Assembly: GCA_036526035.1 (NCBI GenBank)
Contig: DATCZG010000017.1
Coordinates: forward strand, 42,773 to 66,772
From: Ilumatobacter sp.
GTDB taxonomy: Bacteria; Actinomycetota; Acidimicrobiia; Acidimicrobiales; Ilumatobacteraceae
Length of the DNA: 24,000 nucleotides
Direction of reading: 5' to 3'
Shown: one piece after another, positions 1 through 24,000 of the stretch
How the letters are laid out: each line of letters starts with the position of its first letter
Numbering within the stretch: position 1 is the first letter of the stretch
The notes under the pieces: model-generated
Seen by the model: the letters and a program-made list of their open reading frames with translations, nothing else
What the model was told of the DNA's origin: nothing
The model's database searches: none
Position numbers and translations under genes: made by a program

Positions 1-796
1 GATCGGTGTCGCGTTGGTGTTGCTGCTGGTCGGCATCGCGATCGTCGGGCCCTGGGTGGCGCCCTACGGCGCCTCCGAGTTCGTCGGCACCGCCAACCTG
101 CGCGACGTGCCCGGTACCTGGCTCGGCACCGACTACTTCGGCCAGGACGTGTGGTCGCGCTTCTTGCACGGTGGCCGCTCGATCCTGTTCCTGGCGTCGG
201 TGTCGACCGGCATCGGGTTCCTGCTCGGCAGCGCGATCGGGCTGATCGCGGCCTACAACCGGGGCCGCATCGACGACGTGCTGATGCGCATCATGGACGT
301 CATCCTCGCCTTCCCCCAGCTGCTGCTGGCGCTGGTGGCGCTCACCACCGTCGGCCCGAAGCCGTGGCTGATCATCACGATCGTCGGCATCACCACGGTG
401 CCCCGCATCGCCCGCATCACGCGCGGTGCCGCCGTGCCGGTGGTCGAACGCGACTTCGTCGCCGCCGCCGAGGCGCTGGGCGAGACGAGGTTCCGCATCA
501 TCACCCGCGAGCTGCTGCCGAACGTGATCGGGCCGCTGCTGGTCGAGGCCAACCTGCGGCTGACCTATTCGATCGGCATCATCGCCGGCCTCGGGTTCCT
601 CGGCTTCGCCACCCAACGCAACGCCGCCGACTGGGGTCTGATGGTGCAGGAGAACCGTGTCGCGCTGTCGGTCCAACCGTGGGGCACGGTGCTGCCGGCG
701 ATCGCGATCGCGCTGTTGACGATCGGGACCGGCCTGATCAGCGACGGCCTGGCGCGCACGGTCGCCGGGATCGACCGCGGGAGGGCCGAGACGTGA
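1..796 (+). CDS. ABC transporter permease, peptide/nickel (DppC/OppC-like) family; 5' end cut by window edge
   Basis: The frame-2 ORF is open to the window start (IGVALVLLLVGIAIVGPWVAPYG...). It has multiple hydrophobic TM segments and a BPD-transporter-like core (DVILAFPQLLLALVALT, ARITRGAAVPVVERDFVAAAEALG). The stop TGA at 794-796 overlaps the GTG start of the next ABC ATPase. Confidence 0.85.
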   Translation, partial: IGVALVLLLVGIAIVGPWVAPYGASEFVGTANLRDVPGTWLGTDYFGQDVWSRFLHGGRSILFLASVSTGIGFLLGSAIGLIAAYNRGRIDDVLMRIMDVILAFPQLLLALVALTTVGPKPWLIITIVGITTVPRIARITRGAAVPVVERDFVAAAEALGETRFRIITRELLPNVIGPLLVEANLRLTYSIGIIAGLGFLGFATQRNAADWGLMVQENRVALSVQPWGTVLPAIAIALLTIGTGLISDGLARTVAGIDRGRAET

Positions 797-2613
797 GCGA
801 TCTCCCCGGCGAGGCCTCCGGCGCCGCGGCGGTCACGATCCGCGACCTGCGCCTCGACGTCGCCGCGACCGGACACGACATCGTCGACGAGATCACGCTG
901 GCGATCCCGAAGGGTCAGGTGTTCGGGCTCGTGGGCGAATCGGGCTCGGGCAAGACCACCGTCGGGCTGGCGGTGCTCGGCCACGCCCGCAAGGGCGTCG
1001 CGATCAGCGCCGGGTCGATCACGATCGAGGGGTCGAGCATCCTCGAACAGAGTCGCGGGCAACTGCGCAACGCCCGCGGTCGGCTGGTCAGCTACGTGCC
1101 CCAGGATCCGGGCACCGCCCTCAACCCGGCGCTGCGGATCGGCGGCCAGGTGCTCGAGGTCCTCGAGACCCACGGGTTCGGGGCCTCCGACGACGAACGG
1201 CGGGCCCGGCTGCTCGAGGTGTTCGAGGAGGTCAAGCTCCCGGCGACGCCCGAGTTCCTGCGCCGGTATCCGCATCAGCTGTCGGGTGGCCAGCAGCAGC
1301 GCGTCGGTCTGGCGATGGCGTTCGCAGCTCGGCCGAGCGTGATCGTGCTCGACGAGCCGACCACCGGCCTCGATGTCACCACGCAGGCCCACGTGCTCGA
1401 GACGATCCGCAACCTCGCCGATCAGCACGGCGTCGCCGCGCTCTACGTCACCCACGACCTGGCGGTCGTCGCCACCCTCGCCGACCAGGTCGCCGTGATG
1501 TACGCCGGCCGGATCGTCGAGCTGGCGCCGACCGCCGACATCTTCGCCGACCCGGCCCATCCGTACACGCGCTACCTCGTGGCGGCGGCGCCCGAGATGG
1601 GCAGCGATCGCCAGCTCGTCGGGTTGGGCGGTCGCGCCCCGGCGCCCGGGCTGCGGCCGGTCGGCTGCACGTTCGCGCTGCGTTGCGAGCTGGCGACCGA
1701 CGAGTGCCGGTCCGAGTTCCCGCCGGTCACCCAGGTCGGCTCGGCTGGTTCCCACGAGGTGCGCTGCTTCCGGGCCTTCGGCGTCCCTGAGCGCACCGTG
1801 CGCCGGTCGTCGTCGGGCGTGCTGGGTGCCGACGAGCAGCCCGCCGCGCTCAGCATCCGCGGCGTCGACGCCGCGTACACCGGGCACGGGGTGGTGCACG
1901 ACGTGTCGTTCGACATCGGGCGTGGTGAGTGCGTCGCGTTGGTCGGCGAGTCGGGATCCGGCAAGAGCACCTTGTCCAGGGCGATCGGTGGCCTGCACCG
2001 CGAGTGGACCGGCGAGATCACCCTCGAGGGCGAGCCGTTGGCGCGCTCGGCCCGCGACCGCCCGGTGCAGCAGCGCCTGGCGATCCAGTACGTGTTCCAG
2101 AACCCCTACAGCTCGCTGCATCCGCGCCGGCCGATCGCCGAGTCGATCGGTCGCCCGTTGGCGATCGCCGGTGCCGACCGGCGCGAGATCGGCGGCGCGG
2201 TCGGGCGCATGCTCGAACGGGTGTCGCTCAGCAGCTCCTACGGCAGCAAGTACCCCGATCAGTTGTCGGGCGGCGAGCGCCAGCGCGTCGCGATCGCGCG
2301 GGCCCTCATCAGCCGCCCACAGGTGCTGATCTGCGACGAGGTCACCTCCGCGCTCGACGTGCTCGTACAGGCCTCGACGATCGAGCTGCTCGTCGACCTG
2401 CAGAAGGACTTCGGCCTGGCGATGCTGTTCGTCACGCACAACCTGCCGCTCGTCAGGTCGATCGCCCAGCGGGTCGCGGTGATGTCGCAGGGCGTGATCG
2501 TCGAGCTCGGCACCGCCGCCGACACGCTCACCCACCCCCAGCAGGACTACACCAAGCGGCTGCTCACCGACACCCCGCGCATCCCCGACTTCGGGTCGGC
2601 GCCGTCTGCTTGA
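793..2613 (+). CDS. ABC transporter ATP-binding protein with two fused ATPase domains (DppD/DppF-like fusion), about 606 aa
   Basis: Two Walker A motifs (GESGSGKTT, GESGSGKST), two ABC signatures (LSGGQQQRV, LSGGERQRV) and two Walker B motifs (VIVLDEPTTGLD, VLICDEVTSALD). The GTG at 793 sits in a GTGA overlap with the permease stop. The ORF-track start at 151 is rejected because it overlaps the permease in another frame with a low-complexity translation. Confidence 0.9.
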   Translation: MSDLPGEASGAAAVTIRDLRLDVAATGHDIVDEITLAIPKGQVFGLVGESGSGKTTVGLAVLGHARKGVAISAGSITIEGSSILEQSRGQLRNARGRLVSYVPQDPGTALNPALRIGGQVLEVLETHGFGASDDERRARLLEVFEEVKLPATPEFLRRYPHQLSGGQQQRVGLAMAFAARPSVIVLDEPTTGLDVTTQAHVLETIRNLADQHGVAALYVTHDLAVVATLADQVAVMYAGRIVELAPTADIFADPAHPYTRYLVAAAPEMGSDRQLVGLGGRAPAPGLRPVGCTFALRCELATDECRSEFPPVTQVGSAGSHEVRCFRAFGVPERTVRRSSSGVLGADEQPAALSIRGVDAAYTGHGVVHDVSFDIGRGECVALVGESGSGKSTLSRAIGGLHREWTGEITLEGEPLARSARDRPVQQRLAIQYVFQNPYSSLHPRRPIAESIGRPLAIAGADRREIGGAVGRMLERVSLSSSYGSKYPDQLSGGERQRVAIARALISRPQVLICDEVTSALDVLVQASTIELLVDLQKDFGLAMLFVTHNLPLVRSIAQRVAVMSQGVIVELGTAADTLTHPQQDYTKRLLTDTPRIPDFGSAPSA

Positions 2614-2647
2614 CGTGCCCTGCCCCTGGTCGCCCTAGGGTGCGGCC

Positions 2648-3859
2648 GTGAACGCTCCTCGCATCACGGCCGCGCGCGAGCGTGCCTGGCTCGTGATCGG
2701 GTTGGTGATGGCGTCGGCGTGCGTCGCCCAGGCCTTCGGCCGGTTCACCTGGGGGGTGGTGCTGCCGGGCGCCCGCGACGACCTGCTCGGCGGGTCGAAC
2801 ACGATCGCCGGCCTGTTCGGCACGCTCAACGTCACGGCCTACCTGGTGGGCACGCTGGCGGTGTCGTGGGCGGCGTCGAAGGTCACGCTGGTCGGGCTCG
2901 TGCGGCTCGGTCTCGTCGTCTCGACCAGTTCGCTCGGCCTGGCGTCGATCGCCCCGAACGGGCCGGTGCTCGGCGTCGCGCTGTTCATGATGGGCCTCGG
3001 CGGGGCGGTGATCTGGATCCCGGCGCCGGCGATCGCGGCGCGGGTGCTGCCGCCCCGGCGGGCCGGCATGGCGGTCGGGATGGTGGGGTCGGGGATCGGG
3101 ATCGGGATCGTGTTCGCCGGCCAGATGGCCGCGTTCCTCGACCGGCGCAGCGACGCCGACGATCTCTGGCAGACCCTGTACCGGATCGAGTTCTCGATCG
3201 CGGTCGTCGTGTCCGCCGGGGCGTTCGTGCTGCTCAGGTCGCGTGGTGACCGGCCGTCGCTGCGTGGCGGCTTCGGGGGGTTCACGGCGTTGCGCACGGT
3301 GCGGGGATGGATCCCGGCGACCGCCGCGTACGCGTCGTTCGGGTTCGCCTACATCTTGGTGCTGGGGTTCCTGGTCGCCCGCCTCGAGGACGACTCGGGG
3401 TTCTCGTCGGCGCAGGCGACCGCGATGTTCTCGGTGCTCGGCGCCTCGACCGCGGTGGGCGGGCTGCTGCTCGGGCCGTTGTCGGATCGGATCGGCCGCC
3501 GCGTCACGCTCACGTCGGCCTTCACGATCTTCGCCCTCGCGTCGCTGCTCGTGTTGACCGGCCGCCAACCCTGGGTGACGGTGGCCGCGGTCGGGATCGG
3601 GGTGATGTTCTCCGGCATGCCGGCACTGATCATCGCCCACGTCGTCGACAACACCGACACCGACACCTACGGCCCGGCGTTCAGCGCGGCCACGCTGGCG
3701 TTCGGGGTGACCCAGATGGTGTCACCCCAGATCGGCGGGGCGCTCGCCGACGCGCTCGGCTCGTTCACCTGGGTGTTCGTGTTGTCGGCGTCGGTGTCGA
3801 TGCTCGGAGCGTTGTGCTCGAGCCGGCTCCCGCACCCCCCGTCTGACACCGCCGCCTGA
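2648..3859 (+). CDS. MFS-type transporter (YbfB/YjiJ-like), 403 aa
   Basis: GTG start. About 12 hydrophobic helices, rich in Gly/Ala/Leu/Val, with short charged loops (e.g. GPLSDRIGRR between helices, typical of MFS loop 8-9). Codon third positions are strongly G/C, as in neighbouring genes. Confidence 0.75.
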   Translation: MNAPRITAARERAWLVIGLVMASACVAQAFGRFTWGVVLPGARDDLLGGSNTIAGLFGTLNVTAYLVGTLAVSWAASKVTLVGLVRLGLVVSTSSLGLASIAPNGPVLGVALFMMGLGGAVIWIPAPAIAARVLPPRRAGMAVGMVGSGIGIGIVFAGQMAAFLDRRSDADDLWQTLYRIEFSIAVVVSAGAFVLLRSRGDRPSLRGGFGGFTALRTVRGWIPATAAYASFGFAYILVLGFLVARLEDDSGFSSAQATAMFSVLGASTAVGGLLLGPLSDRIGRRVTLTSAFTIFALASLLVLTGRQPWVTVAAVGIGVMFSGMPALIIAHVVDNTDTDTYGPAFSAATLAFGVTQMVSPQIGGALADALGSFTWVFVLSASVSMLGALCSSRLPHPPSDTAA

Positions 3860-3882
3860 CACCGCCGCTCGACACCGCCGGC
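3844..3882. repeat. Three tandem copies of a 13-nt unit spanning the MFS stop codon
   Basis: TGACACCGCCGCC (3844-3856), TGACACCGCCGCT (3857-3869), CGACACCGCCGGC (3870-3882). The functional stop TGA at 3857-3859 is the first triplet of copy 2. Confidence 0.7.
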
Positions 3883-3906
3883 GACCTGGTCCGCCGACCT
3901 GCCGGT

Positions 3907-4398
3907 TCAGCCCGGCATCGTCTCGGGCGGGCCGACGTGTTCGAGCCGGGCGGTGAACCCGATGTACTGCCACATCATGTGCCCGCCCTCCCGCCAGCGC
4001 TTGACCTCGATCGGCATCCCCACCGGACGCAGCACGTGCACCCCGTGCTCGTAGGCGGCGACGACCGTGATCGGCGTGGCCTTGTCGAACTCGGCGACGT
4101 CGTGCACGCCGTGGCCGACGGTGCCGTCGCAGCGCATGTCGTGGATCACGCCGCCGGCGGTGACGACCATCCGGTCGCCGGCCTGCTCGACGCGTTGCAC
4201 GGCGCCGAGCAGCCGGTGTCCGGGCTGGGGCACCCCGTCGACGAGCACCTCGACGACGCGCCACCAGCCGCGCAGATCCGGTGCCCCGGCGACCGGCGGT
4301 TCGCCGCAGCCGGCGAGGATCGGCTCGGGCACCCGGTCGCCGTAGCCGCCGGCGGGCGTGTGGGCGACGGGGACCGTGTCGACGCTGCGGCCCGTCAC
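3907..4398 (-). CDS. Hypothetical protein, 163 aa, function unknown, translationally coupled to TetR
   Basis: The GTG at 4398-4396 overlaps the TetR stop (GTGA on the minus strand). The C-terminal 163 aa of the 383-aa track ORF have normal composition (…LRGWWRVVEVLVDGVPQPGHRLLGAVQRVEQAGDRMVVTAGG…HMMWQYIGFTARLEHVG). The upstream part of that ORF is Arg/Pro-rich and overlaps TetR out of frame. I do not recognise the family. Confidence 0.6.
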   Translation of the reverse strand: MTGRSVDTVPVAHTPAGGYGDRVPEPILAGCGEPPVAGAPDLRGWWRVVEVLVDGVPQPGHRLLGAVQRVEQAGDRMVVTAGGVIHDMRCDGTVGHGVHDVAEFDKATPITVVAAYEHGVHVLRPVGMPIEVKRWREGGHMMWQYIGFTARLEHVGPPETMPG

Positions 4399-5024
4399 GA
4401 CCCACCCGCCCCGGTGAGGGGGTGCGGTGTCAGCAGGTGCGACAGCGCGCGCTCCCAGGCCCGCCGCACCTGAGGTGGTGTGCGCCCGAGTTGGCGGCTG
4501 ACGAGATCCCACGACTCGAACGAGGTCAGGGCGCAGGCGGCGATCGTGATGTCGTCGGCGGCTGCCGGTGCCAACCGGGCGAGTTCCGGGTCGAAGTGGT
4601 GTCGCACCTGGTCGGCGAGGGTGGCGTTGATCAAATGCACCAACTGGTTCGCCTCCTCGACGTCGTGGGCGCGCAGGCGCACCAGCCGGCACATCGGTTC
4701 GGTGGTCTCGTAGAGCGTCGCCCGCGACTCGACGAAGTGGGCGATCCGCTCGTCGAGCGGGCCCTCGCCGACGCCGGGGATGTCGAACAGGTGGGCGTAG
4801 CGGTCGAAGTAGGTGTCGATCGTCTGACGCCGCAGGTCGTCGAGGGTCTCGAAGTAGCGGAACAGCGACGCCACCGACACCCCGGCGCGCGCCGCGACCT
4901 GGTCGGCGGTGGGGGGCAGGTTGCCTTCGAACACGAGGTCGATCATCGCCTCGCTGACGGCGGCGAGGCTGCGCTGCCGCCGCGCCCGGCGTCCGTCGAC
5001 ATTCGGTTCGTGCTCGACTGGCAT
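4395..5024 (-). CDS. TetR/AcrR family transcriptional regulator, 209 aa
   Basis: N-terminal TetR HTH (SLAAVSEAMIDLVFEGNLPPTADQVAARAGVSVASLFRYFETLDDL). ATG at 5024-5022 is preceded by GGGAGGAG 6 nt upstream. It is divergent from the sulfatase operon. Confidence 0.9.
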   Translation of the reverse strand: MPVEHEPNVDGRRARRQRSLAAVSEAMIDLVFEGNLPPTADQVAARAGVSVASLFRYFETLDDLRRQTIDTYFDRYAHLFDIPGVGEGPLDERIAHFVESRATLYETTEPMCRLVRLRAHDVEEANQLVHLINATLADQVRHHFDPELARLAPAAADDITIAACALTSFESWDLVSRQLGRTPPQVRRAWERALSHLLTPHPLTGAGGS

Positions 5025-5072
5025 GCGGTCTCCTCCCGGCGGACCAGTCGGGCGGCATCCCCGCTCGGTCCG

Positions 5073-5108
5073 ACTATTGATAGTAACACTCGCACCAGTT
5101 AGTGTCAC
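5073..5108. promoter_or_regulatory. Overlapping divergent promoters plus inverted repeats (candidate TetR operator)
   Basis: This is the most AT-rich spot of the window. Plus strand: TTGATA (5078-5083), 17 nt, TAGTGT (5101-5106). Minus strand: GTGACA (5108-5103), 17 nt, TACTAT (5085-5080). Inverted repeats: ACTAT-tg-ATAGT (5073-5084) and GTAACACT-N10-AGTGTCAC (5083-5108, 7/8 match). Confidence 0.55.
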
Positions 5109-5138
5109 GGTGCACATCCCGCCCGGCGGTCGCACCGG

Positions 5139-5218
5139 AACGACCGAGCGGGCGCGACCGACCAGACGCGACCGGCCGGCACGACCGACCAGACACGACC
5201 GACCAGACACGACCAAGG
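5139..5218. repeat. Tandem array of a 14-nt unit ACGACCGACCAGAC in the sulfatase 5' leader
   Basis: GCGACCGACCAGAC (5154-5167), degenerate GCGACCGGCCGGC (5168-5180), ACGACCGACCAGAC (5181-5194), ACGACCGACCAGAC (5195-5208) and partial ACGACC (5209-5214). There is a related ACGACCGAGCGG at about 5140. The array ends at the SD AAGGGGG just before ATG 5226. Confidence 0.8.
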
Positions 5219-5225
5219 GGGCACG

Positions 5226-7502
5226 ATGACGCGAGCCAGTCGATTCCACGGCACGATCGGCCGCACGCTCGCCGATTCGCAGGCCTGGTTCGACGAGCCA
5301 CCGCACCCCGGGCCCGACGCACCCAACGTGGTGATCGTGCTGCTCGACGACACCGGGTTCGCCCAGTTCGGCTGCTACGGCTCCGACATCGACACCCCCC
5401 ACGTCGATGCGCTCGCGGCGGGCGGCGTGCAGTTCACCAACTTCCACGTCACGCCGCTGTGCTCGCCCACCCGCGCCTCGCTGCTGACCGGCCGCAGCCA
5501 GCACGCGGTGGGGATGCGCGCCGTGTCGAACTTCCGCACCGGGTTCCCCAACCAACTCGGCCACATCAGCAACCATGCGGCCACCGTCGCCGAGGTGCTA
5601 CGCGACGCCGGCTACGCCACGTTCTGCACCGGCAAGTGGCACCTCGCCCCGATGGAGCAGTGTTCGGCGGCCGGTCCGTTCGACCAGTGGCCGCTGGCGC
5701 GCGGGTTCGACCGCTTCTACGGGTTCCTCGAGGGCGAGACCGATCAGTTCCACCCCGAGCTCACCTGCGACAACCACCCGATCGACCCGCCCGCCAAGCC
5801 GGAGGACGGCTACCACCTGTCGGAGGACCTCGTCGACCAGCTGCTCAAGATGGTCTCGGACTCCAAGGGCGTGCGGCCCGACCGTCCGTTCTTCGCCTAC
5901 CTGCCCTTCGGCGCCACCCACGCCCCGCACCAGGCGCCCCAGCGCTACCTCGACAAGTACCGCGGCCGCTACGACGAGGGGTGGGACGTCGTGCGTGAGC
6001 GCTGGTACCGGCGGCAGCTCGAGCTGGGCGTGATCCCCGAGGGCACCCGGCTCGCCCCCCGCAACCCCGGTGTCGACGCCTGGGACACCCTGCCCGAGAA
6101 CCAGCGGCGGCTGGCGTGCCGCCTGCAGGAGGCGTTCGCCGCGTTCCTCGACCACACCGACGACCAGATCGGCCGGTTGGTCGCCGGCCTGCGCGAGATG
6201 GGCGAGTTCGACAACACGGTGTTCGTCGTGCTCGCCGACAACGGCGCCTCGCAGGAGGGCGGCCCGTTCGGTGTGATGCACGAGATGAAGTTCTTCAACG
6301 GCATCTTCGAGACCCCCGACGAGGCGATCGGCAAGATCGACCACATCGGCGGGCCGCACAGCCACACCAACTACCCGTGGGGCTGGGCGCAGTGCGGCAA
6401 CTCGCCGTTCAAGTGGTACAAGCAGAACACCCACGAGGGCGGGGTGCACGTCCCCCTCATCGTGCACGCCCCCGGCCTCGTCGCCGCCGACCAGGCCGGC
6501 ACCACGCGCCGCCAGTTCGTCAACGTGTCCGACATCGTGCCGACGATCTACGAACTCGTCGGCATCACGCCACCCGAGACCCACCGCGGCATCCCCCAGC
6601 TGCCGGTCACCGGCCACTCGTTCGCCGCGATCCTCGCCGACCCGGCGGCGCCGGCCGCCAACACGCTGCAGTACTTCGAGATGAGCGGCAGCCGGGCGCT
6701 CGTCGCCGGCGACCGGCAGTCGCTGTGGAAGGCGGTCTGCAAGCACACCCAGGGCGCCGACTACGACACCGAGCAGTGGGAGCTGTACCACCTCACCGAG
6801 GACTGGTCGGAGTGCAACGACCTCGCCGCGGCCGAGCCCGAACGGCTCGCCGAGCTGATCGCCCGGTGGTGGAGCGAGGCCGAGCGCCACGGCGTGCTGC
6901 CCCTCGACGACCGGATGGCCGAACTGTTCGCCAGCCGGTTCCGGCCCAATTCGCCGCACCCTGCCGACCGGCGCTACGTGTACCGGCCGCCGATGTCGCC
7001 GATGCCGGGCCAGGCCGCCGCCGCGATCGGTGGGCGCAGCTTCGACCTCACCGCCACCGTCACCCGCGCCGCCGGCGAAGAGGGCGTGCTGTACGCCACC
7101 GGTACCCAGAACGCCGGATTGTCGGTGTTCGTGCAGCACGACCGGCTGGTCGTCGACTACAACGCGTTCGACGACCACACCGTCGTCGAATCGACGCTCG
7201 AGGTGCCGACCGGGCGATCGACGCTGGTCGTCAAGGTCCGGCGCGGCGACGGCCGGTCGGGCGCGATCGAGCTCGAGGTCGACGGGCGGCCCGCCGGCGG
7301 CGCCGGGTTGCCGCTGTTCATGCGGATGATGTCGTCGGTCGGCCCGAGCGTCGGGTACGACCACGGTTCGCCGGTGTCGAACCGGTACGCGGCGCCGTTC
7401 CCGTTCGCCGGCAAGCTCCACGAGGTCGTGATCCAGCTGATCTCCAAGCAGGAACTCGACGCGCTCGCCGCCGTCGCGGCGTCCGAGATGAGCCGGCAAT
7501 GA
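5226..7502 (+). CDS. Arylsulfatase, type I (formylglycine-dependent, Cys-type), 758 aa
   Basis: N-terminal metal site [11 protein letters not shown]. Formylglycine motif [13 protein letters not shown] (Cys79 codon at 5460-5462). GKWHL motif (CTGKWHLAP). LADNGAS and a later sulfatase core. The SD AAGGGGG sits 4 nt upstream of the ATG. Confidence 0.92.
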
Positions 7503-8374
7503 GCCTGACGATCACCCTCCTCGGAACCGGCAGCCCGATGCCGAGCCCCGACCGGGCCGGCCCGGCCACGCTGATCTCGGCCGGCTCGGGCTTCGACGCC
7601 GAGCACTACCTCGTCGACGCCGGCCGCGGGGTGCTGATGCGCCTGGCGGCGGTGGGCGTCGGGGCGCCCGGCCTGGCGGCGGTGTTGATCACCCACCTCC
7701 ACAGCGACCACATCACCGATCTCAACGACGTCATCACCACCCGCTGGGTGATGACCCTGCCACCGGCGCCGATCAAGCCGCTGCGGATCATCGGCCCGGT
7801 CGGCACGCGCGCCGTGGTCGAGCACATCCTGGCATCGCTCGGCCCCGACATCGCCTACCGCATCGCCCACCACGACGACCTCGAACAGCCCCCGCTGGTC
7901 GAGGTGACCGAGGTCGCCGAGGGCGCCGTCGATCTGCCGGGCTCGGTGGCGGTCCGTTGCGCCCCGACCGACCACAAGCCGGTCGAGCCGAGCGTGGGCT
8001 ACCGCTTCGACGTCGCCGGCGCCGCCGTGGTCGTCGCCGGCGACACCGTGCCCTGCGACGGCCTCGACGGCCTGTGTGCCGGCGCCGACGCCCTCGTGCA
8101 CACCGTCATCCGCAAGGACATCATCGCCAACGTGCCGGTCCAGCGGATGCTCGACACGCTCGACTACCACTCGTCGCCCGAGGAGGCGGCGCGCACCGCG
8201 GCCCGCGCCGGCGTGGGCACCTTGGTGCTGACCCACTACGTGCCGCCGATCCCCACCGGTACCCCCGGCGACGACTGGCGTGCACTGGCCGCCGCCCACT
8301 TCGACGGCGCGATCGAGATCGGCGACGACCTGCATCGGGTCGAGATCGCCACCAACCCGGCCCAGGAGGCCTGA
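7499..8374 (+). CDS. MBL-fold metallo-hydrolase, RNase Z/ElaC-like, 291 aa
   Basis: ATG at 7499 is in an ATGA overlap with the sulfatase stop. N-terminus [21 protein letters not shown]. HxHxDH metal motif ([11 protein letters not shown]). C-terminal LVLTHY. Confidence 0.85.
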
Positions 8375-8377
8375 ACC

Positions 8378-9289
8378 ATGCACGTCCTACGCACCCCCGA
8401 CGACCGCTTCGCCGATCTGCCCGGCTACCCGTTCGAGCCGCACTACGGCGAGGTCCCCGACGGCGAGGGCGGCACCCTGCGGATGCACTACCTCGACGAG
8501 GGGCCGCGCACCGGGCCGGCCGTGCTGTTGCTGCACGGCGAGCCGTCGTGGAGCTACCTCTACCGCCACATGATCGCGCCGCTGGTCGAGTCGGGCTGTC
8601 GCGTCGTCGCCCCCGACCTGATCGGGTTCGGGCGCAGCGACAAGCCGACCCTCACGAGCGACTACAGCTACGCCCGCCACATCGCCTGGGTCGAGGCGCT
8701 GGTGTTCGGGCATCTCGACCTGAACGACATCACCTACTTCGGTCAGGACTGGGGCGGCCTGATCGGGCTGCGGCTGGTGGCGGCGCACGGCGGCCGTTTC
8801 GCCCGCGTCGCGATCGGCAACACCGGCCTGCCGACGGGGGAGGGACGGCCCAGCGATGCCTTCCTCGCCTGGCAGAGGTTCTCGCAGGAGTCGCCGACGT
8901 TCCCGATCGGTTCGATCGTCAACGGCGGCTGCGCGACCGACCTGCCGCCCGAGGTGATCGCCGCCTACGACGCCCCGTTCCCCGACGACACCTACACCGC
9001 CGGAGCGCGGATCTTCCCGTCGTTCGTGCCCACCTCGACCGCCGACCCGGAGTCGGCGAACAACGCCGCCGCCTGGCAGCAGCTGGCGCAGTTCGACCGG
9101 CCGTTCCTGCTGTGCTTCAGCGATCGCGACCCGATCACCGCCGGCGGCGACGCGCCGTTCCTGGCCAAGGTGCCGGGTACCCGCGGCCAGCCCCACGTCA
9201 CGATCGAGGGCGCCCGCCACTTCCTCCAGGAGGACAAGGGTGCCGAGCTGGCGGCGGTGCTGCTCGGCTTCATCGGGGCCGACCGGTGA
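8378..9289 (+). CDS. dhmA: Haloalkane dehalogenase (alpha/beta hydrolase, HLD-I type), 303 aa
   Basis: RTPDDRFADLPGYPFEPHY…LRMHYLDEGP…LLLHGEPSWSYLYRHMI…PDLIGFGRSDKP. Nucleophile elbow GQDWGG (Asp-Trp). C-terminal catalytic His in GARHFLQEDKG. Starts 3 nt after the MBL stop. Confidence 0.88.
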   Translation: MHVLRTPDDRFADLPGYPFEPHYGEVPDGEGGTLRMHYLDEGPRTGPAVLLLHGEPSWSYLYRHMIAPLVESGCRVVAPDLIGFGRSDKPTLTSDYSYARHIAWVEALVFGHLDLNDITYFGQDWGGLIGLRLVAAHGGRFARVAIGNTGLPTGEGRPSDAFLAWQRFSQESPTFPIGSIVNGGCATDLPPEVIAAYDAPFPDDTYTAGARIFPSFVPTSTADPESANNAAAWQQLAQFDRPFLLCFSDRDPITAGGDAPFLAKVPGTRGQPHVTIEGARHFLQEDKGAELAAVLLGFIGADR

Positions 9290-9308
9290 ACGAGCCCCGA
9301 CCGCTCGA

Positions 9309-9355
9309 CCCCGGCCGCCGCCGGGGCACGACGCGTCGAGCCGGCCGGGCGCCGG
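9309..9355 (+). other. Cluster of GC-rich stem-loops/palindromes in the intra-operon gap
   Basis: CCCCGGC-cgcc-GCCGGGG (9309-9326; 7-bp stem, 4-nt loop). Perfect palindrome CGACGCGTCG (9329-9338). CCGGC-cgggc-GCCGG (9341-9355). No T-tract follows. Confidence 0.45.
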
Positions 9356-9374
9356 GTGCGGCGAGGCGAAGCGC

Positions 9375-9824
9375 GTGACCGCCGTCGTCAAGACCCGGGT
9401 GGTCGCGTCCCCGAGCGAGCGGGTGTGGGACGTCCTCGCGGCGTTCGAACGCATCGCCGAATGGGCGCCGGAGGTCGATCACTCGAGCCTGCTCACCGAA
9501 CACGGGTCAGGCGTCGGAGCCGTCCGTCGGGTGCAGCTCGGGCGGATGGTGCTGACCGAGACGGTGCGTACCTGGCAGGCCGGCTCGGGCTTGTCGTACA
9601 CGATCGCAGGCCTGCCGCCGGTGGTGCGTTCGGTCGTCAACACCTGGCAGCTCGAGCCGGCGAGCGACGGCACGCTCGTCGTGTTGACCACCGAGATCGA
9701 CGCCGGCCCCCGGCCACCGCAGCTGTTGATCGCCCGGGCCGTCGGCCGCCGTCTCGGCGCCGCCGGCGACAGCATGCTCGCCGGACTCGCCGCACACCTC
9801 GAACGACAGGAGCGCCCGACATGA
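9375..9824 (+). CDS. SRPBCC (polyketide cyclase/dehydrase, lipid-binding START-like) family protein, 149 aa
   Basis: GTG at 9375 with GAGG about 8 nt upstream. Typical SRPBCC N-terminus (VVKTRVVASPSERVWDVLAAFERIAEWAP). The stop overlaps the next gene's ATG (ATGA at 9821-9824). The track ORF's N-terminal extension from 9240 is Pro/Arg-rich and lies over the stem-loop region. Confidence 0.75.
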   Translation: MTAVVKTRVVASPSERVWDVLAAFERIAEWAPEVDHSSLLTEHGSGVGAVRRVQLGRMVLTETVRTWQAGSGLSYTIAGLPPVVRSVVNTWQLEPASDGTLVVLTTEIDAGPRPPQLLIARAVGRRLGAAGDSMLAGLAAHLERQERPT

Positions 9825-12415
9825 GCACCACCCGCCCCGACGTGATCATCCTGATGACCGACGAGGAGCGCGCCGCGCCCCCGTACGAGTCCGACGACGT
9901 GGCGCGATGGCGACGCGAGACGCTCACCGGCGCCGCCTGGTTCGACGACCACGCCGTCAACTTCCGGCGCCACTACACCGGCTCGTTGGCATGCGTCCCC
10001 AGCCGGCCGACGATGTTCACCGGCCAGTACCCCGACCTGCACGGGGTCACCCAGACCGACGGGCTCGGCAAGATGCACGACGACACCCGGATGCGCTGGC
10101 TGCCCGCCGGTGAGGTGCCCACGCTCGGCAACTGGTTCCGGGCCGGCGGGTACGACACCCACTACGACGGCAAGTGGCACCTCTCCCACGCCGATCTGCA
10201 CGACGCCGACGGCCGCCGGTTGGACACCAACGACAGCGCCGGTGTCGTCGACGCCGCGGCGGTGCAGCGCTACCTCGACGCCGACCCGCTCGACCCCTAC
10301 GGGTTCTCGGGATGGGTCGGCCCGGAACCGCACGGCGGTTCGCTCGCCGACGCCGGCGTGCGCCGCGACCCCTTGATCGCGGCCCGGGTCGTCGCCTGGC
10401 TCCACGATCGCTACCAGCGGCGCCGCGCCGGCGACCCCGACGCCCAGCGGCCGTTCCTGCTCGTCGCCAGCTTCGTCAACCCACACGACATCGTGCTGTT
10501 CCCGCTGTGGTCGCGCCGCGGCGTTCCGCTCGAGTCGCCGTCGCCGCTCGACCCGCCGCCGGTCGCCGCCGCCCCGACCGCCGGCGAGGACCTCGCCGCC
10601 AAGCCGGCCGCCCAGATCGCCTACCGGGCGTCGTATCCCAGCGGGTACGGCCCGGCGGCCACGGTCGCCCGGCTCTACGACCAGCGTGCCCAGCAGTACC
10701 GCGACCTGTACCACCGGTTGCACGCCGAGGTCGACGGCCCGCTCGACCAGGTCCGCCGGGCGGTCACCGACGGCGGGTCCGAGCACGCCGTCATCGTGCG
10801 CACCAGCGACCACGGCGACCTGCTCGGCGCGCACGGTGGCCTGCACCAGAAGTGGTTCACGCTCTACGACGAGGCCACCCGGGTGCCGTTCTCGATCGCC
10901 CGGGTCGGCGCGGGTGCCACCACGGGCTCGGTGATCGCCGACGCCCCGACGTCGCACGTCGACCTCGTGCCGACCCTGCTCGCGGCGGCGGGCATCGACA
11001 CCGAGATGGCGGCCGAGGTGCTGCGCGAGTCGTTCAGCGAGGTGCACCCGCTGCCGGGCCGCAACCTGATGCCGGTCGTCGACGCCGTCGAGCCGGCCGA
11101 CCGCGACCGCCCGGTGTACCTGATGACCCGCGACAACATGCTCGAGGGCGACACGCTGGCGTCGGGCGTGGCACGCCGTCTGGGCCGCACCGCCAAGCCG
11201 CCCGCACCACTGCGGATCCGGGTGCCCGCCCACGTCGGCGCCAACTTCGAAGGGTTGGTGGCGCGGGTCGCCGACGCCGACGCCCCCGGCGCCGCCGGCC
11301 ACCTGTGGAAGCTGGTGCGCACGTTCGACGACCCGGCGACGTGGACCGAGCCGGGCGTCCGCCATCTCGCCGCCAGCGGCCCCGGCGGCGACGAGTACCG
11401 CACCCGCCCGGTGCCCGACCAGTGGGAGCTCTACGACCTCGACGCCGACCCGGCCGAGGCCGTCAACCGCTGGCGCGACCCGGCCGCCTCGGCGGTGTTC
11501 GACCACCTGCGCGGCGAGTTGAAGGCCGAGCGGGCACGCGCCGTGCCCGAACGCAACGCGCCGTGGCCGTACGCGGCACGGCGGTCGCCCGCCGGCCCGC
11601 CGCGCAAGCAGCCGCCACCCCCGGCGCGCGCCGCCCGGAAGCTGCTGCAGCGCCTCGGCATGCACCCCGACGACACCGAACCCTTCGAGGTCGACGTCGA
11701 CCTCAGCGGGCGGCGGGCGCTCGTCGTCGCCACCAACCACGGCACGCTCGACATCGGCAAGCCGACCGGCGTGTTCGCCAGCGAGATGACCGTGCCGTAC
11801 TACGCGTTCCACGACGCCGGCATGAGCGTCGACGTCGCCAGCCCCAACGGCGGCGTGATCCCGGTCGACCCGATGTCGCTCAAGCCGGTGATCCGCACCG
11901 CCGAGGACGACCGCTTCCTCGCCGACGACGACTTCCGGGCGAAGGTGACCGGTTCGTTCGCGATCGGCGACCTCGACATGACGGCCTACGACATCGTGTT
12001 CCTGGCCGGCGGCTGGGGGGCGGCGTTCGACTTCGGTTTCAGCGAGGCCCTGGCCACCAAGATCACCGAGGCGAACGCCGCCGGCAAGGTGATCGGCGGC
12101 GTCTGCCACGGCCCGCTCGGCCTGCGCAACGCACTCGGCACCGACGGCCGCCCGCTCGTCGAGGGCCGCCGCGTCACCGGGGTGTCCGACAAGCAGGTGC
12201 GCGAGCTGGGCATCGCGTCGACACCTCACCACCCCGAGGCCGAGCTGCGCCGGATGGGGGCGGCGTACGAATCGGTCAGCCGGTTCCGAGACCCGTTCGC
12301 CAACCACTGGGTCGTCGACGGCAACCTGGTGACCGGACAGAACCAGAACGCCGGGCCGATGGTGGCCCGCGAGATGCTCAAGCTGGTCGTCGACCGGCTC
12401 ACGGCGCAGGCCTGA
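9821..12415 (+). CDS. Fusion protein: N-terminal Cys-type sulfatase domain plus C-terminal DJ-1/PfpI/Hsp31-like (class I glutamine amidotransferase-like) domain, 864 aa
   Basis: Sulfatase part: DVIILMTDEER, formylglycine motif ACVPSRPTMFTGQYP (Cys58 codon 9992-9994), YDGKWHLS, RTSDHGDLLGAHGGLHQKWFTLYDEATRVPFSI. A Pro/Arg-rich linker follows (…SPAGPPRKQPPPPARAARK…). DJ-1/Hsp31 part from about 11711: ALVVATNHG…YDIVFLAGGWGAAFDF…GKVIGGVCHGPLGL (nucleophile Cys codon 12104-12106, followed by His)…VVDGNLVTGQNQNAG. Confidence 0.9.
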   Translation: MSTTRPDVIILMTDEERAAPPYESDDVARWRRETLTGAAWFDDHAVNFRRHYTGSLACVPSRPTMFTGQYPDLHGVTQTDGLGKMHDDTRMRWLPAGEVPTLGNWFRAGGYDTHYDGKWHLSHADLHDADGRRLDTNDSAGVVDAAAVQRYLDADPLDPYGFSGWVGPEPHGGSLADAGVRRDPLIAARVVAWLHDRYQRRRAGDPDAQRPFLLVASFVNPHDIVLFPLWSRRGVPLESPSPLDPPPVAAAPTAGEDLAAKPAAQIAYRASYPSGYGPAATVARLYDQRAQQYRDLYHRLHAEVDGPLDQVRRAVTDGGSEHAVIVRTSDHGDLLGAHGGLHQKWFTLYDEATRVPFSIARVGAGATTGSVIADAPTSHVDLVPTLLAAAGIDTEMAAEVLRESFSEVHPLPGRNLMPVVDAVEPADRDRPVYLMTRDNMLEGDTLASGVARRLGRTAKPPAPLRIRVPAHVGANFEGLVARVADADAPGAAGHLWKLVRTFDDPATWTEPGVRHLAASGPGGDEYRTRPVPDQWELYDLDADPAEAVNRWRDPAASAVFDHLRGELKAERARAVPERNAPWPYAARRSPAGPPRKQPPPPARAARKLLQRLGMHPDDTEPFEVDVDLSGRRALVVATNHGTLDIGKPTGVFASEMTVPYYAFHDAGMSVDVASPNGGVIPVDPMSLKPVIRTAEDDRFLADDDFRAKVTGSFAIGDLDMTAYDIVFLAGGWGAAFDFGFSEALATKITEANAAGKVIGGVCHGPLGLRNALGTDGRPLVEGRRVTGVSDKQVRELGIASTPHHPEAELRRMGAAYESVSRFRDPFANHWVVDGNLVTGQNQNAGPMVAREMLKLVVDRLTAQA

Positions 12416-12425
12416 CAGGAGCGAG

Positions 12426-13238
12426 ATGGCCGACACCCCCCGCTACGGACAGGTCGACCGGGACTACGGCATCCGGCTGGCCACGACACCGCCCGACGAG
12501 GACGGTCCGATCTGGATGGTCAACTTGATGAAGTACCGCGAGCACGCCGACTACGGCGACGGCGGCGGGCCGGCGATCAGCGGCCGTGAGGCCGACGACC
12601 TCTACACCCCGTTCGACGTGCTCGCCGCGATCGGCGCCGAGGTCGTGTTCGCCGCCGACGTCGACCAGCAGTTGCTCGGCGCCGCGCCGCAGTGGGACCG
12701 GGTGGCGATCGTGAAGTACCCGACGCGTCGCTCGTTCATCGAGATGCAGAGCCGGCCCGACTTCCAGCGCCGCCACGTGCACAAGGACGCCGGGATGGAG
12801 ACGACGATCGTCAGCGGCTGCCTGCCGATCGCGCTGCCCGCCGGCGATCCGGTCGACTGGGCCGACGTGCCCCACCCGCCGACCGCCGATGACGGTCCGG
12901 TGGTGGTGATCCACGTGCTGAAGTTCCAGGCGTCGACGGCGGTGACACCCGACGAGATGGTCGCCTACCAGCAGGCCGCGGCCCGGGTGGCGGTGCCCCA
13001 CGGGGTGCGGCTGAACGGGTGGTTCGCGGTCGAGGGCACGATCCTGGGCGACGGCCGCTCGTGGGACCAGATCCGGTTCAACGAGTTCCCCAGCAAGGCG
13101 GCGTTCATGGCCGTGGCGCTCGACCCGGCCCGGCTCGATGCCCAGCACGGCCACCGCGAGGTGGCGATCGCCGACACCTACACGATGATCCTGCGGGCCC
13201 ACGTCAACCGGCTGGCCGAGTCGATCGCCGCCGGCTGA
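12426..13238 (+). CDS. Protein with two tandem DUF1330-like (dimeric alpha/beta-barrel) domains, 270 aa
   Basis: AGGAG 5 nt upstream of the ATG. Two internal repeats end in the DUF1330-like block: WDRVAIVKYPTRRSFIEMQSRPDFQ and WDQIRFNEFPSKAAFMAVALDPARL. Confidence 0.8.
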   Translation: MADTPRYGQVDRDYGIRLATTPPDEDGPIWMVNLMKYREHADYGDGGGPAISGREADDLYTPFDVLAAIGAEVVFAADVDQQLLGAAPQWDRVAIVKYPTRRSFIEMQSRPDFQRRHVHKDAGMETTIVSGCLPIALPAGDPVDWADVPHPPTADDGPVVVIHVLKFQASTAVTPDEMVAYQQAAARVAVPHGVRLNGWFAVEGTILGDGRSWDQIRFNEFPSKAAFMAVALDPARLDAQHGHREVAIADTYTMILRAHVNRLAESIAAG

Positions 13239-13265
13239 GCCGTCGTTCGCCCGGTCGCCGTTCGT

Positions 13266-14069
13266 TCAGTCGGCGAGCGTGCCGGCGAACACCTGCCAGG
13301 CGAGGGCGCTCTTGGCGGCCAGGCTGAGCACGAGGTACACCTGCTCGCCGTAGAGGTAGTCGGCGAACCTGCCGCGGCCGCGGTACTGCAGCCACTGGTT
13401 GAGGGCGAAGCAGTTGAACAGCACGAACAGCGACACGAAGATGCCGTACACGAAGCCGGGCACGCCGTCGCCTTCGCGTTGTGAGGTGATCAGCGCGATC
13501 GCGATCACGATCCAGGGCACGATGCCGGCGAGGCCGCCCAGCGTGAACGGCCACCAGTCGACCGGGTCGCCGGGCCGGTTGGTGCGTTCCATCAGCCAGC
13601 CGAAGGCGATCATCGCGGCGTTGACGGCGAACAGCCCGATCAGGGCGTAGAGGTTGGTGATCCCGGGCAGCATCGCGATCAGCACGACCATCAGCGAGGC
13701 GCTCACCGAGTACTCGATCCACCGGGCGACGTTGATGCCGCGTCGCAGGTTCGCCTCGTACCAGCCGACGACGCCCGGGGCGGCCATCAGCAGGTGATCG
13801 GCGGCGGCGAGGAACAGGAACACCGCGATCGCGACCGAGAACCGGAGATCGAAGAACACGTGCTCGATCGTGAGCGGGGTGCCGGGAGGCCCGTCCTGCA
13901 CCGGCGCCCCCACCGCGATCGCGAAGCCGTTGCCGAGCAGCAGGATCAGCACGCCCTGTGCGAGGTGGGCGACGCCGACGCCGACGTTCCAGCGCCGCAG
14001 GCGTGCCAGGCGGTCGACCACCGGGGCGCTGGTCGGATCGACGCTGGTCGGATCGGCGCTGGTGCTCAC
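13266..14069 (-). CDS. Heliorhodopsin (retinal-binding 7-TM photoreceptor, inverted topology), about 267 aa
   Basis: Block-by-block resemblance to heliorhodopsin 48C12 as I remember it: GVAHLAQ (TM1 His), ADHLLM (TM2 His), RWIEYSVSASLMVVLIA (counterion Glu), VNAAMIAFGWL, PGFVYGIFVSLFVLFNCFALNQWLQYRGRG, YLVLSLAAKSALAWQVFAGTL (Schiff-base Lys codon 13311-13313). The start is uncertain. GTG 14069 is chosen because it is the first start codon after ATG 14204. The 14070-14204 stretch has lower GC3 and overlaps the upstream gene's end. Confidence 0.9.
   Translation of the reverse strand: MSTSADPTSVDPTSAPVVDRLARLRRWNVGVGVAHLAQGVLILLLGNGFAIAVGAPVQDGPPGTPLTIEHVFFDLRFSVAIAVFLFLAAADHLLMAAPGVVGWYEANLRRGINVARWIEYSVSASLMVVLIAMLPGITNLYALIGLFAVNAAMIAFGWLMERTNRPGDPVDWWPFTLGGLAGIVPWIVIAIALITSQREGDGVPGFVYGIFVSLFVLFNCFALNQWLQYRGRGRFADYLYGEQVYLVLSLAAKSALAWQVFAGTLAD
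14028..14063. repeat. 15-nt in-frame tandem repeat in the heliorhodopsin N-terminal tail
   Basis: GCTGGTCGGATCGAC (14028-14042), GCTGGTCGGATCGGC (14043-14057) and partial GCTGGT (14058-14063). On the minus strand this encodes S-ADPTS-VDPTS-A. Confidence 0.75.
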
Positions 14070-14181
14070 GGGGGTGCTCGCTTTCGGTCGGGTGGGTGCC
14101 GGCGAAGCTCGCGCGTCGCACCCGGTCGTGCCAGATGGAACAGCGGTCGATGGTGGATATTCCCGTCGTCGTTCGCCGGGA

Positions 14182-15012
14182 TCACTCCCCGTGGGCCGGC
14201 ACACCGGCGGTGAACACCGGCCGGTCCGCGGCCCGGCGCACGGTGGTGCGAGCCCGGGCGACCAGGTCGGCGAGCGGCTGTCCGGCGCCGCCGACGAGGG
14301 TGGCGACCCCCGCGGCCGCGAGGTCGCCGGCGGCAGCCGCGGCGGTCGCCGCCACGTCCGGCTGGGTGACGGTGATCACGGCGACGTCGACGCCGTTCCC
14401 GGTGCAGAACCGGATGAACTCGGCCGCCGGGAGGTCGGCCCCGAGGTGGTGCACGTGCCAGTGGTCGGCCCGCAGGGCGACCGCCGCCATGGTGGTCGGC
14501 AACGAATGCCGGTCGCCCGACAGCGCGGCCACCGCAGCGGTGCCGCGGCGGCGGCCGCGCGGGTTCGGGGCGAGCTCGCCGAGCAACCGTTCGACGATCG
14601 CCGACGCCCGGTGTTCGGCCCAGATCGTGAGGTCGCCCGTCGACCAGGCGCTGCCGATCGCCCGCAACGACGGGGCGAGCACCTGCTCGACGAGATCGAG
14701 GATCGGTGTGCCCTCGGCGACCAGGCGGGTGGCGATCCGGACGGCGGCGGCCTCGTCGCCGGCGACCAGCGCGGCGTGCATCCGCTCGGCGGCGTGGTGC
14801 ATCCGGGCCGGTCGCGGCGGTGGCGGCGCCTGCGGCGCCCGCCGCGACCGCTCGAGTTCGGCGGCCGCCGAACGCGACACCAGGTAACGACCGGCGACCA
14901 TCTCGGCCGGCAGGGTCCCGTTGCGCACCCATCGGTAGGCGGTCTGGTAGTGCACGCCGAGCAGTTCGGCGGCCGCCGCCAACTCGACTCGTTCCTCGGC
15001 CGCTGCATCCAC
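14182..15012 (-). CDS. HTH (excisionase/MerR-superfamily) plus cobalamin(B12)-binding domain transcriptional regulator, CarH/LitR-like candidate photoreceptor, 276 aa
   Basis: N-terminal HTH AAAELLGVHYQTAYRWVRNGTLPAEMVAGRYLVS. Helical-bundle motif W-x9-EH = W123 STGDLTIWA E133 H134 (codons 14646-14611). B12-binding Rossmann part with SGDRHSLP (D-x-H-x-x-P; His169 codon 14508-14506), …DVAVITVT…, …LVGGAG. GTG start at 15012. Confidence 0.85.
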   Translation of the reverse strand: MDAAAEERVELAAAAELLGVHYQTAYRWVRNGTLPAEMVAGRYLVSRSAAAELERSRRAPQAPPPPRPARMHHAAERMHAALVAGDEAAAVRIATRLVAEGTPILDLVEQVLAPSLRAIGSAWSTGDLTIWAEHRASAIVERLLGELAPNPRGRRRGTAAVAALSGDRHSLPTTMAAVALRADHWHVHHLGADLPAAEFIRFCTGNGVDVAVITVTQPDVAATAAAAAGDLAAAGVATLVGGAGQPLADLVARARTTVRRAADRPVFTAGVPAHGE

Positions 15013-15122
15013 GGCCGTACCGTAGGCCTGCGGTCACCTTTGTGCACTAACCAGCGCTGAATCGGTGCCGTGCTCGTCGCCCGGCCGCGGCGGCTGATGG
15101 TCCGCCCGCCGGACGCGACGCC

Positions 15123-15152
15123 GCAGACCGGGGCAGACTTGGGACAGACTGG
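15123..15152. promoter_or_regulatory. Three direct repeats CAGAC(C/T)nGG at 10-11 bp spacing; candidate operator
   Basis: gCAGACCGGGG (15123-15132), gCAGACTTGGG (15133-15143), aCAGACTGG (15144-15152). CAGAC cores lie at 15124, 15134 and 15145. The repeats sit 21-50 nt upstream of the oxidoreductase start candidates and 111-140 nt upstream of the regulator start. Confidence 0.45.
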
Positions 15153-15187
15153 CTTCGGCCCCTGCCGCCAGCGTGAACGGAGACGAC

Positions 15188-16453
15188 GTGACCACCACCC
15201 CACGAGCCGCCGAGCCGGCCTTGCCGGCGACCACCGACGTCGTGATCGTCGGTGCCGGCCTGGCCGGTCTCGCCGCGGCGCGGGTGCTGTGCGATGCCGG
15301 CCGCGACGTGGTGCTGCTCGAGGCGTCCGACGGGGTCGGCGGCCGGGTCCGCACCGACGTCGTCGACGGGTTCCGGCTCGACCGCGGCTTCCAGGTGCTG
15401 CTCACCGCCTACCCCGAGCTGCACACCCAGTTCGACCTCGACGCGCTCGACCTGCGGCGCTTCGAGCCGGGGGCGATGGTGTGGAACGGCTCGTCGCTGC
15501 ACCTGGTGGGCGACCCGTTCCGGCGCCCCCGCACGCTCCTCGCAACTGCCACGGCACCGGTCGGGTCGATCGCCGACAAGCTGCGCATCCTGCGCCAGCG
15601 GGTTCGTCTCGCCCGTTCCGGCGCCCCCGATCTGCTGCGGGGCGACGACGTCTCGACGATCGCCGCGCTGCGCGCCCAGGGGTTCAGCGACCGGATCGTC
15701 GAACGTTTCTTCCGGCCGCTGGTGGGCGGCATCCAACTCGACCCGGCGCTCGCCACCAGCCGGCGGATGTTCGACGTCATCCTGCGCAGCCTGATCGAGG
15801 GTGACGTGGCCGTGCCGGCGGCGGGCATGGGGGCGATCCCCGCCCAGCTGGCCGGTCACCTGCCCCCCGGGGTGGTCCGGCTCGGCACCGAGGTCGCCGC
15901 CGTCGCCCCGGGCGGGGTCACCGTCGCCGACGGCCGCCACATCGGCGCGCCGCGGGTGATCGTGGCCACCGAGGGGCCCCGGGCGGCGGCGCTGCTGGGC
16001 CTGCCGGAGGTCGGCTCCAAGCCGGCGTCGTGCGTGTGGTACGCGGCCGACGCCGCCCCGATCGACGGCCGCTACATCGTGCTCGACGGCACCGGCCGCG
16101 GGCCGGCGCTCAACACGTCGGTGATGAGCAACGTCGCCCCCGAGTACGCCCCGGGCGGTCAGGCCTTGATCGCCGCCGCCTGCCCGGGGGTCCACGACCC
16201 GGCGATCGAGCCGGCGGTGCGGGCCCAACTGCGGGCGATGTGGGGCCCGGCGGTCGACGCGTGGCGCCACCTGCGCACCGATGCGATCCTCCACGGCCAG
16301 CCCCGCCAGGAACCACCGTTCGATCCGCGTCGGCGGGTGGCCCTCGGCGACGGCCTGTTCGTCTGCGGCGACCACCGCGACACGGCCTCGATCCAGGGCG
16401 CTTTGTTCTCGGGTCGGCGCTGCGGCGAGGCGGTCGCCGCATCGTTCACCTGA
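15188..16453 (+). CDS. NAD(P)/FAD-dependent oxidoreductase, amine-oxidase/phytoene-desaturase-like fold, about 421 aa
   Basis: Rossmann dinucleotide motif DVVIVGAGLAGLAAARVL…VVLLEASDGVGGRV. C-terminal flavin motif LFVCGDHRDTASIQGALFSGRRCGEAV. GTG 15188 has GGAG 5 nt upstream. The in-frame GTG 15173 (track start) is an alternative. Confidence 0.85.
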   Translation: MTTTPRAAEPALPATTDVVIVGAGLAGLAAARVLCDAGRDVVLLEASDGVGGRVRTDVVDGFRLDRGFQVLLTAYPELHTQFDLDALDLRRFEPGAMVWNGSSLHLVGDPFRRPRTLLATATAPVGSIADKLRILRQRVRLARSGAPDLLRGDDVSTIAALRAQGFSDRIVERFFRPLVGGIQLDPALATSRRMFDVILRSLIEGDVAVPAAGMGAIPAQLAGHLPPGVVRLGTEVAAVAPGGVTVADGRHIGAPRVIVATEGPRAAALLGLPEVGSKPASCVWYAADAAPIDGRYIVLDGTGRGPALNTSVMSNVAPEYAPGGQALIAAACPGVHDPAIEPAVRAQLRAMWGPAVDAWRHLRTDAILHGQPRQEPPFDPRRRVALGDGLFVCGDHRDTASIQGALFSGRRCGEAVAASFT

Positions 16454-16565
16454 GCGCCGACCGGAATACTTCGCCGGGATCGGTGGATAGATCTGGTATG
16501 GCTCGCCGACCGATGCACCTTCCCGACCCGACGACCGTCGCCGCAACGGCCGAGCAGGTGGCACC

Positions 16566-17024
16566 ATGAGCGCCACCCGGCGGGCGGTCGTGGTGAGCAC
16601 CGTGATCGGGCGTTCGCCCGGCGAGGTGTGGGCCGACGTCCGCGACATCGCCTCCCACGTCACCTGGATGCAGGACGCTGCCGAGATCCGGTTCCTCACC
16701 GACGCCCGCGAGGGCATCGGCACCCGCTTCGAGTGCGACACCAAGGTCGGCCCGTTCTCGCTGACCGACGTGATGGAGATCACCGCGTGGGAGGATGCCC
16801 GGCGCATGGGGGTTCGCCACGTCGGCCTGGTCGAGGGCCGCGGCGAGTTCACCCTCGCCGAGCTGGCGGGCGGGGCGACCGAGTTCCGGTGGGAGGAGGA
16901 TCTGATCTTCCCCTGGTTCCTGGGTGGGCCGGTCGGCGCCTTCTTCGCCCGGCCGGTGCTGCGGCTGATCTGGAAGCGCAACCTGGCGCGGCTCAAGCAG
17001 CGCCTCGAAGCCCCGGCGGGCTGA
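16566..17024 (+). CDS. SRPBCC family protein, 152 aa
   Basis: AGGTGG 5 nt upstream of the ATG. SRPBCC-like N-terminus (VVVSTVIGRSPGEVWADVRDIASHVTWM) and a C-terminal amphipathic helix. Confidence 0.8.
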   Translation: MSATRRAVVVSTVIGRSPGEVWADVRDIASHVTWMQDAAEIRFLTDAREGIGTRFECDTKVGPFSLTDVMEITAWEDARRMGVRHVGLVEGRGEFTLAELAGGATEFRWEEDLIFPWFLGGPVGAFFARPVLRLIWKRNLARLKQRLEAPAG

Positions 17025-17034
17025 GGCCGGCGTG

Positions 17035-17538
17035 ATGAACCGGTGGCGACACCCGGTGCCCGACCCGGTCGGCCCCGGGCAGGAGTCGGTGTGGGACTAT
17101 CCCCGCCCGCCCCGGCTCGAGACGTCGGCCCGGCACGTGCGGGTCGAACTGGGCGGGGTCGTCGTCGCCGACAGCGACCGGGCGCTGCGGGTGCTCGAGA
17201 CGTCGCACCCGCCGACCTACTACGTGCACCCCGACGACGTCGCCTGGCAGTACCTCCGCCCGGCGCCGGGTGGCTCGTTGTGCGAGTGGAAGGGCCAGGC
17301 GTCGTACTGGACGGTGGCGGCGGGCGACCAACTGGTCGAGGCCGGCGCCTGGTCGTACCGCGACCCGACGCCGCACTTCGCGGCGATCGTCGACCACGTC
17401 GCGTTCTACCCGGCACGGTTCCGCTGCCTGCTCGACGACGAACCGGTCACCCCCCAGCCGGGCGGGTTCTACGGCGGGTGGGTCACGGGCGAGCTGGCCG
17501 GCCCGTTCAAAGGCGGCCCCGGCACGTTCGGTTGGTGA
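17035..17538 (+). CDS. DUF427 domain-containing protein, 167 aa
   Basis: Characteristic ESVWDYPRPP…, SHPPTYYVHPDDV, CEWKGQASYW and …HVAFYP blocks. ATG 17035 has GAGG 8 nt upstream (GTG 17032 is an alternative). The stop overlaps the next gene's GTG. Confidence 0.8.
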   Translation: MNRWRHPVPDPVGPGQESVWDYPRPPRLETSARHVRVELGGVVVADSDRALRVLETSHPPTYYVHPDDVAWQYLRPAPGGSLCEWKGQASYWTVAAGDQLVEAGAWSYRDPTPHFAAIVDHVAFYPARFRCLLDDEPVTPQPGGFYGGWVTGELAGPFKGGPGTFGW

Positions 17539-18233
17539 CCCGGCGGCCGTCGCCGGCGGGCCAGAATCAGGGCGTGGACGCGACACCCCGAGGCGATCAG
17601 TCGGCGGCGCCCGACGGGGCCGGGCGGCGGCGGGTGGCGGGCTGGACGGCGGCGGCCGCGATCGTGCTGGTGGCGCTGACCGTGATCGTCCTCGCCCATC
17701 CGGCACCCCTGCCCGGCGAGGTGCGCTACGTCGGGTTCCTGCAGCGCCTGGCGGGGCCGGTGCCGTCGGTGGCGCGGTTCGTGCGCCGCACCACGGGCAC
17801 CGAGGCGTCGGTCGCGTTGGCGGTGCCGGCCGGGTTCTGGCTGATCACCCGGTACGGCCGCGCCGGTGGCGGGGCGCTGGCGGTCGCCCTGCTGGCGATG
17901 CTGGTGCTGCAACCGGTGTACAAGGAGCTCGTCGACCGGCCCCGCCCGACCGTCGAGCAGGTCGAGGTGCGCGCCCACCACACCAGCAAGAGCTTCCCGT
18001 CCGGGCACTCGCTCAGCACCACCACCGTGTGGGGCACCGCGGCGGCGCTCGCCTGGCGCCACCGGCGCCGCCCGGTGGCCGGCGTGCTGGCGCTGCCGAT
18101 CGTGCTCACGGGGCTGGCGAGCGCCGTCCAGGGCGTGCACTGGCCGTCGGACGCGCTGGCGGGAACGCTGGCGGGTGCGCTGGCCGCGGTGGTCATCGTG
18201 CGGGTGCTCGGCCCGCCGCCGGCGCCGGCGTGA
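17535..18233 (+). CDS. PAP2-family phosphatase (membrane-associated acid/lipid phosphatase), about 232 aa
   Basis: The three PAP2 motifs are present: KELVDRPRP, PSGHS, SAVQGVHWPSDALAG. There are several TM helices. GTG 17535 is in a GTGA overlap with the DUF427 stop. GTG 17574 is an alternative start. Confidence 0.8.
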   Translation: MTRRPSPAGQNQGVDATPRGDQSAAPDGAGRRRVAGWTAAAAIVLVALTVIVLAHPAPLPGEVRYVGFLQRLAGPVPSVARFVRRTTGTEASVALAVPAGFWLITRYGRAGGGALAVALLAMLVLQPVYKELVDRPRPTVEQVEVRAHHTSKSFPSGHSLSTTTVWGTAAALAWRHRRRPVAGVLALPIVLTGLASAVQGVHWPSDALAGTLAGALAAVVIVRVLGPPPAPA

Positions 18234-18249
18234 CCCGGCCGCCCGCCGG

Positions 18250-19086
18250 TCAGAGGCGGGGCGCGATGGCGTCGCCGGGCAGCGGGCCCTCGGGGTACAG
18301 CGCGCTCTGGAACCGGCGCATGCCGGCCAGCCAACGGTCACGGTCGGCGGCCTTGCGCTCGACGTAGGTGGCGACCTCGGGGTGGGGGAGCACGAGGAAC
18401 CGCTCGTCGCGGATCGCCTCGAGGCACATCCGGGCGACGTCGTCGGGCTCGAGCACCCCGTCGGCGCTCGCCACCCCGCCCTCGAGGTCGCGGTCGCGGC
18501 CCTCGAGGTTGGTCGGGCTGTTCTTGACGATGTTGGTGCGCACCGCCTGCGGGCACAGCACCGAGACCCGGATGCCCTGGTGGTGATGGGTGACCGCCAG
18601 CCACTCGGCGAGCGAGACGGCGGCCGCCTTGGTGATCGAGTACGTCATCGATCCGATCTGGGTCAGCAGCCCGGCGGCCGATGCGGTGTTCAGCAGGTAG
18701 CCCTCGCCCTGGGCGATCATCGACGGCAGCACGGCGCGGGCGGCGTAGATGTGGGCCAGGCAGTGCACCTCCCACATCTGCTGGATCGAGTCGTTGGGGT
18801 CCTCGACGCCGGCGGTGGTGACGTAACCGGCGTTCGACACGAACAGCCCGATCGGGCCGTGGGCGTCCTCGGTGTCGGCGACGAGGCGCACGATCGCCGC
18901 CTCGTCGCGCACGTCGAGGCGGGCTGCCGTGCCGCCGATCGCCGCCGCGACCCGCTCGGCGCCGGCACCGTCGAGGTCGGCGACGACCACGTGGCGGGCA
19001 CCGGCGCCGTGCGCGGCGCGGGCGATCGCCTCGCCGATCCCCGATCCGGCTCCGGTGACGACGACGACCTTGTTCCGCAAGTCCAT
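18250..19086 (-). CDS. SDR family oxidoreductase, 278 aa
   Basis: TGAGSGIG cofactor motif, NAG, and catalytic YSITK (YxxxK). Confidence 0.9.
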   Translation of the reverse strand: MDLRNKVVVVTGAGSGIGEAIARAAHGAGARHVVVADLDGAGAERVAAAIGGTAARLDVRDEAAIVRLVADTEDAHGPIGLFVSNAGYVTTAGVEDPNDSIQQMWEVHCLAHIYAARAVLPSMIAQGEGYLLNTASAAGLLTQIGSMTYSITKAAAVSLAEWLAVTHHHQGIRVSVLCPQAVRTNIVKNSPTNLEGRDRDLEGGVASADGVLEPDDVARMCLEAIRDERFLVLPHPEVATYVERKAADRDRWLAGMRRFQSALYPEGPLPGDAIAPRL

Positions 19087-19156
19087 CCCCGCACCGTACG
19101 CGGCGGTCCGGGCCGCATACGAAACCGGCCGACGGGCGGCGCCCCGACCCTGGGCG

Positions 19157-20830
<1,674 letters not shown>

Positions 20831-20882
20831 GGGACTGGTTTGTAGCACCCGCAGCGTCGCTCCGCCCACCCCGCCGGGCGGG

Positions 20883-21322
20883 TCACGGTGCAGCGAGCCG
20901 GTACGCCTCGGTGAGCAGCGACCGCAGGTCGTCGTCGACGTCGTCGGGCCGCCGAGGTTGGCGACGTGCCAGTACGTGTCGCCGTAGCGCTCGACCCGTC
21001 GGGTGACCGTGCGATGCTGCGCCGGCCGGGCGAGCCAGAACGACAGCGCGACCCACCGTTGCATCGGGCGCAGCTCGGCGAACTCGTGGGGGTTCTTCAA
21101 GAACACGCCGACCGACACGATGTCGGCGTGGAACCAGCCGACGGTGTCGAGGTGGCGCATCACGGCGTCGAACACCGGCCGTTCGTGGGGCGGCCCGGTG
21201 GCGAAGTACTCGTCGAGGGTCAACCCGGGGGCGCAGTCGTGCGACTGCCGGGCCCGTCCGAACAGGCGCCCGCACGCCGGGCAGGTCCAGCCGCCCGTCG
21301 CGCCGTCGGTCGCCGTGTCCAC
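20883..21322 (-). pseudogene. DUF5655-like small protein with N-terminal zinc ribbon, interrupted by a 1-nt frameshift (or sequencing error)
   Basis: Frame A from GTG 21322: MDTATDGATGGWTCPACGRLFGRARQSHDC…FATGPPHERPVFDAVMRHL…VSVGVFLKNPHEFAELRPMQRWVALSFWL…YWHVANLGGP. The expected C-terminus PDDVDDDLRSLLTEAYRLAAP* is in another frame and ends at 20883. The switch is at about 20941-20953, in a GTCGTC/GGGCCGCC context. My recollection of the family name is uncertain. Confidence 0.6.
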
Positions 21323-21368
21323 CGCTCCATCGTGATCGTTCGATGCTGAGCCGGCGGGCCCGGCCCGG

Positions 21369-23267
21369 TCAGCCCGGTGGGCGATGGATCGTGACCGGCT
21401 CGATCGGGTCGGCGGGCTCGAACCCGAGCACCTGGCCGTAGAACCACAGCTCGGCTTCGGTCGCCCGCACGATCGTCTCGGCGCGCCGGAACCCGTGGCC
21501 CTCGCCCTCGAACATCAGCGACGCGACCGGCAGGCCCTTGGCCTGCATCGCCTCGACGATCCTGGTCGAGTGGGCCGGGGGCACCACGGTGTCGTCGAGG
21601 CCCTGCAGCACGATCAGCGGGGAGGCGATCTCGTCGACGTGGTTGATCGGTGAGCGTTCGGCGTACACGTCGGCCGCCGCCGGCCACGGGCCGATCAACG
21701 ACACCGTGTACTGCGACTCGAACTTGTGGTCGTCGCTGAGCAACGCGACGAGATCGGCGACACCGAAGTGGTTGGCGCCGGCCGCGAACACGCCGGCCCG
21801 GGTCAACGCCAGCAACGTGGTGGTGCCGCCGGCGCTGCCGCCGCGGATCAACAGCCGGTCGCCGTCGACGTCGCCGCGGTCGCTCAGGAACCGCGTCGCG
21901 GCGATCGCGTCCTCGACGTCGGCCACGCACCACTGGCCGCGCAGCAGGTTGCGATAGGCGCGCCCGTAGCCGCTGCTGCCGCGGTAGTCGACGTCGACGA
22001 CGGCGATCCCGCGGCTGGTCCAGAAGCGGTGGCCGCTGCCGGCGGCGAACTGCCGCCGCGCCGCCGCCGTCGGCCCGCCATGGATGTACACCAGCAGCGG
22101 CGGCAACTCGCCGGCGGGCAACTCGACGTCGGGATGGGCGGGCGCGTAGTAGAGGGCGTGCGCCGTGGCCCCACCGGCGGTCGGGAACGAGATGAACTCG
22201 GGCCGTGGCAGGAACGCCGGGTCGAGACCGAGGGCGCGCGCCGGGCGCAACACCTCGAGGTGGCCGCCGACGAGCCGCACCACCTCGGCTTCGCGCTGGA
22301 ACGAGGCGCCGACGAAGACCGCGGTGTCGCCGGCCCGCCGCAGCGACGTGATCGAGGTGTAGGGCGTCTCGGCACCCGACGACAGCCGGTCGCCGAGCGG
22401 ACCGCCGACCACGTGGAGGCCGTCGGTGTGTCGCGACATGCCGAACACCCAGTGCGGCTGCACGATGTCGTACTCGCCGCCCGCCACCGCGGTGAGCTCA
22501 CCGGTGTCGAGCGCGACCCGGTAGAGGTTCCACCAGTCGGTGCGGTCGGTGGCCACGATCAGCGAGCCGTCGGCGTACCACTCGGGTTGTTGCAACGCCT
22601 CGTCGCCGTTGCCCACCAGCTTGCGGGCCCCGTGGACGTGGCCGTCGCCGAGTTCGGCGAGCCACAGCTCGGTGGCGTCCCACGGCATGTTCGGATGGTC
22701 CCACTGCACCCAGGCGAGCAGCCGCCCGTCGGGCGACAGGCGCGGCGCGGCGTAGAAGTCGGCGCCGTCGGCCAGCACCTCGACGCGCCCCGAGCCGTCG
22801 GTCGCGACCGCCACGATCTCGTTGAGCGCTTCCCGCCGGTCGCCCGTGTGGCGTTCGCGGACGCACACGTACCACCGCCCGTCGGGCGTGACGCGGCCGT
22901 CGGCGTAGCGCAGGGCGCGTGGCGCGTCGGGCACCGGGGTGAGCAGCACCGGCTCGCCGCCGGCCTCGATCCGGCGCAGCCGCTGGTCGCCGAACTCGAC
23001 GTAGTACGCCACCTCGCGCTCGACCCACCAGGCCCCGCCGCCGTACTCGTGCACGGTCGTGCGCACGTTGGCGTCGGGTGGCGTCACCTCGACGGCGGTG
23101 CCGTCGCGCCAGCGCATCAGGGCCGTGCGGCCACCCTCCTCGGGGCGCGACTCGGCCCACCACACGTCGTCGCCGTCGGGCACGACCTCGGCGACGCCGA
23201 CCGCGCCTCCCACCAACGATGCGGCCGTCACCGGTGATGGCCAGGTGCCGGCGGGAAGCGCTGTCAT
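21369..23267 (-). CDS. S9 family serine peptidase (prolyl oligopeptidase / acylaminoacyl-peptidase-like), 632 aa
   Basis: N-terminal beta-propeller-like region. C-terminal alpha/beta hydrolase with nucleophile GGSAGG, LQGLDDTVVP (Asp) and EGEGHGF (His). AGGA 8 nt upstream of ATG 23267. Confidence 0.9.
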   Translation of the reverse strand: MTALPAGTWPSPVTAASLVGGAVGVAEVVPDGDDVWWAESRPEEGGRTALMRWRDGTAVEVTPPDANVRTTVHEYGGGAWWVEREVAYYVEFGDQRLRRIEAGGEPVLLTPVPDAPRALRYADGRVTPDGRWYVCVRERHTGDRREALNEIVAVATDGSGRVEVLADGADFYAAPRLSPDGRLLAWVQWDHPNMPWDATELWLAELGDGHVHGARKLVGNGDEALQQPEWYADGSLIVATDRTDWWNLYRVALDTGELTAVAGGEYDIVQPHWVFGMSRHTDGLHVVGGPLGDRLSSGAETPYTSITSLRRAGDTAVFVGASFQREAEVVRLVGGHLEVLRPARALGLDPAFLPRPEFISFPTAGGATAHALYYAPAHPDVELPAGELPPLLVYIHGGPTAAARRQFAAGSGHRFWTSRGIAVVDVDYRGSSGYGRAYRNLLRGQWCVADVEDAIAATRFLSDRGDVDGDRLLIRGGSAGGTTTLLALTRAGVFAAGANHFGVADLVALLSDDHKFESQYTVSLIGPWPAAADVYAERSPINHVDEIASPLIVLQGLDDTVVPPAHSTRIVEAMQAKGLPVASLMFEGEGHGFRRAETIVRATEAELWFYGQVLGFEPADPIEPVTIHRPPG

Positions 23268-23322
23268 GAGAACATCCTGTCAGGCTGGTGCCGGTCGCGC
23301 CGCCGGGCGGCTGGTTCGAGGG

Positions 23323-24000
23323 CTAGTTCGAGTAGGTGCTGAGCTTGCCGCCTTCGGCGGCGAGGCGCCCGAGCAGCGGTGACAGCTCCCAGTGGCGGCC
23401 GCCGAGCGACGCGCCGTAGGTGGTGATGCGCTCGACGATCTCGGCCAGGCCGACCGAGTCGGCCCAGTGCATCGGGCCGCCGCGGTAGACGGGCCAGCCG
23501 TAGCCGTTGACCCAGGTGACGTCGATGTCGCTGCCGCGGATCGCGATGCCTTCCTCGAGGATCTTGGCGCCCTCGTTGACCATCGGGTACAGGCAGCGCT
23601 CGAGCACCTCCTGGTCGCTGACCTCACGCTGCTCGATGCCCTTGCCGATCGCGAACGTCTTGATGATCTGCTCGACCTCGGGGTCGGGTGTCGGCTCTCT
23701 GGTGTCGGGGTCGTACGTGTAGTAGCCGCGCCCGTTCTTCTGGCCGCGCCGCCCGCTCTCGCACATCAGGTCGCGCAAGGTCTCGCCCTTGGAGTGCTCG
23801 GCCTTCCAGCCGATGTCGAGGCCGGCCAGGTCGCTCATCGCGAACGGGCCCATCGGGAACCCGAAGTCGTACAGCACCCGATCGACCTGAGCCGGCGTGG
23901 CGCCTTCGAGGATGATCCGGTCGGCCTCGATGCGGCGCTGGAACAGGATCCGGTTGCCGACGAAGCCGGGGCACACCCCGACCATCACGCAGATCTTGCC
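23323..24000 (-). CDS. 3-hydroxyacyl-CoA dehydrogenase (FadB/FadJ-type), C-terminal part; 5' end beyond window
   Basis: CPGFVGNRILF…, GFPMGPFAMSDLAGLDIG, RGQKNGRGYY, DIDVTWVNGYGWPVYRGGPMHWAD. These are typical 3HCDH C-terminal domain blocks. The ORF is open to the window end. Confidence 0.88.
   Translation of the reverse strand, partial: GKICVMVGVCPGFVGNRILFQRRIEADRIILEGATPAQVDRVLYDFGFPMGPFAMSDLAGLDIGWKAEHSKGETLRDLMCESGRRGQKNGRGYYTYDPDTREPTPDPEVEQIIKTFAIGKGIEQREVSDQEVLERCLYPMVNEGAKILEEGIAIRGSDIDVTWVNGYGWPVYRGGPMHWADSVGLAEIVERITTYGASLGGRHWELSPLLGRLAAEGGKLSTYSN

Follow-up and report, generated by a model that had tools for sequence, protein, structure and literature searches.

The six genes lying between positions 5226 and 13238 of the window analyzed here, a stretch of 24,000 nucleotides from an Ilumatobacter MAG (2.8 Mb, 78.7% complete), belong to a cluster that is one conserved, widely spread and uncharacterized actinobacterial unit. 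Taken together with two genes that diverge from them, they are read, with a confidence only slightly above even, as a substrate-inducible cytoplasmic hydrolase divergon composed of two modules that travel together. The observations behind this reading are the gene structure, the protein families, the intact catalytic motifs of the encoded enzymes, the synteny of the region, and an operator-like motif at its promoter.

All six genes are on the + strand, as determined by GC3 frame analysis and translation, and an independent public gene call for the same contig gives the same six boundaries. They encode in order Sulf1 (5226-7502; 758 aa), an ElaC/AtsA-family metallo-β-lactamase-fold hydrolase (MBL, 7499-8374; 291 aa), a haloalkane dehalogenase (HLD, 8378-9289; 303 aa), an SRPBCC protein of the Polyketide_cyc2 type with a GTG start (9375-9824; 149 aa), a sulfatase-DJ-1/PfpI fusion (Sulf2, 9821-12415; 864 aa), and, as the last gene, a tandem DUF1330 protein (12426-13238; 270 aa). 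This last gene converges on a heliorhodopsin gene. The successive junctions are an ATGA overlap (Sulf1/MBL), 3 nt, 85 nt, a second ATGA overlap (SRPBCC/Sulf2), and 10 nt, exactly the packing given in a preliminary description of this DNA, which had also correctly placed a divergent TetR gene upstream (4395-5024, − strand). Several features expected of an operon can be recognized: a single strand, short or overlapping junctions, and the absence of an internal terminator, as a scan of the + strand for terminator-like sites inside 5226-13238 found none. The six genes would thus probably be co-transcribed. No signal peptides were found on the operon proteins, and in our model they are therefore cytoplasmic. 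Since the TetR gene overlaps by GTGA, an arrangement indicative of translational coupling, the gene of a conserved 163-aa protein downstream of it (up163; 3907-4398, − strand), the divergon comprises eight genes, six on the + strand and the TetR and up163 genes on the − strand. The 85-nt gap (9290-9374) had been described as structured, a view that does not hold: it folds no better than shuffled sequence (MFE −49.9 versus a shuffle mean of −51.2, z = +0.35), and an Rfam search of it returned no match. In many relatives the position of this gap is occupied by a gene of the SCO6745 family (HTH_67) encoding ~290 aa.

A promoter scan and a conserved motif together define a shared promoter and candidate operator, on both strands, at 5075-5108. 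On the + strand a −35 box (TTGATA, 5077-5082) and a −10 box (TAGTGT, 5100-5105) are separated by a 17-nt spacer; on the − strand GTGACA (5108-5103) and TACTAT (5085-5080) have the same spacing, and this − strand promoter is the sole match of the scan over 10 kb. In the operon promoter, the −35 box and the spacer are overlapped by an imperfect 17-bp palindrome (TGATAGT-AAC-ACTCGCA, 5078-5094). Fourteen loci with a divergent TetR gene, spread over several genera, keep the consensus TATTGAyAGT-N3-ACTCkCA-N2-AGTTA at the promoter position. At locus L095 this position has a perfect TTTTGCGAGT-GAA-ACTCGCAAAA palindrome, and at locus L107 an imperfect palindrome is found upstream of it. The divergent gene product itself scores 22.6 bits with PF00440, just below the cut-off of 24, and has weak matches to five TetR-family structures (the best being 2ras, at 3e-5). 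Because the promoter-overlapping palindrome is conserved in 14 loci, the control by TetR proposed in the preliminary description is supported and, as far as sequence can tell, plausible. The 5' leader of the operon is filled up to the Shine-Dalgarno sequence by ~6 tandem copies of a 14-nt repeat (unit ACGACCGACCAGAC, spacing 13-14 nt, + strand, 5135-5218); no such repeats were seen in the intergenic leaders of relatives. One TetR-repressed catabolic operon with a divergent regulator is dhaR-dhaA of Rhodococcus, a haloalkane dehalogenase unit. Operons of this type have in common with the present locus the divergent TetR gene and a palindromic candidate operator over back-to-back promoters; here, however, the candidate regulated set consists of seven other genes, mostly sulfatases.

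Synteny of the cluster was observed within the genus. A further analysis covered 80 loci assigned to named Acidimicrobiia, Nocardioides, Mycobacteriales and Frankiales, and partners were counted in 47 untruncated loci, which come from different species. In the untruncated loci the partners of the Sulf2 fusion are SRPBCC (47), TetR, either divergent or co-directional (39), Sulf1 (37), MBL (35), HLD (33), DUF1330 (33), and HTH_67 (19). The same families thus occur together in dozens of species, an arrangement far beyond chance; a fortuitous juxtaposition, which the preliminary description had suggested checking through synteny, is excluded by recurrence of the cluster in at least these 47 loci. 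Membership is kept while the order is shuffled: as an example, Poriferisocius has MBL-Sulf1-SRPBCC-Sulf2, and Nocardioides has Sulf1(−)/SRPBCC-Sulf2-HTH67-HLD. Two modules emerge from this comparison, module A consisting of Sulf1-(MBL)-HLD and module B of SRPBCC-Sulf2/DJ-1-(DUF1330). Each is also found without the other, module A standing alone in genomes G006, G053, G009 and G023; the link between sulfatase and dehalogenase noticed earlier is not fortuitous, as Sulf1-MBL-HLD or Sulf1-HLD adjacency is kept even in the absence of module B. In the complete genome G018 the MBL and HLD genes are both frameshifted beside an intact Sulf1 gene, there is no SRPBCC gene next to this remnant of module A, and no match to Sulf2 was found anywhere in the genome. 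Conservation of the cluster does not extend to any transporter gene, as the neighboring MFS gene recurs only in the two nearest relatives to give a match, which is awkward if charged sulfate esters are to come from outside the cell.

Both sulfatases match PF00884 (Sulf1 at 1.4e-64, Sulf2 at 2.2e-38), and both are of the Cys type, as had been proposed, since the maturation motif CxPxR is present in each: C79SPTR in Sulf1, accompanied by the metal- and sulfate-binding residues in LLDD39, GKWH136 and DNG338, and C58VPSR in Sulf2, accompanied by those in MTDE12, GKWH117 and DHG330. On these motifs and its structural match, Sulf1 is assigned as a cytoplasmic Cys-type S1 sulfatase resembling the arylsulfatase of P. 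aeruginosa (AtsA/PAS, 1hdh), a member of SulfAtlas family S1_4 (PMC5066984). The likeness covers the catalytic domain (residues 32-557, E 1.8e-81) with its CxPxR, GKWH and DNG motifs. Two differences from PAS can be recognized: Sulf1 carries an additional C-terminal domain of ~200 aa, and it belongs to a TetR-linked operon with a dehalogenase, whereas PAS belongs to a sulfate-starvation ats locus. The model of the additional domain (residues ~580-740, pLDDT 82.7) is a LamG/ConA-like β-sandwich, with Foldseek matches to the LG domains of agrin and neurexin, to CBM40 and to SHBG.

The preliminary description was right in calling Sulf2 a sulfatase but had missed the DJ-1/Hsp31-type domain fused to it. 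This domain (residues ~650-855) matches PF01965 at 1e-12 and has a nucleophile elbow, C762-H763, in the sequence GGVCHGP (motif C762HG). Its best structural match is Geobacillus 1u9c at 1.3e-34; overall, the C-terminal 230 aa match Hsp31/DJ-1-class proteins, including C. albicans glyoxalase III (4lru) and yeast Hsp31 (1qvv), at 1e-34 to 1e-17, and the Cys-His nucleophile elbow is common to them, but in Sulf2 the domain is covalently fused to a formylglycine sulfatase. The sulfatase part is distantly similar (~1e-12) to choline sulfatase and phosphonate monoester hydrolase. The fusion is represented in metagenomes by at least 3336 clusters at 90% identity, and the best 120 of these share its architecture without exception (120/120); we found no functional study of such a fusion in the literature. 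The statement that the window encodes no formylglycine-generating enzyme (FGE) or anSME was borne out, and a search elsewhere in the MAG, which the preliminary description had recommended, gave no match to PF03781 and none to TIGR03942 above the cut-off. An FGE is present in 21 of 40 genomes of the genus, and is absent from cluster-bearing G007 (98% complete). Since no FGE was found in either, maturation of both sulfatases is unexplained in this MAG and in G007.

The preliminary description had named the second gene product simply an MBL hydrolase. The fold is confirmed by assignment to Pfam Lactamase_B_2 and by the motif H66LHSDH (HxHxDH), and the description can be refined: judged by its alignments, the protein is a hydrolase of the ElaC/AtsA type that lacks the RNase Z arm. 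Its matches to 2cbn, 3zwf and TIGR02651 all break around query residues 116-170, and between the two matched pieces the protein is ~36 residues shorter than E. coli RNase Z (2cbn), so that the flexible, tRNA-binding arm (exosite) that RNase Z carries between the halves of the MBL fold is missing. Among solved structures only 8gyg, named 'Arysulfatase', matches the protein from end to end (residues 5-281 to 11-302, E 8.5e-15). The ElaC/AtsA family includes the S4 arylsulfatases, and SulfAtlas family S4 branches beside RNase Z; the published S4 clade is small, and its described members are all Proteobacteria (PMC5066984). With S4 MBL-fold arylsulfatases (P. carrageenovora AtsA and 8gyg) the protein has in common the HxHxDH motif, the ElaC/AtsA-type fold and a collinear alignment to 8gyg; on the other hand, sequence similarity to them is low, as the E-value of this alignment indicates, and its NCBIfam label is RNase Z.

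If that label were correct, the MBL gene would encode the true RNase Z of the cell, sitting in an operon with only five functionally related genes. We consider this improbable, although the protein passes NCBIfam NF000806 ('ribonuclease Z'; score 393.8, cut-off 363), five Ilumatobacter genomes encode no further protein that attains an RNase Z cut-off, and there are many tRNA genes without an encoded CCA; for these same reasons a housekeeping role of the gene is possible. The score with TIGR02651 is only 111.7 against a cut-off of 292.95, with the match split in two around the unmatched arm region, while the alignment with the MBL arylsulfatase structure is collinear from end to end. The genetic context also argues against a housekeeping RNase Z: the MBL gene overlaps Sulf1, accompanies the sulfatases, under varied gene orders, in 35 of 47 loci, and is frameshifted in G018.

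The third gene product scores 450.9 bits with NCBIfam NF002043 (cut-off 265), matches PF00561 (α/β-hydrolase fold) at 4e-23, and aligns over its full length with 4mj3 (E 4.3e-117), with further matches to 6f9o, 5esr, 2xt0 and DhlA (1b6g/1edb). The catalytic pentad, which includes two halide-stabilizing Trp, is identical to that of 4mj3 in this alignment: D124-W125 (DWGG), W165 (LAWQ), D249/D251 (DRDP), and H281 (RHF). By these comparisons it is a subfamily-I haloalkane dehalogenase with intact catalytic residues, having in common with 4mj3, 6f9o, 5esr, 2xt0 and DhlA (1edb) the nucleophile Asp-Trp, the cap Trp, the acid Asp and the His. Work on known enzymes of this subfamily has treated them as degraders of xenobiotics or as orphan enzymes, whereas here the gene lies within a conserved sulfatase operon, a context for which our literature search found no describing paper. 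HLD is a frequent but dispensable member of the cluster. It is missing in 14 of 47 untruncated loci, and no orthologue was found in the whole genome of cluster-bearing G019 (96% complete); in the stretches of G021 and G055 that were analyzed, orthologues stand with no partner from the cluster, and G016 has one outside the cluster.

The SRPBCC protein matches PF10604 (Polyketide_cyc2) at 2.6e-22 and is the invariant partner of Sulf2, its gene lying directly 5' of the fusion in 80 of 80 loci. The DUF1330 protein reaches 20.0 bits with PF07045, below the Pfam cut-off of 23, and matches RPA0582 (3dca) with E 1.4e-10; DUF1330 belongs to the dimeric α/β-barrel superfamily. The up163 protein has no match in Pfam or NCBIfam, but ten homologues align with 17 invariant columns, and AF2 predicts a 10-strand β-barrel (pLDDT 92.8) whose best Foldseek matches in the PDB are CRBP, FABP and BABP (E ~2e-4, TM 0.48-0.71). 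It is thus predicted to resemble intracellular lipid-binding proteins (FABP, CRBP, bile-acid binders). Its gene adjoins TetR or follows Sulf2 in 7 of 47 loci. With an SRPBCC protein and a predicted FABP-like barrel in the cluster, the hydrophobic ligand suggested in the preliminary description is plausible.

What follows is inferred from these results: that the six genes form one transcript, that TetR represses them, what the substrate is, and what the non-enzymatic partners do. In the absence of inducer, a TetR dimer would sit on the 17-bp palindrome, covering the −35 box and the spacer in the operon promoter as well as the −10 box in its own, and would keep the operon and the TetR/FABP-like pair repressed. 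The repressor would be released by an amphiphilic organosulfate or by the alcohol formed from it, and the enzymes would then strip anionic leaving groups from carbon. Module A would contribute a formylglycine sulfatase that resembles PAS and ends in a LamG-like, ligand-binding domain, an AtsA/ElaC-type MBL and a subfamily-I HLD; module B, an SRPBCC ligand binder, a formylglycine sulfatase-Hsp31/DJ-1 fusion and a tandem DUF1330 protein. Sulfate would be removed by the two S1 sulfatases, and possibly by the MBL too, and halide by SN2 attack of Asp124 in HLD, while the SRPBCC protein and the FABP-like barrel might hold a poorly soluble substrate, product or inducer. The DJ-1 domain, through Cys762-His763, may dispose of a reactive product of Sulf2, a carbonyl or an amide. 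All four hydrolase domains, and the DJ-1 domain as well, have intact motifs.

Other readings of the substrate have to be weighed against this divergon model. The preliminary description had favored a single lipid-like substrate, both sulfated and halogenated; such a compound is possible but not required, because HLD is frequent yet dispensable. In its full form, one pathway would degrade, for example, chlorosulfolipids or halogenated algal alkyl sulfates, with one sulfatase for each type of sulfate ester, HLD removing alkyl chlorides and SRPBCC acting as carrier. The persistence of Sulf1-HLD linkage across gene orders and without module B, the two different S1 sulfatases, the two predicted hydrophobic-ligand binders, and the origin of the carriers, which according to record titles are MAGs from marine sediment, sand, sponge and soil, all agree with such a pathway. 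We nevertheless think it quite unlikely, given the absence of HLD from almost a third of the untruncated loci and from all of G019, its partnerless or detached occurrence in G021, G055 and G016, and the lack of a cluster-linked transporter; moreover, a literature search gave no work on how bacteria break down chlorosulfolipids, and the spread over soil, sediment and sponge argues for a commoner substrate.

The modular, variable composition of the cluster would suit a co-regulated set for general detoxification, acting on separate electrophiles (haloalkanes, sulfate esters, reactive carbonyls) in no single pathway. Genes for GST-like, SDR and DinB-like proteins are occasional additions to the cluster, members of the DJ-1/Hsp31 class are known to detoxify carbonyls (from the names of the PDB relatives), and HLD relatives such as the 4mj3 protein reportedly have a broad haloalkane specificity in the DmrA literature. 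This reading too is unlikely, since ATGA coupling and the identity of Sulf2 across bacterial classes (~70-75%) suggest a specific, selected function, and the pairing of SRPBCC with Sulf2 never varies. A sulfur-scavenging arylsulfatase system like the ats system of Pseudomonas, with the other genes as passengers, would account for the clear resemblance of Sulf1 to PAS and for the few sulfatases in the genome, where Sulf1 has only one paralogue. We think this quite unlikely as well: the regulator appears to be a local TetR rather than one of the sulfate-starvation type, neither an atsRBC-type transporter nor a sulfonate monooxygenase is found nearby, and the non-sulfatase partners are as tightly conserved as the sulfatases. 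For the biology of haloalkane dehalogenases, the cluster represents a testable lead to their unknown natural substrates.

The operon lies on contig C17 of a 2.8-Mb metagenome-assembled genome (MAG) that is 78.7% complete, in a window with a G+C content of 72%. Genes were called from third-position G+C and translation, and the public gene call on the same contig has identical boundaries. The forward strand encodes Sulf1 (5226-7502), an S1 sulfatase; MBL (7499-8374), a hydrolase of the ElaC/AtsA type; HLD (8378-9289), a haloalkane dehalogenase; SRPBCC (9375-9824); Sulf2 (9821-12415), the second S1 sulfatase; and a tandem DUF1330 protein (12426-13238). On the reverse strand are TetR (4395-5024) and, joined to it by a GTGA overlap, up163 (3907-4398), the gene for a 163-aa protein. 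Inspection of the sequence bore out the tight packing of the operon reported in the preliminary description, with successive junctions of ATGA, 3 nt, 85 nt, ATGA and 10 nt; a purine-rich ribosome-binding site is present ahead of every start codon, a pattern scan recognized no terminator-like site on the forward strand inside the operon, and inspection of the N-termini revealed no signal peptide in any of the proteins. The 85-nt gap had been described as structured, a claim that did not hold, as its fold is no better than that of shuffled sequences and it has no Rfam match; it is the position at which relatives carry an HTH_67 gene. This gene, of the SCO6745 family (PF21863, E = 2e-69), is found between HLD and SRPBCC in many relatives (for example, at L048:8647-9528 and L051:8686-9534 of the comparison loci), and a paralogue of 45% identity is located on contig C8 of the source MAG.

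Conservation of the gene order, which had been proposed as a check on the operon, was examined by tblastn on 17 stretches: the arrangement Sulf1-MBL-(HLD)-(HTH_67)-SRPBCC-Sulf2-(DUF1330), accompanied by TetR, occurs in at least 10 species of the genus. A scan of one genome per species yielded 339 loci encoding a relative of Sulf2, the best 80 of which are at least 69% identical to it. Among the Acidimicrobiia the carriers of these 80 include Ilumatobacter and others, the cultured Actinospongicola halichondriae and Salinilacustrithrix flava, and the sponge-associated Ca. Poriferisocius; elsewhere they are Nocardioides sp. Root1257, N. hankookensis and MAGs labelled Mycobacteriales, Frankiales and Mycobacterium. 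SRPBCC directly precedes Sulf2 in all of the best 80 of the 339 loci. Counting only loci with enough flanking DNA, 47 in total, TetR is present in 39, Sulf1 in 37, MBL in 35, HLD and DUF1330 in 33 each, HTH_67 in 19 and up163 in 7. The order of the genes changes between lineages while membership is kept, a pattern characteristic of functional linkage rather than of an inherited neighbourhood. In an even draw of near-complete Actinomycetota genomes a Sulf2 orthologue was found in 11 of 396, and in one other family a match of about 75% identity covers the sulfatase part only; thus, the distribution is patchy and the sequence strongly conserved.

Other recurrent neighbours (a GST-like protein in 11 loci, SDR, DinB-like and acyl-CoA ligase) are too sporadic to be considered members of the cluster. 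The GST-like protein (~366 aa) is encoded after DUF1330 at L055:13338-14444 and in 10 other loci (11 of the 80). Converging on the operon is a heliorhodopsin gene (13266-14204, reverse strand; PF18761, E = 1.7e-93), which is a neighbour of the cluster in the closest relatives only; directly upstream of it, on the same strand, is a B12-binding HTH regulator (14182-14982; PF12728, PF02607, PF02310). A second Polyketide_cyc2 (SRPBCC) gene is located at about 16685-17143 on the forward strand, 3.5 kb downstream of the operon, where it adjoins NTP_transf_9, PAP2 and SDR genes.

The association between sulfatase and dehalogenase is real and recurrent, and it is obligatory in neither direction. HLD orthologues occur inside the full cluster in many species of the genus, and also in different arrangements: Sulf1-MBL-HLD in genome G006, TetR-Sulf1-MBL-HLD-DUF1330 in G053, and Sulf1-HLD in G009 and G023. 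Within the stretch examined, HLD has no cluster partner in G021 and G055; G016 carries an HLD copy and an HLD-less cluster on separate contigs, and G019, which is 96% complete and has the cluster, contains no HLD orthologue anywhere in the genome. Nothing in the complete genome G018 matches Sulf2, and SRPBCC is missing next to what remains of the module (locus L131, G018:C1:4101000-4120500, at about 9223-11012), in which Sulf1 is intact and a frameshift interrupts both MBL and HLD; these frameshifts could be due to decay of the module or to assembly error.

Both sulfatases had been described as Cys-type, and each was again assigned to that type. The catalytic domain of Sulf1 matches the arylsulfatase of P. 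aeruginosa (E = 1.8e-81), and its last ~200 residues are predicted to form a LamG/ConA-like sandwich (pLDDT 82.7), whose nearest folds are the LG domains of agrin and neurexin, CBM40 and the steroid-binding LG domain of SHBG. The resemblance of Sulf2 to choline sulfatase and phosphonate monoester hydrolase is remote (~1e-12). Fused to this sulfatase is a domain of the DJ-1/PfpI family (Hsp31/glyoxalase III class) in which Cys762-His763 is kept, a feature missing from the preliminary description. In metagenomes the fusion is abundant, with at least 3336 protein clusters, whose annotation is generic only. Sulfatase and DJ-1 are in split frames in G011, G013 and G031; in five genomes of one genus from another Actinomycetota family (G124, G191, G229, G285, G296) the ~75% matches extend from residue 4 to about 600 of Sulf2, and since only the sulfatase part is covered, DJ-1 is unfused or absent there. 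HLD is unambiguously predicted to be a subfamily-I haloalkane dehalogenase (NF002043, 450.9 bits; match to 4mj3, E = 4e-117), with the full catalytic pentad conserved, in agreement with its earlier identification. The putative lipid-binding protein of that description does belong to the SRPBCC/Polyketide_cyc2 family; as for the last gene, its Pfam score for DUF1330 is below the cut-off, while it matches the DUF1330-type structure RPA0582 (1.4e-10). The up163 protein has no family match and 17 invariant columns across 10 homologues. Its model, a confident one (pLDDT 92.8), is a 10-strand barrel with cellular retinol-, fatty-acid- and bile-acid-binding proteins as best PDB matches; because the TM-scores are moderate (0.48-0.71) the FABP-like assignment applies at the level of the fold only, and on this model up163 is a second candidate binder of a hydrophobic ligand in the unit. 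Fold searches with up163 and the C-terminal domain of Sulf1 returned fold classes only (FABP-like barrel, LamG-like sandwich) and no substrates.

The sole Rfam match inside the operon is RF02465, the Mycobacterium sRNA Ms_AS-5 (9992-10036, reverse strand; 67.6 bits against a gathering score of 46), and 41 of its 45 bases agree with the consensus. We do not read it as an sRNA gene: the match coincides exactly, in antisense orientation, with the codons for the formylglycine motif CVPSR of Sulf2 (CVPSRPTMFTGQYPD), and most likely reflects the conserved coding sequence of a mycobacterial orthologue. The literature that we found gives no target gene for Ms_AS-5.

Membership of the regulator in the TetR family is weak but consistent: PF00440 scores 22.6 (cut-off 24), and there are matches to five TetR structures. 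The reverse-strand promoter at 5108-5080 is the sole sigma-70-like promoter found in 10 kb; on the forward strand TTGATA-17-TAGTGT is present at 5077-5105. Alignment of 14 loci with a divergent TetR orthologue, from several genera including S. flava, gave the consensus TATTGAyAGT-N3-ACTCkCA-N2-AGTTA, which takes in the -35 box, the first bases of the -10 box and a 7+3+7 palindrome, and this phylogenetic footprint backs the putative operator previously placed at 5073-5108. The palindrome is perfect at the consensus position in locus L095, and L096 and L107 have an additional imperfect one upstream. In many other loci the operon instead begins with the gene for a more distant TetR protein (37-44% identity). 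About 6 copies of a 14-nt unit (ACGACCGACCAGAC) at 5135-5218 on the forward strand fill the 5' leader of Sulf1 up to the ribosome-binding site; the array is absent from the leaders of relatives, which are shorter.

The function of MBL can be read in two ways. An annotation pipeline would name it RNase Z, because it passes NCBIfam NF000806 'ribonuclease Z' (393.8 vs a cut-off of 363). Its score with the general RNase Z model TIGR02651 is 111.7 vs a cut-off of 293, in two pieces, and the alignment with E. coli RNase Z (2cbn), relative to which MBL is ~36 residues shorter, is broken between its residues 116 and 170, a region that we take to be the location of the tRNA-binding arm of RNase Z. An end-to-end alignment is obtained with 8gyg, an MBL-type 'Arysulfatase'. 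In SulfAtlas the AtsA (S4) arylsulfatases are described as having branched off from the ElaC/RNase Z family (PMC5066984). A housekeeping role is nonetheless possible, since no protein at the TIGR02651 cut-off is present in five Ilumatobacter genomes and a survey of tRNA genes gave a mixed picture, some with and some without an encoded CCA. Against such a role are the ATGA overlap with Sulf1, the retention of MBL in 35 of 47 loci and its frameshift in G018, from which it may belong functionally to the cluster as a third ester hydrolase.

To judge from the sequences, the catalytic domains all appear to be intact, to reside in the cytoplasm and to be regulated together, and the enzymes are predicted to share one chemistry, in which an anionic leaving group (sulfate or halide) is hydrolysed off carbon. 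The two ligand-binding proteins and the LamG-like tail favour a substrate that is amphiphilic or dissolves poorly, and the fused DJ-1/Hsp31 domain suggests that the product of Sulf2 is reactive or in need of a second hydrolytic step. On these grounds we lean slightly towards a unit that its substrate would induce and that would act on organosulfate esters, an alkyl-halide module often being attached to it. The main weaknesses of this organosulfate reading are the lack of a linked transporter and the unexplained maturation of the sulfatases. As for transport, an MFS gene at 2990-3859 was rejected because it recurs in the two closest matching relatives only, and an ABC ATPase is not part of the cluster, although the adjacent DNA is conserved in close relatives. 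As for maturation, the window had been described as devoid of a formylglycine-generating enzyme (FGE) or anSME; FGE was indeed found neither there nor in the source MAG (78.7% complete), where anSME has no match above the cut-off of 349, only weak radical-SAM matches of ~30 bits. The absence of FGE may be due to incompleteness of the MAG. The enzyme is present in 21 of 40 genomes of the genus, including the cluster carriers G002, G019, G022, G012 and G011. It was not found in the cluster carrier G007 (98% complete), a case that leaves open an FGE-independent route.

The preliminary description had proposed one substrate both sulfated and halogenated, with chlorosulfolipids among its speculative candidates. 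The linkage of Sulf1 and HLD makes such a compound attractive; the data do not require it, and we regard the chlorosulfolipid version as very improbable. Hardly less doubtful is a pathway devoted to halogenated organosulfates of natural origin, for example halo-alkyl sulfates or chlorosulfolipid-like metabolites from algae, sponges or invertebrates. Such a pathway would give subfamily-I haloalkane dehalogenases the physiological role that has long been sought for them, and in it the sulfatase-Hsp31 fusion would desulfate its substrate and at once remove a reactive carbonyl, which would form where the carbon bearing the leaving group is oxygenated or geminally substituted.

No gene of the cluster falls outside the known superfamilies, and hydrolase operons under TetR control are commonplace; it is the conserved combination that is uncharacterised. 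In the literature found there is no functional study of a sulfatase-DJ-1/Hsp31 fusion, and nothing on the cluster, on an Ilumatobacter sulfatase or dehalogenase, on bacterial breakdown of chlorosulfolipids or on DUF1330 function. Outside pollutant degraders, we know of no natural substrate for a haloalkane dehalogenase, and the recurrent linkage of such an enzyme to sulfatases among Actinomycetota, many of them uncultured and some cultured, offers a concrete place to seek one. The cultured carriers (Actinospongicola halichondriae Hal317, Salinilacustrithrix flava EGI L10123, Nocardioides sp. Root1257 and N. hankookensis) make the question accessible to bench work. Since sediments, soils and sponges commonly harbour Ilumatobacter and its relatives, the substrate of the cluster may be a relevant pool of organic sulfur.

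Follow-up and report, generated by a model that had tools for sequence, protein, structure and literature searches.

A Widespread Sulfatase–DJ-1 Fusion and Its Conserved Gene Neighborhood in Actinobacteria

Does a single gene of an Ilumatobacter sp. metagenome-assembled genome (MAG) truly join a sulfatase to a DJ-1/Hsp31-like domain, and if so, what could the two domains be doing in one polypeptide? The question is raised by one reading frame within a 24,000-nt stretch of DNA, referred to here as the window, and can be approached from the integrity of the gene, the anatomy of its two halves, and the company that it keeps.

Integrity and distribution of the fusion gene

The fusion gene (positions 9821 to 12415, forward strand; NCBI HEY5662987.1) translates into 864 codons followed by a stop, with zero internal stop codons, bearing out the uninterrupted 864-residue frame proposed in the sequence-only reading. 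Its ATG at 9821 overlaps the TGA of the upstream gene (ATGA), and an AGGAG sequence lies 9 nt upstream. A longer in-frame open reading frame beginning at 9356 was rejected as the fusion gene because homologs begin at the equivalent of MSTTRPD. Pfam places Sulfatase at residues 6 to 392 (E = 2e-38), SGSH_C at 532 to 571, and DJ-1_PfpI at 653 to 854 (E = 1e-12), and the motifs agree with these matches on the anatomy first read from the letters: a complete sulfatase of the Cys type, followed by a connector and by a DJ-1/Hsp31-like domain whose elbow bears a Cys-His pair. The protein is cytoplasmic; it has no signal peptide, and the first strand of the sulfatase already starts at residue 7.

The Pro/Arg-rich connector (residues ~575 to 630; positions 11543 to 11710, forward strand) is the least conserved part of the protein and is fixed in length, with a column identity of 0.66 to 0.75 and a gap fraction of at most 0.04 in 69 full-length homologs. 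These homologs come from independent assemblies and are collinear through the connector, settling the concern that a stop or frameshift had been missed between 11550 and 11710. In favor of two adjacent genes merged by such an error in the MAG, one related contig (L087) carries the sulfatase and DJ-1 as separate open reading frames; that split, however, is itself a frameshift in a run of C on a contig with 5.7x coverage, and L087, the sole candidate for a naturally split version, was rejected as a homopolymer frameshift. An uninterrupted gene is seen in 80 genomes, some of them complete and from cultured strains, and in more than 120 clusters, and the GC3 of 0.96 across the whole reading frame also argues against a merged-gene artifact. 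The chance of an artifact is negligible, and that explanation is refuted for practical purposes: the fusion is a real gene.

Proteins with this collinear layout, 69 to 87% identical, are encoded in at least 80 species-level genomes and fall into more than 120 clusters; annotation pipelines already list them as [quoted passage not shown] The fusion is thus not rare, but the earlier statement that the combination is uncharacterized held, as a targeted full-text literature search returned no paper describing a sulfatase plus DJ-1/PfpI/ThiJ architecture and no match on a gene cluster of haloalkane dehalogenase and sulfatase with that architecture. The fusion is common in Actinobacteria and is a widespread, uncharacterized variant of known domains.

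The sulfatase and DJ-1 halves

The N-terminal module (residues 1 to ~590; positions 9821 to 11590, forward strand) is an AtsF (Rv3077)-type type I sulfatase that includes the SGSH_C subdomain. PF00884 matches over its full model length (1 to 301). The formylglycine motif C58-V-P-S-R62 (9992 to 10006, forward strand), in the context C58-V-P-S-R62-P-T-M-F-T-G, lies inside the invariant block YTGSLACVPSRPT, and 69 sequences, unfused orthologs included, keep C58, P60, S61, and R62 without exception. GKWH is found at residue 117, SDHGD at 329, and HQKW at 342, and the blocks conserved across 70 sequences are YTGSLACVPSRPT, GKWH, DHG, and QKW. D14, K118, H120, H222, D330, H331, and K344 are invariant columns in the alignment of 69 sequences, with metal- and sulfate-binding roles that we assume from knowledge of the family. 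The module thus combines the family profile, the C/S-x-P-x-R motif, and the metal/sulfate-binding residues of a type I sulfatase. No gene for a formylglycine-generating enzyme (FGE) or anSME was found within the 24,000-nt window, and no FGE gene among the conserved neighbor clusters.

The superfamily to which this module belongs also acts on phosphorus esters, and of the solved structures it is a phosphonate monoester hydrolase (4upk, E = 4e-13) that the module matches best in sequence. PehA, a phosphoric/sulfuric ester hydrolase, appears among the sub-threshold NCBIfam matches of the fusion, and the metallo-beta-lactamase-fold (MBL) hydrolase encoded nearby resembles phosphodiesterases. A phosphonate-monoester or phosphodiester hydrolase in vivo, within an operon for organophosphorus esters, is nevertheless very unlikely: hit lists for the module are dominated by sulfatases, and the matches to characterized enzymes are all remote (~18 to 20% identity) and do not discriminate between activities.

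The sulfatase half is 71 to 75% identical to unfused Mycolicibacterium proteins of 586 to 600 residues and about 73% identical to the M. tuberculosis locus. Full-length identity and the SRPBCC partner gene upstream both class it as the ortholog of mycobacterial AtsF (Rv3077), and a rough neighbor-joining tree, which carries no support values, suggests loss of the DJ-1 domain in mycobacteria. No substrate has been assigned to any of the predicted type I sulfatases of M. tuberculosis (PMC3675115), and for AtsF, Rv3076, and the DJ-1 subtype of the fusion neither a substrate nor an activity is known (PMC3675115, PMC13525633).

The DJ-1/PfpI domain (residues ~631 to 864; positions 11711 to 12412, forward strand) is Hsp31/YDR533c-like according to Pfam, PDB matches, and Foldseek. 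It matches PF01965 above the gathering score (E = 1e-12), and its PDB matches include 1u9c (E = 1.5e-35), Glx3 (4lru, 5e-20), and yeast Hsp31 (1.5e-17); Foldseek aligned it to 1u9c with a TM score of 0.90, an rmsd of 2.2 Å, and 34% identity. The nucleophile elbow, Cys762-His763 (12104 to 12109, forward strand), lies in the block GG[V/I]CHGPL (VCHGP at residue 761), of which G759-G760 and C762-H763-G764-P765-L766 are invariant across 70 sequences. In the predicted structure Cys762 ends the strand at 757 to 762 and is followed by a helix at 764 to 768, the strand-to-helix elbow of the superfamily. The sequence-only reading had placed this codon exactly, at nt 12104, and had allowed that the catalytic Cys might prove to be missing on alignment; it is present and invariant. 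Glu655 (11783 to 11785, forward strand), in the motif TGVxxSExTxPYY, falls in alignments on the Glu that Glx3, Hsp31, and 1u9c conserve, and the Cys-His plus Glu set of glyoxalase III (C762, H763, and E655) is invariant and aligned with 4lru, 4qyx, and 1u9c. The blocks conserved in the 70 sequences are SE.T.PYY, GGWGAA, and CHGPL.

The DJ-1/Hsp31-like domain is as first read at the elbow but is not a full copy of Glx3 or Hsp31. The triad-completing Glu ("ge" in Glx3 "tdigedilg") becomes Val in "sdkqvrelg" in HMMER alignments, an assignment that structural superposition could revise; an invariant Glu follows two residues after this Val. The GGHG of Glx3/Hsp31 is replaced by GGWG. With both changes, methylglyoxalase activity is not to be assumed. 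The NCBIfam cutoffs are not reached either (HchA, 27 bits versus 365; DJ-1-family glyoxalase III, 22 versus 131; PfpI, 27.5 versus 139).

The Val at the triad position also counts toward a noncatalytic role, in which the domain would be a structural, oligomerization, chaperone-like, or redox-sensing appendage. Large-subunit catalases offer a comparable case, their C-terminal domain being DJ-1-like. The whole-chain structure prediction (pTM 0.74, pLDDT 88.8) has a helix at residues 600 to 611 of the connector, where pLDDT is 66 to 86 and nowhere below 50; the fixed connector length together with the pTM suggests that the DJ-1 domain may be packed against the sulfatase, which would suit an appendage. 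The conservation is nonetheless of the kind seen in active sites, with Cys762-His763, Glu655, and the pocket motifs invariant in 70 sequences and kept in the MBL-DJ-1 fusions described below, although a redox-sensing Cys would also be conserved. A noncatalytic DJ-1 domain is quite unlikely.

Conserved neighbors in Actinobacteria and Myxococcota

The fusion is the fifth gene of a tight forward-strand operon in the order AtsA-like sulfatase, MBL hydrolase, haloalkane dehalogenase, SRPBCC, fusion, and DUF1330-like. The first gene (5226 to 7502) encodes a second type I sulfatase of 758 residues (Pfam Sulfatase, E = 1e-64), AtsA/AtsD-like in size; the notion that the two operon sulfatases are recent duplicates was rejected, as they are only distantly related (BLASTP E = 0.005). 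Its stop overlaps the start of the RNase-Z-like, Rv2407-like MBL-fold hydrolase (7499 to 8374), which scores 394 bits against a cutoff of 363 for NCBIfam NF000806 and in the PDB matches RNase Z 2cbn (partial) and the MBL-fold "Arysulfatase" 8gyg (full length). Having passed the NCBI RNase Z cutoff, this gene might encode a plain tRNA-processing enzyme. The HLD-I haloalkane dehalogenase (8378 to 9289; NCBIfam NF002043, 451 bits versus a cutoff of 265) is closest in a PDB search to solved haloalkane dehalogenases, with 4mj3 matched over the full length. The SRPBCC/START-like gene (9360 to 9824, start approximate; Rv3076-like; Pfam Polyketide_cyc2, E = 1e-21) ends in the stop that overlaps the fusion start, and a DUF1330-like gene for 270 residues (12426 to 13238; weak Pfam DUF1330 match; PDB RPA0582, E = 1e-10) begins 10 nt past the fusion. 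At 7499 and 9821 the junctions are ATGA overlaps, and two others have gaps of 3 to 10 nt. A divergent TetR-family regulator (4395 to 5024, reverse strand; Pfam TetR_N) is a candidate repressor of the operon.

The SRPBCC gene lies directly upstream of the fusion in 79 of 80 loci. The dehalogenase is present in 52 of the 80, the 758-residue sulfatase in 51 to 52, and TetR in 43 to 51, and the DUF1330-like gene is directly downstream in 33 of 71. Among the 53 loci with at least 6.5 kb of upstream sequence, SRPBCC was found in 52, the 758-residue sulfatase in 43, MBL in 38, TetR in 36, and the dehalogenase in 33. Rearranged loci in Nocardioides, Frankiales, and Mycobacteriales still link the dehalogenase, but downstream, and in Kofleriaceae the SRPBCC domain is fused to the sulfatase C terminus. 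GST-like and DinB_2 genes are occasional neighbors and fit a theme of electrophile handling. A link with the adjacent heliorhodopsin and B12-regulator genes was rejected because these are conserved in just 2 to 3 of 80 loci.

The DJ-1 subtype is also fused to MBL hydrolases, in 16 clusters (P0213 and P0271 to P0285) from Myxococcota and Deltaproteobacteria. The MBL part of these proteins is 27 to 30% identical to the MBL hydrolase of the window (P0213, 30%). Three of four Myxococcota loci contain a homolog of the dehalogenase (39 to 43% identical), and one of the Myxococcota loci (L083) has a DUF1330-like homolog (38.5%), a second MBL, and TetR; no sulfatase and no SRPBCC gene was found in the Myxococcota MBL-DJ-1 loci examined. 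The DJ-1 domain thus belongs to a conserved dehalogenase/MBL/DJ-1 module and not specifically to the sulfatase, because Myxococcota fuse the same subtype to MBL beside a dehalogenase with no sulfatase nearby.

A proposed pathway and its alternatives

The sequence-only reading had suggested that desulfation releases a reactive carbonyl handled in cis by the DJ-1 domain. Plausible as it is, this idea is not specifically supported, because the DJ-1 subtype joins MBL beside a dehalogenase without a sulfatase and mycobacterial AtsF does without DJ-1, so that either head can exist without the other. The gene set of dehalogenase, MBL, DJ-1, and DUF1330-like recurs in two phyla in which the fusion partners differ, and the evidence supports a coupling at pathway level rather than a demonstrated hand-off from sulfatase to DJ-1. 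A role of the DJ-1 domain in repairing or maturing formylglycine is disfavored, as the same subtype is fused to an MBL hydrolase that has no formylglycine.

Our tentative preference is for a cytoplasmic two-headed enzyme in a TetR-controlled operon that removes sulfate and halide leaving groups from hydrophobic organic compounds, a role that we consider possible rather than probable. An FGE encoded outside the window would convert Cys58 to formylglycine, whose hydrate would then cleave a sulfate ester, with the metal at D14 and D330/H331 and with K118, H120, H222, and K344. The SRPBCC protein, translationally coupled to the fusion, probably serves to bind the hydrophobic substrate or product or to present it. 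With His763 and Glu655 assisting, the thiolate of Cys762 would attack the electrophilic carbon of an aldehyde, a 2-oxoaldehyde, or an activated acyl intermediate from the dehalogenase, the MBL hydrolase, or the sulfatases, and hydrolysis of the adduct would then yield a harmless acid or hydroxy-acid.

The separate existence of both heads, as unfused mycobacterial AtsF and as DJ-1-MBL without a sulfatase in Myxococcota, would also suit two independent enzymes fused for co-expression or stoichiometry only, with unrelated substrates, such as sulfate scavenging and carbonyl-stress detoxification. AtsF of M. abscessus was detected only under carbon starvation (bioRxiv 10.64898/2026.05.05.723019), which suggests scavenging. 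We regard this explanation as somewhat unlikely: the connector is fixed in length and moderately conserved, and identity is ~70% across classes, as for a constrained assembly, and a general stress enzyme would not be expected to turn up repeatedly, in two phyla, among the same hydrolases, as the DJ-1 subtype does.

A further version of the favored leaving-group pathway, unlikely in this specific form, holds that the fusion links two ancient sub-modules (SRPBCC plus AtsF, and HLD plus MBL, DJ-1, and DUF1330-like) in a previously undescribed pathway for hydrophobic natural compounds that carry both sulfate and halide, the DJ-1 Cys quenching a reactive carbonyl after leaving-group removal. Candidate substrates would be chlorosulfolipid-type or halogenated alkyl-sulfate metabolites. 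Such a pathway, if true, would provide the first functional handle on AtsF/Rv3076 of M. tuberculosis and a natural role for HLD-I dehalogenases. Which compounds haloalkane dehalogenases act on in nature, and what chemistry most bacterial DJ-1 proteins perform in the cell, have long been open questions. The value of the locus lies in its gene context more than in the fusion itself, since known folds are often fused and annotation pipelines already show this case: recurrence of dehalogenase, MBL, and DJ-1 in two phyla makes a single testable pathway of three "orphan" enzymes, and the fusion family gives AtsF conserved partners and culturable carriers for study.

Comparison with known systems

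AtsF resembles the sulfatase half in being cytoplasmic, in its Cys-type formylglycine motif, and in having START-like Rv3076 immediately upstream and overlapping, as SRPBCC is at the fusion. Unlike the fusion, it stops at ~590 to 600 residues without a DJ-1 domain, and mycobacterial AtsF loci have no dehalogenase or MBL neighbors. More distant S1 sulfatases and relatives, including BetC (6fny/6g5z), phosphonate monoester hydrolases (4upk and 2vqr), BuS1_11 (7lha), and BT1596 (5g2t), share the alkaline-phosphatase-like fold and the formylglycine residues. Foldseek matched many S1 structures with a probability of 1.00, but identity is ~18% and extra insertions bring the module of the fusion to ~590 residues; none of the solved sulfatase structures matched by Foldseek has a DJ-1 domain. 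The match to 4mj3 (DmrA of Mycobacterium rhodesiae JS60; E = 4e-117) is a likeness of the neighboring HLD-I and not of the fusion.

Members of the Hsp31/YDR533c class (G. stearothermophilus APC35852, 1u9c; C. albicans Glx3, 4lru; yeast Hsp31, 4qyx) share with the DJ-1 half the fold, the Cys-His elbow, and the conserved Glu in the first helix region, whereas they are free-standing and have the triad Glu (Val here) and GGHG (GGWG here). Further counterparts are the uncharacterized MBL-DJ-1 fusions, whose DJ-1 part is 52 to 57% identical and has the GGWGAA and DKQVxELG signatures in common with the sulfatase fusion; the partner of DJ-1 in these proteins is an MBL hydrolase instead of a sulfatase, and P0213, unlike the cytoplasmic fusion, has a lipoprotein-type signal sequence and is likely exported.

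The fusion gene and its distribution

The fusion gene occupies positions 9821 to 12415 (+) and translates to 864 codons plus a stop with no interruption, as the sequence-only reading had claimed. Its ATG overlaps the TGA of the preceding gene (ATGA), with AGGAG 9 nt upstream, and third-position GC (GC3) is 0.96 throughout the ORF in a window whose GC content is 0.70 to 0.76; a GC3-based start search returned position 9821. A mechanical ORF list carried an in-frame extension to 9356, which was rejected because the equivalent of MSTTRPD is where homologs start; the start is therefore placed at 9821. Pfam models identify a Sulfatase domain at residues 6 to 392 (E = 2e-38), SGSH_C at 532 to 571, and DJ-1_PfpI at 653 to 854 (E = 1e-12). 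The motifs CVPSR (residue 58), GKWH (117), SDHGD (329), HQKW (342), and VCHGP (761) lie where that reading had put them, with Cys762 at nucleotide 12104.

A database protein from an Ilumatobacter sp. metagenome-assembled genome (MAG), HEY5662987.1, is 100% identical to the fusion. The 120 best database matches, drawn from NCBI, ENA, JGI, Logan, and Tara assemblies, are all 807 to 904 residues long with the Sulfatase plus DJ-1 architecture and 73 to 87% identity, and the chance that the fusion is an artefact is negligible. When one genome per GTDB species was scanned, 339 relatives emerged, and the best 80 of these are all full length (query residues ~1 to 860) at 69 to 86% identity. These 80 belong mostly to the Acidimicrobiia (Ilumatobacteraceae, Microthrixaceae, and sponge-associated lineages), where cultured carriers include Actinospongicola halichondriae and Salinilacustrithrix flava; further carriers are Nocardioides sp. 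Root1257, N. hankookensis, and MAGs of the Frankiales and Mycobacteriales. With clustering at 50%, one representative (P0121, 71% identical) stands for the whole full-length family, indicating a tight, slowly evolving group. A 6.6-kb contig (locus L023, JBLIKS010000163.1) with a fusion gene of 75% identity is binned under a nonactinobacterial name, "Candidatus Azotimanducaceae", probably because it was misbinned and not through a transfer.

An apparent natural split into separate sulfatase and DJ-1 ORFs, in locus L087 at 5.7x coverage, was rejected as a frameshift within a C run of the proline-rich connector. The run, of about 10 C residues (L087 2400 to 2600), probably holds a sequencing error; the poly-Pro codons of the connector are error prone or slippage prone. 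The sulfatase and DJ-1 folds are both textbook folds, and known domains are often found fused. Although homologs are abundant and already carry an automatic label at JGI ([quoted passage not shown]), a literature search found no description of the architecture or experiment on it.

The two halves of the fusion protein

Aligned with 69 full-length relatives from the compared loci, the fusion protein is conserved equally in its sulfatase and DJ-1 halves, with column identities of ~0.7 to 0.9. Blocks with only isolated variable positions include YTGSLACVPSRPT, GKWH, and DHGxLLGxHGGxxQKW in the sulfatase and TGVxxSExTxPYY, LAGGWGAA, GG[V/I]CHGPL, and ANHWVVDGxxxTGQNQNAxPMVAR in the DJ-1 domain. 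The connector (~575 to 630) has the lowest conservation of the protein (0.66 to 0.75) and is of near-constant length (gaps of ≤4%), with conserved elements. The AlphaFold2 model (mean pLDDT 88.8, pTM 0.74, no segment below 50) places a helix at 600 to 611 of the connector and starts the first sulfatase strand at residue 7, so that the protein has no signal peptide and is cytoplasmic. Foldseek returned no solved structure containing both modules.

The N-terminal module matched many S1 sulfatases together with phosphonate monoester hydrolases in Foldseek, at only ~18% identity, and an activity of this half on phosphonate or phosphate esters is very unlikely. The module is orthologous to the mycobacterial sulfatase AtsF (Rv3077). 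Unfused Mycobacterium and Mycolicibacterium proteins of 586 to 600 residues are 71 to 75% identical to fusion residues 1 to ~590. The M. tuberculosis gene order runs PgmA, CrcB, ..., an HpcH/HpaI-family gene, SRPBCC (START-like), sulfatase, a small SOI-family protein, a luciferase-like gene, and a large kinase, which is the Rv3076-Rv3077-Rv3078 region of that genome. In a rough neighbor-joining tree carrying no support values, whose outgroup consists of more distant unfused proteins at 46% identity, the unfused mycobacterial proteins are nested in the fused clade, which suggests a loss of the DJ-1 domain in the mycobacterial lineage. A 2026 review (PMC13525633) describes Rv3076 as START-like and of unassigned function, sharing an operon with rv3077 and rv3078, and AtsF of M. 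abscessus was detected under carbon starvation only (preprint 10.64898/2026.05.05.723019). Some M. tuberculosis assemblies (L081/L082 7001 to 9271, protein P0369) encode an AtsF homolog of 756 aa versus the ~600-aa form; tblastn aligns query residues 4 to 479 and then 323 to 587 back to back, indicating an internal tandem duplication of ~157 residues.

The C-terminal module matches 1u9c in Foldseek with a TM score of 0.90 (root mean square deviation of 2.2 Å, 34% identity). The closest solved relatives of this half, namely, 1u9c (E = 1.5e-35), 4p5p, 3n7t, the Candida albicans glyoxalase III 4lru (5e-20), and yeast Hsp31/Hsp33, place it in the YDR533c/Hsp31 class, in agreement with the DJ-1/Hsp31-like domain first proposed. 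Cys762-His763 and Glu655 each fall on the corresponding residue of Hsp31-class structures in the alignment. At the position of the Glu that completes the triad in Glx3/Hsp31, however, the alignment places a Val ("sdkqvrelg" versus Glx3 "tdigedilg"), with an invariant Glu two residues on, and GGWG replaces the usual GGHG. These departures leave some room for a noncatalytic appendage, a reading we consider rather improbable alongside the aligned Cys-His pair and the conservation of the domain. The DJ-1 half is very probably a Cys-dependent enzyme. The NCBIfam glyoxalase and PfpI models all score far under their cutoffs, and the label methylglyoxalase would go beyond the evidence.

The fusion operon

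Genomic context is the most informative result on the fusion. The fusion belongs to a tight operon of six plus-strand genes spanning 5226 to 13238; a gene for a TetR-family regulator (4395 to 5024, -) lies upstream of it in divergent orientation. The operon begins with a 758-aa type I sulfatase (5226 to 7502), whose stop overlaps the start of an MBL (metallo-beta-lactamase)-fold hydrolase gene (7499 to 8374); 3 nt separate the latter from an HLD-I haloalkane dehalogenase gene (HLD; 8378 to 9289), followed by SRPBCC (about 9360 to 9824), whose stop overlaps the fusion start, and, 10 nt beyond the fusion, a DUF1330-like gene (12426 to 13238; 270 aa; nearest PDB entry, RPA0582). HLD matches NF002043 (451 bits versus a cutoff of 265) and, in the PDB, best 4mj3 (E = 4e-117). 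The MBL protein scores 394 bits with NF000806, the NCBIfam "RNase Z" model, and so exceeds the equivalog cutoff of 363, yet it aligns over its full length with the MBL-fold "Arysulfatase" 8gyg and over only its N-terminal third with Escherichia coli RNase Z. In PMC3675115 the corresponding M. tuberculosis protein, Rv2407, appears as a putative type III sulfatase. The name RNase Z may be wrong for the actinobacterial Rv2407-like family.

SRPBCC lies immediately upstream of the fusion in 79 of 80 related loci. Where at least 6.5 kb of upstream sequence was available (n = 53), SRPBCC was found in 52 loci, the 758-aa sulfatase in 43, MBL in 38, HLD in 33, and TetR in 36; the DUF1330-like gene directly follows the fusion in 33 of 71. 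The dehalogenase is still linked to the fusion but has moved to its downstream side in loci from Nocardioides, Frankiales, and Mycobacteriales. Occasional neighbors are GST-like (15 loci) and DinB_2 (11 loci) genes.

Adjoining the TetR gene is a 163-aa ORF (3907 to 4398, -) with strong coding GC3, kept in nine related loci and matching no Pfam or NCBIfam model. On the other side, the operon adjoins genes encoding a heliorhodopsin (13266 to 14069, -; PF18761, E = 1e-93), a regulator with HTH and B12-binding domains in a light-sensor-like architecture (14182 to 15012, -), and a flavin amine-oxidase/phytoene-desaturase-like protein (15173 to 16453, +), possibly a light-responsive cluster. Heliorhodopsin and the B12 regulator share this position in only 2 to 3 of 80 related loci and thus fall outside the fusion finding.

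Alternative fusion partners and a proposed pathway

The nearest DJ-1 relatives outside the fusion family, at 52 to 57% identity, are the C-terminal domains of MBL-DJ-1 proteins, which share the GGWGAA and DKQVxELG signatures of the fusion and form 16 clusters in Myxococcota, Deltaproteobacteria, and "Ca. Magnetomorum". Their MBL part is 27 to 30% identical to the window MBL; one of these proteins, P0213, combines a MORN repeat with a signal sequence of the lipoprotein type. An HLD homolog (39 to 43% identity to the window HLD) is adjacent in three of four loci, full length in L083 and L090 and a truncated 185-residue gene call in L088, and in L083 a second MBL (32%), a TetR gene, and a homolog of the DUF1330-like protein (38.5%) occur as well. 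Sulfatase and SRPBCC genes are missing from all four loci. In the Myxococcota loci (L083 7001 to 16057, L088 4991 to 7577, and L090 4438 to 8375), an OmpR-type two-component system also lies next to the MBL-DJ-1 fusion. In Kofleriaceae, the AtsF-type sulfatases P0378 and P0392 (L084 7001 to 9265; L085 637 to 2901) end in an SRPBCC domain (~615 to 748) where the fusion has its DJ-1 domain, whereas in Actinobacteria SRPBCC is a separate upstream gene. From these alternative fusions and the recurrence of neighbors we see two submodules, SRPBCC with AtsF and HLD with MBL, DJ-1, and the DUF1330-like gene, which the AtsF-DJ-1 fusion joins in many Actinobacteria.

In the mechanism we propose, the sulfatase would be matured by a formylglycine-generating enzyme (FGE) encoded elsewhere and would then strip sulfate from a hydrophobic ester presented by the SRPBCC protein; the dehalogenase and MBL hydrolase would take other leaving groups off the same compound class, and Cys762 would capture the resulting electrophilic carbonyl or acyl intermediate. 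Such pathway-level coupling of both heads with the dehalogenase and MBL is our tentative preference, held at somewhat less than an even chance. The sulfatase and DJ-1 domain may instead be merely coexpressed, with no shared chemistry; the recurrence of dehalogenase and MBL genes beside a DJ-1 domain fused to another partner sits better with pathway-level coupling, and we regard mere coexpression as somewhat less likely. In-cis processing of the sulfatase's own product, as first suggested, is possible, but the natural occurrence of each head on its own counts against it.

The comparisons show a conserved, cytoplasmic two-domain fusion with two strongly constrained catalytic centers, a sulfatase half orthologous to AtsF, an obligate pairing with SRPBCC, and a dehalogenase/MBL/DJ-1 gene set that crosses phyla. 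Beyond the original observation, they link the fusion to AtsF/Rv3076 of M. tuberculosis and to a conserved dehalogenase/MBL/DJ-1 module whose fusion partners have been swapped.

Follow-up and report, generated by a model that had tools for sequence, protein, structure and literature searches.

A cobalamin-binding, CarH-like regulator gene upstream of a heliorhodopsin gene in Ilumatobacter: a possible case of light-gated expression

Does a cobalamin-based light sensor control the heliorhodopsin gene that lies behind it, do the two proteins sense light together, or is their adjacency a leftover of a deletion? This question is raised by a 24,000-nt stretch of DNA from Ilumatobacter sp. (GCA_036526035.1, contig DATCZG010000017.1, forward-strand positions 42,773–66,772; hereafter, the window), in which an earlier note had placed a gene for a cobalamin-binding regulator (REG; 14182–15012, minus strand) directly upstream of a heliorhodopsin gene (HeR; 13266–14069, minus strand). 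Both sets of coordinates and strands hold, as does the 112-nt spacer between the genes (14070–14181), and the same HeR boundaries are given in the public gene call of the same scaffold. To our knowledge, the function of heliorhodopsins is unsettled, and we know of almost nothing about the regulation of rhodopsin genes in non-model Actinomycetota. The comparisons described here lead us, with moderate confidence, to the reading that REG would be an AdoCbl-dependent, light-sensing HTH_17 repressor and HeR its light-induced target, not its partner in a joint sensor; sequence, structural models and analogy with known systems underlie this reading.

The HeR gene starts with GTG at 14069 and encodes a 267-aa protein that matched Pfam PF18761 (1.7e-93, 312.9 bits; cutoff, 26.7), the NCBIfam HeR model (298.1 bits; cutoff, 100) and, by phmmer, HeR 48C12 (6SU3; 4.4e-67). 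H35, H92, E119 and K253 of the window HeR correspond to H23, H80, E107 and K241 of 48C12, that is, to the two His residues, the Glu counterion and the Schiff-base Lys, with a constant offset of 12 as read from the alignment to 9LJJ (the top match, near-identical to 48C12). All four residues were invariant in nine HeRs, and the HeR gene is, as judged from its sequence, intact. Other genes scanned in the window encode MFS, sulfatase, alpha/beta hydrolase, sulfatase–DJ-1 fusion, DUF427, SDR, acyl-CoA synthetase and S9 peptidase proteins, to which the public scaffold gene call adds PAP2 and beta-lactamase-fold. No blh, crt or cobalamin-biosynthesis genes were found among the scanned genes (796–2639 and 3906–5103 being unannotated), in agreement with the earlier note. 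On the plus strand, a gene for a flavin amine-oxidase/CrtI-superfamily oxidoreductase (AOX; 15173–16453; Pfam Amino_oxidase, 6.1e-43; 81 bits against an HpnE-like model, under its cutoff) is divergent from REG and shares a 160-nt intergenic region with it. This divergent layout recurs in loci L006 and L068; in L001, L002, L013, L024 and L046, AOX is found 3.5 kb upstream. AOX is a possible member of the REG regulon.

The REG family was restricted to Acidimicrobiia (Ilumatobacteraceae) within the sample examined and is represented in species genomes by at least 475 loci; locus counts were taken from tblastn because a crude GC3-based gene caller overlooked REG in 24 loci and HeR in a number of others. 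In 80 of these loci, four direct repeats of 10 bp each (R1–R4; core, TTAGY) were found as a conserved array over the predicted leaderless REG promoter, where the array overlaps the -35 region. At least 13 of 16 core matches were present in 56 of 79 loci versus 1 of 1580 shuffles, and the mean best array score was 13.5 at a period of 10 bp versus 8.6–8.9 at 9, 11, 12 and 13 bp. An 11-bp period, as in CarH, had been assumed for the array and was rejected, since its scores were at chance. Each locus has one strong site (up to 64 bits), its end typically some 27 nt ahead of the REG start; TAnnnT occurs 23–28 nt past R4 in 49 of 57 loci, and the start codon follows it after 6–7 nt in 39 of 52.

At the orthologous position, the window has a half operator (15039–15063, minus strand) that retains R3 (TTCAGC, 15056–15061) and R4 (TTAGTG, 15045–15050), 10 bp apart, R4 overlapping a -35-like TGCACA (15041–15046); R1 and R2 are lost. 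The half-site matrix gave 24.0 bits here (next best in the window, 3.1; maximum of 30 shuffles, 18.3), and the score of the full four-repeat matrix over the window was -12.7, which is not significant. By direct reading of the minus strand (15010–15024), a -10-like TACGGT (15019–15024) is followed 6 nt on by the GTG start codon (15010–15012), a pattern-based assignment of promoter and start implying that the REG mRNA may be leaderless or near-leaderless. When this 75% GC region was scanned for promoters with sigma-70 hexamers of the E. coli type, which are uninformative for Actinomycetota, nothing was found.

We compared this arrangement with the class I CarH/LitR repressors, namely Thermus thermophilus CarH (TtCarH), Bacillus megaterium CarH/LitR and Myxococcus xanthus CarH. 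CarH operators consist of three to four tandem direct repeats overlapping the promoter (PMC8156234), and the REG-family operator is built likewise; the REG gene is also predicted to be autoregulated or divergently arranged, with light-related neighbours, as in CarH/LitR. Unlike the 11-bp nAnnTnnACAn repeats of CarH, those of REG have a 10-bp period and the core TTAGY, and unlike the carotenoid operons of CarH/LitR, the putative REG targets are a xanthorhodopsin-type pump, HeR, blh/crtY and Dps. In the literature searched, with most subscription journals outside its coverage, we found no description of the four-repeat array or of a B12 regulator of actinorhodopsin/acidirhodopsin.

Across the family, the main partner of REG is a xanthorhodopsin-type pump and not HeR. 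This type-1 rhodopsin (Bac_rhodopsin, 3.3e-38, xanthorhodopsin family) is divergent across the repeat array in 33 of 75 loci, and a three-repeat site of at least 15 bits lies within 220 nt upstream in 34 of the 36 type-1 rhodopsin cases. Genes for blh and crtY (lycopene cyclase) are often near REG/xanthorhodopsin loci, and Dps also occurs. Since REG relatives stand mostly beside proton pumps behind a four-repeat site, a rhodopsin light switch is likelier than a two-pigment sensor.

At least eight loci from different species (L001, L002, L006, L013, L024, L046, L161 and the window) have HeR downstream of REG in the same orientation, with 52–79% identity among the aligned HeRs of REG-linked loci. 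The HeR-linked REGs group in one NJ clade, 7 of whose 13 members have HeR (L161 was not part of the tree). The usual string of genes in this clade is c2 (in some loci), Dps, SRPBCC (in some loci), NmrA-DUF2867 and HeR, with HeR last and a second, shorter repeat site (P2) at the head. In L161, the genes from Dps through HeR overlap by 1–4 nt, and NmrA-DUF2867 and HeR overlap by 4 nt there and in L001, whose copy is split or truncated; in L002, P2 is followed by NmrA-DUF2867 and then, 8 nt on, by HeR. HeR is separated from REG by one to four genes in every relative and directly adjacent in the window only. The window is a reduced form of the clade locus that lacks these intervening genes.

What connects the two genes in the window is the spacer (14070–14181, minus strand). 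As noted before, a simple scan found no terminator-like hairpin between REG and HeR, and the RNA fold of the spacer differed little from shuffles (z = -0.94); position-weight-matrix scans of the same interval found no recognisable repeat operator. Alignment of post-REG spacers placed an eroded P2 operator/promoter remnant at 14134–14163 on the minus strand (GGAATATCCACCATCGACCGCTGTTCCATC). The relatives have GGAATAAATAnGACTnAATGATGTTgAAC at P2, ahead of c2, Dps or NmrA-DUF2867...HeR, and the GGAATA of P2 is invariant in all eight aligned post-REG spacers, the window included (14158–14163). The P2 half-site scored 16–22 bits in L001, L002, L006, L013, L007, L068 and L161 and 1.5 bits in the window; in L009, P2 reached 10.6 bits on the full matrix. 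No operator was found immediately upstream of HeR in the window, L001, L002, L006, L013, L024 or L046, and L052 alone has a site (15.6 bits) directly upstream of HeR.

By analogy with CarH, B12-bound REG would sit in the dark as an oligomer on the tandem 10-bp TTAGY repeats, covering the REG -35 as well as the divergent promoter. Cleavage of the Co–C bond by green, blue or UV light would then make the oligomer dissociate, and transcription would begin. The window HeR would most likely share a transcript with REG that starts at the autoregulated promoter, or be transcribed from the decayed P2, and in both cases light would induce it. Because P2 has eroded and only two of the four upstream repeats remain, control in the window is probably leakier than in the relatives, and with operators so degraded its strength is uncertain. 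Even so, the REG-family operator, the HeR-linked clade of at least eight same-strand loci and the window as a shortened version of them make light-gated HeR expression, one of the two possibilities raised in the earlier note, the best-supported reading. A locus from another lineage (L135) adds to this: there, an unrelated regulator with a cobalamin-binding domain, a C-terminal HTH_3 and the W-x9-EH motif is divergent from HeR. L135 also has NmrA-DUF2867, so that the same three partners (HeR, B12 regulator, NmrA-DUF2867) are met again under a regulator of another architecture.

The explanation that survives best beside light-gated expression, although we regard it as unlikely, is that the adjacency is left over from a deletion. 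Loss of Dps and NmrA-DUF2867 and decay of P2 would have uncoupled HeR from REG; REG would autoregulate and may control AOX, and HeR would have its own, light-independent promoter. P2 is almost gone in the window compared with most relatives, the REG-promoter site (P1) keeps only two of its four repeats, the full operator score is at chance, and HeR may have escaped control here. Most HeRs, including those of L083 and L084 (76% identical), also have neither REG nor operator nearby. However, REG and HeR are on the same strand with no terminator detected in the 112-nt gap, a whole subclade (e.g., L016, L022, L069 and L077) naturally has two-repeat sites at the REG promoter, and REG is intact with all invariant residues present.

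Several features mark REG as a candidate photoreceptor. The 276-aa protein combines an HTH_17 domain, a four-helix bundle and a Rossmann cobalamin-binding domain, as assigned by Pfam, AlphaFold2 and Foldseek. In the HMM searches that the earlier note had proposed, the opsin matched the heliorhodopsin family, and REG matched HTH_17 (8.6e-9), B12-binding_2 (4e-12) and B12-binding (1e-6; 29 bits, slightly below the gathering cutoff of 32.1), with no Pfam match to the MerR model. Against the NCBIfam CarH equivalog, REG scored 51.2 bits (cutoff, 400), with coverage of residues 72–245, that is, the B12 module only. Placement of REG within the CarH/LitR family by a MerR domain or by the curated model is not supported, so the "CarH-like light sensor" of the earlier note stands at the level of mechanism (motifs, fold and tandem-repeat operator) but not of family membership.

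The motif reported earlier, W-x9-EH with a His 35 residues on in a D-x-H context, corresponds to W123, E133–H134 and D167-x-H169 of REG and has the same spacing as W131/E141–H142/H177, the key CarH residues for AdoCbl binding (PMC11796333). REG has the full published signature of light-responsive cobalamin-binding domains, GxxW/EH/GxxH/GxxxP (PMC11796333), as G120-S-A-W123, E133-H134, G166-D-R-H169 and G191-A-D-L-P195, and these columns, including W123, E133, H134 and H169, were invariant across 29 REG homologues. In alignment, H169 falls in the region of photocobilin and CtMerR that contains the axial His. At the W+1 position, where TtCarH has H132, the window REG has Ser, and this residue varies across the family. 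The top PDB sequence matches were photocobilins (8J2W/8J2X, 6.6e-18), CtMerR (8JBS, 1.4e-14) and TtCarH (~1e-7), these proven photoreceptor domains outranking methionine synthase and corrinoid proteins. In the AlphaFold2 model (pLDDT 93), the bundle is formed by helices 68–147, and Foldseek matched the model to full-length TtCarH (5C8D/5C8E/5C8F; 6e-12 to 1e-9 over 263–296 columns, DNA-binding domain included) as well as to the cobalamin-binding domains of photocobilin and CtMerR. The residue correspondence between REG and TtCarH rests on the photocobilin/CtMerR alignments, the motif spacing and the published signature. Taken with the model, these features make REG a candidate CarH-like photoreceptor.

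The domain order of REG is that of CarH/LitR: a winged-helix DNA-binding domain, a four-helix bundle with W-x9-EH and a Rossmann domain whose lower-axial His keeps the CarH/LitR spacing. Unlike CarH/LitR, REG has an HTH_17 (excisionase-type) and not a MerR domain for DNA binding. CtMerR and the photocobilins (SasPcob 8J2W, AbDPcob 8J2Y; SignatureFinder, PMC11796333) are the closest solved domains in both sequence and fold and share the photoreceptor signature, and one photocobilin is from an Acidimicrobiaceae bacterium. Photocobilins, however, lack a DNA-binding domain and contain a biliverdin-binding domain that REG does not have, in some cases together with GGDEF; CtMerR has the MerR domain that REG lacks. 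The AerR/PpaA antirepressors of purple bacteria share B12-binding_2 plus B12-binding and light-dependent control of pigment genes with REG, but they have no DNA-binding domain and act via CrtJ/PpsR, whereas in REG a DNA-binding domain is part of the protein, and the operator is a repeat site of its own.

It is improbable, in our estimate, that REG is a B12-responsive repressor that senses cobalamin availability or redox state and not light. The photoreceptor signature is found in 1561 of 128,000 B12-binding domains (PMC11796333), most of which are not photoreceptors, and the His at W+1 of TtCarH is not conserved in the REG family, both of which would fit such a role. Against this, REG has the signature in full and invariant, its nearest solved relatives are photoreceptors, and the genes beside it are those for rhodopsins, blh, crtY and Dps rather than for B12 uptake or B12-dependent enzymes.

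Seen from the HeR side, REG is not a general neighbour: the neighbourhood survey suggested in the earlier note returned a cobalamin regulator, of a different architecture, in only 1 of 80 HeR-centred metagenome loci. Regulation of HeR in trans, through an operator at REG-less HeR loci, was also rejected, as no sites were found in 516 kb of the HeR-centred loci. The two-chromophore sensing module proposed earlier, in which HeR would physically signal to REG or be read out by it, has gene adjacency and the reported action of HeRs via protein partners in its favour, but we find it unsupported and give it very little credence, given the proton pump as the usual REG partner, the genes that part REG and HeR in every relative, the rarity of such a regulator near HeRs and the predicted completeness of REG as a stand-alone CarH-like unit.

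The earlier note knew of no description of the pairing; in its bare form, however, the pairing of HeR with a cobalamin-binding neighbour is not new. Chazan et al. listed cobalamin-binding proteins among the families enriched near HeRs and DTE proton pumps, and their Dataset S3 gives, for 876 actinobacterial HeR-A windows, 18 with PF02310, 6 with PF02607, 9 with HTH_17 and 21 with DUF2867, a cobalamin-domain link in 0.7–2% of such windows (bioRxiv 10.1101/2021.02.16.431466). Theirs is a statistical listing without regulator family, operator, operon structure or mechanism.

Light-gated expression by REG would make these loci a concrete, testable circuit, in which operons for xanthorhodopsin, for retinal synthesis and, in a single clade, for HeR are accompanied by a CarH-like B12 photoreceptor with another type of DNA-binding domain and a well-defined operator of four 10-bp repeats. 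If it is true, one pigment (B12) decides when another (the retinal proteins) gets built, HeR is induced by light together with Dps and the NmrA-DUF2867 protein, so that partners of HeR can be sought among fewer candidates, and the CarH optogenetic toolbox gains a new DNA-binding-domain/operator pair. A wider reading, which we offer as speculative and rather doubtful, is that the HTH_17–B12 family is the master light switch for rhodopsin-based light use in Ilumatobacteraceae, a B12 photoreceptor for green light that sets when the retinal photoreceptors are produced, that HeR ends a light-induced photoprotection operon, and that the translationally coupled NmrA/NAD-binding-DUF2867 protein is the functional partner of HeR. 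Pointing in this direction are the 4-nt overlaps in L161 and L001, the L135 trio and the presence of DUF2867 near HeR in 13 of the 80 HeR-centred loci.

Profile searches of the regulator and the opsin gave the domain assignments proposed in the earlier note. The regulator (REG, 14182-15012, minus strand, 276 aa) matched Pfam HTH_17 (8.6e-9), B12-binding_2 (4e-12) and B12-binding (1e-6; 29 bits, below the Pfam cutoff of 32.1), and the heliorhodopsin (HeR, 13266-14069, minus strand, 267 aa from GTG at 14069) matched Pfam Heliorhodopsin (1.7e-93) and NCBIfam HeR (298 bits). A simple scan of the 112-nt spacer between them found no terminator-like hairpin, and its RNA folding was no better than that of shuffles (z = -0.94). 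The G+C content of the window is 70-76%; the remaining genes scanned encode MFS, sulfatase, hydrolase, DUF427, SDR, acyl-CoA synthetase and peptidase proteins, and none of them is a blh, crt or cobalamin gene (796-2639 and 3906-5103 lay outside the annotation). REG carries W123, E133-H134 and D167-x-H169, that is, W-x9-EH followed by a His 35 residues on, with the same spacing as the key CarH residues W131/E141-H142/H177 (PMC11796333). From the domain matches, gap, motif and gene scan, every checked detail of the first observation was therefore correct.

At least 866 REG homologues have the same three Pfam domains, and those with a taxon name all come from Ilumatobacter/Ilumatobacteraceae. In a 29-sequence alignment, W123, E133, H134 and H169 as well as G120, G166, G191 and P195 were invariant; together these residues make up the full signature (GxxW, EH, GxxH, GxxxP) published for cobalamin-binding domains that respond to light (PMC11796333). 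The solved proteins closest to REG by sequence were the photocobilins 8J2W/8J2X (6.6e-18), CtMerR 8JBS (1.4e-14) and Thermus thermophilus CarH (TtCarH, ~1e-7); these proven B12 photoreceptor domains outranked methionine synthase and corrinoid proteins. In an AlphaFold2 model (pLDDT 93), residues 8-58 formed a winged helix and 68-147 a four-helix bundle, followed by a Rossmann domain; Foldseek aligned the model with full-length TtCarH chains over 263-296 columns (6e-12 to 1e-9). The description "CarH-like" thus suits the motif spacing, signature and fold, but curated tests rejected REG as a CarH family member: its DNA-binding domain is HTH_17, not MerR, and the NCBIfam CarH equivalog scored 51 against a cutoff of 400, the match being confined to the B12 module. 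The residue after the motif Trp is S124 in the window (14643-14645) and His in about half of the homologues, else N, R, Q, A, E or Y; this is the position of H132 in TtCarH, which forms the bis-His photoproduct.

Species-representative genomes yielded at least 475 REG loci, 80 of which we retrieved; the taxon labels of these 80 were Acidimicrobiia or higher-rank actinobacterial, except for one Nocardioides (L075). The predicted operator, upstream of REG, is AT-rich and consists of four direct repeats in an array (consensus nTTAGCnnnnTTTAGTnnnATTTAGTnnnnnTTAGTGCnAATT). The repeat period is 10 bp (mean best score 13.5/16 versus 8.6-8.9 at periods 9, 11, 12 and 13), and scores of at least 13/16 were found in 56/79 loci versus 1/1580 shuffles. 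With a position-weight matrix, each locus yielded a single strong site (maximum 64 bits), whose end usually lies ~27 nt ahead of the REG start. A -10-like TAnnnT follows the fourth repeat by 23-28 nt in 49/57 loci, and the start codon lies 6-7 nt beyond it in 39/52, indicating a putatively leaderless REG mRNA. CarH operators likewise contain 3-4 tandem direct repeats overlapping the promoter, but in 11-bp units (nAnnTnnACAn; PMC8156234); a repeat unlike that of CarH fits a DNA-binding domain unlike that of CarH. The window promoter keeps only repeats 3 and 4 (15039-15063). This two-repeat site scored 24.0 bits; the runner-up in the window scored 3.1, and the best of 30 shuffles reached 18.3. 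The full four-repeat score in the window was not above chance; two-repeat sites beside REG are a natural variant in another REG subclade.

The main partner of the REG family was a type-1 rhodopsin, not HeR. It was the divergent neighbor across the repeat array in 33 of the 75 loci with enough upstream sequence, and a rhodopsin of some kind occurred within the fetched flanks of 43/80. This rhodopsin (Pfam Bac_rhodopsin 3.3e-38) shows the D..T..E and Lys motifs and is a member of the xanthorhodopsin/Gloeobacter-rhodopsin family, matching psXR at 1.8e-83; for 34/36 such genes, the 220 nt upstream contained a 3-repeat site scoring 15 bits or more. Blh (PF15461) and lycopene cyclase genes were convergent downstream of REG in 11/57 loci; other recurrent neighbors were a WhiB-like gene, Dps, two glycosyltransferases and c2, a membrane protein of 75 aa. 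In the dominant context, the pump gene is divergent across the four-repeat operator and a c2-crtY-blh string converges from downstream; in L008, L010, L012, L014, L019, L041 and others, with REG at ~10001, the rhodopsin lies at -116 to -170, Blh at +30 to +1000 and CrtY next. Some such strings own a repeat site (L027, 28 bits; L043, 20 bits). The conserved c2 protein (~75 aa), whose hydrophobic core probably spans the membrane, had no match in a Pfam search; its gene heads the crtY-blh string in type-A loci, follows REG in L007, L009, L013 and L068, is divergent from REG in L016, L022, L031, L037, L042, L044, L055 and L072, and is often served by a 3-repeat site of its own, which ends in TTTATTCC. 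The WhiB-family gene lies beyond the rhodopsin in most type-A loci (L014, L018, L019 and others, ~-1020), is the direct divergent neighbor of REG in 8 loci (including L036, L040, L054, L058, L078 and L079), and has an upstream repeat site in 7/29.

In a neighbor-joining tree, the window REG grouped with L001-L007, L009, L013, L024, L046 and L068. HeR lies downstream on the same strand in 7 of these 13 members, window counted, and a type-1 rhodopsin takes its place in 2. The best-resolved example, L161, was fetched later and stands outside the tree: two divergent glycosyltransferases (GT5 and GT3) precede a four-repeat operator (52 bits), and the other strand carries REG, a second site (P2, 16 bits), Dps, SRPBCC, NmrA/NAD-binding-DUF2867 and HeR, with the genes from Dps through HeR overlapping by 1-4 nt. 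L006 has a divergent amine-oxidase flavoprotein gene followed by REG, P2, Dps and HeR; in L002 the order is REG, P2, NmrA-DUF2867 and, 8 nt on, HeR. P2, an inverted and shorter repeat site (GGAATAAATAnGACTnAATGATGTTgAAC), is found 30-100 nt past the stop codon of REG, with scores of 16-22 bits in most of these loci. On both flanks the window shares synteny with L006, but it has no Dps; its spacer aligns to the P2 region, with GGAATA (14158-14163) invariant in 8/8 sequences, and its P2 repeats are eroded (score 1.5).

The most economical reading is that in the dark B12-bound REG would oligomerize on the tandem repeats, as in CarH, and in light would be released, so gating rhodopsin genes and associated photoprotection genes. 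In one clade HeR would be among the targets, usually closing an operon with P2 at its head; this operon would have collapsed to REG-HeR in the window, where HeR would probably be transcribed by read-through, either from the REG promoter or from the decayed P2. Our analysis makes the CarH-like light switch quite probable for the family, and we somewhat favor the whole reading, HeR in the window included; effective light control of HeR in this genome is an even bet. Light control of HeR may instead have been lost after the deletion, as the eroded P2 and the two remaining of four promoter repeats would suggest, although we consider this rather unlikely. That REG senses B12 or redox rather than light is improbable beside its complete signature and photoreceptor relatives. 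Very improbable is the physical two-chromophore module raised in the earlier note, because the usual partner is a pump, every relative has other genes between REG and HeR, and REG on its own is a complete CarH-like unit. The proposed circuit is directly testable.

Linkage to HeR was rare from the HeR side: among 80 HeR-centered metagenome loci (HeRs 48-78% identical), only L135 encoded a B12 regulator, and the repeat operator was absent from their 516 kb. In L135 (6936-11299, a lower-GC lineage), the regulator has B12-binding_2 and B12-binding first, a C-terminal HTH_3 and W-x9-EH; divergently transcribed from it are a small membrane ORF, HeR and a gene for a pyrimidine-dimer DNA glycosylase, and NAD-binding/DUF2867 lies on its other side. 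A different regulator architecture in the same neighborhood argues for a functional association rather than inherited synteny. The bare pairing, which the earlier note did not know to be described, is not new: Chazan et al. (bioRxiv 10.1101/2021.02.16.431466) list cobalamin-binding proteins among HeR neighbors and those of DTE proton pumps, and their Dataset S3 (876 actinobacterial HeR windows) contains PF02310 in 18, PF02607 in 6, HTH_17 in 9 and DUF2867 in 21 (18 co-oriented, median distance 1 gene). In a literature search covering a minority of subscription journals, no account turned up of the HTH_17-B12 family, of its operator with four repeats at a 10-bp period, of the dominant association with xanthorhodopsin, blh and crtY, or of the Dps/NmrA-DUF2867/HeR operon.

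The NmrA/NAD_binding_10 plus DUF2867 protein is a candidate HeR partner. Its gene, absent from the window, lies directly upstream of HeR in L161 (5469-6935), L002 (10956-12437), L013 (12004-13872) and L001 (12452-13306; split or truncated, the called ORF having DUF2867 only); this gene and HeR share 4 nt in L161 and L001 and lie 8-12 nt apart in L002 and L013. The gene was near HeR in 13/80 HeR-centered loci (L083, L084, L108-L110, L112, L114, L134, L135, L139, L145, L154 and L158).

Divergent from REG in the HeR clade is a conserved cluster encoding a HEAT-repeat plus GT1 glycosyltransferase, a UDPGT-type glycosyltransferase, an amine-oxidase flavoprotein and DUF2071 (L001-L005, L007, L009, L011, L013, L015, L024, L046 and L161; upstream of REG, opposite strand), whose genes may be induced by light to modify lipids or carotenoids. 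The window retains only the flavoprotein (15173-16453, plus strand), an intact 426-aa ORF aligning end to end with relatives. A public scaffold with the same locus (ENA ERZ23499475) has a 119-nt insertion in this gene, placed at window 15999-16014 versus L164 3473-3575, because of which its gene call is in two pieces. On the other side, a sulfatase fused to a DJ-1/PfpI domain (9356-12415, plus strand) adjoins the HeR locus, a position kept in L001, L002, L006 and L013.

Follow-up and report, generated by a model that had tools for sequence, protein, structure and literature searches.

Thousands of heliorhodopsins (HeRs) have been sequenced and several crystal structures are available, and the physiological role of the family is largely open. 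Partners have been demonstrated for some of them, namely glutamine synthetase, photolyase and the OmrDE ABC exporter, and MerR-family regulators as well as SDRs are frequent partners in HeR operons (PMC11109279). Cobalamin-binding proteins are enriched next to HeRs and DTE pumps alike (10.1101/2021.02.16.431466). The founding actinobacterial HeR, 48C12, has the same length and the same seven-helix layout as the protein described below.

Photo-oxidative-stress regulons of the sigma-E/ChrR type comprise genes of SDR, amine oxidase, DUF1365, cyclopropane-fatty-acid synthase and photolyase. Regulators of the CarH/LitR type, such as Thermus thermophilus CarH (TtCarH; PDB 5C8D) and Streptomyces LitR, are composed of an N-terminal HTH, a four-helix bundle and a Rossmann B12 domain. 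The motifs GxxW, EH, GxxH and GxxxP are the signature of light-responsive adenosylcobalamin-binding domains (PMC11796333).

The HeR gene considered here lies in a 24-kb stretch of DNA, hereafter the window (the whole stretch analysed). It differs from that of 48C12 in that it comes from a high-GC member of Acidimicrobiia (Ilumatobacter), known from sequence, and in that it is located behind a gene encoding a regulator of the B12-photoreceptor type. Its features are as follows:

13266..14069, minus strand: heliorhodopsin (HeR) coding sequence, 267 aa, GTG start, stop included
13311..13313, minus strand: codon of K253, the retinal Schiff-base Lys in TM7 (48C12 K241), within SLAAKSALAWQ
13713..13715, minus strand: codon of E119, the single Glu Schiff-base counterion in TM3 (48C12 E107), within RWIEYS
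13794..13796, minus strand: codon of H92 in TM2 (48C12 H80), from the 6su3 alignment
13965..13967, minus strand: codon of H35 in TM1 (48C12 H23), from the 6su3 alignment

The product of this open reading frame matches the Pfam profile PF18761 along its whole length (positions 1-242 of 242; E 1.7e-93; 312.9 bits at a cutoff of 26.7) and the NCBIfam equivalog model NF038020, "heliorhodopsin HeR" (298.1 bits at a cutoff of 100). Its PDB matches include 48C12 (6su3, E 4e-67) and TaHeR (6is6, E 4e-57), and like the profile matches they are far beyond chance. It is near certain from these similarities that 13266-14069 of the minus strand encodes a complete heliorhodopsin, predicted to be a seven-helix retinal protein, as had been claimed in a previous, sequence-only reading of this DNA. 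The four blocks on which that reading was based (GVAHLAQ, ADHLLM, RWIEYSVSASLM and SLAAKSALAWQ) are all present in the translation, and the codon that it assigned to the Schiff-base Lys, 13311-13313, is indeed that of K253. The alignment with 48C12, by which its assignments could be checked, places the Lys, the Glu and both His residues in conserved columns.

The alignment to 48C12 (PDB 6SU3 / 6UH3) extends over 250 residues, has two gaps of one residue each and shows 46.8% identity. In the residue-by-residue alignment to 6su3, H35, H92, E119 and K253 correspond to H23, H80, E107 and K241 of 48C12, and the two His residues are invariant across 16 members of the HeR clade. Other residues retained (given as window HeR/48C12) are Q38/Q26, N113/N101, W117/W105, Y120/Y108, Q225/Q213, S249/S237 and W258/W246. 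The differences include an N-terminus that is 14 residues longer than in 48C12 and the replacement of 48C12 S112 by A124. With helices placed by the 48C12 alignment, 12 of 14 Arg residues fall in the N-terminus and the TM2-3, TM4-5 and TM6-7 loops, and the remaining two in other loops; read indirectly from this distribution of Arg and Lys, the N-terminus would be cytoplasmic, in agreement with the inverted topology expected of a HeR. The last cytoplasmic loop has an Arg cluster, YRGRGRFAD, that is invariant in the HeR clade, and a loop of this kind has been proposed to serve partner binding in the HeRs with demonstrated partners (PMC11109279).

The GTG at 14069, given as the start in the sequence-only reading, is the best-supported one, because GC3 is 0.95 in 14069-13266 and 0.60 in the in-frame extension 14204-14070, and because an identical 267-aa protein is called from GTG 14069 in public assemblies. 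An alternative start, GTG 14204, was rejected: it would make the gene overlap litR (see below), the extension has the GC3 of 0.60, and homologues and public calls begin at the position of 14069. The putative ribosome-binding site of the HeR gene is weak. Since the protein is 100% identical to one already annotated as "heliorhodopsin HeR [Ilumatobacter sp.]" (P0001, from an Ilumatobacter MAG) and has thousands of homologues, the gene is known and not new. By itself it adds nothing to the family, and its value lies in its context.

Directly upstream of HeR the window contains a gene for a B12-binding regulator, the flanking B12 regulator of the sequence-only reading:

14182..15012, minus strand: litR/carH-like gene, 276 aa, encoding HTH_17, a B12-binding_2 helix bundle and a B12-binding Rossmann domain

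Its product, referred to here as LitR, has the domain architecture of CarH/LitR proteins, with PF12728 (E 8.6e-09), PF02607 (E 4e-12) and PF02310 (E 1e-06) in this order; its HTH scores as HTH_17 and not as MerR_1. The W-x9-EH element and the axial His align with W131, E141/H142 and H177 of TtCarH (chains 8c35 and 5c8d). All four motifs of light-responsive domains are represented, as IGSAW (GxxW), AEH (EH), SGDRH (GxxH) and GADLP (GxxxP), the first three placed by the alignment to TtCarH and the last matched by eye, and all four are invariant in four orthologues. The nearest solved structures are the cobalamin-binding proteins 8J2W and 8JBS. The best NCBIfam match is CarH, but with 51.2 bits it is far under the cutoff of 400 of the equivalog model NF052513, and for this reason the protein should be filed as a member of a CarH-like subfamily rather than as CarH proper. 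LitR is thus a candidate photoreceptor-repressor of the CarH/LitR type, with all four published motifs of AdoCbl photoreceptors. In the scheme of PMC11109279, the HeR locus falls in the "MerR family regulator" neighbour group.

The region preceding litR and the spacer that separates it from HeR have the following features:

15013..15060, minus strand: litR promoter and operator candidate, with TCAG at 15057-15060 and TTAG at 15047-15050, 10 nt apart
15019..15024, minus strand: litR -10 box TACGGT, followed by 6 nt to the GTG start (predicted leaderless)
14070..14181, minus strand: litR-HeR spacer, 112 nt, free of sites resembling a terminator or an operator; read-through presumed

The combination TYAG-N6-TTAG occurs once in the 24 kb (0.03 occurrences expected), at the litR promoter. 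Among 70 homologous litR genes, 67 possess a TAnnnT box that precedes the start codon by 5-8 nt, and 43 possess at least three tandem repeats. The HeR loci, 967 kb in all, contain five chains of at least three repeats, each of them immediately preceding litR. The candidate operator of the window has two recognisable repeats, whereas those of relatives have three or four. Comparison with the homologous genes shows that the predicted litR promoter shares the conserved layout of its clade, in which direct repeats of T[TC]AG recur every 10-11 nt, a -10 box is present and the predicted transcript has no leader. With its tandem direct-repeat operator candidate it may also resemble the known CarH/LitR systems; Jost et al. 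reportedly found in 2015 that TtCarH binds three 11-bp direct repeats. It differs from those systems in that the litR transcript is predicted to be leaderless, and in that the neighbours of litR are rhodopsin genes and oxidative-stress genes instead of carotenoid genes.

A repeat scan of the window revealed no second LitR operator, either before HeR or elsewhere, and no TYAG repeat in the litR-HeR spacer. The spacer is judged non-coding from its GC3 of 0.60. A scan of 14070-14181 for terminators and for promoters recognised neither; its sigma-70 model may miss an actinobacterial promoter. In relatives, ferritin or NmrA-DUF2867 genes occupy the position of the spacer; the window lacks them. No remnant of these two genes was found in a search of it, nor any of the genes for the small membrane proteins or of a type-1 rhodopsin gene.

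The genes on either side of the litR-HeR pair are:

15173..16453, plus strand: flavin amine-oxidase-family oxidoreductase, the first gene divergent from litR (PF01593, E 6e-43)
16566..17024, plus strand: SRPBCC (Polyketide_cyc2) protein of the divergent operon, from Pfam
17032..17538, plus strand: DUF427 (NTP_transf_9) protein, from Pfam
17535..18233, plus strand: PAP2 phosphatase-family membrane protein, with a 4-nt overlap with the DUF427 stop
12426..13238, plus strand: last gene of the convergent sulfatase cluster, 270 aa, with weak DUF1330 similarity; not part of the HeR unit

The divergent amine-oxidase/SRPBCC/DUF427/PAP2 operon and litR would share a control region of 160 nt. Genes of this operon recur around HeR in other loci: the amine oxidase occupies the same position in L168, and its homologues flank HeR in L075 and lie within the HeR operon of L171; SRPBCC genes are located inside the litR-HeR operon of L086; DUF427 homologues adjoin HeR in L075 and L087 and are present also in L168. 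The amine oxidase scores below every NCBIfam cutoff for carotenoid desaturases (CrtI, CrtD) and for HpnE. A carotenoid or retinal route encoded in the window was rejected on this ground and on the ground that the window contains no blh or crt gene.

The convergent cluster on the plus strand, which encodes two sulfatases, an MBL-fold protein and an alpha/beta hydrolase, ends 27 nt from the HeR stop, so that the convergence of HeR with the end of a sulfatase operon, pointed out in the sequence-only reading, is borne out. Its last gene is syntenic in L086, L168 and L169, and the position of the cluster next to HeR is kept by lineage synteny. The description of the neighbourhood as otherwise catabolic applies only to this downstream, convergent side; upstream there is a putative light-response cluster with the CarH/LitR-like regulator. 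Glutamine synthetase and photolyase, which that reading named as partners, are indeed among the published neighbour groups of HeRs (PMC11109279). The locus differs from those of the partnered HeRs in that, according to Pfam analysis of all window genes, neither of these two genes nor that of a heterodimeric multidrug ABC exporter adjoins HeR; the sole ABC system of the window is an Opp-type importer located 11 kb away. A tRNA scan of the window found none, and its single Rfam match was explained by coding conservation.

Our locus sample comprised 80 + 80 loci, the HeR set being 80 species-level loci. In the close HeR clade, same-strand operons led by litR and ending in HeR are present in L001, L002, L086, L167, L168, L169 and L170, frequently with 4-nt gene overlaps. 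The genes between litR and HeR in these relatives encode Dps-like ferritin, SRPBCC, NmrA-DUF2867 and small membrane proteins, of which sm80 and sm60 matched no Pfam family. Other lineages have independent arrangements. In L003 and L004, a divergent litR faces two small membrane ORFs and HeR across a shared TTTAGTG/CACTAAA region, and an association of litR with HeR was found also in L017, L036, L053, L155, L160 and L165. The LitR clade to which the regulator of the window belongs is, moreover, associated with the other rhodopsin superfamily: a divergent adjacent type-1 rhodopsin gene is present in 37 of 52 metagenomic loci, and HeR in 5 of the 25 long loci of this clade. Some 90% of the HeR loci in the sample lack a LitR within 6 kb, and litR is absent also in L084/85, L171 and L172, close relatives at 76-82% identity; because of this, the litR-HeR link has to be regarded as lineage-specific.

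The photo-oxidative theme around HeR appears, from gene content, even in a locus without litR, L171. HeR is there the last gene of an operon of SDR, amine oxidase, DUF1365 and cyclopropane-fatty-acid-synthase genes that adjoins an ECF sigma factor and a photolyase gene, which is exactly the composition of a sigma-E/ChrR-type regulon. More generally, these regulons overlap with the neighbours of the HeR clade in amine oxidase, SRPBCC, SDR/NmrA-DUF2867 and Dps. The difference is that the presumed controller in the window is a B12 repressor and not a pair of ECF sigma and anti-sigma factors.

Taken as a whole, the locus makes it probable that HeR is light-induced behind LitR as a part of a photo-oxidative-stress regulon. 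In the dark, oligomers of AdoCbl-bound LitR would occupy the T[TC]AG repeats and block the litR promoter; light would break the Co-C bond, the repressor would leave, and litR would be transcribed, HeR being made by read-through across the 112-nt spacer. HeR would be the last gene of a photo-oxidative-stress operon that is fuller in relatives and reduced here to litR-HeR. Co-transcription and light induction of HeR are read from gene layout only. With the HeR gene placed directly behind that of a putative B12-based light-sensing repressor and presumably expressed from the promoter that this repressor would release in light, the cell would probably make its HeR sensor only when it is already illuminated. 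By analogy with characterised HeRs, the protein itself would be no ion pump but a slow-cycling, light-gated regulator of a partner protein, acting through its Arg-rich cytoplasmic loops.

It is rather unlikely, in our estimation, that HeR is instead expressed constitutively from its own promoter in the spacer, and that its adjacency to litR is an inherited gene order of Ilumatobacteraceae without regulatory meaning. The spacer is long enough for a promoter and free of operator-like repeats, most HeR genes elsewhere have no nearby LitR, and the close relatives L084/85, L171 and L172 do without it. However, the scan of the spacer showed nothing resembling a promoter or a terminator, and relatives have tight same-strand operons, with overlapping stop and start codons, that extend from litR to HeR. 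The association, furthermore, recurs in varied arrangements and phyla (L003/L004 and the six loci listed after them above), which is not expected from inherited order alone. There is also little reason to think that LitR senses B12 availability or redox state in place of light, with HeR expression following cofactor status. Some relatives of CarH/LitR and other B12-binding regulators are light-independent (PMC11796333) and LitR scores low with the CarH equivalog model, but it has the complete set of four motifs by which light-responsive domains differ from other cobalamin-binding ones, and rhodopsins are the dominant neighbours of its clade, which fits a light input.

A functional tie of HeR to the convergent sulfatase/hydrolase cluster, for instance a light-gating of the catabolism of sulfated substrates, is highly improbable. 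The gene for a sulfatase-DJ-1 protein and its neighbours do lie directly downstream of HeR in the window and in L001, L086, L167, L168 and L169. This synteny is nevertheless confined to one lineage, with other downstream genes in L170, L171 and L172 and, by tblastn, a sulfatase in only 1 of the 80 species-level HeR loci; sulfatases are not among the published enriched neighbours of HeRs, and the convergent orientation makes a shared transcript or promoter with HeR impossible. As to the activity of the protein, we consider it improbable that it is a light-driven or light-gated ion transporter, as reported for a viral HeR, or a light-dependent membrane-lipid enzyme, as speculated by Chazan et al. 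To our knowledge, the prokaryotic HeRs tested so far show no transport. Proton conduction by a viral HeR is reported in work cited by PMC11109279. Lipid-related neighbours of HeR are noted in the literature, and the PAP2 lipid phosphatase of the divergent operon and the CFA synthase of L171 would suit an enzyme of this kind. On the other hand, all compared pocket residues are kept, nothing in the sequence separates this HeR from the non-pumping 48C12 type, and the clade has retained without change the Arg loop that the literature implicates in partner binding.

We also make a wider and more tentative proposal, which we rate as slightly less likely than not. LitR may represent a distinct clade of CarH-like B12 photoreceptor-repressors with leaderless transcripts and operators of T[TC]AG direct repeats 10-11 bp apart, dedicated to switching on rhodopsin genes in light; in most lineages it would act on type-1 DTE proton pumps, and in Ilumatobacteraceae on HeR. 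The window would then be a minimal two-tier cascade, in which a cobalamin sensor licenses a retinal sensor, with HeR closing a photo-oxidative-stress operon. In the literature searched, only the bare enrichment of cobalamin-binding proteins near rhodopsins is published, and the LitR clade, its operator and the operon series are not. In searches on CarH and rhodopsins, and on LitR or MerR and actinorhodopsin, no paper was found that describes the pairing of such a regulator with a rhodopsin, and the text supplements of PMC11109279 mention neither MerR nor B12.

For a family whose function in the cell is largely open, this lineage provides an unusually clean and testable regulatory hypothesis, namely that HeR ends an operon led by a B12 light-switch repressor, and that the cargo of this operon, although variable, is in every case connected with oxidative stress (Dps, SRPBCC, NmrA-DUF2867). 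If true, this would place HeR firmly in the light-stress response and would yield a short list of candidate HeR partners, as well as a natural green-light-inducible promoter and operator that serve both rhodopsin superfamilies.

The open reading frame ending at 13266 on the minus strand stays open as far as 14204, and its GC3 is 0.95 in 14069-13266 vs. 0.60 in the in-frame stretch 14204-14070, in a genome of about 72% G+C whose real genes have a GC3 of 0.89-0.96. GTG 14069 is also the heliorhodopsin (HeR) start in public gene calls and homologues. The 267-aa product matches PF18761 (Heliorhodopsin; Pfam; E 1.7e-93, profile positions 1-242 of 242) and the NCBIfam equivalog NF038020 'heliorhodopsin HeR' (298 bits, cutoff 100), and its top solved-structure matches are the characterised heliorhodopsins 48C12 (6su3, 6uh3, 9ljj; E ~4e-67) and TaHeR (6is6; E 4e-57). 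These matches agree with the sequence-only reading, which had recognised a heliorhodopsin and proposed alignment to these two proteins, and the identity of the gene is nearly certain. In the alignment with 48C12 (46.8% identity, 250 aligned residues, two one-residue gaps), the signature His, His, Glu and Lys residues that had been named all fall in conserved columns, H35, H92, E119 and K253 corresponding to H23, H80, E107 and K241 of 48C12; the codon of the Schiff-base Lys had been located exactly (13311-13313). Also conserved are Q38, N113, W117, Y120, Q225, S249, and W258 (numbering of the present protein). With the helices placed by structure alignment, 12 of 14 Arg residues lie in the N-terminal tail and the TM2-3, TM4-5 and TM6-7 loops, and two in other loops, which by the positive-inside rule fits the inverted topology of the family, with the cytoplasmic N-terminus that had been expected.

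The gene is not new and is already properly annotated. A protein identical over all 267 residues (100%) is public, named 'MAG TPA: heliorhodopsin HeR [Ilumatobacter sp.]' at NCBI, and an ENA metagenome contig (L081) represents the same locus, with nucleotide identity of at least 99.9% over aligned stretches. The homologue search gave 7,693 significant matches among 8,000 candidates scored, mostly from Acidimicrobiia and other Actinomycetota. The observation holds and is an ordinary one: a member of a known family, from the phylum where this family is most common, beside a neighbour of a type previously reported as enriched.

The genes around HeR are as follows.

5226-7502, plus strand, sulfatase
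~7500-8374, plus strand, MBL-fold hydrolase (precomputed matches to Lactamase_B_2 and PF23023, Anti-Pycsar_Apyc1)
8378-9289, plus strand, alpha/beta hydrolase
within 9356-12415, plus strand, SRPBCC gene and sulfatase-DJ-1/PfpI fusion
12426-13238, plus strand, 270-aa protein with weak DUF1330 similarity
13266-14069, minus strand, HeR
14182-15012, minus strand, litR-like regulator
15173-16453, plus strand, flavin amine-oxidase-family protein
16566-17024, plus strand, SRPBCC
17032-17538, plus strand, DUF427 (NTP_transf_9)
17535-18233, plus strand, PAP2

The neighbourhood had been described as otherwise catabolic, which holds for the convergent sulfatase cluster downstream, ending 27 nt from the HeR stop codon, but not for the upstream side, where a regulator gene lies on the same strand as HeR. 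The sulfatase cluster is syntenic with HeR in five related loci (L001, L086, L167, L168, and L169). A functional link between the two would be suggested by this synteny; however, the genes are convergent, the sulfatase turned up at only one of 80 species-level HeR loci, and three relatives (L170, L171, and L172) have other genes downstream of HeR, so their proximity probably reflects lineage gene order. Within the cluster, the 1019-aa ORF 9356-12415 probably comprises two genes, SRPBCC followed by a sulfatase carrying DJ-1/PfpI at its C-terminus (149 aa and 864 aa in public gene calls); the fusion is kept in L086, L168, and L169. The MBL-fold product is, given its context, more likely a hydrolase of the cluster than an anti-defence protein. 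The sole Rfam match at gathering score in the window, Ms_AS-5 (a Mycobacterium sRNA; 9992-10036, minus strand, 67.6 bits), is the precise antisense of the sequence encoding the sulfatase active-site motif CVPSRPTMFTG and most likely reflects coding-sequence conservation rather than an sRNA gene.

The regulator upstream is 276 aa long and has HTH_17, B12-binding_2, and B12-binding domains, which bears out the B12 regulator noted beside HeR. Among NCBIfam models it matches the CarH repressor best, at 51 bits far under the cutoff of 400, and the solved proteins closest to it are 8j2w and 8jbs, both cobalamin-binding, with Thermus CarH next. Alignment to Thermus thermophilus CarH shows conservation of the W-x9-EH motif and of the His that ligates cobalt. 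The motifs GxxW, EH, GxxH, and GxxxP separate light-responsive cobalamin domains from others (2024 study, PMC11796333), and the regulator has each of them (as IGSAW, AEH, SGDRH, and GADLP), unchanged across four orthologues. Because of these residues and motifs, we named the gene litR-like (product LitR).

Of the 70 non-redundant litR genes compared in this clade, 67 carry a TAnnnT box whose distance to the start codon, 5-8 nt, indicates a leaderless transcript; in the window, TACGGT (15019-15024) precedes the litR GTG start (15012) by 6 nt. Just upstream, 43 of the 70 genes have three or four cores of the form T[TC]A[GC], spaced by 10-11 nt (mean chain length 2.67 vs. 0.82 in shuffled sequence), and across 967 kb of loci with HeR there are five chains of three or more T[TC]AG cores, every one of them immediately upstream of litR. 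The candidate operator of the window consists of two repeats, TCAG and TTAG (15047-15060), and TYAG-N6-TTAG is a single site in 24 kb (0.03 expected); the spacing between the proximal GTTAGTGCA and the start codon is identical in the window and in the locus L101. A search of the 112-nt litR-HeR spacer for a terminator-like site, a sigma-70-like site, and the repeat found none.

The adjacency of litR and HeR was examined in three independent tests: among close HeR relatives, in 80 HeR loci, and by a reverse, LitR-seeded search. Seven related loci, with HeR identity of 74-81% where listed (L002, 74% in the best segment), contain same-strand gene strings led by litR and ending in HeR, often with 4-nt overlaps between neighbours.

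L168: litR-ferritin-HeR
L170: litR-ferritin-HeR-DUF2071
L169, L002: litR-NmrA/DUF2867-HeR
L086, similarly L001: litR-sm80-sm60-ferritin-SRPBCC-NmrA/DUF2867-HeR
L167: as L086, SRPBCC gene absent, DUF2867 gene fragmented

The window shares with L168 both the convergent sulfatase cluster and a divergent amine-oxidase...SRPBCC...DUF427 operon, and therefore resembles its layout minus a lost ferritin gene. In the window this second operon is divergent from litR, 160 nt away, and its amine-oxidase gene is intact (426 aa); in L081, ~119 extra nt (L081:3473-3575 vs. window ~15999-16014), attributable to strain variation or to misassembly, split it into two calls. DUF427 genes recur near HeRs (window 17032-17538, L075:7052-7537, L087:9155-9634, L168:304-810), placed adjacent downstream, adjacent divergent, or inside the operon divergent from litR; the published families of HeR neighbours that were examined do not include DUF427.

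Three close relatives (L084/85, L171, and L172) are without litR. L171 (1-11499), with no litR nearby, has a 76%-identical HeR as the final member of an operon of SDR, amine oxidase, DUF1365, and cyclopropane-fatty-acid-synthase genes; an ECF sigma factor gene precedes this operon, and NmrA-DUF2867 and DNA photolyase adjoin it. This is a classical photo-oxidative-stress set. An RPE65-family carotenoid oxygenase (L172:2719-4200, minus strand) lies three genes away from a HeR of 81% identity, at a locus also carrying a photolyase-related DPRP gene, and might supply retinal in HeR genomes, usually without blh.

Within 6 kb of HeR, a LitR-like gene was found in 9 of the 80 species-representative loci, including the four most similar ones.

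L003, L004: divergent litR; two small membrane ORFs and HeR; common control region containing TTTAGTG/CACTAAA
L017, L076: litR divergent from HeR
L022, L036: litR upstream of HeR
L053 (Chloroflexia MAG): litR downstream of HeR

The reverse search of metagenome contigs gave 52 loci in which the sequence extends 900 nt or more upstream of litR; in 37 of them a type-1 rhodopsin (PF01036; helix-C motif RYVDWLLTVPLLLAE, i.e., DTE) is divergent from litR within 400 nt, as in the pair L099:6067-6939 (minus strand) and litR 7001-7756 (plus strand). HeR is present in 5 of the 25 loci of at least 8 kb, and three of these five carry both rhodopsins (L155, L160, and L165 have type-1 rhodopsin, litR, and heliorhodopsin together). 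The putative T[TC]AG repeat operator sits between litR and the divergent rhodopsin of DTE proton-pump type. The LitR clade is thus associated with rhodopsins without being specific to HeR, and the majority of HeR genes show no association with it. A membrane protein of ~80 aa with the motif FLxSVxLYFVADxxxAGIFVG(L/I)WVPSIHSLG (sm80, L086:3059-3301) recurs in litR/rhodopsin clusters, often followed by a second small hydrophobic ORF (sm60, L086:3298-3480). Homologues occur in L001, L167, L003 (~3170-3390), L004, and ~20 of L087-L166, and in L003 and L004 the two ORFs immediately precede HeR. Neither ORF matches a Pfam family, and neither was found in the window.

'MerR family transcriptional regulator' and 'SDR' are among the ten frequent same-operon HeR neighbours of Cho et al. 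2024, whose discussion takes up neither B12 nor control by light (PMC11109279). Chazan et al. found cobalamin-binding proteins, photolyases, and PAS proteins enriched beside both HeRs and DTE pumps and tied HeR neighbourhoods to oxidative stress (10.1101/2021.02.16.431466); our HeR-seeded and LitR-seeded scans independently reproduce this pattern. Bulzu et al. 2021 argued for a sensory, oxidative-stress role without mention of cobalamin (PMC8612252). The literature searched gave no description of the LitR clade, its candidate operator, or the operon series. Neither glutamine synthetase, photolyase, nor a multidrug ABC exporter adjoins HeR in the window.

At the sequence level, the locus combines a complete HeR, a same-strand upstream CarH-like protein with the full adenosylcobalamin (AdoCbl)-photoreceptor signature, and a conserved operator-like repeat and predicted leaderless promoter at litR, with litR-to-HeR operons recurring in relatives. 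In the dark, AdoCbl-bound LitR would repress the shared control region, which light would free from it; litR would then be transcribed, HeR by read-through, and the divergent operon probably along with them. HeR would thus be produced under illumination, together with proteins characteristic of photo-oxidative-stress responses, and, by analogy with characterised HeRs, would regulate a partner, slow-cycling, through its invariant Arg-rich cytoplasmic loops. We regard the regulatory part, light control of HeR by LitR, as reasonably probable. The interest of the locus lies in this clean, testable regulatory hypothesis and in the rhodopsin-linked CarH-like clade, rather than in the HeR gene itself.
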